The notes under the pieces are model-generated. The model was not told where the DNA came from and did no database searches. It saw only the letters and a program-made list of their open reading frames with translations. This document shows, one piece after another, positions 1 through 64,000 of a stretch of DNA of 64,000 bases. Position 1 is the first letter of the stretch; each line of letters opens with the position of its first letter. The position numbers were made by a program, and so were the translations under genes. The DNA is from Candidatus Shapirobacteria bacterium (GTDB lineage: Bacteria > Patescibacteriota > Microgenomatia > UBA12405), in assembly GCA_016188545.1 (NCBI GenBank), contig JACPHO010000001.1, forward strand, positions 90,774 to 154,773. Reading direction: 5' to 3'.

Positions 1-338
1 ACCAATCTCTCGTTTTGAGTTGGGGAGGGTAGAATCAACCAGTAGTCCCTGTCGGTCCCGATACCAAAATATTGCCTCTGGTTACGCTCTATCATAGTAC
101 TACTTGTTGCTTCGTTATTCAGTTTCAAATATCTTCGCTTTTCAGACTCTATCTCATCTACCCTACGCTCAAGGGTGTCCACTCGCTTCTCTGCGGACTT
201 CAAAGTAACAAATTGGCGGTAAATGTTAACCAATGATGTGTATATAATGTATCCCAGAATCCAGTAAAACGATCCTTGTTTTACTATCTGCCATAGCCTA
301 GATTGTGTTTTGTCCTTATTTATGTTACTATAAGTCAT
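1..338 (-). CDS. partial hypothetical protein; runs off the left edge, N-terminus at 338
   Basis: Manual translation of the minus strand from ATG at 338..336 gives MTYSNINKDKTQSRLWQIVKQGSFYWILGYIIYTSLVNIYRQ... with no stop before nt 1. It has one hydrophobic helix followed by a charged coiled-coil-like stretch. It is divergent from the recombinase gene. Confidence 0.3.
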   Translation of the reverse strand, partial: MTYSNINKDKTQSRLWQIVKQGSFYWILGYIIYTSLVNIYRQFVTLKSAEKRVDTLERRVDEIESEKRRYLKLNNEATSSTMIERNQRQYFGIGTDRDYWLILPSPTQNERL

Positions 339-360
339 ATTTAAGCGTTAACTTTAATTC

Positions 361-1227
361 ATGAGTCAAATAACCATTGATGCTGCCCTTAATTTGTTCA
401 CTGGAGCACTTGCCAAGAGAGGCAAGTCAACTAATACTATTGTAGCCTACAAGGGAGACATCAACCAATTAATCAACTTCCTTAAGTCTCAAAACATAAC
501 TACCATTGACGACATTCTTGCCACCCACATTGAAGCCTTCAAAAAAGATCTAATCAACAACAATTACACCGCCAAATCAGTCTCCCGCAAACTAAATTCT
601 ATCAAAAACTTTTTCTCATTCCTCTTATCTGAAAGTGTTATTACCAAGGATCCTTCCACCGAAGTTAAGCATCCAAAATATGAAAACGATATACCCAAGA
701 TCCTCAAACCTTTAGAGTATCGCTCTCTTCGTGATGCTTGTCGTAACGACGTCCGTTCCACTGCTATTGTCGAGCTAATGCTCCAGTCAGGTCTTCGCAT
801 CAAAGAAATCGAAAATCTAAAACTAGAGAACATCCGTGAGAATGACATTTTTATCGAGAGTTATGAAAGTCACTCTTCTCGTGTCGTACCTATGAATAAT
901 TCTGCTAAAACAGCTCTCAAAAAGTATCTCGATGAAGGCCGCTATCAGTCCAAAGCCAAGAACGTCTTTGTCACCAAAACTGGTCGTCATCTTCTAGCCC
1001 GTAATATCCGCAGTTTACTCAATCGTTATTTTGACAAAGCCGACATCAAAGGTGTCAAAGTTAATGACCTACGCAACACCTTTATTGTCTTCCAGCTCAA
1101 ATCAGGCGTCCCCATTGACGTCGTTTCCCAGGTTGTTGGACACAAGCGCATTTCCACTACCGAAAAATATCTCGAACTCATCGATTCCAAAGAAGAATCA
1201 AAAGGCATAAAATTAAAAGAATTATAA
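361..1227 (+). CDS. tyrosine site-specific recombinase (XerC/XerD/phage-integrase family)
   Basis: Lys-rich N-terminal core-binding domain. C-terminal catalytic signature ...VGHKRISTTEKYLEL (His-x-x-Arg ... Tyr nucleophile), typical of tyrosine recombinases. Confidence 0.85.
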   Translation: MSQITIDAALNLFTGALAKRGKSTNTIVAYKGDINQLINFLKSQNITTIDDILATHIEAFKKDLINNNYTAKSVSRKLNSIKNFFSFLLSESVITKDPSTEVKHPKYENDIPKILKPLEYRSLRDACRNDVRSTAIVELMLQSGLRIKEIENLKLENIRENDIFIESYESHSSRVVPMNNSAKTALKKYLDEGRYQSKAKNVFVTKTGRHLLARNIRSLLNRYFDKADIKGVKVNDLRNTFIVFQLKSGVPIDVVSQVVGHKRISTTEKYLELIDSKEESKGIKLKEL

Positions 1228-1532
1228 TAACAGATTTAGACAAATAGATTTTTATCACCAATAAATTATAATTATTCAATCAAATAAAGTGCCAGAATCT
1301 AAACAAGTTGAAGGGTTTTCAACATCTGAACCAAACTCAACACTGGTTGATTACGCTTATTTGGTAGCAGAATATGAACAACAAGCCAGCTCAACTGGAG
1401 GAAGAGTATCTAAATCAACTGGAGATATCTGTACTATGCAATATTTTAATAAAAGCGGTGGGTTGGTTACGACGATATCTTTCAACAAATCAACCAGAAC
1501 CTTGTCACTTATCCCAAATCTCGAAGAATAGT

Positions 1533-3866
1533 CTATAGTTTTGCTCTCTTCCCAATATCACTCTCGACAATTTCTTTTGGTCGGCCGTATTTTAGTGATG
1601 ACAACTTCTTGATCATTGTCGCCAGCTCCTTGTTTCCTGGTTTTTTGATTTCATCAGCAGTCACGTTTAGTGAAAAAGGTGGCTGAGGGATACCGTTAAC
1701 CATCGTCTTCAAATAAGTATGTCCGATAGGTAAGTTAAGTAAATCGTGTTCGTTAAACTCCGGTTTAAATTGGTTCACCAAAAATGAGGCATCCGAAATA
1801 CCTACTCGAAATGAACAAATCGACCCTACATTTCCAAATACGGCGTTTTTAATCTCGTCATCCATCTGGCTGATAAACTGATTTCCTACCGTCAAATTCA
1901 GATGGTATTTTCTAGCTTCGCTCATAATCACCGCAAAATCCTGGGTGGCAAAATTCTGAAACTCGTCCACATATAGGTAAAAGTCTTTTCGTAGAGGTTC
2001 TGGGGTATCCTGACGGCTCATCGCCGCGATCAATATTTTTGGAATCAACACCAATCCCAAGAATGCTGAATTTTCCTCACCAATGCTACCCTTGGCCAGG
2101 TTAATTATCAAAATCTTTCCCTCATCCATGGCAGTTCTGAAGTTGAACGAACTGGTAGATTGCCCAATGATGTTTCTCATCATGGTATTGGTAATAAACC
2201 GACCAAATTTCGAGACGATGTAATCCAGTACCTCAGATTTATGGAATTCATTGGTATTAGCAATTTGGTCAGTCCAATAGCGCTTCACCATCGGGTCAGC
2301 CACTTTGGGCAACAGTTGTTGGACAAACGATGGGTCAGTCAAACATCGTACGATTTCGATAAAAGTTGCCCCCGGTTCAGCCATCACTGTCAACATTATG
2401 TTTCGGATTGCATGTTCAAATCGAGGTCCCACAATACCTGTTTTATAAGGATCGTACAATTTGTACATCAAGTTAATGATGGATGAGGTCACAAAATCCT
2501 TTTGATCTTCACGTTCACATTCCATGACGTTAAAGCCCATCGGTCGGTCTACCATTCCCGGATCAAAATAAATTACATCCTCAATCCTCTCCGGTGGTAT
2601 CCGTTCTAGTATCATTTCGTAGGTATCGTGAGGATCAATAAAACACACTCCCTTACCAGCCTTGATATCCTGCAGCGCCATATTAGCCAGTAGCCACGAT
2701 TTACCCACACCAGTTTGTCCCACCACATAAAAATGACGCTGCCGGTCTTTGGTGGTTACATGAAATTTTTTCTTAATACCTCGGTAGTGGTTTTCACCTA
2801 TATATATCCCCTCATCAGGACTATCAGTTGGAGCCGGTGCTCCCTTTGCTTTGAGCCAGTAAATATTAGGAGTTTCAATCGTCTTGTTAGGAAAATGAAA
2901 AATCGAAGCAATCTCATCAGAGGACAGAATAGTTTTCCCCTTGTGCCAATAAATGATTGGATATTTGTATATAAAGTCGTCCAAGAAAAATTTTTTGATC
3001 CAGATTTTTCGGCTAGAAAGCTTATTCCAAGGCGACTCGTATTGGCCAAATGTAGCCTTAATATTCGATAAATTCATCTTAGCAGTTTCTTCGTTTGGAG
3101 CAAACGAAACTATTCGGATCGCTGTTTCAAATCCAACTTTACTCGACTTCACATCAATCGCTTCCAGCTGTCGGGCATCGACTTTGTAACTAGCTTTTTC
3201 CGGGTTTGCCTCTGATTTTTTGGTACTTGATACAAACCCCTTTCCTGCTTTTGCCCAGCCTCCATCGGTTGGTGACAGCACCAGCTGTATAGCCATCGTT
3301 TCATTCGCCTCTAGTTTCGACATGGCTGAAGTGATAGTCGATAGGGGATCAGTCGGGATATCTTTGTAGGTTTTAAGTGGAAAGTATGGTGTCTTTTTTA
3401 TTCCCATCCAGGCATACTCTGCCTTACCTTCTTCGGGGTAAATATTTGGCTCTTCTACTTCCTGAACGTCGGCTCCGGCATAGACACTGTAAATCTGTTT
3501 TTCCATAAAGTCTTGAGTCTTTCGTGGAATACAAATATAAAATTTTATATCTTCATGCGTACCGATCATTTCCAAGGACACACTCGGTTGAGCCTGAAAT
3601 CTCTGTAAAAACTTAAACCTAGCGCTTTTATACAAACTAGAAAGCGATCCTAGTATGTGTTCCATAGCATCTATCTTAATTTCATTTTCTTCAGGAACAG
3701 CTACTAAAAGTGTTACCATCTCAAGTGACTTTTCTTCCCTATCTTTCCACTTATACCATAGTACAAATACCGCTAACAAAGCCCATAACAATACTAATAC
3801 CATAACAGTGATCATCAGCATCATCATTGCGTTTGTAGCAAACGCCATCAAAACATCAGGGGTCAT
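1533..3866 (-). CDS. VirB4/TrbE/TraC-like conjugation-type ATPase (FtsK/HerA superfamily), N-terminal TM anchor
   Basis: 777 aa. N-terminal hydrophobic helix. Walker A HFYVVGQTGVGKSW in mid-protein. Walker B-like FYLYVDEFQNF about 260 aa further on. This layout fits VirB4 rather than VirD4. Confidence 0.55.
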   Translation of the reverse strand: MTPDVLMAFATNAMMMLMITVMVLVLLWALLAVFVLWYKWKDREEKSLEMVTLLVAVPEENEIKIDAMEHILGSLSSLYKSARFKFLQRFQAQPSVSLEMIGTHEDIKFYICIPRKTQDFMEKQIYSVYAGADVQEVEEPNIYPEEGKAEYAWMGIKKTPYFPLKTYKDIPTDPLSTITSAMSKLEANETMAIQLVLSPTDGGWAKAGKGFVSSTKKSEANPEKASYKVDARQLEAIDVKSSKVGFETAIRIVSFAPNEETAKMNLSNIKATFGQYESPWNKLSSRKIWIKKFFLDDFIYKYPIIYWHKGKTILSSDEIASIFHFPNKTIETPNIYWLKAKGAPAPTDSPDEGIYIGENHYRGIKKKFHVTTKDRQRHFYVVGQTGVGKSWLLANMALQDIKAGKGVCFIDPHDTYEMILERIPPERIEDVIYFDPGMVDRPMGFNVMECEREDQKDFVTSSIINLMYKLYDPYKTGIVGPRFEHAIRNIMLTVMAEPGATFIEIVRCLTDPSFVQQLLPKVADPMVKRYWTDQIANTNEFHKSEVLDYIVSKFGRFITNTMMRNIIGQSTSSFNFRTAMDEGKILIINLAKGSIGEENSAFLGLVLIPKILIAAMSRQDTPEPLRKDFYLYVDEFQNFATQDFAVIMSEARKYHLNLTVGNQFISQMDDEIKNAVFGNVGSICSFRVGISDASFLVNQFKPEFNEHDLLNLPIGHTYLKTMVNGIPQPPFSLNVTADEIKKPGNKELATMIKKLSSLKYGRPKEIVESDIGKRAKL

Positions 3867-4270
3867 TCTTGTTTAAATTTTACATTACCTTTCCTCTTTT
3901 TTATTAGTTTGAGTAAAAATCCGGATAGCCATCTACCCGCTTCGTTGACTGTTTTCTTAAACCCCTCTACAAACCTAGCCCGGGTAACTGGTAGAACCAC
4001 TTTTGGATTTTGGTTTGGAGTCGGTACTAGTACTGGCTGTCCACTGTCATCATGAACAGTCTTCATTTGCCCTGGGTCTTCCTCGATCTTTTGCATCCAG
4101 CTTTTTACTTCGTGAGGAACTCGTGGAGTTGTCTCTCTAACATCAGTCATTACCTCGACCTTATGTCGCCGCTCAGTACCTGTTATTACCTCAGGTTTTT
4201 GTTCTGTTCTAGTTTCTAGAATCTCGTTTCTAGTTTCTGTCCCAAGGTTTTCTTTAGCTTCTGCCATCAA
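3863..4270 (-). CDS. hypothetical charged protein, 4-nt overlap with and upstream of the VirB4-like gene
   Basis: 135-aa ORF. Translationally coupled (ATGA-type overlap) to the ATPase gene. No recognisable motif. Confidence 0.35.
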   Translation of the reverse strand: MMAEAKENLGTETRNEILETRTEQKPEVITGTERRHKVEVMTDVRETTPRVPHEVKSWMQKIEEDPGQMKTVHDDSGQPVLVPTPNQNPKVVLPVTRARFVEGFKKTVNEAGRWLSGFLLKLIKKRKGNVKFKQE

Positions 4271-4332
4271 TTTTAAGTATAAACTAATCTTTTTCTAAAA
4301 GTTTACCCTGAGCGAGTAAAACGAGTCGAATG

Positions 4333-4412
4333 GGTCATTGCGAGGAACAGTTACCACAGTGACCTGCCTACCGGCAGGCAGGCGTGGCAATCTCGTTGGA
4401 ATCACTCCAGCC
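4333..4412 (+). repeat. GC-rich hairpin repeat element, copy A (TCATTGCGAGG ... CCTGCC-TACC-GGCAGG ... GGCAATCTCGTTGGAATCACTCCAGCC)
   Basis: Seen directly. Shares a 5' box, a perfect 6-bp hairpin and a 3' 27-nt box with copies at 14652 and 42657. It is GC-rich within AT-rich intergenic DNA. Confidence 0.6.
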
Positions 4413-4443
4413 TTGTTTTTCCTTCCTATTCTCGTTTCTACCC

Positions 4444-4881
4444 TTACTTTATCTTTTCTGCCAAACCATCGTATACGTCAGCCAACCAAGCCACTGATGA
4501 TGAAAACTTTAAACTTTCACCAGTAATTTTATCTGGAATTTTTTTCATTAAAATATCCATCCCTCGGTCAGAATCCAAAAGGACTGCTCCAAGCAGCACT
4601 GAACCCGTACCTGTTGCTAACTCTCCAGGAATAAGTTTGGTTACAATACTATCTACTTCCGGGTTAGTCAAAATTGATACCAATGCGCCTGCATCAATTA
4701 ATACGCCACCTACTATCAAACAATCCCCGACGGTAATCTCATGTTCTCCTACAGCCCTCAATCGCTCTGCATTTTTCTGTAAAAATTCTCTTACCCCAGT
4801 TTTTAATGATTCTTTTGCGCTACTACTAATAATATCTTTCATTCGAAATTCTAGCACGAATAATTGCCATTTCACTCTCAA
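4444..4881 (-). CDS. hypothetical protein
   Basis: 145-aa ORF with coding-like composition. Gly-rich segment PGELATGTGSVLLGAV. No confident family assignment. Confidence 0.4.
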   Translation of the reverse strand: MRVKWQLFVLEFRMKDIISSSAKESLKTGVREFLQKNAERLRAVGEHEITVGDCLIVGGVLIDAGALVSILTNPEVDSIVTKLIPGELATGTGSVLLGAVLLDSDRGMDILMKKIPDKITGESLKFSSSVAWLADVYDGLAEKIK

Positions 4882-4920
4882 CTATTCACTGTCATACATA
4901 GTTTATATTTTTTATAGAAT

Positions 4921-5039
4921 TCCTAATTCCTAATTCCTAATTCCTAATTCCTAATTCCTAATTCCTAATTCCTAATTCCTAATTCCTAATTCCTAATTCC
5001 TAATTCCTAATTCCTAATTCCTAATTATTAATTATTAAT
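4921..5039. repeat. heptanucleotide microsatellite (CCTAATT)15 followed by (ATTAATT)2
   Basis: Counted directly: 15 perfect CCTAATT units at 4921-5025, then 2 ATTAATT units to 5039. It lies in the divergent intergenic region between the starts of 4444..4881 (-) and 5061..6245 (+). It ends 21 nt before the ATG at 5061. Confidence 0.95.
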
Positions 5040-5060
5040 TCACGTTATACTACCTTAACT

Positions 5061-6245
5061 ATGTCCTCAGACACCAGCTTTGACCAAATTCGTAAAATCG
5101 ACAACAGCCGTCGTTCTGCTCCGTTTGCCGCCATTCTAATGATTGGCCTTACTCTCCTGATTTTTTATTGGTTCTTTCGTGGTGGCAGTTTTCGACTCTA
5201 TGCTAGTGTCTTTTTTGGTTTGTACTTTATTACCCGTCAAATCTGGGTCTCGGTTCTTCTCATTGGTATTATCCAAAACATTGTCTTTTTGCCACTCCAC
5301 TTTATGTGGCTCAAAATGTCCACCTCGATCAAGTCATTCGAAGACGAGATAGATGCCATCAAAGCCCCCGATGAGCAATACATTGTCTTTCAACAAAAGG
5401 TAAAAAAAGGGGACTTTGCCGCCTCATTTTACATCTTTAGTTTTATTCTCAACGCCATTGCTTTCTTCTCCGCCGGTAGAGTATTCCTTATCGACTTTTA
5501 CACCAAAAATCTCGATCCCGAACTGATTTATTCTTTTATTCCCTATCCGGAATACCCACTTCAGGGCACCATCTTTAATTTCCCCTTTTTCAAGGTCACC
5601 GACACTACCACTGTTGATTGGGAGTATATTATTTTCTTCTGGCTCGGAGTCACTATATTTTTTGCAGTTATTCGTCTCTTGTGGAGATTCCTCAAAATAT
5701 TTTTAGCCAAAAACGAGTCTATTCTCAAATACCGCATTGGTTACAACAAAATCCTTTTTGGCATTGGGGGAGTCGGGCTTACTCTCATTGTTCTTTCTGC
5801 TTACTTTTTACGACATATACCCACCAATGCCGTCTTCATTTGGCTCAGTGTCAATCTAACTCGACAAAACAGTACTATGAATTTAATCACTGCTATCGGT
5901 ACTTTTCTAACCACCATTGCCGCCGGATACAAGAATAGTAATATCAGTGCCAAGAATCTCCTCGCTGCCGGAGTCGCCAAAGAAATTGTCGAACAAATAA
6001 CCCGGGACAAGATGCGTCAAAGCTTCAAAAACGCCTTACTTTTGGGAATTGGCGCTTACACCATTACCTCACAGATCCCCAGCGCCTTCGAGCTTTCCGT
6101 GGCCACCTTCGAGGTTCTTTACATCATCTCTCCTTATACCTTTGACCGTTTTCTCACCCAAGTCGCCAACAAATCCACCCCCACCCCAGCCCCCGGTGAA
6201 TCTACCCCCCTCGCATCTCCTCCCGTCGATGCTCCCAAATCCTAG
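5061..6245 (+). CDS. polytopic membrane protein, hypothetical; Pro/Thr-rich C-terminus
   Basis: 394 aa with about 8 hydrophobic helices. C-terminal tail KSTPTPAPGESTPLASPPVDAPKS. Confidence 0.55.
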   Translation: MSSDTSFDQIRKIDNSRRSAPFAAILMIGLTLLIFYWFFRGGSFRLYASVFFGLYFITRQIWVSVLLIGIIQNIVFLPLHFMWLKMSTSIKSFEDEIDAIKAPDEQYIVFQQKVKKGDFAASFYIFSFILNAIAFFSAGRVFLIDFYTKNLDPELIYSFIPYPEYPLQGTIFNFPFFKVTDTTTVDWEYIIFFWLGVTIFFAVIRLLWRFLKIFLAKNESILKYRIGYNKILFGIGGVGLTLIVLSAYFLRHIPTNAVFIWLSVNLTRQNSTMNLITAIGTFLTTIAAGYKNSNISAKNLLAAGVAKEIVEQITRDKMRQSFKNALLLGIGAYTITSQIPSAFELSVATFEVLYIISPYTFDRFLTQVANKSTPTPAPGESTPLASPPVDAPKS

Positions 6246-7303
6246 ACATCGCGGTTAACCATATAAAGAGCTACACCCTGTATAAAATCAATCGCCTCAC
6301 TATTCAAATTCAGTGATCTCAGCTTTTCGGCAATATCAGCTGCCTTTTGGGCATAGCTTCGGCTAATATTTCCCGAATATTGTAACGATCTGCTATCAAT
6401 TATGGCTTGTTTCGCCCCATCAATATCAGTCTGCTTTGCAGACCTCTTGCCCCAAACTTTTTTCAAAGCTTCAATTTGTTTGGGTGTTCCATCTTTCAAA
6501 GTCCGTAGAATCAGTAAAGTTACTTTTCCCTGAAGTAAGTCGGAGTTGGCGGATTTACCAGTTTTTTCCGGGTCGCCAAATACTCCTAAGATATCATCCT
6601 GCAGTTGAAATGCTACCCCTCCATCCATCGAATAGTCAGTCAATATCTTCAGTGTGTCTTCACCAAGTCCGGCTAGCATTGCTCCAATATGTAATGGGTT
6701 TTCGTAAGTATAAATTGCTGTTTTTGCCCTGTGGACAGTAATCACATCGTCCTCAGTACACTTTTCTAATATCTTTTCCAAAGTAACATCATAAGCTTGA
6801 CCCCAGGCAGTATTGGTTATTCCTCTTAACATTTTTAAGGTAGCTCTTCGTACTAATTTGTCCTCAAATTCTGCACTAAGTAATAGTTCTTGTCCGATTT
6901 CCAATACTGCGTCGCCCACATCAACCGCCATCGAATCTCCATAGTGTCTGTCTCCATCTTCAAAGTATTTATGTGTGGTTGGTTTGCCACGTCGGACATC
7001 GTCCTGATCCATCATATCGTCGTGCATCAGTAGGGCAGTATGTACCAACTCGACTCCAATTGCCGCTTTCCATATCCGGTCGTCTACCGGTTTCCCTAGT
7101 AAGTATCCATAGTAAGTAAACGCTCCCCTCAGTCTCTTTGAAGACCTCAAGCTGTGTTCACTCGCATGCTCTACCATTTTCCTGACCAGATCCATTTGTT
7201 TTTGGTTGTATCCGAATCCTAGGGCAAGTTCACTCTCCCAGTATTCTTTTAATTTTGCATCAATAATTGGCACAAATTGTTGAAGTGTTTCTTTTGCGTT
7301 CAT
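6242..7303 (-). CDS. polyprenyl (geranylgeranyl/farnesyl) diphosphate synthase
   Basis: First Asp-rich motif LLMHDDMMDQDDVRRGKPT and second Asp-rich motif FQLQDDILGVFGD of trans-isoprenyl diphosphate synthases. Confidence 0.9.
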   Translation of the reverse strand: MNAKETLQQFVPIIDAKLKEYWESELALGFGYNQKQMDLVRKMVEHASEHSLRSSKRLRGAFTYYGYLLGKPVDDRIWKAAIGVELVHTALLMHDDMMDQDDVRRGKPTTHKYFEDGDRHYGDSMAVDVGDAVLEIGQELLLSAEFEDKLVRRATLKMLRGITNTAWGQAYDVTLEKILEKCTEDDVITVHRAKTAIYTYENPLHIGAMLAGLGEDTLKILTDYSMDGGVAFQLQDDILGVFGDPEKTGKSANSDLLQGKVTLLILRTLKDGTPKQIEALKKVWGKRSAKQTDIDGAKQAIIDSRSLQYSGNISRSYAQKAADIAEKLRSLNLNSEAIDFIQGVALYMVNRDV

Positions 7304-7414
7304 ATTCCCTATTAGTCGCTATTATTTTAAATATCCTCCGTATTCTATCTTATTTCGCTCTAACGTACTAAAGTTCCAAAGTTCTAACCATCTAATTTTC
7401 TGCTAATCTTAATC

Positions 7415-8590
7415 ATGCCCGTCACACAACCACGGTTTACCATCACCTTTGGCGGTTGGTACCAGCGCACCACTCTTCATCTCTCCGAGATTTACGACCT
7501 CTTCGCCCTTGGCCATTCCGGACTAAAATTAGATCAGGCCACTCTTACCACTCTTCACCAAAAACTCGACTTTGTCACAGTCACTCGTGAATGGGGAGAA
7601 CTCGAATATATCAAGTGCCTAACTTCCGACGGCATCGAAGTTCGCTATTACGAAGATGGACTTTATGTCCTGATTATCAATAGTACCCACATCGTCACCG
7701 GCCAAAAAAAGCTAAGAGAATATTATGACAACAGTCTAGCTCCGGCAATTTCATATATTTTTTCGCTCGGTGCCCCCACTCCCAAAGTCCTTGCCAATAT
7801 CCGCCAAGAGCACCCTACCGTCGTCTCTGCCTACACTACCACCCCCAAAACTTTTTTTGCCAAGTTAAAATTCGGCCCGGTCTATAGCCAAATCACTTCA
7901 CCCTCTCTTTCAGTCTACAAAACCCCCGCCCACATTATCATTCTCAGCAAAAGCAGTCCGGAGGATGTCAACAAACTAATCGAAATGCAAATATTTTTCC
8001 GTGAATTCAAAGACCAGCTCCACCGCTATCTCAATCTCCATCGGGAAATCTGGGAAGAAATCTCCGACATCAAGGAGCGCGGTTCAGTTTCCGGTAGAGA
8101 AGTCGAGTCCCTGCGGGCTCGTCTCGACTCCTATCAGAAGACTATCAATCTCATCAAAAGTCGTCTCAATCAAATGGGCACCTATGTTCGCACCCGAGCC
8201 TCAATTGCCAAAAAATTAGAATTAGAAGACCAGCTGGCTTCTGTCTTCCAATACAAATTCGAAACTCTCACCAATACCCATTCCTATGTTCAGGACATCT
8301 GGAAAATGACTCAGGATTATGTCGATACCGCCATTCAGGTGATTAACGAAGTCAAAGCTCATAGCACCAGTAACGGTATCAATTCCTTGCGATTAATTAC
8401 CACGATCGGAGTTCTCTCCGGAATTTTCGGCTATCTGAGTAAAGACCAGTTCCCCACCTTTACTCTCATTGGTCTTTGGTACTTTTTAGTTCTGGTTTTG
8501 GGTACATGGATAATCAATCAGGCTGTCACTACCGCTTTCAGGTCAATCCATTATCGTCTTAAATTTGCCAACAATCAGGGGATAAAATAA
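7415..8590 (+). CDS. CorA-like topology protein (large soluble N-domain, coiled coil, two C-terminal TM helices); lacks GMN
   Basis: C-terminus LRLITTIGVLSGIFGYLSKDQFP...LIGLWYFLVLVLG resembles the CorA/ZntB pore helices. The G-M-N signature is replaced by YLS. Confidence 0.35.
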   Translation: MPVTQPRFTITFGGWYQRTTLHLSEIYDLFALGHSGLKLDQATLTTLHQKLDFVTVTREWGELEYIKCLTSDGIEVRYYEDGLYVLIINSTHIVTGQKKLREYYDNSLAPAISYIFSLGAPTPKVLANIRQEHPTVVSAYTTTPKTFFAKLKFGPVYSQITSPSLSVYKTPAHIIILSKSSPEDVNKLIEMQIFFREFKDQLHRYLNLHREIWEEISDIKERGSVSGREVESLRARLDSYQKTINLIKSRLNQMGTYVRTRASIAKKLELEDQLASVFQYKFETLTNTHSYVQDIWKMTQDYVDTAIQVINEVKAHSTSNGINSLRLITTIGVLSGIFGYLSKDQFPTFTLIGLWYFLVLVLGTWIINQAVTTAFRSIHYRLKFANNQGIK

Positions 8591-8604
8591 TATTCTCATT
8601 TCAT

Positions 8605-8639
8605 TGAAAATTGAAAATTGTAAATTATAAATTGAAAAA
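8605..8639. repeat. five imperfect heptads (TGAAAAT-like) plus an adjacent 6-bp inverted repeat TGGCAG...CTGCCA
   Basis: Seen directly, immediately upstream of the transporter gene. A second AATT-containing 7-mer repeat placed in a promoter region. Confidence 0.45.
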
Positions 8640-8667
8640 TGGCAGTTTTCTCTCTGCCATTTTTCTC

Positions 8668-9732
8668 ATGTTCATGGGCACTGTTGGCTCAGGCATTTTT
8701 GTCCTGCCTTATCTCTTTTATCATTCCAACTTTATTTTTGCGGTTTTCTTTTTACTTATCCTCGGACTGGTGACCGGGGTTCTCAACCACTTTTATGCCC
8801 ACATTGTCACCTCTACTTCCGGCGACCACCAACTTGCCGGTTATGCCCGCATTTACCTTGGTCATCGATTTGCATCTTTGGCTACTCTCAACTTACTCTT
8901 ACTTTCTTTCGGAGCCATTGCCGTTTATCTCAAACTTTTTGTTAGTTTTATCTCCTTGCTCTTCCCCACATTTTCTCCGTTTTTACTTTTGACTTTTTAC
9001 TTTTTACTTTTATCTCTACTCTACTTTCTCTACTTTCACCCCTCGCCAACTTTCGACTTTATCATCCCCGTCTTTATGCTCCTCATTCCCATTTTTTTAT
9101 TTGTTTATTCATTTAGATTTTCACTATTAACTATTAACTATTCACTATTAACTAGTCCATCCTTCAAGTTCTTCGGTGCTACCATCTATGCTCTTTCTGG
9201 TTTCACTATTATTCCCGAAGTACAGGAAATTCTCTTAAAGGACAAAAAACACCGTCACTCATTACCACTGGTCGTTACTCTGGGAATGATTATGGTTATC
9301 TTTTGCTATCTCATGTTTATATATGGGGTCATCGCCATCAGCAATGGGGGAGTAAGTATCGATGCAGTCACTGGTCTCTCCCGTTCGACCCCTCTATTGG
9401 CTAAAATTATTTCCGGTTTTGGAGCGGTCATTGTTATGCGGGCTTCTTTCGGATTTCTCATTGTTCTGCGGGAACTGTTTTTCCGTGACCTGTCACTTCC
9501 CAAAAATCTTTCCAACATTCTCCCCTTATCATTCCCCATTCTGGCGCTGACTCTGGGATCGATATCACTTATTTCCCTCATCTCTCTGACAGGCAATATT
9601 ACTATTTTCGTTTCTGCTTTGCTAATTTGTCTCATCCGCCTCCGGCTCCCCACCACTTTTTGGACTCAATTTTGGGTACTGTTAGTACTCATCAGCCTAT
9701 TTCTTGGTTTAGTCATCAACTTTATTTTCTAG
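8668..9732 (+). CDS. polytopic membrane transporter, possibly amino-acid permease-like
   Basis: The six-frame ORF starts at a TTG at 8611. The first ATG (MFMGTVGSGIFVLPYLF...) is at about 8668. It has about 10 TM helices. GSGIFVLP resembles the amino-acid permease N-terminal motif. Confidence 0.45.
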   Translation: MFMGTVGSGIFVLPYLFYHSNFIFAVFFLLILGLVTGVLNHFYAHIVTSTSGDHQLAGYARIYLGHRFASLATLNLLLLSFGAIAVYLKLFVSFISLLFPTFSPFLLLTFYFLLLSLLYFLYFHPSPTFDFIIPVFMLLIPIFLFVYSFRFSLLTINYSLLTSPSFKFFGATIYALSGFTIIPEVQEILLKDKKHRHSLPLVVTLGMIMVIFCYLMFIYGVIAISNGGVSIDAVTGLSRSTPLLAKIISGFGAVIVMRASFGFLIVLRELFFRDLSLPKNLSNILPLSFPILALTLGSISLISLISLTGNITIFVSALLICLIRLRLPTTFWTQFWVLLVLISLFLGLVINFIF

Positions 9733-9859
9733 CTAGTCTTTTGGAGCTTCGGGTGTCCTCTGTGTTTTTATTGTCCTAATCCTTCTGACAATTACACCCA
9801 AACATATAAACATTTCCCGATTTACCGGTAAATGATACATCTCCGATAATTTACGGGAT

Positions 9860-10234
9860 TTGTTGTTATACTCACCCATCAACCAACAAGCCTTAGCTGA
9901 ATTCAAATCCCTTATTACCAGTGCCTCTCCCACCGACCATGTTTCCCGTCAACGGGCTCTCAAAATATTTCTCGACAATAACCGCTTTACCCCCGGGCCC
10001 GACCATGCCATCGAGGCCGAACTAAAAACTGCCATCTACCGAACTCTTAGTGGCCAGCCTTTTAACCCTCGCACGTATGAAACTAGGATTACGACCACTG
10101 TCACCCAACTTACTGCCCCAATTGGCATGCCTGGTCTTCTTGGACAGCTAGGGTTTCCTACCGGAAAAAGAGAAGTCGCAGCCACTTTTCTTGCCGCCAT
10201 GGCCACTGACCTTACCTCCCGACGTCAAATCTAG
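9860..10234 (+). CDS. hypothetical protein
   Basis: 124-aa ORF with no motif. Confidence 0.3.
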   Translation: MLLYSPINQQALAEFKSLITSASPTDHVSRQRALKIFLDNNRFTPGPDHAIEAELKTAIYRTLSGQPFNPRTYETRITTTVTQLTAPIGMPGLLGQLGFPTGKREVAATFLAAMATDLTSRRQI

Positions 10235-10496
10235 TCCGGCCAATTGTTTGGCATCACCGGTATTATTGCTGTCAAGTATTAGACTAACTTAGGACAAATC
10301 GATGCGACGAAAAATGGAATGCCTTGGAGAATAAAAGCCAGTTTCAATTTTGTAGCTGCAATTTCAAACATCTGTAAAATAGGTAAATTCGCCAAAATTC
10401 CTAATGCACAAAGTTGACTCCTTTTGTGACGATAAGTGATGTGATTGTTAGCTTATGCTATAGTGCTTAATTATAACTAAATATATCAAAGTATAT

Positions 10497-10526
10497 TGAC
10501 AATCTCCTGTCATTTGATGTATAATC
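10497..10526 (+). promoter_or_regulatory. consensus sigma-70 promoter TTGACA-18 nt-TATAAT
   Basis: TTGACA (about 10497-10502), 18-nt spacer, TATAAT (about 10521-10526). Read directly. Confidence 0.5.
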
Positions 10527-10539
10527 AAACCAATCAACG

Positions 10540-10575
10540 CTCCGACCATGCGAAAGCCCGTCGGAGTTTTTTTTG
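10540..10575 (+). terminator. intrinsic-terminator-like hairpin (GCTCCGAC / GTCGGAGT stem, GCGAAAGC GNRA mini-hairpin in the loop) followed by T8
   Basis: 7-8-bp GC-rich stem followed directly by TTTTTTTT. It starts about 15 nt after the TATAAT box and about 20 nt before the NYN gene ATG. Confidence 0.55.
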
Positions 10576-10596
10576 TAGAAAAATATATAATAAGGC

Positions 10597-11223
10597 ATGG
10601 ATGATCCAGGTGTTGCTTTGTTTATTGATGGTGAAAATTTAAGACACTATGTCGAGAAAGTTCTTTTAGAAAATGGATTTAAAAAATACGAATACTCAAT
10701 ATTAAGTGTCAATTTTGAAAAAATGTTTCAACAAGCTCTTAAGGGATTGAATATTACAAACAAAACATATTATTCTGCTAAGCTTCAATCGATTCCTGAA
10801 ACAGAAGTAATATCCAAACTCCTTATTGAAAAGCAAAGATTTTTGAAAACCAAGCTTGAGAAACAAGGTTATACATTCATGATTTCAGGTACTGTCCGAC
10901 CTCAATTTGTCGAGAAAGATGGAAAAAAGAAAATTGATTTTAAGGAAAAAGGTGTAGATGTTCGAATAGCAGTAGATTTAATTAAAGCAGCTGTTGATAA
11001 AGAGTACAAAACAGTTGTTTTATGTAGTTCAGATTCCGATCTTCAACCAGCTATAAAAGAGGCAAGAAATCGAGGGTTAGAAATTGTTTATTTAGGATTT
11101 GAACTACAACCGAACAAAGGATTAACATTTACTACCAACAAAACTATACTCTTGAGAGGTTCAGAAATAGTTGATGCTGTTGATAATACAGTTCAACTAA
11201 GTGCGTTTAATATTCAGAAATAA
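10597..11223 (+). CDS. NYN-domain (LabA-like, PIN-fold) protein
   Basis: N-terminal VALFIDGENL and central/C-terminal Asp cluster VLCSSDSDLQPAIKEARNRGLEIV typical of NYN/LabA nuclease-fold proteins. Confidence 0.75.
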   Translation: MDDPGVALFIDGENLRHYVEKVLLENGFKKYEYSILSVNFEKMFQQALKGLNITNKTYYSAKLQSIPETEVISKLLIEKQRFLKTKLEKQGYTFMISGTVRPQFVEKDGKKKIDFKEKGVDVRIAVDLIKAAVDKEYKTVVLCSSDSDLQPAIKEARNRGLEIVYLGFELQPNKGLTFTTNKTILLRGSEIVDAVDNTVQLSAFNIQK

Positions 11224-11425
11224 GCAGGTTTGGCCCTCTTTGAGTCTTGCACAAAAAATACTTTCCGACCTCTTCCCAGATAGTCCGCTCTCCGGCGCTC
11301 AAACTAGATTCACCACACCTCGAAACATCATTCATTAGTCTGCTAACGCTGCTGGTTTGGGATACTTATCTGTCTGCATCAGAGGGGATTTTGGTCATTG
11401 GTTATTCCGAATGATAGAATGAGGC

Positions 11426-13219
11426 ATGGAGTCGCAGGTTCAGGAAATTAAACAAAAGCTGGATATTGTCGAAATTATTGGCAAGTTTCTCCCGCTCAAA
11501 AAGCGTGGTCGCCACTATCTAACCAACTGCCCGTTTCATGGCGAAAAAACCCCCTCATTCACCATCTCCCCAGAGTTACAAATTTTCAAATGTTTTGGCT
11601 GTGGCAAAGCCGGGGACGTTTTTACTTTTATCCAAGAATATGAACATGTCGATTTCAAAGATGCTCTCGAAGACCTCGCCAAAGTGGCTGGGATAGTTCT
11701 CAAAAAAGATCCCCATCTGACCCAAGTCGAAAAACTTCATCGTCGTCTCATCGATCTCAATCAAGAAGCGGCCAAATTCTATCACTACATCCTTACCGCT
11801 CATCCGCTAGGTAAACCGGCTCTCGACTATTTACTAAATCGTCATATCACTCTCGACACTATCAAAACATTTCGGCTGGGTTATTCGCCCTCAAATCCCG
11901 AATTGGTTTCAAACTATCTTCAAAAAAAAGGTTTTACAAAGGCGGAGATGTTGGCGAGTGGTACCTATGGCACCTCCCGTTATGGCAATAGTATGTATGA
12001 TCGGTTTCTTGGTCGGGTCATCTTCCCCCAGTCAGATTTTCGTGACCGCATATTAGGGTTTTCAGGACGGATATTACCATCCGATAAATCCCAAAATCAA
12101 GCCAAATACATCAATTCGCCCGAGACCGATATATACCACAAAAGTCAGATGCTTTACGGAATCAATCTTGCTCGAGAAGAAATTAAACGCCAAAAATCAA
12201 CCATTATTGTCGAAGGTGAGTTCGATATGATTTCACCTTATCAAGAGGGGATTAAAAATATTGTCGCCATCAAAGGAACTGCTTTCACTACCGAACAACT
12301 TCAACTTCTTCACCGTTACACTGATACACTCATCCTCGCCCTAGATGAGGATTTGGCGGGTACAAATGCTTCTCTTAAAAGTATCGAAGTCGCCGACACC
12401 ATGGGATTCGATATCCATGTCATCGATCTCCAAAATAAGTTCAAAGATCCTGACGAAGCCATAATGGCTGACCCCCAATTTTTTAAAACCCAGTTGGCCA
12501 CTCCGGTTCCCATCTGGGATTTTATTATCAATTCAGCTCTAAAATCTCACGATTCGTCTACTCCCAAGGGCAAACAAGACATCCTTCGCCAAGTCCTCCC
12601 TTTCCTTGCCAAAATTTCCAATTTAGTCACCCGTTCCGATTATCTAAGTAAACTAGCAAGTCAGCTTGGCTCCTCACCCGAGGCAGTTATTGCCGAGTCT
12701 CAGAAATACAAAAATAATTCATCCAAATTAATTGAAGATCAAAGTTTGAAGATTGAAGATCTACCCGCAAAAATTCCCAAAATGGATATCCTAGAAGAAC
12801 ATCTTCTTAGTCTAATTTTTTCTGCCAAAAAACCCTATCTTCTGGCAACTAAAATCACCGAACATTTTGCATTTATTACCCAACGTTACCAAAAAGTCTT
12901 TAGTTATCTTCTAAAACCCCGTAAAAATTTTGTGGCCGCCAAGTTTGCCTCCCGTTTACCACCAGAACTATCATCGGTCTTTCAGGATATTTTTCTTCAC
13001 TCTACCCAGTTTGAATTTGACTCCCACTCTCGGCTATCAGAGATCAACAAAACTATCAATCAGATCAAATCGATTACCTATAAAGACCAGTTAACCACCC
13101 TGAGCACAAAAATTGCTCAAGCTGAAAATCAGGGAGAAGAAGAAATTGTCAAAAAACTGGAACAGGATTATAATCATATACTCTCAGAATTGTCTCAGGT
13201 CCAATCTACAAAAAGGTAG
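11426..13219 (+). CDS. dnaG: DNA primase
   Basis: CHC2 zinc finger [11 protein letters not shown]...[15 protein letters not shown] segment [11 protein letters not shown] and LALDEDLAG. Confidence 0.95.
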
Positions 13220-13250
13220 ATTTATCCCGTTCTTTCGTATACAATATAAC

Positions 13251-14339
13251 CCAATGCCAACTCCTCTCAACTTCCCCAAAATAAAACAGTCGTTAGTTGC
13301 CACCGCCAAAAAACTTCACTACCTTACCCAAGATGAGATACTCGCTGTCGTTGCCGAGCCCGAAAAATACATTGACGAAATCGACAATCTCTTTGATTAT
13401 CTTTTCGAAAAAGGTATCGATGTCTTCGATAAAGTCGAGTCTCAGGCTCTAGTTGATGTCAAAAAAGAAAAAGCCAACAATGCCGAGCTTTTGGCCATGC
13501 TTACTCAGAAAAATACTGTCGACTCTGTTCGCATGTATCTCAAGGAGATCGGTAAAATCGATCTTTTGACATTTGCTCAGGAAGTTGAATACGCCAAAGC
13601 CATCGAAAAAGGTTCCGACGAAGCCCGTGCTAACCTTATCAATGCCAACCTTCGTTTGGTAGTTTCTATTGCCAAAAAATACATCGGCCGTGGACTCTCA
13701 TTTTTAGATCTGGTTCAAGAGGGGAACCAAGGACTTATGCGCGCCGTCGAAAAATTCGACTGGAAGCGCGGATTCAAATTTAGCACTTATGCCACCTGGT
13801 GGATTCGTCAAGCCATCACCCGCGCTATCGCCGACCAAGCCAAGACTATCCGTATTCCTGTTCACATGGTCGAAACTATCAACAAAGTTTACAAGGCGAC
13901 TCGCGCCCTTACCCAGCGTCTCGGTCACGAACCATCCATCGAACAAATCGCCGACGAAGTTGGTATCACTATCGAAAAAGTCGAAGAAATTTATCGTATT
14001 TCCCAAGACACCACCTCTCTGGCTACACCAGTCGGTGACGATGAAGACTCGTTTCTGGGTGATTTTATCGAAGACACTACTCAGCTCTCACCCTATGAAG
14101 AAACCAGTATGGAGCTACTTCGCGAATCCATCGAAGAAGTTCTCGAAAGTCTTGACGAGCGCGAATCAAAAGTTCTCTCCCTCCGTTTTGGTCTAATGGG
14201 TGAAACCCCAAAAACCCTCGAAGAAGTCGGCAAGATTTTCAATGTCACCCGTGAGCGCATTCGTCAGATCGAAGCCAAGGCATTGAGAAAGTTGAGACAT
14301 CCAAGCAGACGTAAAAAGTTGCAGGATTATCTAGAATAA
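13251..14339 (+). CDS. rpoD: primary RNA polymerase sigma factor (sigma-70)
   Basis: Region 2 [41 protein letters not shown]. Regions 3 and 4 are present. The start is placed at MPTPLN (13251) rather than the track start 13113, which would overlap dnaG. Confidence 0.95.
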
Positions 14340-14651
14340 ACTATGTTCGACAAACTACTTAGCCCTTTTCCAGCGCAACCCGATGGTAGTCGTTTGCTAT
14401 ATCGCAAATAGACTGCAAGAATAGCCACTGTTGAAGAGATGAGCACGGAGTCAGGATCTGTTGATACATCAAATATTGGCAGAGTAGTCATTACAACTCA
14501 CAAAAATTTTGGCGAACCAATTAAGGTCGAAATCGAACCGGGTCAAGTATCGGTACTTCCTGCCATAAATATCGAAACTACAGTTACACTAATGCCTCGA
14601 AAACCAAAAAGTTAGACCAATAGTTTGTTTTCACTGCAAGACAATAAACTA

Positions 14652-14830
14652 CGTCATTGCGCCTGCCCGCCTCTGGAGGGAGGAGCATTTACCATAGTGA
14701 CCTGCCTACCGGCAGGCAGGCGTGACAACCTCGTTGGAACCTCCACAGCCTCTCGCCACAGTAGCCTCTCGCCACAGTCTTATTTACGTTTTTACTTTTG
14801 TCTTTTGAATTTTGAATTTTTTTTACACAT
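14652..14830 (+). repeat. GC-rich hairpin repeat element copy B plus AT-rich tail module
   Basis: TCATTGCG at 14654. Hairpin CCTGCC-TACC-GGCAGG at 14701-14716. 3' box GACAACCTCGTTGGAACCTCCACAGCC at 14724-14750. Tandem 11-mer TCTCGCCACAG x2. Then TCTTATTTACGTTTTTACTTTTG...TTTTGAATTTTGAATTTT. Confidence 0.6.
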
Positions 14831-14848
14831 TTTGTCATACAATTAGTT

Positions 14849-16093
14849 GTGTCCAAAAAGTTATTTTTCATAGGTTTTTTCCTCATCTCTATTCTCTATC
14901 TTTTTCTCCGTCTTTGGCAGCTTCCTCAAAAACTCGACTTCCGTCTCGATCAGGCTTTCTTTCTCACCGAGAGTAAGTCGACGATCGAGTCATCCACTCC
15001 GCGACTCCTTGGCCCTCCCACATCTAAAATTTTCGAAGGTCGTAGTTTTTATGTCGGATCTAATTACTATTATCTTTTAGGAGTCATCGGTCACCTCAAC
15101 AGTTGGGATCCTTTAGCTATCACCATCTTTTTTATTATTTTCGAATTCATTTTTTATCTCCTTTTTATATATTTTTTGAGACAAAAATTCGGCATAACTT
15201 CCTCCCTTTTAGTCTTTTGGTTTATTGCGGTATCACCTTATTTAGTCGCCCACAGTCGCTTCTTTTGGAATCCTCATATGTTGATACCATTATCAATTAT
15301 TGCGCTATATAGCCTGGAAAAATATATCGCCACTCATAAATATATTTTCCTGATCCTCGCTTCTTTTGCCTGGGGACTGGCTTTCTCCTGTCACTACAGC
15401 CCTATTTTTTGGCTGCCGATTTTTATCTATTTTTTAATCAAGTCGAAACTATTCATAAACCCGCCCGTCCGGCAGGCGGGTCTTAAATCATACCTCATAA
15501 TTCTTCTAGGCATTTTTATTGGCGATCTGCCTTTTTTCATTTTCGAACTCCGCCATCAGTTTTATAACCTCCGGACATTTTTCTTTGTCTACTCCCATTC
15601 CATCGAAAGCGGGGGACTCACCTCCCACTATTTCATCTTCCCCCTTTTAGTTTTTACTTTTTATTTTTTATTTTTGTTTTTTTCTCACCGTCTTGTTCTA
15701 ATTTCTAGTTTCCTGTTTCTCGTTACTACCTATCAATTCTATCTCTACCCCCACTACCCCTCGCTCGGAGCCGTCGCCGGTTGGGATTATCCCACCCAGG
15801 TCAGAGTCGCTGATTATATAAGTAAAAACTGCCCCTCAAACTTTAACGTTGCCGCCACCATACAAGGGGATACTCGTTTTTATGATTTGCGTTTTTTACT
15901 AGAGAAAAATAATTGTCATCCCGATAGTGTCGATGCTTATCCCACTTCCAAAACATTATTTCTAGTTTCACCCCATGATCGATCTCCTGAAGCCGAGACA
16001 GTTTGGGAAGTCGACTCGCTTCGTCCCTTTACTATCACTTCAAAAACCAAGTTAAACGATTTTCTTGATCTCTATTTCCTCACCCGCCTTTAG
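14849..16093 (+). CDS. polytopic membrane protein, possibly GT-C-fold (ArnT/PMT-like) glycosyltransferase
   Basis: 414 aa with more than 10 TM helices. First predicted loop after TM1 carries an acidic motif (RLDQAFFLTE). Family assignment is weak. Confidence 0.4.
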   Translation: MSKKLFFIGFFLISILYLFLRLWQLPQKLDFRLDQAFFLTESKSTIESSTPRLLGPPTSKIFEGRSFYVGSNYYYLLGVIGHLNSWDPLAITIFFIIFEFIFYLLFIYFLRQKFGITSSLLVFWFIAVSPYLVAHSRFFWNPHMLIPLSIIALYSLEKYIATHKYIFLILASFAWGLAFSCHYSPIFWLPIFIYFLIKSKLFINPPVRQAGLKSYLIILLGIFIGDLPFFIFELRHQFYNLRTFFFVYSHSIESGGLTSHYFIFPLLVFTFYFLFLFFSHRLVLISSFLFLVTTYQFYLYPHYPSLGAVAGWDYPTQVRVADYISKNCPSNFNVAATIQGDTRFYDLRFLLEKNNCHPDSVDAYPTSKTLFLVSPHDRSPEAETVWEVDSLRPFTITSKTKLNDFLDLYFLTRL

Positions 16094-16127
16094 TTAGTCT
16101 CCAATTCGTCTCTGGTTTCTTTTTATC

Positions 16128-16156
16128 GTTTTTACTTTTTACTTTTGAATTTTGTT
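16128..16156. repeat. 29-bp AT-rich direct repeat GTTTTTACTTTTTACTTTTGAATTTTGTT, copy 1
   Basis: Identical 29-mer recurs at 16627-16655. The two copies bracket the 155-aa histidine-phosphatase gene. Each copy abuts the stop codon of a minus-strand gene. Confidence 0.7.
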
Positions 16157-16606
16157 TTTATCATCCTGCATTTCCACTGCCACCATCTGTCCATTCTCCA
16201 ACCGTCTTTTATTATCGTCTTGCAGGTAAGAAATCATTTCAATAGTTGAGAGGTGACTAATTACTAAGATTGTATCGTTTGGCTCATGATCGTATCTTAA
16301 ATCATCCAAAAACAAATCAATCTTATCTTTAAAGTGTTCATAATTCTCACTTTTCTTTTTATGTCCCACTAGGCTAGTTAGGTAAATTGGCATATCATCA
16401 TCGCGTACCCGCAATATTTCATCTAGTGTTTGAATACATCTTGGTTTTGGTGAGCAATATATAGCATCAAATTTCTGGTCTTTCAAACTCTCTGCCAGCT
16501 TTATAGCCTGAACCACTCCAACAGCAGTTAAGTTGTTTTCATCTCCAGCAACTTTATAACCCCGATTATGAGCGGATTCTCCATGTCGGACTAATATCAA
16601 TTTCAT
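16139..16606 (-). CDS. histidine phosphatase (phosphoglycerate-mutase family)
   Basis: N-terminal LILVRHGESAHN (RHG catalytic motif). Confidence 0.85.
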   Translation of the reverse strand: MKLILVRHGESAHNRGYKVAGDENNLTAVGVVQAIKLAESLKDQKFDAIYCSPKPRCIQTLDEILRVRDDDMPIYLTSLVGHKKKSENYEHFKDKIDLFLDDLRYDHEPNDTILVISHLSTIEMISYLQDDNKRRLENGQMVAVEMQDDKNKIQK

Positions 16607-16626
16607 ATGCGCTATTTTACAATATA

Positions 16627-16655
16627 GTTTTTACTTTTTACTTTTGAATTTTGTT
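16627..16655. repeat. 29-bp AT-rich direct repeat, copy 2
   Basis: Identical to 16128-16156. Related TTTTTACTTTTGAATTTTG-like tails follow repeat copies B and C. Confidence 0.7.
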
Positions 16656-16661
16656 CTTACT

Positions 16662-17270
16662 CTACACTTCAACTCCCAGTTTTTTGATCTCTCCCATAAA
16701 TTGCTCAAAATCAGTGTACAAAAAGGCACTTATCCCCACACTTTTAGCCGATTCAACAGTTGGGTCAAAGTCATCGGCAAAGGCGATTTCAGATGCCTCC
16801 ACCCCCGACTTTCGTATCAATTCTTCAAACAATTTTTTATCCGGTTTATTAAATCCGACTTCATACGACAGCGCCCAAGCATCAAAATTATCAAGGAATC
16901 CAAACCGTTTTTGCAATCCGCTTATTCGAGCAGGAAAATTACTACTGCAGATTAGTGTTTTGTATCCCTTCTGTCGAACAGTTTTTACAACTTCTACTAC
17001 ATGTTCATTTGCCTCATATCCCTCTATTAGTAAGTCCATTAATTCAGTCGGTGAGGCACTTATTCTCCACTCAGTTGCCGCCCAGCTCCAAAATTCTTCG
17101 TCGCCCATTTTCCCGGTTTTATAAAGTTCGTTCATTTGTTCGCTTTTCAGAAACACCCTTTTAGCTTCATCTTCACTTACACCATATATTCTTCCCAAAT
17201 TAGCTATAAAATTTTCCTTACCCCTCAGAAAATAAACCCCATCCAAGTCAAAAGTAATTGCTTTTACCAT
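16662..17270 (-). CDS. HAD-superfamily hydrolase
   Basis: Motif I ITFDLDGV (DxDG). Overall HAD-like length. Confidence 0.8.
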   Translation of the reverse strand: MVKAITFDLDGVYFLRGKENFIANLGRIYGVSEDEAKRVFLKSEQMNELYKTGKMGDEEFWSWAATEWRISASPTELMDLLIEGYEANEHVVEVVKTVRQKGYKTLICSSNFPARISGLQKRFGFLDNFDAWALSYEVGFNKPDKKLFEELIRKSGVEASEIAFADDFDPTVESAKSVGISAFLYTDFEQFMGEIKKLGVEV

Positions 17271-17665
17271 TTGCCTATTTTATCACTAGCATCAGTACCT
17301 AATTTATCCTTCTATCTCTCAACACTATCCCTGGTTTCATCGTGTTTTTGGCCGGGTCATAAGTTTAGAATATATGATCACTATGACTAAACATCATGTG
17401 TCTATCCAGTGATGACTCTAATAACATTCTGCCAACTTAGGTATCATGTGCAAATTCCGCTGCCACTTCCCTGCACTCCGAACAGACAATTACTTTTTTA
17501 GTTCTTCCGTCAATTGTCCTAACTTCTATTGTTCCCTTGATTTGGGCAGTACTATTATCCATTGGGTATTATAGCCTATATTTGGGTAAATATGTAGGTA
17601 AATTTATTATTTTCAACATAAAGGCATAGCCTACTAATCTGTAGTTCGTTGTATTAATATTAATT

Positions 17666-18343
17666 ATGGGATTTGCAGGAAAAGTGGCTGAAAAAGAGTA
17701 TGCTATTTCTCTAAGAGAAAAAGGTTACTCCTATAATCAAATTCAAAAAATCACCGGACTTTCAAAGGATACTATTTCAAGGTCATGTCGTGACGTAGTT
17801 CTAACTTCACAACAAATTAAACATCTTGAATCTCGGCGTACTGCTGGGCAAATGTTAGCTTCTATTAAGGGAGCAAAAGCCAACCAACTCAAAAGACAAA
17901 TAATGCAACAGCAATTACTTGACGAAGGTATAAAGCAGGTTGGTGAGTTGTCCGTTCGAGATAAATTTATTTTCGGAATCTCTCTTTACCTTGGCGAGGG
18001 TTCCAAAACGGGCAGTGGTGTCGAATTTACAAATTCCGACCCGTCCACGGTTTTGTTCATGTACAGATGGTTTAAAGATTTCTGTGAAATACCCAGTAAA
18101 GACATCAGGGCTAGTCTGTGGATACACGATAATCTAGATGAATCCAAAGCAAAAACATATTGGTCAGAGCTACTCGGAATTAACTTAGATCAGTTTGATA
18201 AGTCATACATCGCCAAAAACAAATTAAATAGCCTTAAAGTACGTAAAAATATTCATCAATACGGTATCATTAAACTAAGATACTATAGTGTAGTTAAATT
18301 ACGCCTAATATTAGGCTGGATAAAAGGTGTACTTTCTGGCTAA
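17666..18343 (+). CDS. HTH-domain protein with a C-terminal LAGLIDADG-like (homing-endonuclease-like) region
   Basis: N-terminal helix-turn-helix (YSYNQIQKITGLSKDTISR). Downstream FIFGISLYLGEGSKTGSGVEFTNSD...IRASLWIHD...LLGI...K resembles a single, variant LAGLIDADG core. It ends 47 nt before the intron-containing tRNA. Confidence 0.3.
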   Translation: MGFAGKVAEKEYAISLREKGYSYNQIQKITGLSKDTISRSCRDVVLTSQQIKHLESRRTAGQMLASIKGAKANQLKRQIMQQQLLDEGIKQVGELSVRDKFIFGISLYLGEGSKTGSGVEFTNSDPSTVLFMYRWFKDFCEIPSKDIRASLWIHDNLDESKAKTYWSELLGINLDQFDKSYIAKNKLNSLKVRKNIHQYGIIKLRYYSVVKLRLILGWIKGVLSG

Positions 18344-18390
18344 CTTGAATGATATAATCATCAAGTTCTCGCACATTTAACAATCAATCT

Positions 18391-18682
18391 TCCCCCTTAG
18401 CTCAGTGGTAGAGCGCTCGCCTGTGAATGAAAATCGCAGCTTTCTCAAGTAATTGAGACTGAAACTCCGGAAGAATTCAGGGAAGCCTAAGATACCTTAC
18501 GGTATTATGGTAATCCTGAGCCGATCCCCAACGCAAAGTTGGGGCAGGTGCAGAGACTAGGTGGTACACCGTTTAGCCTCCGGCTCCTGACTATTGTCAG
18601 GATGAAAAGATAGTCCAGGCCTCAATGAAAGTTGAGGATTCCTGTAAGCGATTGGTCCGAAGTTCGAATCTTCGAGGGGGAG
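18391..18682 (+). tRNA. tRNA-Asn(GUU) split by a group I intron between nt 35 and 36
   Basis: Exons 18391-18424 and 18645-18682 fold into a cloverleaf: acceptor UCCCCCU/AGGGGGA, D-arm GCUC-AGUGGUA-GAGC, anticodon stem CUCGC/GCGAU, loop CUGUUAA, T-arm CGAAG-UUCGAAU-CUUCG. It has U1-A72 and discriminator G73. No CCA is encoded. Confidence 0.7.
18425..18644 (+). ncRNA. group I self-splicing intron (small tRNA-type, no ORF)
   Basis: Recognised pairings: P1 exon CUGU with intron GCAG; P2 TCTCAA/TTGAGA; P6 CCCCAA/TTGGGG; P7 GACTA/TAGTC within conserved CAGAGACTA and AAGATAGTCC elements; P8 CCTGAC/GTCAGG; P9 CCTCAA/TTGAGG. Terminal G at 18644. Confidence 0.75.
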
Positions 18683-18759
18683 CAAGTATAAAAAATACCT
18701 AAAAATACGTAATATATGTGTATGTTATCTCCAACATGGGAGACAAAGTATAATACATC

Positions 18760-19284
18760 ATGAACTTGATACTCCTTGGAGGAAATGGTGTCGAAAATAA
18801 GATGTGGATTGAAAAGATTGAAACCACGCTTAAACCATTATTTTCAACTACCTATATTCAATATTACATGCACTGGCAAAAGGGAGGGGAAATGGTAGAT
18901 ATCAACCTTGAGGCGAACAAGTTGTCAAGCTATGCAAAAGACATTAGGGAATATGTAATTTTTGCAAAATCAGCAGGAATTCTGATAACCGCAAAAGCAG
19001 TTCACGATAATGCCTTAAGACCTGTAAAATGTATTTTCACTGGCATTCCAATAAGTTGGGCAATAAGTAAAGGTTTTGATATATCAAACTGGTTTGAAGG
19101 ATTTAAGGACACCTCCTTAGTGATCCAGCACAACGAAGATCCGTTCGCATCTTCTAAAAACGTATCAGAGTTTATTACCAAGGAAAATATGATTAACACA
19201 AATTTGGTCGAACTTCCGGGGAATACACACGATTACCTTGAGTACGATAGAATAAAAAAAATAGTCGCGGATTTTGTCTACTAA
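18760..19284 (+). CDS. hypothetical protein (possibly alpha/beta-hydrolase-like)
   Basis: 174-aa ORF. First gene of the islet downstream of the tRNA. Weak fold guess only. Confidence 0.3.
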   Translation: MNLILLGGNGVENKMWIEKIETTLKPLFSTTYIQYYMHWQKGGEMVDINLEANKLSSYAKDIREYVIFAKSAGILITAKAVHDNALRPVKCIFTGIPISWAISKGFDISNWFEGFKDTSLVIQHNEDPFASSKNVSEFITKENMINTNLVELPGNTHDYLEYDRIKKIVADFVY

Positions 19285-19395
19285 CTGTCTATACGACCAT
19301 AATGCTTTGGATCGAGTTTGATACGTTTAACATCTTTCATCTATATTGATACATATAGTGATATAATCCACAGAAATTAAGAAAACAGTCAATTT

Positions 19396-20736
19396 ATGGC
19401 AACGGAACAAATAAGATACTACGATGTTTCCATAAATCAGAACATGTCACAGCTAACCGGACAGACTCTAGACACCGCAGAGCTAGTTGGCCGAAAAATT
19501 GCCGCGGACCCAATATTGTTTAAATCGAGAGGTTTAGTCGACCAAATCGGAAACTTTGACTTTGATCCAATTGGTATCAAAAAGTCTTCGCGGTGGGAAT
19601 CAGCTGTTGCCACGATGATATATGCAATTTCAGATCAAATACCAAACCGGGAAGAGATAAAAAGAGGAAGACAGATCATTGAAGTACTACCAAAAAGCAT
19701 AAAAGAGCAAATAAACAGAGAATTTATACTGGGTTTTCTGCCATACTTTTTAACTGGATTCAACTTCCACACTGGTGATCATTTTGTTGAAGATTCAAAT
19801 ACCGTCAAAGACGGCGCCACTTTTATTGAAGAGGTCCATGGAAAAACAGAAATACGCACAAGTTCACTGCTATGTGCACACCGTGAATCACATAAAGTCA
19901 AAGAGCTTTCTCTAAGAGATCATATACACACGACAAAAGCAGTAAGGGCACTTAATCTTTTTTTTGGTTTAGTAGGTAACAGCACCAGCCAAACATCAAT
20001 CATCGATTGGTATCAGCAATTTTCTACTAAAAGAGCATCATCAAACATATTTCCCGAAATTTTTATTGGCTATCTTAAGACCGGGAAAATTAGTGACCTC
20101 GTGAGGGTATTAGATTTACATCAAAGAGAACTCGAACAATTAATGGCTAATGCCACCAGAGTAGATACAAATATTTCACTAAAATCACTTGATCTCTTTA
20201 CAACCCAAGTGGAGACTTTTTTATCTGATAGATACGGTGTGGATTGGGCAAGTCACGAGAAACCCGGCCAGTCAGACGCACTGACTGATATAACAACAGG
20301 ATTCACCCTTCCAGAAGTAACTAGATTGATGCCGTTTTATGGACAATCTGCGGCGGAAATACGTACTCTTGAAGCCTATCGTCAAATAAATATTGATATG
20401 GCCGAAGATCAAAGAGAAAGCGATCTTGTAAAGCAGATATTTGATTGGTTTGTTCAAAACCAACGAATGACGAAATACAGTAAAGCTCTTTTTGAAACAG
20501 CTCAGTACTACTTATGGGGCTCTACTTCAGCCAGGGACGGTTTAGTTTGTCTAGGCATCGACCGTGACCACAGTAATTATCAGCGTCTAGCATTTCAACA
20601 AGGTTTTCTTGATACGCAAGGAACAACCAACGTTAAGAATGTTCCTTTGTTGTACGCCAGAAGACGGGACGCTGAAACGTCAAAAGGAATATTAAGTGAA
20701 ATATCGTTTAGACAGTTTTGGAGAGATACAAATTAG
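19396..20736 (+). CDS. hypothetical protein
   Basis: 446-aa ORF. Overlaps the transketolase start by 19 nt, so it probably sits in the same operon. Confidence 0.5.
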   Translation: MATEQIRYYDVSINQNMSQLTGQTLDTAELVGRKIAADPILFKSRGLVDQIGNFDFDPIGIKKSSRWESAVATMIYAISDQIPNREEIKRGRQIIEVLPKSIKEQINREFILGFLPYFLTGFNFHTGDHFVEDSNTVKDGATFIEEVHGKTEIRTSSLLCAHRESHKVKELSLRDHIHTTKAVRALNLFFGLVGNSTSQTSIIDWYQQFSTKRASSNIFPEIFIGYLKTGKISDLVRVLDLHQRELEQLMANATRVDTNISLKSLDLFTTQVETFLSDRYGVDWASHEKPGQSDALTDITTGFTLPEVTRLMPFYGQSAAEIRTLEAYRQINIDMAEDQRESDLVKQIFDWFVQNQRMTKYSKALFETAQYYLWGSTSARDGLVCLGIDRDHSNYQRLAFQQGFLDTQGTTNVKNVPLLYARRRDAETSKGILSEISFRQFWRDTN

Positions 20737-22676
20737 AATCTAATATGCCAACAGAAAGACATCGTGATTCAGATAAACTAACAGCATTATCTTTAGAAAT
20801 TAGACGTTCAGTATTCCAAACAATTGTTGATGCTAAAAGCGGACACCTTGGGGGTAACTCTTCTTCAGTCGAGTTGCTGACATGTCTTTATTTTGGAGGA
20901 ATATTAAGGTTTGATCCAGCAAATCCAAAAGCTGAAAACAGAGACAGGGTCTTGATTAGGGGACACGAGGGCCCAGTCCGATATAAGATTTTTAGTTTAA
21001 TGGGCTTGTTTCCCGAGGAAGAGCTGAAAACATATCGGCAATTTGGGTCAATACTACAGGGTCATGAAGACATGCATACCACTCCCGGTGTCGATATAAC
21101 CCCATCTGGTTCTCTTGGAATGGGACTTTCATATGGCATCGGTTGCGCCATATCCGCCAAAGAAAAAGAGCTAGATTATAGAACATTCGTATTTTTAGGT
21201 GATGGAGAAGAACAAGAAGGAAATGTGAGTGAGGCGGCAAGACACGCAACTAGTGCTGGACTTAATAACCTTATCTGTATACTTGATAAAAACGACAAAC
21301 AATTATCTCGGCCGACTGTCGAATCTGACGGTGGTGCCGACGTAAAAACAATCTGGCGGGGTTATGGTTGGAACGTTATTGAGGTTGAAGATGGTCACGA
21401 CATTGAACAAGTAATGGCCGCTTATTCCAAGCTTGATTATATCCAAAAACCAACCCTTATCATCGCTCATACGATTAAAGGAAAAGGAATCCCTGGTGCT
21501 GAGGAGAATTACTGCGGTTTCCATACTCTTAGTGTTTGTCCACCAGAGTCAGCTCGGTTTGCATTAAATAATGCAACTCAGGAGGTTGAGGCTCGCCGTG
21601 CAGAAGTTGACGCAGTCACATTACACACCAAAGATATGGTTAGACGTCCAAACGTAGCTCCATTGATCACTACAGTGAGTGAGATACCCACCATTGAGGT
21701 TGAAGTTGATCCTAATGACAATCGTAATTTGGATAATTCGCAAGGATTTTATTTCGATAAGCTTAGGCAGGCAACTCGAAATGGAGAATCGATGAAATTA
21801 TACGTTTTGACCCCCGACTTTATTAGAAAAGATACTGTTGAACAGGTGTCATTTCATGAGTTCGCTAGATATATTGACGCAGGAATAAGGGAGCAACACA
21901 CAATTGCCATGGCCCATGGGATATCCATTACCGATCCGTCTGCTAGAATTTTTATCAATTTCGGCGATGCCTTTATTTATAGAGCTATGGATCAGCTTAA
22001 TGCAGCTGCCCAAGGAGGAAGTAGAATGTTAATAATCGGGGAACATAGTGGTCTAACACAGGAAAGAAATGGCAAAACTCATCAGACAAGTGGTCAACCA
22101 GGGGCCCTAGTCAATATGCCTGGTCTAACATTTAAAGAACCTGCCGATGTCCAAGATCTTTATAATGTCCTAAATTGGGCGTTCACTAATAATCCTGGAG
22201 TTATTTATGCCAGAATACACCGTAAAAACATCACTCAGCTATATAGAGAGGAAAAAGACAAACGTAATATTACCTCATACATAACTCACGATCCAGGTAA
22301 AAAACCAGGGCTTGTTATTGTTGGTAGTGGATTCACAACCCAAAACTCAGTCGAGGCTGCAAAAATACTGGAGTCAAAACATGGAATTCCGACTCGGGTT
22401 ATAAATGTTGTTGGGCCAGTAGAACTTGGTGATAACTTTGTTGGTCAAACTGAAGATGGTGTACCGCTTCTTACAGTCTATAATGGCAATAGAAGAGTAT
22501 TACAATCAATGGTGAGTCTGGCAATCATGGATTCAACCGTCGCCCGTCCCAGTGTAATAAAAAGTCATGGTTTTGACTATGGGACAACAGGAGGGATCAA
22601 AGACCTTGAGAAGCACTTCCAACTGGATAGTGAAGGTATAGTCCAAGTAGTTAGAAATTCGTTTTCGATTTCATGA
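20718..22676 (+). CDS. tkt: transketolase
   Basis: N-terminal SGHLGGNSS. RDRVLIRGHEGP. TPGVDITPSGSLGMGLSYGIGCAI. ThDP motif LGDGEEQEGNVSEAA. Then LICILDKND. 652 aa. Confidence 0.85.
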   Translation: MERYKLESNMPTERHRDSDKLTALSLEIRRSVFQTIVDAKSGHLGGNSSSVELLTCLYFGGILRFDPANPKAENRDRVLIRGHEGPVRYKIFSLMGLFPEEELKTYRQFGSILQGHEDMHTTPGVDITPSGSLGMGLSYGIGCAISAKEKELDYRTFVFLGDGEEQEGNVSEAARHATSAGLNNLICILDKNDKQLSRPTVESDGGADVKTIWRGYGWNVIEVEDGHDIEQVMAAYSKLDYIQKPTLIIAHTIKGKGIPGAEENYCGFHTLSVCPPESARFALNNATQEVEARRAEVDAVTLHTKDMVRRPNVAPLITTVSEIPTIEVEVDPNDNRNLDNSQGFYFDKLRQATRNGESMKLYVLTPDFIRKDTVEQVSFHEFARYIDAGIREQHTIAMAHGISITDPSARIFINFGDAFIYRAMDQLNAAAQGGSRMLIIGEHSGLTQERNGKTHQTSGQPGALVNMPGLTFKEPADVQDLYNVLNWAFTNNPGVIYARIHRKNITQLYREEKDKRNITSYITHDPGKKPGLVIVGSGFTTQNSVEAAKILESKHGIPTRVINVVGPVELGDNFVGQTEDGVPLLTVYNGNRRVLQSMVSLAIMDSTVARPSVIKSHGFDYGTTGGIKDLEKHFQLDSEGIVQVVRNSFSIS

Positions 22677-23350
22677 AAAAAAGAATCCTTATGGTTGGAG
22701 GTTGCTCGAAAATTGCGTCACATTTTATTAAAAGACATCATCGTAAATTCATTATTGACATTACTACTCATTCCAGTGTTCCAACTGGATTACCAGATTC
22801 GGTTAATAATTTTTCATTAGACCTTTCCGAAAATAGTTCAATTAAAAAACTATCGAGACAATTAGTCAACTATCGCTATGACGGAATATTATTCTTTTCT
22901 GGCACATACTGGGCAGATGAATGTAGCAACCAAAAAAAACTAGAAGAATCAATAAAAGTAAATTTTTTGAGTAGCCTTGAGTTGTTGGATAGCCTTAAAT
23001 TAAATAATAGTTCTAAAATAATATTTTTTACAGATGAAGGTATTTCCCAACCCAAAAGAAACTATCTTTCATATTCATTTTCAAAAGCATTGCTACAAGA
23101 TTATATTAGGCTACTTGCAGTTAAATACTCGTCTACCTCTTCGGTAATTGGCATCGGATTGGGACCAACAGTAACAGATAAAACAGGACAAGATAAAGTC
23201 AAGTATTTTTCTAAAAGTCTAATCTCTGTAAAAAATCCGTGTTTGGGTTTAGTGAACTTAATTAATTTTATTATTGGCGAAGATAACTTTTACTCAACTG
23301 GAAGAATATTACCCTTTGATGGTGGTACATATATCCGAAGGACAAATTAA
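22673..23350 (+). CDS. Rossmann-fold NAD(P)-binding protein (SDR-like)
   Basis: N-terminal ILMVGGCSKIASHF glycine-rich turn. ATGA overlap with the tkt stop. Confidence 0.45.
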   Translation: MKKRILMVGGCSKIASHFIKRHHRKFIIDITTHSSVPTGLPDSVNNFSLDLSENSSIKKLSRQLVNYRYDGILFFSGTYWADECSNQKKLEESIKVNFLSSLELLDSLKLNNSSKIIFFTDEGISQPKRNYLSYSFSKALLQDYIRLLAVKYSSTSSVIGIGLGPTVTDKTGQDKVKYFSKSLISVKNPCLGLVNLINFIIGEDNFYSTGRILPFDGGTYIRRTN

Positions 23351-23351
23351 C

Positions 23352-23942
23352 TCAGCTTTTGTTGGTAGATAGCCTAGAATTTTCTATGTCCCTGAAAAAC
23401 TGGTCAATAAAGTCATTTCTATGAAGTAACTCCCCAGTTTTTATCGTGGTTTTTGTAACAAAGTCACTTTTTTTAACGCCTCTCATGCTCACACACAAAT
23501 GCTCTGCCCCCACATGAACAATAAGTCCCTTGGGATGCAAGTTTTTCTCTATTGATTCTGATAGTTGATTTGTTAAGTTCTCCTGAGTTTGTAGTCTTTT
23601 CGAGAAAGAATCAACTAGCCTAGCAAATTTAGATAAACCCAACACCTTTCCATTTGGAACATACCCAATGTGAACCTTCCCTTAAAATGGAATCATATGG
23701 TGTTCGCATAAACTATAGAAACTTATGTTTGCGACTGTAATTAGTTCGTGATAACCGTTGCTTTCAAACGTCTTAAATATTGAGACGATATCGTCGTTAT
23801 AACCAGAGAATAACTCCTTGTACATCTTTATTACCCGCTGGGGTGTCTCAACTAAACCCTCCCTCCCAGCATCTTCCCCAAGATAAGTAAGTAAGCCTTT
23901 TATCAAATCCGTTGCATATTTATCGTTTTTTTGCGTCTCCAT
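23352..23942 (-). pseudogene. folE: GTP cyclohydrolase I (folE) interrupted by one in-frame TAA
   Basis: N-part ...REGLVETPQRVIKMY...CEHHMIPF, then TAA (plus-strand TTA at 23682-23684), then in the same frame GKVHIGYVPNGKVLGLSKFARLVDSFSKRLQTQE...VHVGAEHLCVSMRGV. The stop replaces the aromatic residue that is Tyr in B. subtilis FolE and Phe in E. coli FolE. Confidence 0.85.
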
Positions 23943-24229
23943 AGATTATATCTTTTACTTATTTGCGTAATTATACGATTATTATGCTCACAGTCAAGAT
24001 ATGAACATAAACTAACTTTGGTATATCAAATACATAGTTCCTCTCCCAACCAATTACGTAAACAAGTAAAGTTTCGGTATATATACCATATCTCTGAGTA
24101 TTAAGTAGTGAAAATAGGCATAAAGTTGCTATGTAGACTAGAATTTAGGTAAGTTTTAACCCATTCCTCTATCCGAGTACTATCCCAACGAGGGAGCACT
24201 TCGGCAAGCTCAGTGCAAGCTTGTCAAAA

Positions 24230-24532
24230 ATGAAAACAGAAAATTGGTATACATACATTCTTTTGTGCGATCAGAAAACTTCTTATGTCTGAATAACAAA
24301 TGATTTAAAAAGTCATATAAATAGTCATAAATCAAAACAAACATTTTTTACAAAAAAGTTTTCTGATATACGATTAGTATATTGCGAAAAATACGGAACC
24401 AACCATGAAGCTGCTCTTCGTGAAAAACAAATCAAAGGATGGAGCCGCACAAAAAAGCAAATGTTGATTGAAGGTAAACTAGGAATCAATCGCTACACTG
24501 AGTTTGACGAAATTCTTTCCCATTTAGATTGA
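24230..24532 (+). pseudogene. small GIY-YIG nuclease-superfamily gene (YhbQ/UPF0213-like) with in-frame TGA at the conserved Gly
   Basis: Manual translation: MKTENWYTYILLCDQKTSYV-TGA(24290)-ITNDLKSHINSHKSK...FSDIRLVYCEKYGTNHEAALREKQIKGWSRTKKQMLIEG... The TGA sits where the G of the Y-[IV]-G motif is expected. Confidence 0.65.
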
Positions 24533-24561
24533 ACCTTGTGAGTTTACTTCGAGCGAAGCCG

Positions 24562-24610
24562 AGAAGAATCCTCGAGGGGGAGCATTAAAAAAGTCCGACA
24601 AAAATGGCGG
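24562..24610 (+). repeat. direct repeat of the tRNA-Asn 3' end (att-like)
   Basis: GAATCCTCGAGGGGGAGCA (24566-24584) matches tRNA 3' end GAATCTTCGAGGGGGAGCA (18666-18684) at 18/19 positions. The following approximately 25 nt are also similar (TAAAAAA...CC...AAAAAT in both). Same orientation, 5.9 kb apart. Confidence 0.6.
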
Positions 24611-24751
24611 ATTTTTTAATGTCTTCTTCAGAATATCAGAATTACCAAAGGCAGTTGAGCTTGTACCTTTTTTCTTCCCCCTTCTCTATGATTGGCACAC
24701 CTAAATACCCCATGGTATTGACAAAATCGCAATATTAACCTATAATACGAA

Positions 24752-25699
24752 ATGCGTACCAAACTCGTCATGACTCTGGTGACTCGGGATGAAGACGATA
24801 TTCTCGAAAAAAACATTTGTTTTCACCTTAACCACGGAGTTGACTTTATTGTTGCTGTTAACAACGGTTCAAAGGACAGTACTCGCCACGTCTTGGAGAA
24901 ATACGCCAGAATTGGACTTCTGGCCTATAAAAACGTACCCGAGCATACCAAAGAACAAAGCCGTTGGGTTACAGATCTAGCCAATCTCGCTGTCAAAAAG
25001 TATCACGCTACTCATCTTATCCATGTTGACACCGATGAATTTTGGTTCCCAAAATCCGGCAACCTAAAGAATCATCTTCCTGTTAACCGGCAGGTTGGTC
25101 TTGTTCCCTCGTTAAATTATCTACCGCCTTCATTTGCACAAAAACTGTCTTTAAAACGCACCGTTGTTTCCCACCCTTACTCTCGCCATGCTCTTTTTCA
25201 AACCGATGAAAGTTATCGTTTCTTGCTATTTGCCCAACAACCCAAAGTTGCCACCACTAGCCATCACACCCACATAGCCCAAGGTAACCATTTGGTTATT
25301 AGCCCTGGACGTGTTAAGTATTTACCGATAAATGGAATCACTATCCACCATTTTCCCATCCGTTCTTTTGCCCAGTTCAAAACCAAGGTCAAAAATGGTG
25401 GTTCCGCCTACCTCAACCATCCTCATTCTAACCCGGGAATTGGATGGCATCAAAAAAGCTGGTACCACTATTTTCAACAAGGACTACTGCTCGATGTCTA
25501 CCATCAGCTAACCATTTCCGCTTCCGAAAAACGTCTACTTTTTAACAATGGCAATTTATCAAACATTCGACTACCCTTATCCATTCTATGCGCTCCGATA
25601 ATATTTACTCTCAAAAGATATTATCTCCGTCTTGTAGCTATTCGTTCACAATTTAATTCGTTCCGTCAAAAACTTGTACTAAACCCGGCTTTCGATTAA
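24752..25699 (+). CDS. glycosyltransferase family 2-like protein
   Basis: N-terminal LVMTLVTRDEDDILEKNICFHLNHGVDFIVAVNNGSKDST and acidic HVDTDEFW motif, as in GT2-like family proteins. Confidence 0.55.
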   Translation: MRTKLVMTLVTRDEDDILEKNICFHLNHGVDFIVAVNNGSKDSTRHVLEKYARIGLLAYKNVPEHTKEQSRWVTDLANLAVKKYHATHLIHVDTDEFWFPKSGNLKNHLPVNRQVGLVPSLNYLPPSFAQKLSLKRTVVSHPYSRHALFQTDESYRFLLFAQQPKVATTSHHTHIAQGNHLVISPGRVKYLPINGITIHHFPIRSFAQFKTKVKNGGSAYLNHPHSNPGIGWHQKSWYHYFQQGLLLDVYHQLTISASEKRLLFNNGNLSNIRLPLSILCAPIIFTLKRYYLRLVAIRSQFNSFRQKLVLNPAFD

Positions 25700-25827
25700 G
25701 TTAATACGCCGCCTTCCATATTTCACCTAACACTGGAAGCGTGCGCAATAGGACTTATTTTTAAACTAAAATAGGTCCTGATTTTTCGTACCATCATGGA
25801 CATTTGAACCTTTGGTAGAATTGACCA

Positions 25828-26949
25828 ATGACAATTGACTCAGTTAGTGAAAATCTTTTCAAAATTGCCTTGTATTTGGAAAAACTAATACCAGGCATGG
25901 TATCTGAGGTTTGGATTGACGATGATTTGTTAAATCATCTCAAAAATAACCTCCCGGACCAAAGTAATGTATTGGATTTAATTTGTCAAACAAAATCTCT
26001 CATTAGAGAGATTTTAGATGAGAAAAGAAAGCAATATCTGAAAGAAGTTCTACAAAGCCTGGAATTTCAAATAAATAGTGCAGATAAAAAACTTCCATAT
26101 GAGGTAATTTCCGAAAAAACATTTGGTTATAAAATCACCAGAGTTGGGGAAAAAGACATTCGGATAATTGAAGAAAAAATTAGAGATTTGGAAACCAAAA
26201 TTGGTCTCTCTCGCCAAGAAATCTATATTAAAAACTTGGTTAATCCAGAAGAGTACAAATCAGTTTTTGAGAAAAATATTCAAACAGTCAAAGATAAACT
26301 ACCCGCTAGTATATTGGATTTCCCAGATGGAGGTTTTCTCTTTGAAACTACAATCAATAAACCTTGGAGTGCTTTTAACTCTCATATTGCTCCCTTCAAA
26401 TCAAAATTGACTCTAAACACTGATTTACATTTCAATACCTATGACTTATTTCGTCTATCTTCACACGAAGCTTACGGTGGACACCATTCTGAGCTATCAA
26501 ATAAAGACAAGCTACTTGTAGAAAGAGGTTTTGGTGAGCATGGGTTAGTTATCAATCTCAGTCCCCAGACTTTTATAAGCGAAGCTATCGCTGAAGGGAT
26601 TTATATACTTCTCAAAATTGCTGATGAATCAAATCTTGAGGAACAACTAACTTGGTACTATAACCGGCTTACTTTTGCCCTACAAAATTTGGCTACATTT
26701 TTATATAACGATGACGGAAAAAGCGTTGAGGAGATAAGAAAGACGATTAGTGAATACTATATTTCTGATGCCACCGTTAACCTGATAGTCAACTTTTCTA
26801 CTGATCCGGTATTTGGTAAATACGCACCGGTCTATTATTCTGCCTTCAACTTCCTATCTGACCTCTTTCAAAAATCGTTAAACAAAAATGAACTAATAGA
26901 AACGTTATTTACAAAACCATGTACTCCAGAGCTGTTAACAAAAAAATAG
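25828..26949 (+). CDS. hypothetical protein
   Basis: 373-aa ORF with His-rich SSHEAYGGHHSE segment. No confident family. Confidence 0.45.
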   Translation: MTIDSVSENLFKIALYLEKLIPGMVSEVWIDDDLLNHLKNNLPDQSNVLDLICQTKSLIREILDEKRKQYLKEVLQSLEFQINSADKKLPYEVISEKTFGYKITRVGEKDIRIIEEKIRDLETKIGLSRQEIYIKNLVNPEEYKSVFEKNIQTVKDKLPASILDFPDGGFLFETTINKPWSAFNSHIAPFKSKLTLNTDLHFNTYDLFRLSSHEAYGGHHSELSNKDKLLVERGFGEHGLVINLSPQTFISEAIAEGIYILLKIADESNLEEQLTWYYNRLTFALQNLATFLYNDDGKSVEEIRKTISEYYISDATVNLIVNFSTDPVFGKYAPVYYSAFNFLSDLFQKSLNKNELIETLFTKPCTPELLTKK

Positions 26950-27161
26950 CTAGTCAATATCCACACGTCGCCTTCCCGATTTCCTCTAACGCTGGGGGCA
27001 CTAAAGTACAGAAACAACCACTAAATTTCACAAACGGACAACACAACAAATTAATATTCCCCAGATACATGTAAGGAATTGCGCATACAAACCTTACATC
27101 CCATATGCTGATGTTAGGTTTCATGAAAATTGTCAAAAGAGTTATACTTGTCTTGATTTAT

Positions 27162-28180
27162 ATGATTAAAAAACTACCAGACAATCAAATAGCTTTCTAT
27201 CAAACTCCTGACGGGTCGGTAAATATCGAAGTACTGTTTGCGGAAGAGAATATCTGGCTTACCCAGAAGAAGATGGCTGAGCTTTTCGATTGCTCGATAG
27301 ATAATATTTCGCTTCATTTGAAGAATATTTATCAAGAAAATGAGGTTTATCAAGAGTCAACTATCGAGGAATTCTCGGTAGTTCAAAAAGAGGGAGACAG
27401 AGAAGTTTCCCGAAAGGTTACTTTCTATAGTCTTGAGGCAATTATTGCTGTTGGTTACAGAGTCAGTTCTGAGCGGGGTGCACAGTTTCGCCAGTGGGCA
27501 ACCGGAATTTTGAAAAACTATATCCACAAAGGTTATGTCCTGGATACTAATCGGATGAAGTATGGTTCCCGCTTTAGCGCGAGGTATTTTGACGAGCTTT
27601 ACGAAGAAATTAAGGACATCCGTACCAGTGAACGGATGATCTATCAAAAAATCACTGATATTTATGCCACAGCAGTTGATTACTCGCCACAGGCGTATGA
27701 GAGTAAACAGTTTTTTGCGACTGTTCAAAATAAACTTCATTTTGCCATTACTGGTAAAACCGCCGCAGAAATCATAGTGGAACGTGTCAGCAAAATAGAA
27801 AAGAAAAAATGGGATTGACTTCCTGGAGGCGATCTCCAGAAGGCAAAATTATGCCAAGTGATGTTACAATCGCGAAAAATTATCTGGATAAAAAGGAGCT
27901 GGCTCATCTCAATAGCATCGGCAATATGTATTTGGATTACGCTGAGTTACAAGCCGCTCGTGGCAGAGCTATGACGATGAAAGATTGGGTAGAAAAACTT
28001 AACGCTTTTTTGAAGTTTAGTGAATACGAAATTTTAACCAATGCTGGAAAAATTAGTCATGAAGTGGCCGAGACCTTAGCATTAAAGGAATATGAGGTAT
28101 TTAAAAAAGAGCAGGACAAACACTACATTTCCGACTTTGACAAAGTGGTCAAAAAATTGCTCAAGAGCAAAAATAAATAA
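27162..28180 (+). pseudogene. RhuM-family virulence/defence protein, frameshifted in a poly-A tract
   Basis: N-part QIAFYQTPDGSVNIEVLFAEENIWLTQKKMAELF...VGYRVSSERGAQFRQWATGILKNY. C-part MGLTSWRRSPEGKIMPSDVTIAKNYL...MYLDYAEL lies in the other frame. Restoring one A in GAAAAGAAAAAATGG (about 27795-27809) fuses them. Confidence 0.8.
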
Positions 28181-28181
28181 C

Positions 28182-28928
28182 ATGAACCCGCCTGACTTTA
28201 CTCTCGATAAAATCAAGTTTGCGACAGATGGGCCGACGTTTGAAAAGGCCGTAGCTTTGTATGAAAGCGACAAGGTAACTCAAGTCGAAGAGGGTATCAG
28301 ATCGTATACGGCAGTTGTTAAGGGTACAAAACCATATCGAGTCTCAGTAGAAGCCAGACGATACGATTATGGCCATTGCACCTGCTATTTAGGAGCCAGT
28401 GGCACACTTTGTAAGCATATGGTTGCTTTGGCAATTTATGCGGTTCAAGACGGAAAGCCATTAACTGCCGATAATAAAAAGATAGTTCAAAATCCAGTTT
28501 GTAGTGGAAAGTTGGGTACTTTATCAGAGAATGAGTTACTTACTGTAAAACAGACGATTACCACTTCTTTGAAATACATCAAAGCTTACACTGGTCCGTC
28601 TCGTACCTGGTTTGTCTACCAAAATTCGCTCTCCGAAGGTTGCAACCGTTTATCTGCTGTAATCTCTGATTTACCCGTAAGTATCCAAACAACTGGATTG
28701 TTGGTTGATTTACTTTTAAGATTGGACAAGAAACTATGTACTGGCGGAGTTGATGACTCGGATGGTGAAGTGGGCGGGTTCATTGAGGAAGTGGTGGAGG
28801 TGTTGCAGGAATTTGTTAAGCTGGATCCGAGTTGCGTCACTGCTTTTGATAAGTTGAAAAATAGAGAAACATGTTTTGGCTGGGAGAAGCCGTTGCTGAA
28901 TCTTTTCAAAAATGCAAGAAGTGATTGA
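28182..28928 (+). CDS. SWIM zinc-finger domain protein
   Basis: CxC-x(n)-CxH signature YDYGHCTCYLGASGTLCKHMVALAIYAV. Start placed at MNPPDF (28182). Confidence 0.65.
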   Translation: MNPPDFTLDKIKFATDGPTFEKAVALYESDKVTQVEEGIRSYTAVVKGTKPYRVSVEARRYDYGHCTCYLGASGTLCKHMVALAIYAVQDGKPLTADNKKIVQNPVCSGKLGTLSENELLTVKQTITTSLKYIKAYTGPSRTWFVYQNSLSEGCNRLSAVISDLPVSIQTTGLLVDLLLRLDKKLCTGGVDDSDGEVGGFIEEVVEVLQEFVKLDPSCVTAFDKLKNRETCFGWEKPLLNLFKNARSD

Positions 28929-29133
28929 TTTCCTTGAGCGTATATTCTGGATATTCTAAGTAATTAATACAATCAATTGTTCGAAAGTCCTCCCATTTCT
29001 CGAGCCATAGTAGACAGTCCTCGTAAGTTCTTGATATAAAATCCTTGTAGTTGTGACCTGAGAATGTAATAAATTTACACTCAGAAGTCAAGGGAGCTTT
29101 TTTTGTTAGAGCCCGTCCTTGACACGTTTCCAC
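28906..29133 (-). CDS. hypothetical small protein
   Basis: 75-aa ORF between the SWIM and AbiEi genes. Weak. Confidence 0.25.
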   Translation of the reverse strand: METCQGRALTKKAPLTSECKFITFSGHNYKDFISRTYEDCLLWLEKWEDFRTIDCINYLEYPEYTLKEINHFLHF

Positions 29134-29156
29134 AAACTGTCTAATATTGACAGTAT

Positions 29157-29747
29157 ATGGAATCGTATAGTTTAAGCCTATTGACTAAAAAGTTGCTGGA
29201 ATCCGGCCTGACTCTCGTAAATTCTCAAACTTTAAGAAGTCTCCTGGGAATAAAAAATGAAAGGACCTATTATCGCATAGTCAAAGACTTTATAAAAAAC
29301 AATGTCCTCATAAGTATTGAAAAGAATAAATATTCTATTACTGGTAAAAGTATAAATACTTTTGAAATAGCCAATTTTCTTTACCAACCTTCTTATGTGT
29401 CCCTTGAAACAGCTCTCAATCATTGGGGTGTTTTGTCCCAGTTTCCCTTCGAAATTACAAACATCACTTCCAAGAAAAGTGTCAAAAAAAATATTGATGG
29501 CAAAATATATAGCTACAATCATATAGCACCCAAGTATTTCGGTATGTTCACCAAAAAAAATAATATATTAATTGCCCTCCCTGAAAAAGCCCTCTTCGAT
29601 CAGCTCTATTTGGCCTCGAAAGGTCTTAAATCAATTAATTTTGATGAATACGACTTTAAGAAAATTAGCAAAAATATTTTTTTTGATATTTGTCATCAGT
29701 TAAAAGCCGATCAAAGCTTAATGAACTTAGTTAAAAACCTTAAATAA
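29157..29747 (+). CDS. AbiEi-like antitoxin / transcriptional regulator (type IV TA)
   Basis: 196 aa with an N-terminal wHTH-like region. Sits 4 nt upstream of an AbiEii-family gene, in the canonical AbiEi-AbiEii arrangement. Confidence 0.55.
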   Translation: MESYSLSLLTKKLLESGLTLVNSQTLRSLLGIKNERTYYRIVKDFIKNNVLISIEKNKYSITGKSINTFEIANFLYQPSYVSLETALNHWGVLSQFPFEITNITSKKSVKKNIDGKIYSYNHIAPKYFGMFTKKNNILIALPEKALFDQLYLASKGLKSINFDEYDFKKISKNIFFDICHQLKADQSLMNLVKNLK

Positions 29748-29750
29748 TTT

Positions 29751-30518
29751 ATGTTAACTACAAATCAATTAAAAGATTTTTCAAAAATACTAAAAATAAA
29801 TGACAGTGTTGTGGCTCGGGAATATATTCAAACACTATTTCTAAAAGAATTATATGAAGAAAAATATAGCCAAAATATATTTTTCAAAGGGGGTACAGCC
29901 ATTAGACTAATTTTTGGTGGCTCCCGTTTCTCTGAAGATTTGGATTTTACAGTTAACGAAAATATCGAAGACTTTAACAATTTTATTAATAAGTTTTTCC
30001 GGAAAGTAAATAAGTTACATGGATTTACATTTAAGAAAAGAATTACAATTACCGGACTAAAGTATTTACTCACTGCTAATTCGGATAATGCGAATCATTC
30101 GGTATTTATCAGTCTTGATTTTTCATTTCGGGAAAAAGTTTTAAAACCTGATCAATCAATAATTATCACCCCCTATCCGGTAATTTTTACTTCTTTTGTC
30201 AGACACCTGTCAGCTGAAGAAATCACCGCCGAAAAAGTTCGTGCTATCATGACCAGAAATAAAGGCCGTGACATTTATGACTTATGGTTTTTATTAAGTA
30301 AAAATATTTCTCTAAAAAAAGATTTAATAGAGGAAAAACTTAAGTATTACCAAATTAAGTCCTTTGATCAAAAAGCATTAATGGACAGAATAAGAGTTTT
30401 TAATCGTGACAAATTCGTGCTTGATTTAAGGCCGTTTGTTCCCATCAATGAGAGGGCTAAACTGCCCGACTTTTTTGATTTCACCCTGGCTTTCATAAAG
30501 ACAAAATTGCATTCCTGA
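29751..30518 (+). CDS. AbiEii/AbiGii-family nucleotidyltransferase toxin
   Basis: FFKGGTAIRLIFGGSRFSEDLDFT nucleotidyltransferase motif (GS...D.D) characteristic of DUF1814/AbiEii. Confidence 0.8.
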   Translation: MLTTNQLKDFSKILKINDSVVAREYIQTLFLKELYEEKYSQNIFFKGGTAIRLIFGGSRFSEDLDFTVNENIEDFNNFINKFFRKVNKLHGFTFKKRITITGLKYLLTANSDNANHSVFISLDFSFREKVLKPDQSIIITPYPVIFTSFVRHLSAEEITAEKVRAIMTRNKGRDIYDLWFLLSKNISLKKDLIEEKLKYYQIKSFDQKALMDRIRVFNRDKFVLDLRPFVPINERAKLPDFFDFTLAFIKTKLHS

Positions 30519-30600
30519 TTTCATCCATGGCGTTGAGCACTTCTTCCATCTGACTATTATGATGAAACTATTCTCGAATCTTTTAACGGTATAATGGGAT

Positions 30601-31056
30601 ATGTTAATTAGGAATGTTGATAAAAATGATTTTGAGTCAATTAAAGAAATAAAACCTGTAATTGATTCGGTGACATTCGACGATCGGATTTTGCGACAGG
30701 CAAAAGGTGATGTAGATTTTTTGGTTTTGGAAGATAATGGAGATTTAAAATGTTTTGTGTTACTCAAGTGGAAAGGTAAAGATACCCACCCTGAATATCC
30801 TGATATTGAAGATCTATATACAAAAGCGTCAGAAAGGGGCAAAAAATATGGGTCAACACTAATTGCAGAATGTGAAAAAATGGTAAGGGAAAAAGGATTT
30901 AATAAAATTGGGTTGGCTGTAAATCCTAATGAAAATTGTTCAGCTCACAAACTTTATAAAAGGTTAGGTTTCAATGATACAGGCGAAAAAACTTATATTG
31001 ATGGTGTTTATAATGGAGTAGAGGATTGGTGTATTGATATGGAGAAATCCATTTGA
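30601..31056 (+). CDS. GNAT-family N-acetyltransferase
   Basis: Acetyl-CoA binding region GSTLIAECEKMVREKGFNKIGLAVNPNENCSAHKLYKRLGF. Confidence 0.8.
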   Translation: MLIRNVDKNDFESIKEIKPVIDSVTFDDRILRQAKGDVDFLVLEDNGDLKCFVLLKWKGKDTHPEYPDIEDLYTKASERGKKYGSTLIAECEKMVREKGFNKIGLAVNPNENCSAHKLYKRLGFNDTGEKTYIDGVYNGVEDWCIDMEKSI

Positions 31057-31125
31057 TAGTTCTAAAATTATTCCTTGTCCGAGAGTATTTGTACTACCGT
31101 AGGCATGCGAGTCCCAAAATCTCAT

Positions 31126-31884
31126 CTAACCCAGTAGTTGCCTGGCAAGAAGCTTTCGTTTATAGACGTAAGTCATCCCCAACACCACAATCAATACATA
31201 CAGTACTGGGTAAAACATCGATCCATCAAGCGGCGAGCTTGGTTGTCGCAAAAAATGGATGATTAATCTACATGCGCTAAACCATGTCCAAAAAATTATC
31301 GTCGCCGCTCCGTTTTTCATTTTCCTCTTTAAGACAATCGTCGCTATCATCGACCCCATCAGTGCCGCTATCAATTCATAAATTTGTGTCGGGTGTACCG
31401 GATGCACTTCAAAAATTTCTCCACCCTCTTGTCTTAGCTGATATATATGAGCTGGACTAAAAGGAGCAAACTTTACTCCCCAGGGTAGGGTAGTTTCAGT
31501 TCCAAAACAGCAGCCGTGTAAATAGCACCCCACCCGTATTAGAGCAATTCCAATCCCTACAAATGGTGTCGTCACATCCGCCAGCTTTATTGGATTAATT
31601 TTTAGTAGCCTCGCGGCCATAAACCCCATAGCCATGGCCACCATTATTCCGCCATAAAGCGAAAAATTATGAAAATTCCAATCCCAATAACTAACTTTAT
31701 TATTTTGCAAATTAGTCAATACATACAATCCTCTAGCTCCCACAAATGCTCCAGTCGCGGCCATCAAAAGTGTTATAAGCACTTTCACCCCCGCCATTTT
31801 TCGCTTAGTTGCCGCCACTCCAGTCCCACCCACCACTACTACCGCAGCCAGTATACAAAAAGTCGAGTAAGGCCACAGTTCCAT
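31126..31884 (-). CDS. lgt: prolipoprotein diacylglyceryl transferase
   Basis: Lgt signature HPTQIYE and Gly/Cys motif RVGCYLHGCCFG. 7 TM helices. Confidence 0.9.
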   Translation of the reverse strand: MELWPYSTFCILAAVVVVGGTGVAATKRKMAGVKVLITLLMAATGAFVGARGLYVLTNLQNNKVSYWDWNFHNFSLYGGIMVAMAMGFMAARLLKINPIKLADVTTPFVGIGIALIRVGCYLHGCCFGTETTLPWGVKFAPFSPAHIYQLRQEGGEIFEVHPVHPTQIYELIAALMGSMIATIVLKRKMKNGAATIIFWTWFSACRLIIHFLRQPSSPLDGSMFYPVLYVLIVVLGMTYVYKRKLLARQLLG

Positions 31885-34010
31885 TATTGTTTGGTCAATG
31901 ACAAACGCATTGTTGCCTTAAAAAAATTGACTACACTCGCCCGCATTGTCCCGCTCATTTTATACGCACTACCCTCGACCGACGGGGTCAGGCTGATTGT
32001 CGCCACCACTCCTTTTTGGGTCATTGTCGCTCTAATTACTCCATTTTCATAGACAAAAGGCATGGCTTGGGCATTCTTACCACTGCCGCCGGTTATCGTT
32101 CCACCGGTTTCTCCCGATGGGCTCAAACTGAACTGCGCCTCCTGTTCTTTACCTATCCCACTCTTAGCATTCTTTTTTACATCTTCCCAGTCGATTTTGT
32201 CAAAATCCAGTTCCTCACAACCTTCCTTTTTCAGTTCGTCCTTAACTGTCTGGGGTACTTCATCGGGTATTTCCATGTCCGTTGTTACGCTCGTCCCTTT
32301 CCACACTCCGGCCAAATCGGCTAGTTTTGGATACATCATTATTCCAAATCTATCCTGTAAAAATTTGGCATATTCATCCTTCCCTTTTTCCCCACTAAAA
32401 TAAATCCTTGTCCCCTGTACCAAGTCCTCGAGCGATAATTTTCCGTCCACCAATAGTCCAGTCTTATCGGTTATTTCTCCTCGCTTGGTGTCCTTCATCA
32501 TTTTTTGGGCAAAATGCCACAACACATCCAGTTTATTTTCGTAGTCAAACCCCTTATCTAATCCGGATGGCCCCAGTGTCGAATCAAAAAAGTTGGCTTT
32601 CTGAAAAGCGTCCACGATTGCCCTAAGTCTTTCTTCTTCGGCAGCAAATTGCGCTTCCTTTTCTTCTCTTAGTTTGAATTGTTGTTTAAAAGTATTTTTG
32701 ACACTATCCCTTATCGCATCTTTTTGCTCATCAGTCAGTCCTTTCATACCCGCTTCAATTCGGGCATTATTCTCTTTTTCTATCGCCTCAATTTCCAGTT
32801 GTCTTCTTATTCCTCTCATCTGGTCCCACACCGAGTCAAAATCACCCTTATCTACATCGTAGCCATAGAAAAATGCCAAAGACCCCTGTTTATAGGCCAT
32901 ATATGCCGCTTCAACTTCGGAATTTTTCCAGCTGTCAATTTGCGACTGGGCCACAATAATTGCAATTTTTCCAGCAGTAGTAATCAAAAATTTATCAGCA
33001 ATTTGTTCCCCAATTATTTTGGCCGCGTCTTTATATTGCCCCTCAGCCGCATATCCCGCTGCTTTGGCCAAGGCCTGGATATCCCCAGGGGACTCGCCAG
33101 CAGCATAGCGCTTGGCCGCATCTTCAAAAAATACTTTTGGTATGTGCTCGGCAATCTTCCCTCCCACGATCATGGCAATTTTCTTGTGGGCTTCGTATGG
33201 GTCGCCGGTTCCGTAGAATTTACTAATTTCCTGATAACTCGGGTCCTTCATCAATTCTTCCCGTACTTTGTCTCTGGCAGATTTATCAACAATTCCCATT
33301 TTATCCATGGTCATTGCCATAATTTTTTCTGCCGCCTGGTCGGAGGCACCATTCAGGTTTCCGGTTAGCTGACTACCCACAGCAGTAGTATGAATCCACT
33401 TGGCGGTTACCACTCCTTGGTTATTCACACTCGCCGGACCATAGGTCGAAAAATGATAAGTCCCCAGCACCATCGTTCCGTTTTGGGTATCAATCTTTTC
33501 TGGTTTAATGTATTCCCATTTACTCCCATCGTAATAGGCTATCCGCAGTTTTGATTTATCACTTTCCTCCTTCAGAGTTGCTGGGTCAAATTTAAAAGTA
33601 ATTAGCGCTTTTTCGTTCAACCGTGCATTACCACCTCCGGCATTTATTTCTATCGGGGAGCCCAATACATCAATTTCGTTTTTATCATAATCTGGTACTT
33701 TTTCCGGAGTCGCCAGGTTAATCTCCATCTCTCCATCAAACGATCCCTTGGCTACCGCCACGGCTACTTTGTTTACCCCAATATCTCCCAACTTAGTCTC
33801 ATTTTCTTTGCCGGTCTTGGCCTTCAATGGCTCAGCTATCGTCTTTTCATACTGCCACTTGGTGGTTGGGTTTTGGCTAGTTATCGGTGCTTTCTTGCCA
33901 TATTTTGAAAAAGCCACTATTCCCCCTATGGCTAATATGATTACTCCACCTATCATGCTTATTTTCTTCACTTCACCGCAATTATATACCTTATGTAATT
34001 TAAACAACAA
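31884..34010 (-). CDS. large membrane-anchored/secreted hypothetical protein, co-transcribed upstream of lgt
   Basis: 708 aa. N-terminal TM anchor. Long Lys/Glu-rich extracytoplasmic region. Single-nt overlap with the lgt start. Confidence 0.55.
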   Translation of the reverse strand: MLFKLHKVYNCGEVKKISMIGGVIILAIGGIVAFSKYGKKAPITSQNPTTKWQYEKTIAEPLKAKTGKENETKLGDIGVNKVAVAVAKGSFDGEMEINLATPEKVPDYDKNEIDVLGSPIEINAGGGNARLNEKALITFKFDPATLKEESDKSKLRIAYYDGSKWEYIKPEKIDTQNGTMVLGTYHFSTYGPASVNNQGVVTAKWIHTTAVGSQLTGNLNGASDQAAEKIMAMTMDKMGIVDKSARDKVREELMKDPSYQEISKFYGTGDPYEAHKKIAMIVGGKIAEHIPKVFFEDAAKRYAAGESPGDIQALAKAAGYAAEGQYKDAAKIIGEQIADKFLITTAGKIAIIVAQSQIDSWKNSEVEAAYMAYKQGSLAFFYGYDVDKGDFDSVWDQMRGIRRQLEIEAIEKENNARIEAGMKGLTDEQKDAIRDSVKNTFKQQFKLREEKEAQFAAEEERLRAIVDAFQKANFFDSTLGPSGLDKGFDYENKLDVLWHFAQKMMKDTKRGEITDKTGLLVDGKLSLEDLVQGTRIYFSGEKGKDEYAKFLQDRFGIMMYPKLADLAGVWKGTSVTTDMEIPDEVPQTVKDELKKEGCEELDFDKIDWEDVKKNAKSGIGKEQEAQFSLSPSGETGGTITGGSGKNAQAMPFVYENGVIRATMTQKGVVATISLTPSVEGSAYKMSGTMRASVVNFFKATMRLSLTKQ

Positions 34011-34144
34011 ATATTGCTCATTACGTTGAGTTTGCTTACCTACTGAGATGGAGGAACAATTGAAAGCAATAGTTAACTCTTACTTGTGGCAATACCATAT
34101 TTAGGTCCTTGTTTACTGTGTTAAACCAAATATAATTAAGAGTA

Positions 34145-35446
34145 ATGGAAGCAAAATTTACATTTGTTGACTTATTTGCTGGTATCGGTGGCTTTAGGAT
34201 GGCGTTGCAAAGGTGCAGCGGGGAGTGCTTGGGATTTTCCGAGATAGACAAAAATGCCATCGCAACTTATGAAAATAATTTTATCGATTCAGTCTTTGAA
34301 TGGAACTTGGGCGATATAACTAGAGTGGGTAAATTACAAAGTCAGGTGGATATGCTTGTTGGAGGAGTGCCTTGCCAATCATGGTCTGTAGCAGGGAAGA
34401 AACTTGGATTTGACGACCCAAGAGGTAAATTATGGCACGACGCAATAAGATTAGTTGAAATCAATCGTCCAAAAGTTTTCATATTTGAAAACGTTAAGGG
34501 TTTGGCTGATCCGAGAAACAAAAGGAATCTGTTACTTATTGTAAGCGAATTGGAAAAGGCCGGATATTCAGTCGCAAAACCCCAGCTTTTGAACTCGTAT
34601 GATTTCGGACTGCCGCAAAATCGGGAAAGGATTTTTATAGTGGGATTCAGGAACGATGTTAAATTAAAGGTGCCCTTCAGTTATCCGAAACCTATGGGTA
34701 CAACTCCGAGACTTTACTCATTCTTGGATGGAGTAAAAAAATCTGAATTCAAAAAAAGTAAAGTCGATCCGAAAGTCCTATTTGATGGAAAAATACCATT
34801 TTCAAGAAACAAGTTCCAAAAAAGTGATGAGTTGAATGATTTCTTTATCTTTTGTGACACTAGAAATGGTCATTCAACAATTCATTCGTGGGATTTAATT
34901 GAAACATCGGAAAAAGAAAAAAACATTGGCATGACTTTCTTAAAAAATAGAAGGAAAAAAATATATGGAAACAAGGATGGTAACCCAATGTCTTTTGATG
35001 ACTTAAAACGCTTGATTCCGGATTTGACCCACTCTGATTTGACTGGATTGGTTGAAAAGAAAATTATTAGAATTGTCGGTGATAAATTCGACTTGGTTAA
35101 TTCAAAGAACTCATCCGGAATAAATGGTATCTATAGGATTTTCCTTCCCGATTCGAACATATTTTCAACACTTACTGCCACGGGCACAAGGGATCATGTC
35201 GCCACTGAGACGGTAACCGGGGAAAATCCGAAGGAATTCAAGTCCTTATTTATAAAAAACATATACAATGCCGGAAAATATAGGATGCTCACCCCAAGTG
35301 AGGCCGGGCTCTTGCAAGGCTTTGTCGGTTTTAAGCCTCATCCGTCTGCAAGTGTGGCCATGAAACAATTTGGAAATGCCGTGTCGGTAAATGTTGTCGA
35401 AAACCTAATGTTGTCAGTCCTTAAAACGGGTATCTTCGAAAAGTAG
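34145..35446 (+). CDS. DNA (cytosine-5)-methyltransferase
   Basis: Motif I FVDLFAGIGGF. Motif IV GGVPCQSWSVAGK. Motif VI FIFENVKGL. Motif X QFGNAVSVNV. Confidence 0.95.
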   Translation: MEAKFTFVDLFAGIGGFRMALQRCSGECLGFSEIDKNAIATYENNFIDSVFEWNLGDITRVGKLQSQVDMLVGGVPCQSWSVAGKKLGFDDPRGKLWHDAIRLVEINRPKVFIFENVKGLADPRNKRNLLLIVSELEKAGYSVAKPQLLNSYDFGLPQNRERIFIVGFRNDVKLKVPFSYPKPMGTTPRLYSFLDGVKKSEFKKSKVDPKVLFDGKIPFSRNKFQKSDELNDFFIFCDTRNGHSTIHSWDLIETSEKEKNIGMTFLKNRRKKIYGNKDGNPMSFDDLKRLIPDLTHSDLTGLVEKKIIRIVGDKFDLVNSKNSSGINGIYRIFLPDSNIFSTLTATGTRDHVATETVTGENPKEFKSLFIKNIYNAGKYRMLTPSEAGLLQGFVGFKPHPSASVAMKQFGNAVSVNVVENLMLSVLKTGIFEK

Positions 35447-35463
35447 GGTGATATACTTGTCAT

Positions 35464-36165
35464 GTGAATACCAAATACAGTGAAGAAGTTTTAACCAAGC
35501 TTAAGGCTTGGATGAAAGAGAGTTTGATTAAGAACCACTATGCCAACACCTTAGCACTAAAAGATCCCAACAAACTTGATATAAATCCGTTTACTACACC
35601 ATATTTGTCATATTTCTTGACCGGCAAAGTCGATGCAGAGGGTTTGGCTAAAGTAATGGTGTATCCAAGGTCACTTGGTACATCAATTTCGACCTCATTT
35701 GGATCAGGTATACAGAAATTTATTGTAAAGAATTTAAGCGCCGATGGTTCAATGATTGATGGGATTGATTTCCAGTTTGACGATAAAGTTGATGGAAGAA
35801 GGAAGTATTGTCAGTTGAAGTCTGGGCCTAATGTATTAAATTTTGACGATGTTACAACAATCAAAAATCATTTTGTGCAGGCTTTGAGAAGAGCAAGAGA
35901 AAATCACGTACCAATAGTCCATTCCGATTTAGTCCTATGCATAATTTACGGAAGTGACGCCAAACTTAACTCTTTTATTAAGAAAGTAAAAGAGGATTAT
36001 GATGTTTATATTGGTAAAGAGTTTTGGTATAGGTTGACTGGTGATCCAGACTTTTATGACAAAGCCACAACTGCGATGCTTGAGATAGCCAAAGAATTAG
36101 ACATGGACGGAGTTGTGGAGAATGTTGTCAAGGAGTTGTCCTCCAATTTAAAATTTAGAAAATAA
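35464..36165 (+). CDS. putative type II restriction endonuclease partner of the m5C MTase
   Basis: 233-aa ORF 18 nt downstream of the MTase. Candidate PD-(D/E)xK-like stretch IDGIDFQFDDKV...YCQLKSG. Assignment by context and weak motif only. Confidence 0.4.
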   Translation: MNTKYSEEVLTKLKAWMKESLIKNHYANTLALKDPNKLDINPFTTPYLSYFLTGKVDAEGLAKVMVYPRSLGTSISTSFGSGIQKFIVKNLSADGSMIDGIDFQFDDKVDGRRKYCQLKSGPNVLNFDDVTTIKNHFVQALRRARENHVPIVHSDLVLCIIYGSDAKLNSFIKKVKEDYDVYIGKEFWYRLTGDPDFYDKATTAMLEIAKELDMDGVVENVVKELSSNLKFRK

Positions 36166-36352
36166 CTTTTTGGAAATGTTTTCAAGTTAAACAAGGTCAA
36201 GTTTGATACTACTACTCCAGTTAATGTAGTTCCGAGGCGAGTGTTAAGACAGCTCGATAGGACAGCAATATCGAGTTCACTTGCTGGGAGAGGAGTCAGT
36301 AACTACTCGATGAAATAGCGTCCCATTAATTTTGACTGTCGGAGCACTACCC

Positions 36353-37141
36353 TTACTCACAATACTCACTCTCCCTTCCACTCGTACCATCAGACGACGG
36401 TAATGCCAATACTTTTACCCTGTCTTCAACCGAAATCCAGTCAAACCAACACACGGCATATTGATATGTTTCCGAGGTATGGGCAGCCGCCCACGCAGGA
36501 TCTTGGGAGGCTTTGTTTTTCTGTCGATAGTCGTACACTCCCCAGTCCAAAAAAGTATTGTTGCCATTTTTACTGGTGCCGTTTTTGGTCATCCCGACTG
36601 CCGTCGCGATCACTTCCCCCGCTTTTATTTCCATCGGAGGATTTACCTGAGTAGTTCGCGAGTCCATACCTTGTGGTAAGGGAAACTTATTGGCAATTTC
36701 TTGAAATTTTGGTGACAGGGTTAATAGGTGTCCCAGTCGGTAGCGGATCCCGCACGAGTTCTCAAAATCAAAAGTATATTGAATATCCCCCGTGTTGACT
36801 GGATACCTTGCTCCGGCTATCACCTTAGCATCTATCGGCGCCTTGACTACAATGTCGCTCGGAAGAGAATTCTCAAATCTAAATCCTCCGTGAGCTTTGA
36901 ATTCTCCTCCTCGAATCTGACCAGGGTACAGCACCGAGGTTACTCTATCGATCTCAATTGGTAAGGGGAAAATAAATGGATCTGGACATGTTGGCCTCTC
37001 ACCGCTATATATTGTTCCAAATTCTTCACGATTAAAGACTGGTGATCGACCCGATTTTAAAATAACTCCTCCGGCAACAAGAATGGCCGCGGCAGTAAAT
37101 CCAATAATAATTAAAATTCGTTTTTGTCGCCCAATCATCAC
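36353..37141 (-). CDS. secreted/membrane-anchored hypothetical protein
   Basis: N-terminal TM/signal anchor ILIIIGFTAAAILVAGGVIL, then a soluble domain. Confidence 0.5.
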   Translation of the reverse strand: MMIGRQKRILIIIGFTAAAILVAGGVILKSGRSPVFNREEFGTIYSGERPTCPDPFIFPLPIEIDRVTSVLYPGQIRGGEFKAHGGFRFENSLPSDIVVKAPIDAKVIAGARYPVNTGDIQYTFDFENSCGIRYRLGHLLTLSPKFQEIANKFPLPQGMDSRTTQVNPPMEIKAGEVIATAVGMTKNGTSKNGNNTFLDWGVYDYRQKNKASQDPAWAAAHTSETYQYAVCWFDWISVEDRVKVLALPSSDGTSGRESEYCE

Positions 37142-37230
37142 TTCATCTTATCAGGTTAACACTTGGTAATTTAAGTTTCAAAATAAATTCAACCAGTCTT
37201 AACTCAATATACGATTTTGCCACATAGCCA

Positions 37231-37287
37231 GGTGTTGTTACCAAGCAACACCCTTGACTTTTTTAAGTGTTGTATGTAATATACAAC
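37231..37287 (+). promoter_or_regulatory. XRE promoter with two inverted-repeat operators
   Basis: IR1 GGTGTTG-n8-CAACACC (37231-37253). TTGACT (37254-37259), 17 nt, TAATAT (37277-37282). IR2 GTTGTAT-gtaat-ATACAAC (37269-37287) overlaps the -10 box. Confidence 0.5.
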
Positions 37288-37301
37288 AGAGCAGGATTTA
37301 G

Positions 37302-37679
37302 TTGTTTAGTATGGAGGGCGATATGAACTTTGGCGAATTTATCCGCAATAAACGATTGAGTTTAGACAAATCCTTAAGAGAATTTTGTAAAGAAACTGGT
37401 TACGATGTCGCTTATGTCTCTAGACTAGAAACAGAGATTATGACGCCACCAGCAGAAGAAGACAAACTTGCAAAATTAGCTTTGGCTTACCAAATAAAAA
37501 ATGATTCTGAGGATTGGCACCAATTTATGGACCTTGCATCTATAAGTAACAAACAGTTACCAAAAAACTTAGACGCAAAGGTTATTAACTACCTTCCGGC
37601 ATTTTTTAGGAAAGCATCCAAAAAAGAAATAACCAAAAAAGACGTTGAAACGCTGGTGAATTTGATAAAAGGTAAATAA
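37302..37679 (+). CDS. XRE-family HTH transcriptional regulator
   Basis: HTH_3-type motif LSLDKSLREFCKETGYDVAYVSRLE. Confidence 0.8.
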   Translation: MFSMEGDMNFGEFIRNKRLSLDKSLREFCKETGYDVAYVSRLETEIMTPPAEEDKLAKLALAYQIKNDSEDWHQFMDLASISNKQLPKNLDAKVINYLPAFFRKASKKEITKKDVETLVNLIKGK

Positions 37680-37685
37680 CTGGGC

Positions 37686-38298
37686 ATGATTCCTTATCTA
37701 GATAATGACACCATCTTTCACAAAGCAAATGATTTTCTATCAAAATACCACATCTCATTTGACTGCCCTATCCCAATTGATTTGATAGCCGAAAAAAGCC
37801 TCGGCTTAACCATCTTTCCAGTTACCAATCTTGAAAGGTATTGTGAAGTCCATGGTGGAATAAGTAGGGACTTCAAGACAATTTTGGTTGACGAAAAGCA
37901 ATATAAACCAAGAATACCGAACTAGGTTTACAATTGCTCACGAAATTGGGCATCTTGTCCTACACTCCGGCTTATTTTCTGAAATATCCAAAATATCAAC
38001 CGACAAAGAGTATATAGATTTCCAAAATCATATTAGTATCGACGATCATCGAAAACTCGAAATTCAAGCAAATTTCTTTGCCGAAGAGGTTTTGTTTCCA
38101 AAGGATGTTTTTAGAGAAACCGTAGAAAAAGTTATTGGAGAACTAGGCGGTATTGACAAATTATTGCCAACTGATTTAAGTTTAGTTATGTCTACAATAG
38201 AAAAGGGATTCGGTGTTACTGGTATTGCGGCATACAATAAATTCAAGCGAGATTATCCAGAAGTGCTTGACAGAGTGCTCGTTAATTCTCCCTTTTAA
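37686..38298 (+). pseudogene. ImmA/IrrE-family metallopeptidase, frameshifted
   Basis: 37686-37925 frame ends ...ILVDEKQYKPRIPN*. The +1 frame continues NINQEYRTRFTIAHEIGHLVLH (HEXXH) to 38298. Together they match the ImmA layout. Confidence 0.7.
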
Positions 38299-38354
38299 TA
38301 CTGCATCCTTAAACAATCAAATCCGATCTACCTATTACTAACTACAATCTCATT

Positions 38355-39032
38355 GTGCCACCCACACTCTCCAAAAAACTCTCTTGGTTGCTTCTTATTT
38401 CTCTTTTTACTTTCGACGCCGGCATTTCTTACTGGGCTGTTGTCTTTAGAAACGCCCATGAAGCCAACCCGGCGATTAAATCTATCGTCGAAACCTACCC
38501 ACTTCTTTACTTTCTCACTGTTCCAGCGCTCATCCCAATCATGTATCTAGTTTATAAAGCCCTGTACTTATTGGTTCACAAGTTATTCAATAATGTCAGT
38601 CAAGAAATCACCGAAATAGTTATTCTAACAGCACTCGTCATTTACTGGATTCTTGGCAACTCATCCATCAACCTCCTCTTCTTATTTGGGTACAAACAAG
38701 AATCCTATATCTGGTATCAAACTGCTATCCTTGCCATTATTCCCGCCACTATTTATTCAGTACTTATTTTGAAAAGACAGTCGGGAAAAACATTTGATGA
38801 GAACATAGGACTTACAGATTTGGTGTCCATAATTAGAGTTCCGAAAAAGCCACATTCAAAAAAACATAAAAGTGATTTGGAAATGATAAAAGGGGATAGG
38901 GTTGGTCGAGATGGTAGAAAAGCATTTGTTTATCAGGTAGTTGACAGAAGAGACAACCATTATAAAAAATTTGTTAAGGTGGGTGACAAGGTGATAAAAG
39001 ACGTTGATGGCAGGCTAAAAGATCACCAATAA
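38355..39032 (+). CDS. membrane protein, hypothetical
   Basis: 5-6 TM helices then a basic C-terminal tail. Confidence 0.45.
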   Translation: MPPTLSKKLSWLLLISLFTFDAGISYWAVVFRNAHEANPAIKSIVETYPLLYFLTVPALIPIMYLVYKALYLLVHKLFNNVSQEITEIVILTALVIYWILGNSSINLLFLFGYKQESYIWYQTAILAIIPATIYSVLILKRQSGKTFDENIGLTDLVSIIRVPKKPHSKKHKSDLEMIKGDRVGRDGRKAFVYQVVDRRDNHYKKFVKVGDKVIKDVDGRLKDHQ

Positions 39033-39095
39033 TAAGTTTGCATTAATAGACTCAATTTTTTGTCCCTCCATCCACCAACTTGATATAATATCTCA

Positions 39096-39401
39096 ATGAC
39101 CAAAAACCCCCTCATCAACGCCCTAAGTGCTTCTGCCTACATAGTCCTGGTTGTCTCGGTAATGACATTAATTACCCAACCACTAAAAAATAAACCCGAT
39201 ACTTTCTTTGCCCCGATCACCTTTTTGTCAGTTCTCACTCTCTCGGTTACCGTCATGGCATTTTTATTTTTTTATCAGCCCCTTCAACTTTTTATCGATG
39301 GTAAGAAAAAAGTAGCTGTGAATCTCTTTGTAAAAACCGTTGGTATTTTTGCAGTTATTACCTTAGTTATTTTAGCCCTGCTTTTTGCCGGTCTGATCTA
39401 G
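39096..39401 (+). CDS. small membrane protein, hypothetical
   Basis: 101 aa, 3 TM helices. Confidence 0.4.
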   Translation: MTKNPLINALSASAYIVLVVSVMTLITQPLKNKPDTFFAPITFLSVLTLSVTVMAFLFFYQPLQLFIDGKKKVAVNLFVKTVGIFAVITLVILALLFAGLI

Positions 39402-39416
39402 AAGTAGACATCGTCT

Positions 39417-39683
39417 ATGTGCCGCAGTATCAAACCATTATTCAATTACTATCCACCTGCAACTTCAGATGAAATCCACGACGCCTCAGTCCAGTTTGTC
39501 AAAAAAATTTCCGGATTCAGTAAGCCGTCCAAAATCAACGAAGCATTCTACAGCAATGCCATAAATGAAATCGACAAAATATCTCAAAAGTTACTTTGCT
39601 CCCTAATAACTAACTCAGAACCGAAGAGTCGAGAAGTAGAAAATAAAAAAGCTCTTGATAGAGCCCTTAAAAGATTCGGGTAA
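39417..39683 (+). CDS. hypothetical protein
   Basis: 88-aa ORF. Confidence 0.3.
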   Translation: MCRSIKPLFNYYPPATSDEIHDASVQFVKKISGFSKPSKINEAFYSNAINEIDKISQKLLCSLITNSEPKSREVENKKALDRALKRFG

Positions 39684-39748
39684 CTTGATAAGATTTCAAC
39701 TCCTACCAAATTAGTAGACGTTTCATCAGAAGAATTGTAAAATTATAT

Positions 39749-40360
39749 ATGGATAATCCACAGGTCACCTGTAGTATCGCCATGTCCCTCGATGGATTCA
39801 CTGCCGGCAAAAATCAAAGTTTTGAAAACCCCTTCGGAGACAATTTTGATCCTGATTTACTCCGTCGCTGGATGTTTCAGGAGCCGGAAAAGAATAATCA
39901 TAAAAAAGAAATCGACGCTATCCTCGACGCTGGTGCCTTCATCATGGGAAGTAATATGTTTGGGCCCGCCAATAGACGAGACTCTCCCGAGTGGAAAGGT
40001 TGGTGGGGCGAAGAACCACCATATCATGCACCTGTTTTTGTCCTAACCCACCAGCAACGTGACCCAATTGAAATGGCCGGAGGAACTACTTTCAACTTTA
40101 TAACCGAAGGTGTAGAGTCAGCTCTAATCCAGGCAAAAAAAGTCGCAGGAGATCGCAACATCTCAGTTGCCGGTGGTGCCAGCACTGTCAATCAATTTTT
40201 AGCCGCTGGACTAATTGATGAACTCTGGCTTCACATAGTTCCTGTAACAATTGGTATCGGTACCCGACTATTTGAAGGGGTACCTCCACTGTTGCTCGAA
40301 CCAATCGAAGTAGGTGGTACCAGTGTAGTGACTCACATCCGATACCGGATTTTAAAATAA
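39749..40360 (+). CDS. dihydrofolate-reductase-like (RibD C-terminal domain) family protein
   Basis: CSIAMSLDGFTAG start and Gly-rich nucleotide-binding region AGGASTVNQFLAAGLIDELWLHIVPV, typical of the RibD_C/DHFR-like family. Confidence 0.7.
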   Translation: MDNPQVTCSIAMSLDGFTAGKNQSFENPFGDNFDPDLLRRWMFQEPEKNNHKKEIDAILDAGAFIMGSNMFGPANRRDSPEWKGWWGEEPPYHAPVFVLTHQQRDPIEMAGGTTFNFITEGVESALIQAKKVAGDRNISVAGGASTVNQFLAAGLIDELWLHIVPVTIGIGTRLFEGVPPLLLEPIEVGGTSVVTHIRYRILK

Positions 40361-40387
40361 TTATTTATTAATTAGGAGAAAAATATT

Positions 40388-40768
40388 ATGTCCAAATATG
40401 TCGATGGATTTGTTCTGGTAGTTCCCAATAATAAAGTAGAAGAGTACAAAAAAATGGCCCAAATCGGCCGTGATTCCTGGATGAAGCATGGTGCTCTTAG
40501 TTATTTTGAGTGTCGTGGTGACGATATGGTTCCCCAGGAAATGGGAGACCAAAAAACTCGTGCCTTCCCCGAAATGGTCGGAGCCAACTCTGGTGAAACA
40601 GTTTGGTTTTCATTTATTACGTTTAACTCCAAAGAACACCGCGACGAAGTTAACGCCAAGGTAATGGCCGAAATGGACGAACAGATGAAAGATATGAAAG
40701 ACATGGAAATGCCAGTCGAAATGAATCGCATGGCCTATGGTGGCTTCCAAGTCGAAGTCGAAGGATAA
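40388..40768 (+). CDS. DUF1428-family protein
   Basis: MSKYVDGFVLVVPNNKVEEYKKMA...HGALSYFEC pattern of the DUF1428 family. Confidence 0.55.
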   Translation: MSKYVDGFVLVVPNNKVEEYKKMAQIGRDSWMKHGALSYFECRGDDMVPQEMGDQKTRAFPEMVGANSGETVWFSFITFNSKEHRDEVNAKVMAEMDEQMKDMKDMEMPVEMNRMAYGGFQVEVEG

Positions 40769-40785
40769 AATCGAAAATAATCTTC

Positions 40786-41430
40786 TCAGTCAAAATAGTT
40801 TATACTTTCTTTGGCAAACTTATACTTTCCTTCCCCCGTTTCCACGATTACGTTGCTACTTAGCATCTTGCCTAGGGCTGCTTCAGCTTTCAGTTTTTTG
40901 TTTAAAATTATTTCGTATACCGCAACTATATCTTCCTTACTAAACGATTCCGGCAAAAACACTTTTGCCACATTGCTATATTCCAGCTTTGATTGCAACC
41001 GGGTTACAGCAAAAGCGATTATATCTTTGTGGTCAAACGCTGTTTCCGGCAGTTTCTCCACTTCTTGCCAATCAATTTCTACATAATTTCCGCTGGCATT
41101 TAGTTCAAAAGGCACTGTTTCTCGAACTAATAATAGGTAAGCAATCGACACCACTTGTCCTCTCGAGTCTCGGTTCGGATCTCCAAATGTATATAGTTGT
41201 TCCAAGTATCCCGACTTAATATTAGTCTTATCTTTAAGCACTCTAATTGCCGTTGATTCGGGCGATTCTTTCAGAGCCACTAGCCCTCCCGGCAAGCACC
41301 ATTTTCCACTGTAGTCCCCAGATTTAATTTTTAGCATCAATACCATCAATTTTCCGTTGGAAATTGTGAAAACTGTTGTATCAACTGCGACGGCTGGACC
41401 ATCAACGGTATGGTGTAGGTATTGTGTCAT
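40786..41430 (-). CDS. NUDIX hydrolase with degenerate Nudix box and C-terminal extension
   Basis: GGLVALKESPESTAIRVLKDKTNI: Gx5Ex7R retained, the REuxEE glutamates partly replaced. Confidence 0.7.
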   Translation of the reverse strand: MTQYLHHTVDGPAVAVDTTVFTISNGKLMVLMLKIKSGDYSGKWCLPGGLVALKESPESTAIRVLKDKTNIKSGYLEQLYTFGDPNRDSRGQVVSIAYLLLVRETVPFELNASGNYVEIDWQEVEKLPETAFDHKDIIAFAVTRLQSKLEYSNVAKVFLPESFSKEDIVAVYEIILNKKLKAEAALGKMLSSNVIVETGEGKYKFAKESINYFD

Positions 41431-41484
41431 AAATCTTCTATAATAGCCTAATTCGAATTTATTAGATCAGCAACAAATCTTATC

Positions 41485-42600
41485 ATGGATGCCCAAAAAA
41501 TCACCAATCTAAGAGTCAAACTCATGAAGCTTGCCAAGAGTCTTCGGGTTTCTGTCATTCCCCCCGACGCCGATTTGGAAAAGCCCCAAGGTGTCCGCGA
41601 CGACACAGTTCTCTTTGAAGGCAAGTCCCTCCATCGTCGACGCATAGTTCTTCTGACTCCAAAATGCACTTCTGCCTCTTGTCTAATGTGTCCTCTTCCC
41701 AACGAAGCCCTCGACAACCGCACTATTACTCCAGAGCAAATCATCAAACAGTACGATAGTTGTTTTGGTCAACCCAACGACCACGAAATCGAAACCATTT
41801 CACTTTACACCAATGGAAATTTCTTCGCCGACAATGAGATCCCTGAAGTAGTCAAGGAGCATATCTACCGTCACATCAGCACTACCAATGCCAAATATGT
41901 TTTAGTCGAATCTTTGCCTCAATTTGTTAACGAACAAAAATTAGCGTTAGCCAAAAAATATCTCAAGGACAAAGTCCTAATTACTGCCATCGGCCTCCAA
42001 TCATCTTCAGACCTGGTTCGTCAAATCTCGGTCAATACTACCTGTACCCAGGAATCATTTGAGAAGGCTTATCATCTTTCTCGCAAGTTTGGATTTGATA
42101 TCCAAGCATTTTTAATGATCAAGCCTCCCTTTCTCACCGAAACTGAGGCCATCAACGACTGTGTCGACTCCATTGGTTATCTATACCAATTGGGTATCAA
42201 AAATCCCACTCTTTGCGCCTGTCGCGCCGCTCCCAATACCGTCCTTGATATTCTTCGACTAGATGGCAAGTATCATTCCCCTTGGTTATGGACTGTCGCT
42301 GAAGTTATGACAAGATCTGCCGAGAAATATCCCCAGTCTGTCCCAATGTTGGTTATTAATGAACTTTTATCCGAAAAAAATCTCGACTCCACTGTCTCTC
42401 ACAATTGCGACGAGTGTTCTGCCAGCGTTATCCAAGCCCTTGTTCGATTCAATGCCGACCGCAACGTCGCTGCCCTCAAAAGTGTCACCCACACTTGTTA
42501 TCAAAATTATTTACAAGAGCGAAAAACTGAAGACGAATTTGCCTCCACTCATTCCCTTGTCTGGCGTGTCGAAGACTTTCTCACTACTCACAGTCTCTAA
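41485..42600 (+). CDS. radical-SAM-like TIM-barrel protein with non-canonical Cx4Cx2C cluster motif (hypothetical)
   Basis: IVLLTPKCTSASCLMCP then ISLYTNGNFF, YVLVESLPQFV and ITAIGLQSSSD strands. The spacing resembles radical SAM core strands but the Cys motif is CX4CX2C, not CX3CX2C. Confidence 0.35.
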   Translation: MDAQKITNLRVKLMKLAKSLRVSVIPPDADLEKPQGVRDDTVLFEGKSLHRRRIVLLTPKCTSASCLMCPLPNEALDNRTITPEQIIKQYDSCFGQPNDHEIETISLYTNGNFFADNEIPEVVKEHIYRHISTTNAKYVLVESLPQFVNEQKLALAKKYLKDKVLITAIGLQSSSDLVRQISVNTTCTQESFEKAYHLSRKFGFDIQAFLMIKPPFLTETEAINDCVDSIGYLYQLGIKNPTLCACRAAPNTVLDILRLDGKYHSPWLWTVAEVMTRSAEKYPQSVPMLVINELLSEKNLDSTVSHNCDECSASVIQALVRFNADRNVAALKSVTHTCYQNYLQERKTEDEFASTHSLVWRVEDFLTTHSL

Positions 42601-42656
42601 AACAAATTGCCAATAACTTATTATTTGCAATTTGTAATTTGAATTTTTACTCCCCA

Positions 42657-42766
42657 CGTCATTGCGAGGGGTTTATCCCCGCGGCAATCTCGTTGGAACC
42701 TCCACAGCCTTTCGTCCCAGTCTTATTTACGTTTTTACTTTTTACTTTTGATTTTTTACTTTTACG
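42657..42766 (+). repeat. GC-rich hairpin repeat element copy C plus AT-rich tail
   Basis: TCATTGCGAGG at 42659. Alternative hairpin GGGG-TTTAT-CCCC. 3' box GGCAATCTCGTTGGAACCTCCACAGCC at 42683-42709. TCTTATTTACGTTTTTACTTTTTACTTTTGATTTTTTACTTTTACG. Confidence 0.6.
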
Positions 42767-42787
42767 TATTTCGTTTTTTAATCGGTA

Positions 42788-44644
42788 TTACTTTCTCACC
42801 AATCTTTTCAAAAAATCCAAGTGCCACCGGCATATATCAACCAGTAGTGTCTCATCATCAAATTCCAAGTATTTCATTAATGTAACAAAAGAAGGCTCAC
42901 AGTCTTTTAACTTAATTTTTGCCCCCAAACTCTGATGGTAGGAAATATTTAGTTGCCATATTTGCAGTGAAAATTGCAGTTCCATCGATGGAGGCAAACT
43001 TCCTCGAGAAATCATCGAGACATACGGAAGCAAATACGGCGCTCTACACAATTCTCCGTTTGGTAAAGACACTACCAGACCCGACCCCCTAGTCCCCACC
43101 ATAAAGTCTCTCAAGTCATTTATGTCCACCAAGTCATCAGCCTCTAGTTTTAACTTTTCATGATACTTTTCCAAATACTTTTGCAAAAGTCCATTTTTCT
43201 CAATTATCTCTATCGTTGGTGGAGCCAGTTTCAGCAGTGTATTGACTGTAAATCCGGTAGCAATGTCATCATCCAGCAGTACATATTTCCCCGCCTCAAT
43301 TTTTGAAAACTGTTCCTCGATCGATGGGTTTCCTGGACGGTTAACCAAATGTTCCCACCGGCATTGTCCATCACTAATCCCAAAATGTCTCGAAAATCCC
43401 AGATTGTATTTACCTTCAGTGCAGGCATCCAGGTTAATTACCTCGTTCTCCTGGTTATATTTTTCAACAATTTCCTTTTGGGCACCTAGGTCAATCGGCT
43501 GCACTTTTACTTTCGATCTCTGATCAGGCAAACTGCAAGTCGAAAAACTGTTTTCCAGAAACTTGCTAAATTTATCCAAAAATTCAATATTGGCAATAGT
43601 CAGTTCGTATCTCGAGTTAATATTTTCCCAAATTTGGGTCGACCATTGATAGTCAACTCGAATAGCATACTTTTTTTCCTGTAGATCAAAGCTATGAACC
43701 GGGTGGTTGTACCATTTATCAAACAGCGGTTCAATTGCCGGCAAAGGTGGCTTTTGTTGGCTTCTAATTTCCGAGGACGAAATGCTTGGTTGGTCAAAAA
43801 AAGCATCGACAATTACAATCTCATTATTTGAGGTAATGTATGGGTCATGTTTAATTTTCAACATTCGATCCTCATGCGAAGGTCTTTTTACACAGACACA
43901 GCCCCCCTTGTTAATAAAGGTTCTGGCAAAAGCAGCGTTATCTCCCCCAAACACATAATAAATTTTCAAAGGAATTTCTGGCAAATGAAATTTCAAATAA
44001 TTCTCCAATCGACGCAAGACATCGGTAAAGTTAATTAGGTACTCGTTGTATCGGACTTCCCAATTGTCCACCATCAGCCAATCGCTATATGCCACCGCCT
44101 TTTCGCACAAATACAGACGGTGAGGTGCATCAAAAAAAGTTGTATCTTTGTATTTTTTAAAAACATAAGTATCGTGTGATGGCGAGATATACCCACCAAC
44201 TACAATTTTTCCCCTAGACTCCAGTTCTTTCTTGGCATTTTCCATCATCATCAAGTGCCCCTCGTGTATCGGACAAAACGCCCCAGTCGTCAGCAGTATT
44301 ATCGGTGGGTTAGTCGAAAAGTTAGCTCGAGTCTCCTCGGGCAAGTCTTTTATCTGGTTAATAATTTTGTGTACCGGTGTGGTCATCATTCTCGGGTCAC
44401 TTCGCAAATCAAGCAAGTCTTCCGGTTCAGACCCATCATCAAAAAATCCCGCCTCCTCAATTATCTTCGGGTCATGATATTTTCGCACCGCTCGTCCATA
44501 AAACGGATCACGCAGCATTTTCCAATACAATCTTAACTTGTCCTTGTCATATCTTTCACCTGAACGCAACTCAATATAGGCCTTGTCGAGAGACTCTATC
44601 GTAGCATCAGGTTTTAGTCCAAATATCTTCCACAGGTTAATCAT
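42788..44644 (-). CDS. NMN/NaMN adenylyltransferase-like (HxGH) domain fused to a type I phosphoribosyltransferase-like domain
   Basis: LLTTGAFCPIHEGHLMMM (cytidylyltransferase HIGH motif) near residue 120. C-terminal KYVLLDDDIATGFTVNTLL resembles the PRPP-binding motif of type I PRTases. 618 aa. Adjacent to nadE. Confidence 0.6.
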   Translation of the reverse strand: MINLWKIFGLKPDATIESLDKAYIELRSGERYDKDKLRLYWKMLRDPFYGRAVRKYHDPKIIEEAGFFDDGSEPEDLLDLRSDPRMMTTPVHKIINQIKDLPEETRANFSTNPPIILLTTGAFCPIHEGHLMMMENAKKELESRGKIVVGGYISPSHDTYVFKKYKDTTFFDAPHRLYLCEKAVAYSDWLMVDNWEVRYNEYLINFTDVLRRLENYLKFHLPEIPLKIYYVFGGDNAAFARTFINKGGCVCVKRPSHEDRMLKIKHDPYITSNNEIVIVDAFFDQPSISSSEIRSQQKPPLPAIEPLFDKWYNHPVHSFDLQEKKYAIRVDYQWSTQIWENINSRYELTIANIEFLDKFSKFLENSFSTCSLPDQRSKVKVQPIDLGAQKEIVEKYNQENEVINLDACTEGKYNLGFSRHFGISDGQCRWEHLVNRPGNPSIEEQFSKIEAGKYVLLDDDIATGFTVNTLLKLAPPTIEIIEKNGLLQKYLEKYHEKLKLEADDLVDINDLRDFMVGTRGSGLVVSLPNGELCRAPYLLPYVSMISRGSLPPSMELQFSLQIWQLNISYHQSLGAKIKLKDCEPSFVTLMKYLEFDDETLLVDICRWHLDFLKRLVRK

Positions 44645-44652
44645 TTAACAGT

Positions 44653-45648
44653 CTAGTACTTCCATCCACCTGGTACGAGTCGGGTATAAATATCTAAGTG
44701 GATTGCTGGCAGGCCCACTAAATATTTATGGGCGTTGTAGCTGTGTAGTTTTTCAAGACGAGCACTGAGTTCAGTAAATTGGTCAGCCGCTTCCTTGTCA
44801 AACCCTGCCACAATTTTTTGTTGTTCTTCAGTGGGCAAGCAAAGATAGTTTTCGTACAATTCCACAAAATCATAACTTGTGCCAAAAACTTCCTCGTCTG
44901 TCCGCGCATCAAACATATCACCCGTGGGAATGGCTTCCAACACTGACTGGGGGAGTTTTAGGGCATGGGCTAGGTCATACACTTCACTTTTGTGAATATC
45001 CGATATTATTTGGATATCGTTCATACCATCAGATGCCTTACCAAAAAATCCCAGATATGAACCCTCATCGCGGTTGGTTGTACCAATCAGTAGTGCCGGA
45101 TTGCCATGTTGGTTCAATAAACTAGTTAGATAATAAAATGCCGGTGTCCGAATTGTTGAGACCAGTTGTCCCGATGCCCAGTCATCTCCAGTCATTTCAG
45201 CCGCATTGTCCACAGTTTCTTTCATTAACAAATGAACCTTAGTAACATCAACCTCGACTGTCGTTAGTCCCATACTGCTGGCCACTTCTCGTCCCCGTGA
45301 CAGTGCTTTATCCTGATTAGTAGTTCCACTATCATATATTGGAACAAGTGCTGGAATGATTTTTTTAATGGGGGAGTCAGGCTGGGTCGATGCATAGTGA
45401 ATAATTCCCAGAGCCACCGCCGAATCCACGCCACCGCTTATACCAATAACTACCCCGGATAGCCCCGACTTTCTAAAGTACTCATTAAGCAATGCCGATT
45501 TTTTCTGAAGATAGCTTGTCGTATCAAAGCCCCGATCCACCCTAAATTTCTCCAAAAGAGCAATTAACTGAGGACTGGTCATTTGTTGTGCAGCTGGGTT
45601 GAATACTTTCATATATTTATACTTTATAAAACAAATTGAGTATATCAA
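44653..45648 (-). CDS. nadE: NH3-dependent NAD+ synthetase
   Basis: PP-loop GISGGVDSAVALGI. Overall length and C-terminal motifs. Confidence 0.9.
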   Translation of the reverse strand: MIYSICFIKYKYMKVFNPAAQQMTSPQLIALLEKFRVDRGFDTTSYLQKKSALLNEYFRKSGLSGVVIGISGGVDSAVALGIIHYASTQPDSPIKKIIPALVPIYDSGTTNQDKALSRGREVASSMGLTTVEVDVTKVHLLMKETVDNAAEMTGDDWASGQLVSTIRTPAFYYLTSLLNQHGNPALLIGTTNRDEGSYLGFFGKASDGMNDIQIISDIHKSEVYDLAHALKLPQSVLEAIPTGDMFDARTDEEVFGTSYDFVELYENYLCLPTEEQQKIVAGFDKEAADQFTELSARLEKLHSYNAHKYLVGLPAIHLDIYTRLVPGGWKY

Positions 45649-45714
45649 TAAGCCCTGAACTTTAGTATCAAGGGTACTGATATTTAAGTAGTTACACAGT
45701 ATATTATTAATAAT

Positions 45715-46032
45715 ATGGTTTCACTTGAATACTTACGTCAATTTAAAATTGGTCCATTCGCAATTTTTGACACGGTCATTTCATATCTTGGAGTCTTGAT
45801 TTTATCCCCTATATTAAGTTGGCTATTTTCAAAAATGCATCTCAAGATAACCACAGTTTCCTGGCTTTGGTTCACCCTACCAATATCCGTTTTGTTTCAC
45901 ATAGTTTTCCACCAATCCACCCCATTAATGAAAATACTCACCGACCCCAATCCACCCCAATTCTATATCGCCCTAGCCATTCTCCTTGTCATGGTCTATC
46001 TGGGCATTAAGAAGATAAAGTGGTTGGAATAA
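45715..46032 (+). CDS. small membrane protein, hypothetical
   Basis: 105 aa, 3 TM helices. Confidence 0.4.
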   Translation: MVSLEYLRQFKIGPFAIFDTVISYLGVLILSPILSWLFSKMHLKITTVSWLWFTLPISVLFHIVFHQSTPLMKILTDPNPPQFYIALAILLVMVYLGIKKIKWLE

Positions 46033-46036
46033 AGTA

Positions 46037-46711
46037 TCAAAGTTTGTAATCGGACACGATCTCATAGCTCGCGTAGGACAAAATTTTGTTATCCAAAATG
46101 CACATTTTTATTTCTGGCCAGCAGTTTGCCATTTTTTCAATCTCGCTTTTTGAACACCAACTTATATCACCAACCAATTTCATTTTCTCTTTTTCTTCTT
46201 TAGTCACCTCAACTTTATAAATCGCTTGTGCATCGTCAAACAACACTTCCTGGTTTGTAGTTTTGGTAGTCTTCATGTGAAGGCTGATAAACACAAATCT
46301 GTCTGTTCCGATTTTAATCGCCGTATTGTTTTCAAATAACCTAACGAGAGATTCTTCCATCTTTTCTCCAAATCTCGAGTCTCCGCTAGGCAAGTTATAA
46401 AAATTAATTTTGGCACTCGAGTGTCCTTTCACCAAAAAGTTCTCATTTCCATCAGTCACTACAAAGCCACAATAAAATAATTTTCTTTCCGGATAATCCA
46501 GGTCAGGCAACCCCAAAGCGTAAATTTCCTTCATCCCCTTGGCCGTTATTTTATAAATATCACCAGTCTTTTCGACTAGCTCGCTCTTGGTCAGCTGTTT
46601 TAAGTGAAAAACAATATTGTTCTCAAAATCATATCCGGAAGTAAGTCTCGAGTATCTTTGCCCATTCTGTTGGGTTAACCTGGCTAGTAATATTTTTTGG
46701 ATTTGATGCAT
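46037..46711 (-). CDS. hypothetical protein with N-terminal wHTH-like region
   Basis: 224-aa ORF. Confidence 0.4.
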   Translation of the reverse strand: MHQIQKILLARLTQQNGQRYSRLTSGYDFENNIVFHLKQLTKSELVEKTGDIYKITAKGMKEIYALGLPDLDYPERKLFYCGFVVTDGNENFLVKGHSSAKINFYNLPSGDSRFGEKMEESLVRLFENNTAIKIGTDRFVFISLHMKTTKTTNQEVLFDDAQAIYKVEVTKEEKEKMKLVGDISWCSKSEIEKMANCWPEIKMCILDNKILSYASYEIVSDYKL

Positions 46712-46786
46712 GGTTTAGTGTAGTTTACTACTCTAGAAGTCAACATTCTAAATTTGTACACTAGCTCGTTATAGGTTGTTACTACC

Positions 46787-47155
46787 ATGTTCAAAAAAAT
46801 GTTTGCCAATTGTTTGCTCGTCAAAGACTTCGACAAATCACTCTCATTTTACCGTGATACTCTAGGTCTGGAAATAAATTCAACTGATGGCAAGTTTGCC
46901 AATTTTATGGTGGATAATCTCGAACTGGCAATAATGGAGCGCTCTCAGGCCACAGAAATGTTGCCATCAAAACATATGAATACTGGTGGCAGTGTGTTGC
47001 TTTGTTTCCAAGTCGAAGACGTCGAAAAAACAACCGTCGATCTAAAATCAAAAGGAGTCATGTTTATCGTCGACCCCCAGGTCACTTCCTGGGGCCAAAC
47101 AGTTGCTTATTTCCAGGATCCCGATAGTAACATTTGGGAAATATCAAAACTATGA
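46787..47155 (+). CDS. VOC/glyoxalase-family protein
   Basis: N-terminal LLVKDFDKSLSFYRDTLGLE bab-alpha-bbb module. Confidence 0.75.
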   Translation: MFKKMFANCLLVKDFDKSLSFYRDTLGLEINSTDGKFANFMVDNLELAIMERSQATEMLPSKHMNTGGSVLLCFQVEDVEKTTVDLKSKGVMFIVDPQVTSWGQTVAYFQDPDSNIWEISKL

Positions 47156-47793
47156 TCAAAGCCATTATCTTCGACTACGACGAAACTCTGACCAAAACAA
47201 TTGTCGCCAAAGCCCAAGCATATTCCGATTTTGCCCTAGCGGAATACAATCTTGTGTTAACGCAGGAAGAAGTCAAAAGTGCTTTTGGCAAACCTTACGA
47301 AGAGTTTATAAAAACACTTTTTGGAGGTGTTGAAGATGTTAATTTAATAATTTCAAAATATCAAAAATTTAGCGAAAGTTATCCACCGATTCCTTACGAA
47401 AATGCCGAGGATACCGTCAACCGACTGTTCTCCAAATACCTAGTCGGCATTGTCAGTGGCATTAGGCGCAAATCAATCCAAAGTGACTTGTCCAAATTAA
47501 ATTTTGACCAAAAATACTTTTTCCACATCCAATGCGGCGACGATACTATCGATTTAAAACCAAATCATAAAGTATTTTTGCCATTATTATCAAAACTAAA
47601 ACTGTGCCGCATCGATCCTCATGAAGTTGTCTATGTTGGCGATAGTCTCGGGGATTTTCAAGTCTCAACCGCTGTTGGTTTTCAGTTCATCGGTATCGCC
47701 GGACACACAGTTTCAACATCAGAGTTCAAAAAGTCCGGAGCAACCTACATAACCAACTTTAGTGAGTTGGAGTCAATACTAAGCAGTAAGTAG
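47134..47793 (+). CDS. HAD-superfamily hydrolase
   Basis: Motif I AIIFDYDETLT (DxDxT). Motif IV VYVGDSLGD. Confidence 0.8.
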   Translation: MGNIKTMIKAIIFDYDETLTKTIVAKAQAYSDFALAEYNLVLTQEEVKSAFGKPYEEFIKTLFGGVEDVNLIISKYQKFSESYPPIPYENAEDTVNRLFSKYLVGIVSGIRRKSIQSDLSKLNFDQKYFFHIQCGDDTIDLKPNHKVFLPLLSKLKLCRIDPHEVVYVGDSLGDFQVSTAVGFQFIGIAGHTVSTSEFKKSGATYITNFSELESILSSK

Positions 47794-47855
47794 GGGACAA
47801 CTGTCGTTTCTGCAGTGACCCCATTTTCGCCATATGTATATGAGAAAATATTTAT

Positions 47856-50294
47856 ATGAATCCTGCTGTCCATGGTCTAACCCTCGCCGAAGTTCAAAGA
47901 CGCCAGCAGCAGTATGGTCCAAATGTCCTACCCGAAAAACCAGTTCCGGGTAGGCTTTCCATTCTCACCTCCCAACTCAAAAGTCCTCTTGTTTTTATTT
48001 TACTTATCGCTGGTCTTATTACCATAGTTATCGGTCATTACTCCGATGCTATCATCATATTTCTAGCGGTTTTTATCAACACTATTCTCGGTTTCGTTCA
48101 GGAATATCGAGCCTCAAACGCCCTTCTGGCTCTCAAAAGTTATCTCACCGAAAAAACTGAAGTTGTTCGAGAAGGCATCCGTCAATCTATCGACACCACT
48201 CAAATTGTAGTCGGCGACATTGTTTATCTATCCCAAGGGTCAAAAATCCCCGCCGATGGCCAGCTCCTTTCTGCCAACCGTTTGTATGTCAACGAATCTA
48301 TCCTCACCGGTGAAAGTGCACCGGTAACCAAAAACAAAAATGCTCCGGTATTTATGGGCACTACCATTGCCTCTGGTCAGGCTACTATGGTTGTCGAAAA
48401 TATTGGCTCTCTGACCAAAATGGGAGCCATCGCCGGAGAAATCCAGGAACAAAAAGAAGACACCCCACTCCAAAAGCAATTAAAAGTTTTTAGCCAACAA
48501 CTCGCCCTAATCATAGGCGTGGTCACCGTTTTTGTTTTTATCCTTGGCATCTATTATCAATACAACATTACCGAAATCTTTATAACTGCTGTGGCTCTGG
48601 CCGTGTCCAGCATTCCCGAAGGGTTATTAGTGTCGCTTACCGTGGTTCTAGCCATCGGCATGCAAAAAATCCTCAAACGTCGTGGTCTAGTTCGCAAAAT
48701 GTCAGCCGCCGAAACCTTGGGTGGAGTCACTGTCGCCTGTATCGACAAAACCGGCACCCTAACCCAAGGAAAAATGACAGTCATCGATGCTATTGGTAAC
48801 CAAAAATCATTAGCCCGACAGATCCAGTTAGCCAACGATCTTGATGATCCCATGGTCATTGCCGCCTATGAATGGGGCAAATCATTAATACCGGATTTGA
48901 ATGGCAAATCCACTAGGCTCGACAGCATCCCTTTTTCATCTACCGAAAAATTCTTTGTCAGTCTCCACACTTCAACATCCAAAAATAATCTGGTTTACGT
49001 CAACGGGGCACCGGAACTGGTTTTGGGTTGGACTACTTTGTCTGCCATTGAAAAGAAGAAAATTCTGGCAACTATTGATAAATTAACCAAACAAGGCAAG
49101 CGGATCATCGGTCTGGCTCGCAAAGTTGTCCCACTCACCAAAAAAACTCTAACCCACTCCGACGCCAAAAACAATCTCACTTGGGTGGGCCTTCTGACTT
49201 TTTCCGATCCGGTCCGTCTGGGAGTAAAAAAATCGCTGGAACAAACCCATTCGGCTGGGATCCGGACTATTGTCATAACCGGAGACTATGCCAAGACCAC
49301 GATTTATGTACTCGAACAGCTGGGTATTATGGTCTCCGAAGATGAAGTCATGACCGGTGAAGAACTCCAGGACATTACTACCAAAGAGCTGGCTCAAAAA
49401 GTCCGCACCATCAAGCTATTTGCCAGGACTACTCCAGATCAAAAACTAACCATAGTCGAAGCCCTGAAAAAAAATGGTGAAGTCGTCGCCATGATGGGGG
49501 ATGGAGTCAACGATGCCCCCGCTCTCCATACTGCCGATATTGGTGTGGTCGTCAACGATGCCACCGATGTAGCCAAAGAATCAGCCGATATCATCCTACT
49601 CAACTCCGATTTTTCCACCGTTGTCAAAGCCATCGAGGAAGGCCGGGTAATTTTTGAAAACATCCGCAAAATTATTCTTTATCTAATGTGCGATTCTTTT
49701 GTAGAAATTCTTATCGTTGTTGGCAGCATCACTGTCGGTCTACCACTTCCGGTTACCGCCACTATGATCTTGTGGATCAATTTGGTTTCCGATGGTTTCC
49801 CGTCCCTAGCCCTAACCATCGATCCCCAAAGAATCGACATTATGAAAGAACCGCCCCGTTCTCCTTCGGAAAAATTGGTCAATTCCTGGATGATGGGTCT
49901 TATCGCCATGGTTAGCCTTGTGGCCGGACTAATTACTCTTACCACCTTTTATATTGTCTACCGTCTTACTGGTGATTTGGCTACTGCCCGTTCTATGGCT
50001 TTTATTACTCTTGGGCTTGATTCACTTAGTTATGTTTTCTCAGTTCGGACATTGTCGACTCCTTTTTGGAAAAGTGATTTATTTGAGAACAAATGGCTTT
50101 TAGTTGCCACTGTTGCCGGTTTTATCCTTCAGTTATTACCCTTTGCCACATCAAGTCTTCGACAGTTTTTTGGATTAGTTTATTTATCTCCGGTCTATTG
50201 GTTAGTCGCCCTTGGCCTATCCTTATTTATGTTTATGTTAGTCGAAGTTGTGAAGTGGGCTTATCTTGGTAAACAAAAAACATCTATTTTGTAA
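47856..50294 (+). CDS. cation-transporting P-type ATPase (P2-type)
   Basis: Phosphorylation site CIDKTGTLTQGKM. TGES. Hinge MMGDGVNDAPAL. 10 TM helices. Confidence 0.95.
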   Translation: MNPAVHGLTLAEVQRRQQQYGPNVLPEKPVPGRLSILTSQLKSPLVFILLIAGLITIVIGHYSDAIIIFLAVFINTILGFVQEYRASNALLALKSYLTEKTEVVREGIRQSIDTTQIVVGDIVYLSQGSKIPADGQLLSANRLYVNESILTGESAPVTKNKNAPVFMGTTIASGQATMVVENIGSLTKMGAIAGEIQEQKEDTPLQKQLKVFSQQLALIIGVVTVFVFILGIYYQYNITEIFITAVALAVSSIPEGLLVSLTVVLAIGMQKILKRRGLVRKMSAAETLGGVTVACIDKTGTLTQGKMTVIDAIGNQKSLARQIQLANDLDDPMVIAAYEWGKSLIPDLNGKSTRLDSIPFSSTEKFFVSLHTSTSKNNLVYVNGAPELVLGWTTLSAIEKKKILATIDKLTKQGKRIIGLARKVVPLTKKTLTHSDAKNNLTWVGLLTFSDPVRLGVKKSLEQTHSAGIRTIVITGDYAKTTIYVLEQLGIMVSEDEVMTGEELQDITTKELAQKVRTIKLFARTTPDQKLTIVEALKKNGEVVAMMGDGVNDAPALHTADIGVVVNDATDVAKESADIILLNSDFSTVVKAIEEGRVIFENIRKIILYLMCDSFVEILIVVGSITVGLPLPVTATMILWINLVSDGFPSLALTIDPQRIDIMKEPPRSPSEKLVNSWMMGLIAMVSLVAGLITLTTFYIVYRLTGDLATARSMAFITLGLDSLSYVFSVRTLSTPFWKSDLFENKWLLVATVAGFILQLLPFATSSLRQFFGLVYLSPVYWLVALGLSLFMFMLVEVVKWAYLGKQKTSIL

Positions 50295-50297
50295 CTT

Positions 50298-51305
50298 TTG
50301 CTAAAATCAGTCATGAACAATCTCAAAATCGGTTTCATTGGGTATGGGCGACACGCTCAGGCCAATCTTTATCCCTCCATTCGTCATTTGGGATACAAAA
50401 TTAGTGCAGTTGCCACCACTCACCAGGAATCGGCCACCAAATGTGGAGACGATTATTCTATTTCACACTGTTATACCAACCATCTCGATATGTTGAAAAA
50501 AGAGTTGTTAGATGTCGTTTTCATCTGTACCAAACCAGAGCAACAAGTCCAACTGGTCAAAGATTCTCTGAATGCTGGTGTGCATGTCTTTGTTGAAAAA
50601 AACTTGGGGTTTAGTTCCGCCGAAGCAGAAGAAATCAAAGTATTATCCGATAAAGTCGGCAAAAAAGTAATGGTCGGTTTTATGAAACGATTTGCTCCGG
50701 TATATCTTAAATTAAAAGAAATAATCGACGATGGCGAATTTGGCAAAGTTATTTCCCTGTCTCAAACGTTTACCAGTCGAAATTTTGTAAGCAGTAGCAA
50801 AGAATATCTTCTTTTCGCTGCCATTCATTTTATCGACCTAATTAGGTTTTATGTTGGAGAGATTTCGAAAGTCAAGGGATTCGAAACTATCGAAGGCGAT
50901 TCGATGTCTCAAACTTTCTCACTCAAATCCGTGTCCGGAGCATCAATTTCCCTTAGTTATTCCGCCTCGCCTTCATGGTCCAGTGGAGTTCAAGAAATTA
51001 CTATTACCGGCACCAATGGATATGCCAAAACAAGTGGAATAAGTAATCTAAAATATCATTTCAACGAAACCAAGCCCAATACTCCCGGATGGCAGACAGT
51101 TGAAGAAAAAGAAATCCAATTAAATACCATGCTAACTACCGGTGGTGGTGGAGTCCAAAACCTCTATCTCAATGGCTTTATCGGTGAGGTCGATTATTTT
51201 CTAAAATCCATAAATGACAACTTATCCCCAATAAACGACGCTACCGAAAACGTCAAAACCATGAAATTGTACGACATGCTGGTCAATTGTTTAGATAAAA
51301 AATGA
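50298..51305 (+). CDS. Gfo/Idh/MocA-family oxidoreductase
   Basis: N-terminal Rossmann KIGFIGYGRHAQAN. Family-typical length. Confidence 0.85.
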   Translation: MLKSVMNNLKIGFIGYGRHAQANLYPSIRHLGYKISAVATTHQESATKCGDDYSISHCYTNHLDMLKKELLDVVFICTKPEQQVQLVKDSLNAGVHVFVEKNLGFSSAEAEEIKVLSDKVGKKVMVGFMKRFAPVYLKLKEIIDDGEFGKVISLSQTFTSRNFVSSSKEYLLFAAIHFIDLIRFYVGEISKVKGFETIEGDSMSQTFSLKSVSGASISLSYSASPSWSSGVQEITITGTNGYAKTSGISNLKYHFNETKPNTPGWQTVEEKEIQLNTMLTTGGGGVQNLYLNGFIGEVDYFLKSINDNLSPINDATENVKTMKLYDMLVNCLDKK

Positions 51306-52318
51306 AAATCCCATCTTTAGCTGTTCTCAAATCCGGCAAAAATCTACAACCTTTTGAATATGAATCCGAAATCGGTCCAAATGATGTTTTGATTAGCCTT
51401 AAATATTGTTCGATGACTCGTGGTGATGTCCGCTTTATGGCTAATTATTGGGGAGATACCAAGTTCCCTCTAGTTCCCGGTTCCGAAATGTTCGGAGTGA
51501 TTGAACAAATTGGAAATGAGGTAAAAGATTTTGAAATTGGTGATTATGTTGGTGCTGGTTATCAAATTAGTTCCTGCCATGAATGCGAATATTGCCTCGC
51601 AGGTAAAGAACAATTTTGCCATAGTCAAAAAGTCCTTTGCATTGGCGGTTTTGGTGGAGTTGCCAAACAAATTATTTTTGATAATAGTTTTATTTTTAAG
51701 ATTCCTACTAAATTACAAAATCCAAACAGTGTTTCTTTGATGTGTTCAGGGCTGACTGTTTATTCTGCAATCAAAAAAGTAAATCCGCAACCAGGAATGA
51801 AAGTTGGAGTCGTTGGTGTTGGCAACCTGGGACATTTTGCAGTCAAAATATTGGTAGCACTTGGATGTGAAGTAATAGCTTTTACTCATAGCGCAGGTAA
51901 ATCAGATGAGTTAACCAATATGGGAGTTGTAAAAATTGTTGATAGTACATCAGAAAAAGAACTTGCGGACTGTAAAAACCAATACGACTTTTTAATTTCC
52001 ACCTCTTCCAAATCACTTAATTGGAGATTATTTATTGCTGCTCTAAAACCACAGGGTAATCTAATGTTTGTCGGCTTGCCAGAAAAGGAAGTTGCCTTTC
52101 CAGCAGAAATGCTGGCCGACTATGCTCAAAAAGGAATTTTGGGAAGTTATATTGGAAGTCCTTCAGAGATGAGAGAGTTACTCCAGTTTGCAGAACAAAA
52201 TAATATCTTTGCATCTACAAAACTGTACAAAGTTTCAGAAATAGACCAAGCAGTTACTGATATACAGGAAGACAGGTCTAACTTTAGTACCGTTATAGAT
52301 TTGTCAGATTGGAAATAA
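51302..52318 (+). CDS. zinc-dependent alcohol dehydrogenase (MDR family)
   Basis: Cys-rich structural zinc loop CHECEYCLAGKEQFC. Cofactor motif VGVVGVGNLGHFAVKI. ATGA overlap with the upstream gene. Confidence 0.85.
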   Translation: MKIPSLAVLKSGKNLQPFEYESEIGPNDVLISLKYCSMTRGDVRFMANYWGDTKFPLVPGSEMFGVIEQIGNEVKDFEIGDYVGAGYQISSCHECEYCLAGKEQFCHSQKVLCIGGFGGVAKQIIFDNSFIFKIPTKLQNPNSVSLMCSGLTVYSAIKKVNPQPGMKVGVVGVGNLGHFAVKILVALGCEVIAFTHSAGKSDELTNMGVVKIVDSTSEKELADCKNQYDFLISTSSKSLNWRLFIAALKPQGNLMFVGLPEKEVAFPAEMLADYAQKGILGSYIGSPSEMRELLQFAEQNNIFASTKLYKVSEIDQAVTDIQEDRSNFSTVIDLSDWK

Positions 52319-52322
52319 ATAT

Positions 52323-52622
52323 ATGAAACTTGAAGAACTGGAAAAAAGAGTTAAGAAAATTGAAAGTAGAAACCAAAAAGTCGAAATGGACAAAGCCTGG
52401 GAAACTAGTCTTACTAGAAAAGTTTTACTAATAATTTTTACTTTTCTTAGCATTGGTTTGTATATGAATGCGATCGGAGTAAACAATCCCTGGCAAAACG
52501 CCGTCATACCATCATTGGGGTTTTTATTGTCAACCCTGAGCCTGCCTTTCTTTAAGAGAATTTGGATTAATAGGCAAAAAGGTGTAACTGAATTACCAGA
52601 ATTACTAAGTATCATCGAATGA
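52323..52622 (+). CDS. small hypothetical membrane protein
   Basis: 99 aa. Charged N-terminal helix then 2 TM. Confidence 0.35.
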   Translation: MKLEELEKRVKKIESRNQKVEMDKAWETSLTRKVLLIIFTFLSIGLYMNAIGVNNPWQNAVIPSLGFLLSTLSLPFFKRIWINRQKGVTELPELLSIIE

Positions 52623-52834
52623 CAGTTCTCTACCCTTGGTTTAGTGTAAAATAACTAAACTCCTATATTTTCAGTACGAGAATTATATCAAAAAACAAAT
52701 TATCTCCCCAAGAGAGCATTGAGTTATTATCTGTATTAAAATCCCGCTTTGACAAAAACCCAAAAAGGCACCATGGTGTTCTATGGGCCAAGGTACAGGC
52801 CAAGCTGGAAGGTAGTCCGGAAAAACTCTGGTCA

Positions 52835-53266
52835 TTGAATGAAATGGAGCGCACTGGCGGTGAACCGGATGTAGTAATCCTAAATGAAAAAACAAAATCC
52901 CTGCCCGCCGGTAGGTGGGAATATATTTTTGTCGACTGTTCAGCCGAAACACCCAAAGACAGGCGAAGTCTGTGTTACGATCGTGCAGCTCTTGATGCTC
53001 GAAAAGCCTTCAAACCCAAAGATACCGCCATCGACATGTGCACTGACATGGGTATCGAGCTAATGACCGAAGAGCAATACCGGCAGTTACAAGAACTAGG
53101 TAGTTTTGACACTAAAACTTCCAGTTGGCTCAACACCCCTTCCGAAATCAGAAAACACGGTGGTGCCATTTTTGGTGATCGTCGTTACGACCATGTCTTC
53201 ATCTACCACAATGGTGCCGATTCCTATTATGCTGCCCGCGGATTCCGCGGGGTACTTATGGTTTAG
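52835..53266 (+). CDS. hypothetical protein
   Basis: 143-aa ORF with no motif recognised. Confidence 0.4.
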   Translation: MNEMERTGGEPDVVILNEKTKSLPAGRWEYIFVDCSAETPKDRRSLCYDRAALDARKAFKPKDTAIDMCTDMGIELMTEEQYRQLQELGSFDTKTSSWLNTPSEIRKHGGAIFGDRRYDHVFIYHNGADSYYAARGFRGVLMV

Positions 53267-53278
53267 ATAAAATTGTCC

Positions 53279-53668
53279 CTATCTTTGTCCCTGTCGCCTT
53301 TTGACTATGTCAGCAATTGTAGTCGATGGCACCGGATCCGCCAATGCCAGTAATACGTCTCTGACTGAATTACGCAAAGCTGGTGCCACCGCTGCTGCTG
53401 TGGTATTAAATGCCTCTGCTAACACTTTTTTCTGTTCGCCCAGTATCTCTTCGGTTCCAGTCAACCCCATTGCCTGCTTGTGCCCATCAGTACGGACTAT
53501 TCTCAATTCACCTCCAGAAACTGTTTTTTCGACCAAATCTCTGACAGTCTGTTCAAACAAATGACGTCCATCCTCGTCAAGATCTTTATAGAGACCGGAT
53601 TTGTTTATTCTTTCGGATACTAAATCGTCGATCCTTGTCATAAACGAATTATAGCATGCAACCCACAA
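53279..53668 (-). CDS. hypothetical protein
   Basis: 129-aa ORF. Confidence 0.35.
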   Translation of the reverse strand: MWVACYNSFMTRIDDLVSERINKSGLYKDLDEDGRHLFEQTVRDLVEKTVSGGELRIVRTDGHKQAMGLTGTEEILGEQKKVLAEAFNTTAAAVAPALRNSVRDVLLALADPVPSTTIADIVKRRQGQR

Positions 53669-53707
53669 AACCCCCTCGTTTAAGGGGGTTTTGTGTTTGT
53701 CAAAAAA

Positions 53708-54073
53708 TTATCTACTATTTTGACCCATACCTCGTCCTTGTCCGTTTCCTTGTCTCATCCCCATCCCGTACTTAGCTCTAAAAGCATTAAGTAGGGTCGA
53801 GTCACCCTTAAGGGATGCCAAGTGGGCGGCCGCAAATTCTTTAAAATTCGTCTCATTTACAAATCGGGTAGCCCCTCTACCAGACATATTAACTGTCCAG
53901 GCTTTGTAGTCACCTTTTTCAAAAGCCGACAAATTAGCGTTATGCCTTTCTTCAGTATAATTTGGTCCTTTGACGGTGGCGTCACCACGATAGGCAAACA
54001 CTGGAGATAAAGTATTAACAGCAACTAAGCCAAGAGCCAAAGCGGCCACTCCTAGAGCAATTTTTGTTTTCAT
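53708..54073 (-). CDS. small secreted protein
   Basis: Signal peptide MKTKIALGVAALALGLVAVNTLSPVFA. Confidence 0.45.
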   Translation of the reverse strand: MKTKIALGVAALALGLVAVNTLSPVFAYRGDATVKGPNYTEERHNANLSAFEKGDYKAWTVNMSGRGATRFVNETNFKEFAAAHLASLKGDSTLLNAFRAKYGMGMRQGNGQGRGMGQNSR

Positions 54074-54125
54074 AGAAAATGTATTAACTATTAATAGACT
54101 TGCGCAGTCTATTAGTAATACAAAC

Positions 54126-54809
54126 CTAATATCTATTTTCTTTCATCATGTTTTGCCCCATACCATCCCAAGGTCGGATCTCTTCAGCATCGAAAGTATC
54201 ACCACTAACCAGTGTTCCGATTAGTTTGATCTCTTCTCCAACGACCATCTTTACTCGTCCCCGGACTATCGGTTGATTTCCGTTAATGTTCCATAATTTA
54301 CCGTTAAAATCTTTGATCACAAAACTGCTTGCACTATATATACTTACAATTTCTCCCGACAAGTATCCCGACTCGGGATTGTTCCAAACAATCATTCTCA
54401 TCGGCACCATCTGTCTATAAAACGAAAATCTAGATTCCATCCCTCGGTCAATTCGACTAGCCACACCAAATCGGAACAATACCCCACCCATTAATAGTCC
54501 GACAAAAACTATTACTAGCCCAACTTGCCATTTTTCAAATCGATAAGATTTTTTAGTTCTTTCAAATAATAAAAAAGACATTGTCAAAAAGATAATTGAC
54601 ACTACTACCCACAAATTAGGGGTAATGATGTTATCGATCAGTCCAAACCACGAAACCGCGACTCCTAGCATTAATAATAATAAGCTCGTCAAAAATCCCA
54701 ACCAGATGGACCAGTTTTTAACTATAAATTCCCATCGAGGAATTGGCTTTATTTGTCTTTGCTCGATAAGTCTCAGTGTCTTATCACTAATATTTATTTT
54801 CTTTTTCAT
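54126..54809 (-). CDS. membrane protein, probable anti-sigma factor cotranscribed with the ECF sigma
   Basis: Overlaps the 3' end of the ECF sigma gene by 23 nt. 3-4 TM helices. Confidence 0.5.
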   Translation of the reverse strand: MKKKINISDKTLRLIEQRQIKPIPRWEFIVKNWSIWLGFLTSLLLLMLGVAVSWFGLIDNIITPNLWVVVSIIFLTMSFLLFERTKKSYRFEKWQVGLVIVFVGLLMGGVLFRFGVASRIDRGMESRFSFYRQMVPMRMIVWNNPESGYLSGEIVSIYSASSFVIKDFNGKLWNINGNQPIVRGRVKMVVGEEIKLIGTLVSGDTFDAEEIRPWDGMGQNMMKENRY

Positions 54810-55365
54810 AGATTTGTTTAAATTGTATTTTTGCTCTGGAAAGTAGGGTAGCTACTGTCCCCATCGGTTTTTGGAGAATATCACTAATTTCTTTATAATC
54901 TTTTTCTTCAAAAAACTTTAAAGCTATTACTTCTTTGTACTCTGGCCTTAATTTGTCCAGAATCGACTTTATATATTCATCAAAATGTTTGGACACAGTC
55001 TCTTTTTCAATATTTGTATCCGCCACCAACCAGTCCACAAGTTCATCGTCCGATTCATCAGCTTCAATTCGAAGTGATTGTTTTTGTTTTTTTATAAAAT
55101 TAATGGCACTGTTATGGACGATACGGTACATCCAGCTGCTAAATTTCAGATCACAGTCACAATCATTTAAGTGCAAATAGGCGTTGACAAAAGAGTCTTC
55201 AACAATATCCTCCACATCTTCGTTTGAGAGATATGTCAGCCGGTGAACATAACCTTTCAGTTTATCTTCATAGCGCTTCATTAAGCAATAAAAATACTGG
55301 CTATTCTGTATCGATAGCGCTACTAGTTCGTTATCATCCAAATTCTGGCATTTTTCATCAATCAT
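54787..55365 (-). CDS. ECF-type RNA polymerase sigma factor
   Basis: Region 2 EDIVEDSFVNAYLHL...FSSWMYRIVHNSAINFIKKQ. Region 4 EVIALKFFEEKDYKEISDILQKPMGTVATLLSRAK. Confidence 0.85.
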   Translation of the reverse strand: MIDEKCQNLDDNELVALSIQNSQYFYCLMKRYEDKLKGYVHRLTYLSNEDVEDIVEDSFVNAYLHLNDCDCDLKFSSWMYRIVHNSAINFIKKQKQSLRIEADESDDELVDWLVADTNIEKETVSKHFDEYIKSILDKLRPEYKEVIALKFFEEKDYKEISDILQKPMGTVATLLSRAKIQFKQIYEKENKY

Positions 55366-55480
55366 TAGATACCTCTAGTATATATACAACTTATTGTAGT
55401 TGTTTCTTTCAACCAAACAATTCCAAATTTGGTTTCAGAAAAGTATTCCCAGTATTAGTGTCTTATGCTACTATTTTTAT

Positions 55481-56416
55481 ATGAACAAAAACTCCTACCT
55501 TTTTACTTACCTAGTTATTGCCTCACTTTTAACTCCAGCATCAGCTTCTGCCTACTACATTTCTATGGATATTGGCACAGCTGGGGTGGTTACCTATTCA
55601 TATCCCTCAGTATTGGGAGACGAAGATAAACCAGAAGAAAAAAAAGAAGAGAAGAAAGAAGAAAAACGTGAAGAAAAACGAGAGGAAAAGAAAGAAGAAA
55701 AAAGAGAAGACAAACCATCTCGGGTAGAACCGCGTCCTGAAAAAATCGAAATTAGAAAAGTAGAGAATAAAACGAACGTAAAACTAATCAAACAAGATAA
55801 AGTTAGGCAAGAATTATCTCCTGAAAAAGTGAGTCTAAAATTTTCCGCGGTTCCAAAAGTAACTCCAACCTCATCATTAAAGAAAGATGACCTGGCTGAA
55901 AACGAAATAGAGAATGAAGTAGAAAACGAAAATGAAGATTTAAGTGATGGGCAAAAAGAGCTTCGAAAAACTATCAAAGACCGATCAGGTAGAAAGGATG
56001 AAAAAGTCGAGATCCAAAGTGAAGTTCATGATGACGGAACTGTCGAATTGCAGTTGGAATCACGCGATGTGAAAGCGAAAATTAAAAATGGTGAGATTGA
56101 AGTAGATGTCAAAAACAATAATATAGGCTCATCAGACAATTCCGGTATTGAAAAAAAGCTAATCCATTTACCAGATCAGGCATTACAAAGATTTATAGAT
56201 AAAGGCATGTCTACTGTACCTGATACCTTGGAAGTAGGGGAGTCGGGAGTTGGTTATGAATATTCAATTACCGCCACCAAAAAAGAAAAACTTTTTGGAC
56301 TTATCCCAAGAGTAGCCAAGTACAAACTAACTCTAGATGATCAAAACGGGGTGGTTTCCGAACAAAAAGTAAATTCCAGCGTTGTCGAGAGGTTGCTGAA
56401 CATTTTCTCATTCTAA
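55481..56416 (+). CDS. secreted protein with (K/E)-rich EEKKEEK tandem repeats
   Basis: Signal peptide MNKNSYLFTYLVIASLLTPASASA. PEEKKEEKKEEKREEKREEKKEEKRED low-complexity tract. Start placed at ATG 55481. Confidence 0.55.
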   Translation: MNKNSYLFTYLVIASLLTPASASAYYISMDIGTAGVVTYSYPSVLGDEDKPEEKKEEKKEEKREEKREEKKEEKREDKPSRVEPRPEKIEIRKVENKTNVKLIKQDKVRQELSPEKVSLKFSAVPKVTPTSSLKKDDLAENEIENEVENENEDLSDGQKELRKTIKDRSGRKDEKVEIQSEVHDDGTVELQLESRDVKAKIKNGEIEVDVKNNNIGSSDNSGIEKKLIHLPDQALQRFIDKGMSTVPDTLEVGESGVGYEYSITATKKEKLFGLIPRVAKYKLTLDDQNGVVSEQKVNSSVVERLLNIFSF

Positions 56417-56465
56417 GATAGAGATTGTTATAAATCAAACATGATATCTGGTAAGATTAATTAAT

Positions 56466-57263
56466 ATGACCAATACACCCTTCAACGACCTCCTCAGCTT
56501 AGCTTCTCAAACCGCCATTGTTACCGGCGGTGCTCTAGGAATTGGACTGGGTATTACTACCAGACTCGCCCAAGCTGGTGCCAATGTGGTAATTGCCGAT
56601 ATCAACGAAGAAAGTGGTACAAAAGCCTCCGCAGACCTCAATGCTCAAGGGTACAAAACAGCTTTTATCAAAACCGATGTCAGTCTCCAAACCGATGTGG
56701 ATGCCGCAGTTAAATTTGCCACTACCACTTTTGGATCACTCAACATTTTAGTCAACAATGCTGGAATCTATCCCAATACTCCAGTTATGGATATGGATAT
56801 TGCAGTTTTCGAAAAAATAATCAACGTCAATCTTAAGAGTGTTTTTATGTTAACTAAGTCGGCAGCCGCCGTCATGATTCAACAAGGTAAGGGTGGAAAA
56901 ATAGTTAACATTACCTCTATAGATGCTCTCCATCCCTCTGGTGTTGGACTGGCCGCCTACGATTCATCCAAGCATGGGCTTTGGGGCTTCACCAAAAACG
57001 TCGCCCTCGAATTAGCACCCCACAATATTACTGTAAATGCCGTCGCTCCTGGTGGAATAAGCACTCCGGGTACCGGTATGGGTTCAGGAGATATTTCTCC
57101 TGCGATGAAGGAACTTGTTGAAAAGTTCACTCAAAAAATCCCCATGAAAAAATTCGGTGATCCCGATGATATTGGCAAGGTAGTCCTATTTTTGGCTTCC
57201 GATATGTCCTCTTATATGACCGGATCCCAAATTGTTGTCGATGGGGGAGTTCTCCTTTCTTAA
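56466..57263 (+). CDS. SDR-family oxidoreductase (FabG-like)
   Basis: TGGALGIGLG cofactor motif. NNAG. Catalytic YDSSK. Confidence 0.85.
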   Translation: MTNTPFNDLLSLASQTAIVTGGALGIGLGITTRLAQAGANVVIADINEESGTKASADLNAQGYKTAFIKTDVSLQTDVDAAVKFATTTFGSLNILVNNAGIYPNTPVMDMDIAVFEKIINVNLKSVFMLTKSAAAVMIQQGKGGKIVNITSIDALHPSGVGLAAYDSSKHGLWGFTKNVALELAPHNITVNAVAPGGISTPGTGMGSGDISPAMKELVEKFTQKIPMKKFGDPDDIGKVVLFLASDMSSYMTGSQIVVDGGVLLS

Positions 57264-57270
57264 TTCCCGC

Positions 57271-59361
57271 TTAACGAACAATTTTTATATCCACTGCCCA
57301 TGTCTTGTCGTGGGTAATAACCAGTGGGTTAATCTCCATTTCTTTTATTTCTTCAAATACACTCATTAGTTGACCCAGTCCATCTATGGCTTGGTACAAA
57401 CTGTCGAGATTGTAAGCGCTATCGTCCCGATATCCTGCTAATAATTTATATACTTTAGATTGGGAAACAATTTTTTTAATGTTTTCCATATCAGTCGGCC
57501 AGGAAATTAAGCTATGGTCGTCCAATATTTCGGCATATTTCCCCCCGGCTCCAAATAGGATAAAGATCCCAAAAACAGGATCCCTTTTTACCCCCACTAT
57601 CACCTCGACCCCGCTTCCGATTTGACTTTGAATCTCAATTTTAATTGGTTCACTGTAACTGCTTTGTAGTCCTACTACCACTTTTTTAATTTCCCCAAAC
57701 GATTTTTCCAGTTCAACCACATCCCTAATATTCGTTTTTACTCCACCAATGTCCGACTTATGAAGAATATCCTCTGAACGTATTTTTAGAACAACCGGCC
57801 AGCCATTTACTTTAGCAAATCCCAGGGCATCCACTTCTGTTTTTACAATTGCCGTCGCTGGAGTTTTCACACTCAGTATGGACATTATTTTTTCCTTATC
57901 GTAATTCTCGAGTGCCGCTTGTATCTCATCAACATCCATTTTTATAGTCTTAGTTGTATCTGAAGAAAATTGTTCTACTCCCTTTCTCCACTTTTCCCAC
58001 TTCCATACGGTTGCCAGTGTTTTAACCGCTCTTTCGGGAAAGTCAAAGTTAGTAATCTTTAATTTATTCAAAATATCCCGACCTGTAGCTACTTTTTTTC
58101 CACCCACAAATGTACAATAAATTGGTTTAGTTGTCTTGGAAGATACAGTCCCAATAACTTCAGCCGTTTTTTCCACTTGGGTCATCAGTTGCGGAGTCAA
58201 TACCACCAGTATCGAGTCAGTATTCTCATCATCGATAACCTTATTTAATACCTTTTCAAATCTATCTTGCAGAGCATCTCCCAGTAAGTCAATCGGGTTT
58301 TGAATTGACGCGATTTTAGGAAGATATTCCCGCAGACTTTTTTTAGTTGATTCTGTCAATGTCGCCAACTCCAATCCGTATTTTTCAATCGAGTCGGACA
58401 CCATCACCGCTGGTCCCCCGGCATTGGTGACTACAGCTACCCTTGGTCCACTGGGAACTTTACTCCAGGTAAATACCTGTGCCAAGTCAAAAAAATCACT
58501 TAACTCATGACACCGAATTCCCCCGACTTGGGCAATCGCCGACTCAAAAATTTTATCCTCACCAGCAATAGCCCCGGTATGGGACTGCATCGCTCTAGCG
58601 GCACTTTTCCCTTTCCCAGGTTTCATAATAAATACCGGGTTGTTTGGAGTGATTTTCTTTACTATATTAATAAAATCAGTCCCCCGATCGATTGACTCCA
58701 GGTACATACCCACTGGTACTATTCTCGGATTAGACTCATTACTCAGTTGCCCTTCCCAATACTCCAATATATCGACTTCAGACAAAACTGCTTTATTACC
58801 AATTGTTACAAATGAATCAAACCCTAATTTTGTTGTATTGCACCAGTCAAACAAACTAGCCGCCAAAGAACCCGACTGAGACACCAGTTTCAGTACTCCC
58901 TTATCAATCTCACTATGCCCAAATGTTACGTTAAGGGGGAGGTGTGTGCTGGCAAACCCCATACAGTTTGGTCCCAATATATTTAGCTTATATTTTTCGG
59001 CAATCTCTACCAATTCATCCTCAATTTTCTTGCCATCAGTACCCGTCTCTTTATAACCCGAAGAAAAGATTACGATGTTTTTTACACCCTTTTCACCACA
59101 CTCAGTTAATATCTCAAAAACCTTTATTACCGGGACTGCCACCACCACCAAGTCTGGTATTTGCGGTAGAGAAGTAATGTTTTTAAAAAATTTTAATCCA
59201 CCAAATTCGTTAATATTAGGGTTAACAGGGAACAGCTTACCCTTGTAACCCGACAAGATAATATTTTTTAAAGCTATCGCTCCCACTTTTAGAGGGTCAC
59301 TCGATGCCCCAACTATGGCTATAGATTTTGGATTAAACAAACCATCTAATTGTCGGGTCAT
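57271..59361 (-). CDS. acetate-CoA ligase (ADP-forming) / NDP-forming acyl-CoA synthetase, fused alpha-beta
   Basis: N-terminal CoA-binding IAIVGASSDPLKVGAIALKNIILSGYKGKLFPVNP. About 700 aa with a C-terminal ATP-grasp region. Confidence 0.85.
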   Translation of the reverse strand: MTRQLDGLFNPKSIAIVGASSDPLKVGAIALKNIILSGYKGKLFPVNPNINEFGGLKFFKNITSLPQIPDLVVVAVPVIKVFEILTECGEKGVKNIVIFSSGYKETGTDGKKIEDELVEIAEKYKLNILGPNCMGFASTHLPLNVTFGHSEIDKGVLKLVSQSGSLAASLFDWCNTTKLGFDSFVTIGNKAVLSEVDILEYWEGQLSNESNPRIVPVGMYLESIDRGTDFINIVKKITPNNPVFIMKPGKGKSAARAMQSHTGAIAGEDKIFESAIAQVGGIRCHELSDFFDLAQVFTWSKVPSGPRVAVVTNAGGPAVMVSDSIEKYGLELATLTESTKKSLREYLPKIASIQNPIDLLGDALQDRFEKVLNKVIDDENTDSILVVLTPQLMTQVEKTAEVIGTVSSKTTKPIYCTFVGGKKVATGRDILNKLKITNFDFPERAVKTLATVWKWEKWRKGVEQFSSDTTKTIKMDVDEIQAALENYDKEKIMSILSVKTPATAIVKTEVDALGFAKVNGWPVVLKIRSEDILHKSDIGGVKTNIRDVVELEKSFGEIKKVVVGLQSSYSEPIKIEIQSQIGSGVEVIVGVKRDPVFGIFILFGAGGKYAEILDDHSLISWPTDMENIKKIVSQSKVYKLLAGYRDDSAYNLDSLYQAIDGLGQLMSVFEEIKEMEINPLVITHDKTWAVDIKIVR

Positions 59362-59396
59362 TATATAAAGGTTAGCACAATGGTATATATTTAATT

Positions 59397-60008
59397 ATGC
59401 ATAAACTGATCGACTATGTTTGTAATCTTTTCATCAAAAACAGCCCCCAGTTTATTGGACTTATTAAGGTTGGCTATTTCGCCCTTAGCCTGTTTGTCGG
59501 TATTGTTTTGACTTCCCCCTACCATGCCAGAATTAGTAATTTGTTTGGTGAAGCAGCTGTTGTGTTTTACATCTTAACCCTCATTCCTGGTATTGCCATG
59601 AGACTGGGGATCCATCATTCGGTGTTTAACCTACTCCGGCTATATCGGCGGTTTATCGGTATTGCCATGTATCTTTTAGTTTTATCGCATGTAGTTCTAA
59701 AAAAATTCCCCGAACTTATACCCGATCTTTCAACCACCCCTACCTTTGAGCTAATGGGCATAGTCTCTCTTATAATTTTTTTGTTACTATTTCTTACCTC
59801 AAATAATCGTAGTCAAAAACTATTGGGCATTGGTTGGGTCTATCTCCACAAACTAACCTATATTGGTATGTTTTTTATATTATTGCATCTATCTCTCCAA
59901 GGATCGAAAAATTGGGGACTACTGATGTGGGTTACTATAGTCCTCGAACTTGTGTCGTTTTACGTAGCTTCCAGGAGATCTCTTCCTGTTAAAATACGAC
60001 ATGAGTAG
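59397..60008 (+). CDS. ferric-reductase-like 6-TM protein (MsrQ/YedZ-like)
   Basis: Conserved His-containing helices LRLYRRFIGIAMYLLVLSHV and WVYLHKLTYIGMFFILLH, as in MsrQ-type haem-binding membrane subunits. Confidence 0.5.
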   Translation: MHKLIDYVCNLFIKNSPQFIGLIKVGYFALSLFVGIVLTSPYHARISNLFGEAAVVFYILTLIPGIAMRLGIHHSVFNLLRLYRRFIGIAMYLLVLSHVVLKKFPELIPDLSTTPTFELMGIVSLIIFLLLFLTSNNRSQKLLGIGWVYLHKLTYIGMFFILLHLSLQGSKNWGLLMWVTIVLELVSFYVASRRSLPVKIRHE

Positions 60009-61770
60009 TATTGCCAAAATTCTTAAGTTATCCCGTCCTTTGCATGGTTGGATTTTTGTCGCCATAGTCCTGATCGTCGCCCAGTCGGTACTACAACTAG
60101 CCACTCCGGTCATTCTCAAAAATGTTGTCGACCAGTTGTCTGTCCAAATAAGCCGTGGTACGGGGGATTATCCCAGTTTGTTTTCTCAGTTTGTTCTCAT
60201 TCTGATTATCAACTTGGCCATTCTTGTTTTTAGTTCCCTGGGTCAACGACTTGGTGACTTCATCGCCTCCCGGCTGGGGCGTTACCTGACCGAAGTTTAC
60301 TACCGTAAAATATTTACTCTTCCCCAGCCTTATTTCGACTCTGAAATCTCTGGTAAGATGGTCAACCAGCTAAGTCGGGGTATCAACTCTATCCGTGAAT
60401 TTATGGGGATGACTACCAACTTTATTGGCCCTTCCCTTCTTCAAGCAACCTTCGGCATTATTCTTTTAAGTTACTACAATCTGACAATCGGATTTTTGGC
60501 TTTTCTGGTTTTTCCGGTTTACATCGCTATTTCCAGCTTTTCCACCTATCGTTGGGGACTCCTTCAAAAAGAAAAAAATATTCACGAAGACTCTGTCCGG
60601 GGGCGGATTGCTGAAGTAATCAGCAATATCAAGTTGGTCAAAACCTACAATACCCAATCTCGGGAGTGGCAATATGCCAGTGATCAGTATCAGACCATCA
60701 ACAATATCTATGATCGTCAGTCTACCCAGTATCATGTTTACAATTTTGCCCGTGGTTTTGTTCTGGAATTGGCTTTTGTCAGCATTCTTTTTTTGATTTT
60801 CAAAAATACTTTCATTGGTGTCCTCACCTTAGGTGAAATGGTTTTAATCATCCAAGTCCTAAATATGCTCCGGTGGCCGCTTTATGCCATGAGTATGATT
60901 CTTGAACGAATCCGTCAGGCTGAAGCCGACTCAAAAGCATTTTTCGAGGTCTTAGATTTGAAAGGTACAGAAGTCTTCCACTCCAAAGCCGTCTCCAAGT
61001 TGGTCAAAAATCCCGGGCTTACATTTGATCATGTTAACTTTTCCTACGACACCAGTAACCCCGTTCTTTCAGATATAAATTTAAAACTTGATCGTAAGGA
61101 AACGGTGGCTATAGTTGGCCACTCCGGTGCCGGCAAGTCGACTTTAATTAATTTAATTCTCAAACTTTACGAACCAACCTCCGGGCATATTACTTTATCC
61201 GGAAAATCTTATCGCCGTTATAGTCACACCTGGATTCGCGAACACATGGCTCTCGTTTTTCAGGACAACGAGTTATTTTCTTCTACCATTAGAGAAAATG
61301 TCGCCTACGGTTTACCCTCAGCTACCGACTCAGAAATAATTAAAGCCCTAAAACAAGCCAACGCTCTCGAGTTTGTCGATAAACTAAAAGATGGTCTCTA
61401 CGCCAAAATCGGCGAAAGGGGAGTCAAGCTCTCCGGTGGCCAAAAACAACGTATCCAAATCGCCCGGGCAATTCTCCACAATAAACCCATCCTCATTCTC
61501 GACGAAGCCACCAGTAGCCTCGACTCCAAGTCAGAACGCCTTGTCCAAGATGCTCTGGAAAAATTGTACAAAAATCATTTGGTAATTATCATCGCCCACA
61601 GGTTCTCCACTATCCAAAGTGTTGACCGGATAGTGGTACTAGATAAGGGGACTATTATCGATTCTGGTAAGCCCCAAGATTTAGCCCTTCGCCCCGGACT
61701 ATATTCCGAACTGTTGAAATATCAAATTGAAGGTAACAAAAAACTCCTCAGCAAGTACGAGTTGTACTAG
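60001..61770 (+). CDS. ABC transporter, fused permease/ATPase (MsbA-like exporter)
   Basis: 6 TM helices. Walker A GHSGAGKST. Signature LSGGQKQRIQIARAIL. Walker B ILILDEATS. Confidence 0.9.
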   Translation: MSSIAKILKLSRPLHGWIFVAIVLIVAQSVLQLATPVILKNVVDQLSVQISRGTGDYPSLFSQFVLILIINLAILVFSSLGQRLGDFIASRLGRYLTEVYYRKIFTLPQPYFDSEISGKMVNQLSRGINSIREFMGMTTNFIGPSLLQATFGIILLSYYNLTIGFLAFLVFPVYIAISSFSTYRWGLLQKEKNIHEDSVRGRIAEVISNIKLVKTYNTQSREWQYASDQYQTINNIYDRQSTQYHVYNFARGFVLELAFVSILFLIFKNTFIGVLTLGEMVLIIQVLNMLRWPLYAMSMILERIRQAEADSKAFFEVLDLKGTEVFHSKAVSKLVKNPGLTFDHVNFSYDTSNPVLSDINLKLDRKETVAIVGHSGAGKSTLINLILKLYEPTSGHITLSGKSYRRYSHTWIREHMALVFQDNELFSSTIRENVAYGLPSATDSEIIKALKQANALEFVDKLKDGLYAKIGERGVKLSGGQKQRIQIARAILHNKPILILDEATSSLDSKSERLVQDALEKLYKNHLVIIIAHRFSTIQSVDRIVVLDKGTIIDSGKPQDLALRPGLYSELLKYQIEGNKKLLSKYELY

Positions 61771-62081
61771 CGTGCTTCAACCATTTGGGCAAGTTTTTCC
61801 ATATTTTCTCCCGTCAACAGTTCCGTGTGTGTGTTAAGTTGTTGCCGAGCTTCACCCAAAACTTTTGGGCTTCTTGTGCCTCTTCTCTCAAGTACGCTAA
61901 TAGCATAAGCAAGAATTTGTTTATTTTGCTGTTCAATCGGAACATCTTGTTTTCGGATCGATACTGTTATCGGCCCAAGTGCTAAAATTGGTTTTTCTCC
62001 AGCAGAAATAATTACATCTGCCAACACGTATGGAATCCCTAATTCACTGTTAATATTTTTTACAAGTGTTCTTTTGTTCAT
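61767..62081 (-). CDS. hypothetical protein
   Basis: 104-aa ORF. Confidence 0.3.
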   Translation of the reverse strand: MNKRTLVKNINSELGIPYVLADVIISAGEKPILALGPITVSIRKQDVPIEQQNKQILAYAISVLERRGTRSPKVLGEARQQLNTHTELLTGENMEKLAQMVEAR

Positions 62082-62143
62082 AATCCTATAATAACATCAT
62101 ATGTCATTTTATCTTGACCGATCTTGACAATAATATAGGATAG

Positions 62144-63184
62144 TTGGTATACTATAGGATGTTAACTAGATGGGTTTACTCTATTGAGACCGAATCAGAG
62201 CGGCTAATGCACTGTGCTCGTCAGATTGCTTGCGGTTTTTATCGTTCCAATGGTTTTACTGTTCTACCTTATACTCCCAGTCAATACTTGTCTCAGATAG
62301 TCACTTTTCCCAATTTGTCATACAACAATATCCCTAGGTTTTGGGAGCAAGTCCGCAAAATCAACGTCGACTCTTTCCCTTTAGTTATCGATCCAAAGTT
62401 ATTTAACACTATTACCAAACTACTTGGCTCAATTGATATAAAAAAACCTCAATTCGATGAAGTCAAAGAACTTTGGACTCAGTGCGAATCCGAAGTTATT
62501 TCAGAAATATACAAGGTGTTACCTCAAAAAAATAACATCATCAAAAAAATCACTATTCACCCCACTTCTTTTGGGACTAGTTGTAGTTTTAATCAGATCG
62601 AAGACACAGGTGAAGTAATCATGTACCTCCGAGAGGGCAGTGGAGTCCACACAATTACCGAAGCTATCATCACCGTTTTAACCAGACTTGATATTTCCAA
62701 TAAGCTCAGTGGACTATGGGCCGAGTCAGAAATGATAACTGACTTTTTGGTTACTCAAACTTCAATCGCCAAAGTCATAGAAAAATATGAAGCCGCTGAA
62801 TTTTTCCAGCCAACAATCCGCGGAACTCGTGGAAAAGAAACAGCCAAAATCATTCAAGAATCAAATCAATATTACCAAAAGCTTGGTTTACCTTCGTTTG
62901 ACCAACCATTCTCTTTAGTGGATGATAAGCCCCACCTTTTCAATAAACCTATGTTGGATCTAAGTCAGACAGAACTGGGTTTATTCCGTGAGCTGATAAA
63001 GAATCAAAACCAAGTGGTCGACTTTGATTCTCTAGGTTCATCCATTTCCAAAGATGAGGATGACTTTAGTCTCTATGCTATTTCCAAAACAGTCCAGCGC
63101 CTCCGCGACAAATTCGAAGCCAACGGTATCTCCGGTTCCTATATCCAAACCCTCCGCGGCAAAGGCTATCTACTCAAGAACTAA
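62144..63184 (+). CDS. protein with C-terminal OmpR/PhoB-type winged-helix DNA-binding domain (no receiver domain recognised)
   Basis: C-terminal ...VQRLRDKFEANGISGSYIQTLRGKGYLLK matches trans_reg_C. Confidence 0.55.
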   Translation: MVYYRMLTRWVYSIETESERLMHCARQIACGFYRSNGFTVLPYTPSQYLSQIVTFPNLSYNNIPRFWEQVRKINVDSFPLVIDPKLFNTITKLLGSIDIKKPQFDEVKELWTQCESEVISEIYKVLPQKNNIIKKITIHPTSFGTSCSFNQIEDTGEVIMYLREGSGVHTITEAIITVLTRLDISNKLSGLWAESEMITDFLVTQTSIAKVIEKYEAAEFFQPTIRGTRGKETAKIIQESNQYYQKLGLPSFDQPFSLVDDKPHLFNKPMLDLSQTELGLFRELIKNQNQVVDFDSLGSSISKDEDDFSLYAISKTVQRLRDKFEANGISGSYIQTLRGKGYLLKN

Positions 63185-63215
63185 TTATCCTGCCAGATAA
63201 ATTTCCACTTATTGC

Positions 63216-63512
63216 TCAATCAACAACCTGTCTTATCTCGAAGAACTTGACGATTTTTTGAATATCTTGTTCTGATAATGGATGTAGATCAGATTTCCCA
63301 CCAAAGCTTCCCGAAGAGCGAACAAAAAAGACCCCGTCATTTTCGACAAAGCAAAGTCCTTCTTCTCTTCCATTCCCTGATATAGTCGGCGTAGCAAACA
63401 GCTCCAACACTCCTACGCCATTTATGTTGATATGTTTTGTCATATATAATTTTATTATAACTGAAATATGATACTCGAAATCCAATGACTTATCTTGACA
63501 CAACTTTGACAA
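63216..63512 (-). CDS. hypothetical protein
   Basis: 98-aa ORF. Confidence 0.3.
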   Translation of the reverse strand: MSKLCQDKSLDFEYHISVIIKLYMTKHININGVGVLELFATPTISGNGREEGLCFVENDGVFFVRSSGSFGGKSDLHPLSEQDIQKIVKFFEIRQVVD

Positions 63513-63581
63513 TTACACAGCCAATGTTTATTGGTTAACTTGGACTTTTATTCATAAAAGCAGTACAATCGCACTGACAAT

Positions 63582-63953
63582 ATGAAAGACGGACGAAACT
63601 GTATTAGCTACGCTATTGCTACCGATGCTGGCCTATCGGAACCAAAACACGGTACTCACCCCATGCCTCTTAATGAACTATTGGGTTATTACGAAGAGGT
63701 GCCTCTGGATCGGGCATCTATTGTCGGAGGTGCTGTCAACAATGGTCGTGAAGAAGTGGTCGAGCATCTGGCCAAAGTTGATCCAACAAATAAAACCGTG
63801 GCTACACATCGAGTTGGTCCAGGCAAGGCGGTTGAGCCGGTTCCTGTGGCTCAAATAATTTCCACCTACTCAAGTCAAATCTCTTTATCACTTAGAAGGC
63901 GGCCGATGATGTCTGGCTCCGATGTCGTCAATGCTTTACTAGATACCACTTAG
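63582..63953 (+). CDS. hypothetical protein
   Basis: 123-aa ORF. Confidence 0.3.
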   Translation: MKDGRNCISYAIATDAGLSEPKHGTHPMPLNELLGYYEEVPLDRASIVGGAVNNGREEVVEHLAKVDPTNKTVATHRVGPGKAVEPVPVAQIISTYSSQISLSLRRRPMMSGSDVVNALLDTT

Positions 63954-64000
63954 CTAATTACCGCTCTTTGTTTTACATTAGCTATTCTTTTCCAAGTCTT

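Follow-up and report, generated by a model that had tools for sequence, protein, structure and literature searches.

A nonsense-inactivated GIY-YIG nuclease gene at the core of a hairpin-ended, tRNA-associated cassette in Candidatus Shapirobacteria

Free-standing GIY-YIG homing endonucleases have a DNA-binding domain at the C-terminus and a length of some 200 aa or more. Among them are I-TevI and the Seg proteins of T4, of which SegB is reported to lie in the T4 tRNA gene region (PMC13096335). The UPF0213/YhbQ/COG2827 proteins, which are prokaryotic and Slx1-like and include the solved structures 1ZG2 and 1YWL, are widespread and have no assigned function. They have been described as the minimal form of the GIY-YIG domain (PMC1564403). 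REPIN/RAYT systems and MITEs bring together a nuclease gene lying between inverted short hairpin repeats, minis that contain no ORF, and solo or arrayed repeats (PMC3116915, PMC3337134).

The window, by which we mean the whole 64,000-nt stretch of Candidatus Shapirobacteria DNA that was analysed, contains a gene that shares with the UPF0213/YhbQ proteins a length of about 100 aa, a single GIY-YIG domain and the lack of any accessory domain, and that differs from them in having a stop at the glycine of the YIG motif and a histidine at the catalytic arginine. The stop, which had first drawn attention to the gene, marks an ordinary nonsense pseudogene; the cassette family to which the gene belongs deserves follow-up.

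The in-frame TGA and how it is to be read

The gene and its internal stop lie at the following positions.

24230 to 24532, plus strand: GIY-YIG pseudogene of the UPF0213/YhbQ type, about 100 aa (translation, Pfam and homologues)
24290 to 24292, plus strand: in-frame TGA at codon 21, the glycine of the YIG motif, in the context Y-V-[stop]-I-T-N-D (homologue alignment; ancestral codon GGA)

Translated, the gene reads MKTENWYTYILLCDQKTSYV, a stop, ITNDLKSH...REKQIKGWSRTKKQMLIEGKLGINRYTEFDEILSHLD and a final stop, that is, 100 codons with one internal and one terminal TGA. The preliminary description had presented it as a YhbQ/UPF0213-type gene whose frame is open except for a TGA at the invariant glycine of the YIG motif, and each of these points held up. 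We found neither a frameshift nor a second internal stop. With glycine restored, the protein scored 54.1 bits against Pfam PF01541 (GIY-YIG; cut-off 22.6) and matched the solved UPF0213 proteins BH0048 (1ZG2, E = 4e-7) and EF2693 (1YWL, E = 1.8e-4), and the stop aligned with the glycine of Y-T-G-Y-T and Y-G-G-Y-T in 1ZG2 and 1YWL, in a column that is glycine in 119 of 119 homologues. As for the catalytic motifs, the window copy keeps the tyrosines (WYTYIL) and Glu65 (REKQ), while Gly21 is the stop and Arg29 is histidine. We conclude that it is a member of the UPF0213/YhbQ-type GIY-YIG superfamily by descent, and that it is non-functional. The NCBI annotation MBI2464639.1, deposited as 'GIY-YIG nuclease family protein [Candidatus Shapirobacteria bacterium]', covers only the 79 codons past the internal stop, from the ATA right after the TGA, and is a fragment of this pseudogene.

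A TGA exactly at an invariant glycine, one base away from GGA, resembles code 25, in which the Gracilibacteria and Absconditabacteria read UGA as glycine. The preliminary description had accordingly suggested that the frame might stem from a code-25 lineage, having been acquired horizontally and being untranslatable in its host. Alternatively, the TGA may be a nonsense mutation in a standard-code gene. Among 5.8 billion proteins, a homologue search identified 392 relatives, the best of which, besides the window's own fragment, were full-length (97-100 aa) and 72-82% identical. Those with names came from Shapirobacteria, Woesebacteria, Gottesmanbacteria, Nealsonbacteria, Roizmanbacteria-type and other Patescibacteria, none of the named homologues in this search belonged to the Gracilibacteria or Absconditabacteria, and GIY-YIG relatives at 40-50% identity occurred in many further phyla. 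The preliminary description had proposed looking at the closest hits of the translation with TGA read as glycine; these lay on standard-code contigs of Patescibacteria/Microgenomates type, with no code-25 lineage among them. Across all fetched loci, codon 21 was GGN in 92 of 92 homologous copies (GGC 26, GGT 23, GGA 22, GGG 21). The six closest loci in a DNA alignment all read TAT GTT GGA AT where the window reads TAT GTC TGA AT, and the eight closest copies, which are 73-82% identical and lie on standard-code contigs, all had GGA, which bears out the supposition of a single change from GGA to TGA.

The use of TGA elsewhere points the same way. Window ORFs of 120 aa or more that do not overlap make up 84% of the window and stop at TAA (28), TAG (21) or TGA (10; n = 59), and tkt (20718-22676) ends in TGA, as had been stated earlier. 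Reading TGA as sense added 1.5% to the coding coverage of the window. In the window we found no release-factor motif and no tRNA gene other than one for tRNA-Asn. Contigs with the closest homologues likewise showed normal code-11 coding density and used TGA as a stop. The window is standard-code sequence. Within the frame itself, TGA stands at only one of five glycine codons (the other four are GGA three times and GGT once), and the cassette flanks described below are typical of the same standard-code lineages. Since the nearest homologues are standard-code and carry GGN, the very outcome by which the preliminary description had proposed to judge the matter, the code-25 idea is refuted; we reject it as extremely improbable. 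The window and all close relatives instead use TGA as a stop, and a point mutation better explains a lone case. Nothing is left here to suggest that code-25 genes have entered a standard-code genome of the Patescibacteria, which removes a false lead, and an in-frame TGA at a glycine position should not by itself be taken as recoding.

It could also be argued that the TGA is decoded, through readthrough, a suppressor tRNA or selenocysteine, or that the 79-aa downstream product is functional, given that the NCBI pipeline called a protein there. We consider this highly improbable. The 79-aa product lacks the entire GIY...YIG beta-hairpin, and the first ATG, GTG or TTG after the stop does not appear before codon 78. 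Decoding would have to be squared with ten other window ORFs that TGA terminates and with the replacement of Arg29, which removes the catalytic arginine regardless; with glycine universal among the homologues at codon 21 and the catalytic arginine lost too, selenocysteine and readthrough are unsupported.

Finally, the organism itself might have an intact gene, the TGA having entered the consensus through an error of sequencing or assembly or as a minor allele that became fixed there. That the remaining frame has no frameshift or second stop fits this reading, which we nevertheless regard as very unlikely. A 22,390-bp contig of the Logan assembly of SRA run SRR12113420, recorded in two samples and produced by another assembler, matches window positions 21752-27386 over 5,635 bp with zero mismatches, including the TGA and a TAA in the nearby folE. 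This identity excludes an assembler artefact, with the qualification that the Logan contig may share the library of the MAG, and GGA may be present in some cells as a population polymorphism. Independent missense changes also tell against an intact gene. Across the 119 homologues, 41 columns are conserved to 90% or more. The window copy deviates at four of these (F18S, G21stop, R29H and S38T), and as many deviations or more are seen in only 2 of the 119 homologues. R29, the catalytic arginine, lines up with the conserved arginine of 1ZG2 and 1YWL, and the other two substitutions likewise fall on near-invariant residues.

How old might the inactivation be? Pairwise dN/dS between the window copy and the five closest copies was 0.13-0.19, compared with 0.05-0.23 among intact copies, and dN was modestly elevated on the window branch. 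These low values indicate that the gene was constrained through most of its history and that its inactivation is recent. Other family members carry an in-frame TGA at W71, a TAG at K54 and, in one case, a TAA, and there are truncated remnants too; nonsense decay is frequent across the family and not restricted to TGA at glycine. The frame has many codons that one substitution turns into a stop and permits 57 one-base nonsense changes, of which 65% fall in invariant or near-invariant columns, so that a stop on an invariant residue is unremarkable. The TGA is thus an ordinary GGA-to-TGA nonsense mutation in a real and fairly recent pseudogene. A decayed gene was the other option given in the preliminary description, and the single codon change, together with the further damage at conserved residues, supports it. 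The mutation is one G-to-T change in the glycine codon of the YIG motif, so that no full-length nuclease is made.

The cassette and its distant tRNA-Asn

The GIY-YIG gene is the core of a cassette of about 370 bp with hairpin ends and a tRNA-end repeat. Its parts, apart from the gene, are these.

24189 to 24198, plus strand: left degenerate copy of the tRNA-Asn 3' end (CGAGGG--AGCA), CGAGGGAGCA, about 10 nt, abutting the 5' motif
24196 to 24216, plus strand: 5' hairpin, GCACT-TCGGCAAGCTC-AGTGC (stem covariation over 45 instances)
24199 to 24220, plus strand: 5' motif block, 22 nt, CTTCGGCAAGCTCAGTGCAAGC, identical across 7 close loci and with no second occurrence in the window
24498 to 24511, minus strand: inverted copy of the hairpin-loop motif, in the last ORF codons (TEFDE)
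24540 to 24565: 3' end with a second, interrupted inverted motif, GAGTTTAC..CCGAGAAG, conserved in L002 and L086
24566 to 24584, plus strand: copy of the last 19 nt of tRNA-Asn, GAATCCTCGAGGGGGAGCA, from the T-loop to the discriminator plus CA
24585 to 24620, plus strand: terminator-like hairpin followed by a T run (-9.7 kcal/mol, z = -4.2)

From 5' to 3', then, the cassette consists of the hairpin motif, the ORF with an inverted motif in its tail, the second inverted motif, the tRNA-end copy and the terminator. The second inverted motif is uninterrupted (CTGAGTTTACCGAAGG) in the related loci L084, L085 and L007, and hairpins like that at 24585-24620, which is presumably the original terminator of tRNA-Asn, also follow the repeat in relatives. 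The support for the 5' hairpin of the window copy is covariation, its thermodynamic fold being not significant. The cassette flanks are conserved more strongly than the gene: across seven loci with proteins 72-82% identical, the 27 nt upstream (GAGCACTTCGGCAAGCTCAGTGCAAGC) do not vary. In the stretch upstream of the cassette (23943-24205) we looked for a decayed tRNA body and a second GIY-YIG ORF, and the alignments were no better than those of shuffled sequences.

The tRNA gene whose 3' end is copied in the cassette lies 5.9 kb upstream, and a cluster of genes separates the two.

18391 to 18683, plus strand: tRNA-Asn(GUU), the cognate of the cassette, split by a 220-nt group I intron (18425 to 18644)
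18760 to 23942: native cluster between the tRNA and the cassette, comprising a 174-aa ORF, a 446-aa ORF, tkt, SDR and folE (folE on the minus strand)

ARAGORN reported no tRNA in the window at first, and found tRNA-Asn when introns were allowed and again after in-silico splicing; the intron matched Rfam RF00028 with 69.8 bits. For three close relatives of the cassette (L086, L004 and L005), too, the preceding tRNA gene is that of tRNA-Asn, its exon sequence being nearly identical. The 19-nt repeat GAATC[T/C]TCGAGGGGGAGCA occurs at 18666-18684 and at 24566-24584, with 18 of 19 positions matching. On the strength of these two copies, the intervening DNA had been described as an att-bounded islet at whose very end the GIY-YIG gene lies. 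The repeat pair is real, but what lies between the two copies is native, and the right repeat belongs to the cassette. In a Woesebacteria contig the five genes recur with order and orientation unchanged, at 51-69% identity and with ORFs of 174, 446, 647, 226 and 194 aa, lengths almost identical to those in the window (where the tkt product is HYV64_00700), and it is this synteny that shows the content to be native. A Roizmanbacteria contig has most of the five genes. Near the cluster in these Woesebacteria and Roizmanbacteria relatives we found no tRNA and no hairpin, and searches with Pfam and PHROGs revealed no integrase between the repeats. On the simplest reading, a rearrangement would have parted the cassette from tRNA-Asn by placing the native 5.5-kb cluster between them.

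Two further genes in the neighborhood are damaged. The preliminary description had pointed to a nonsense allele of folE, and we could verify it: the gene, on the minus strand at 23352-23942, is interrupted in frame by a TAA (23682-23684), where relatives have phenylalanine (TTT), a difference that needs two substitutions. A frameshift divides the rhuM gene, which lies 3.3 kb downstream of the cassette, into one ORF (27105-27818) covering Pfam profile positions 1-145 and another (27809-28180) covering positions 150-249.

Taken as a whole, our explanation of the locus is that a recently inactivated GIY-YIG nuclease gene, the core of a cassette that became parted from its tRNA-Asn, is now decaying, and we put its probability at roughly 85%.

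Related cassettes behind tRNA genes

In the Patescibacteria relatives, the ORF starts 21-48 nt past a tRNA gene of the same orientation (tRNA-Asn, Gln, Glu or His). Behind the ORF, the final 11-20 nt of the tRNA in question are repeated exactly, and a terminator-like hairpin comes next. An exact-match scan of metagenome contigs with a 24-nt motif yielded at least 120 loci. Among the matches listed, the motif abuts a tRNA 3' end at 57 of 116 sites, representing 19 anticodon types, and a GIY-YIG ORF follows it at 39 of 99; where a tRNA and a full ORF occur together, the tRNA-end repeat is present in 16 of 19 cases. The length of the repeat, again among the matches listed, peaks at 18-19 nt (25 of 32), and the distance from motif to repeat is bimodal, at 82-92 nt where there is no ORF and 330-415 nt where there is one. 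The ORF-less mini cassettes of 82-92 nt keep both ends and the repeat and sit behind tRNAs. Tandem cassettes and motif arrays exist as well, and one copy lies behind a tmRNA gene. The proteins encoded by the cassettes are 94-103 aa long and have this one domain only.

The motif itself is a stem of 5-7 bp, variable in sequence (GCACT/AGTGC, ACCCT/AGGGT, ATGCT/AGCAT and ATGGT/ACCAT are variants), that closes a conserved 11-nt loop, TCGRCARGCTC, as seen in 45 instances from many phyla. Its covariation was 0.391, against 0.170 ± 0.020 in shuffles (0 of 500 reached the observed value) and at most 0.18 with slid partners. An inverted copy of the loop motif falls within the last 25 ORF codons, where it encodes a conserved T-E-F-A/D-E, in 15 of 19 copies, as compared with 0.75% of shuffled tails, and a second inverted copy stands just before the tRNA-end repeat. 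In unrelated phyla, GIY-YIG genes have this hairpin beside them in both orientations. For the flanks of the window cassette and of 12 related loci, no Rfam family reached its gathering score, and E-values were at chance level. A description of such a GIY-YIG cassette was not found in the literature searched, the coverage of which was incomplete.

These observations suggest that the cassettes may form a family of very small mobile elements, previously undescribed as far as we could find, that would consist of a GIY-YIG nuclease of about 98 aa with hairpin ends, would insert at tRNA or tmRNA 3' ends with an 18-19-nt duplication, and would give rise to minis and solo hairpins. We offer this tentatively, as a proposal with somewhat less than an even chance of being right. 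Several attributes of known mobile repeats can be recognized. As in TIR-bearing, MITE-like or REPIN-like elements, there are inverted terminal motifs, in the window at 24199-24220, 24498-24511 (minus strand) and 24540-24565; relatives show a target duplication, of which the window has a degenerate left copy and, 5.9 kb away, the full one; and the ORF-less cassettes of 82-92 nt have the form of non-autonomous derivatives. The length of the repeat is unlike that of classical transposon target duplications, and its tRNA-specific sequence is unlike a fixed attP.

If the architecture is read in this way, the cassette would be a selfish insertion element located directly behind tRNA genes in related Patescibacteria. 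Its nuclease may nick or cut at the 3' ends of tRNA genes or at its own hairpin, and insertion would duplicate 18-19 nt of the tRNA end. The ORF would normally be expressed by read-through from the tRNA promoter. Orphaned from that promoter, the window cassette would have lost expression and, with it, selection, and would have begun to decay.

Alternatively, the hairpin and the tRNA-end repeats may be a host module for tRNA trailers or tRNA processing, the GIY-YIG protein a cellular tRNA-associated factor, and the window copy a decayed native accessory gene. Solo motifs with neither ORF nor repeat abut tRNA 3' ends at 19 of 50 tRNA-adjacent sites among the matches listed, as might be expected of such a module, and exact copies of the motif were absent from viral contigs. 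Moreover, no empty site turned up among 200 fetched loci, which offered only the junctions of tandem cassettes, and a search of metagenome contigs for an orthologous empty site by way of the downstream glycosyltransferase gave none. A host module, however, does not sit well with repeats that match each neighboring tRNA specifically across 19 anticodon types, with the existence of tandem cassettes and of minis that have both ends, with the frequency of nonsense-bearing and truncated copies, or with the occurrence of the hairpin, in both orientations, beside GIY-YIG genes of unrelated phyla. We therefore consider the host module unlikely.

Should the mobile-element proposal hold, it would give a selfish-element role to part of the large UPF0213 family, the hairpin accompanying UPF0213-type genes in many phyla. 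It leads to a testable hypothesis, namely that self-propagating nuclease cassettes directed at tRNA genes make up at least the Patescibacteria branch of these proteins, and it names candidate DNA substrates for the enzyme in the hairpin and the 3' end of the tRNA gene.

Comparison with known systems

For the UPF0213/YhbQ proteins, the literature searched made no mention of an architecture of hairpins and tRNA-end repeats. Like the free-standing GIY-YIG homing endonucleases, the cassette places what may be a selfish nuclease gene beside its presumed target genes, here tRNA genes, and in both cases copies often decay. The cassette protein, however, at about 98 aa, has no C-terminal DNA-binding domain, and classical homing is not known to create either target repeats of 18-19 nt or hairpin ends.

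With tRNA-targeted integrative elements, the cassette shares a direct repeat that spans the tRNA from its T-loop to its 3' end and bounds the inserted DNA, and a tmRNA gene serves as a site too. It differs from them in having no integrase and a length of only about 370 bp, and the presence of near-identical cassettes behind 19 different tRNAs, each with its own repeat, is hard to square with a fixed attP.

The arrangement of a nuclease gene between inverted short hairpin repeats, accompanied by ORF-less minis and by solo or arrayed repeats, is also that of REPIN/RAYT systems and MITEs. RAYTs are HUH/Y1 transposases, whereas the cassette encodes a GIY-YIG nuclease, and REPINs, unlike the cassette, are not known to be targeted to tRNA genes or bounded by target repeats of 18-19 nt. 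If our tentative reading of these elements is true, the cassette family would be a GIY-YIG analogue of the REPIN/RAYT systems.

Broken genes beside and downstream of the cassette

Close to the window's cassette, which combines a hairpin motif, a small GIY-YIG ORF, a tRNA 3'-end copy and a terminator hairpin, two further genes are broken:

23352-23942, minus strand: folE (GTP cyclohydrolase I), with an in-frame TAA at 23682-23684
27105-28180, plus strand: rhuM-family gene, split by a frameshift into two ORFs that match separate parts of the Pfam profile

The folE stop lies in the context CEHHMIPF[*]GKVHIGY, and the relatives have Phe (TTT) at that codon, so that two substitutions are required to reach TAA. 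The same base was reproduced in the independent Logan assembly. In the rhuM-family gene, which is the third broken gene inside 4.5 kb, the ORF at 27105-27818 covers profile positions 1-145 and the ORF at 27809-28180 covers positions 150-249.

The stretch downstream of the cassette (24.7-31 kb; 29751-30518 and surroundings) is variable or defence-like. Besides the broken rhuM it encodes a glycosyltransferase, a protein with a SWIM domain, an AbiEii toxin and a GNAT protein, a gene content that is typical of a tRNA-adjacent hotspot.

Cassette relatives at other sites and in other hosts

In a Parcubacteria genome (L046, 4408-5228), a GIY-YIG copy and hairpin motifs lie ~160 nt downstream of a tmRNA gene; this points to the use of any tRNA-like 3' end as a site. 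Two metagenome loci (L114 and L137) carry tRNA-Asn, then the motif, and then GIY-YIG remnants that end directly after the K-T-F-Y codons, at most 2 codons from the position of the stop in the window's copy; this break may be a recurrent deletion point. At three other metagenome loci (L096, L195 and L207), the hairpin motif forms head-to-tail arrays of CACTTCGGCAAGCTCAGTGCAGG with a period of ~21-31 nt and no ORF.

A 78%-identical cassette is borne by a contig labelled Candidatus Methanoperedens sp. (GCA_035562735.1). Its tRNA-Asn is bacterial-type and nearly identical to that of the window, and the contig looks like Patescibacteria DNA misplaced by binning into an archaeal MAG.

The tkt-folE cluster and the split tRNA-Asn

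The cluster that ends with folE is conserved in Microgenomates (window 18760-23942 versus 4002-9221 of a Woesebacteria contig, L211, and 4067-8624 of a Roizmanbacteria contig, L210). It comprises a 174-aa ORF, with a weak Abhydrolase_11 match in relatives, a 446-aa protein, tkt, an SDR gene and folE. The 446-aa protein, for which Pfam gives no match, is closely linked to tkt in three lineages.

ARAGORN at default settings overlooked the following tRNA gene:

18391-18683, plus strand: tRNA-Asn(GUU), split in the anticodon loop
18425-18644, plus strand: the group I intron that splits it, 220 nt, ORF-less (Rfam, 69.8 bits)

Group I introns in bacterial tRNAs are known from tRNA-Leu, fMet, Arg and Ile.
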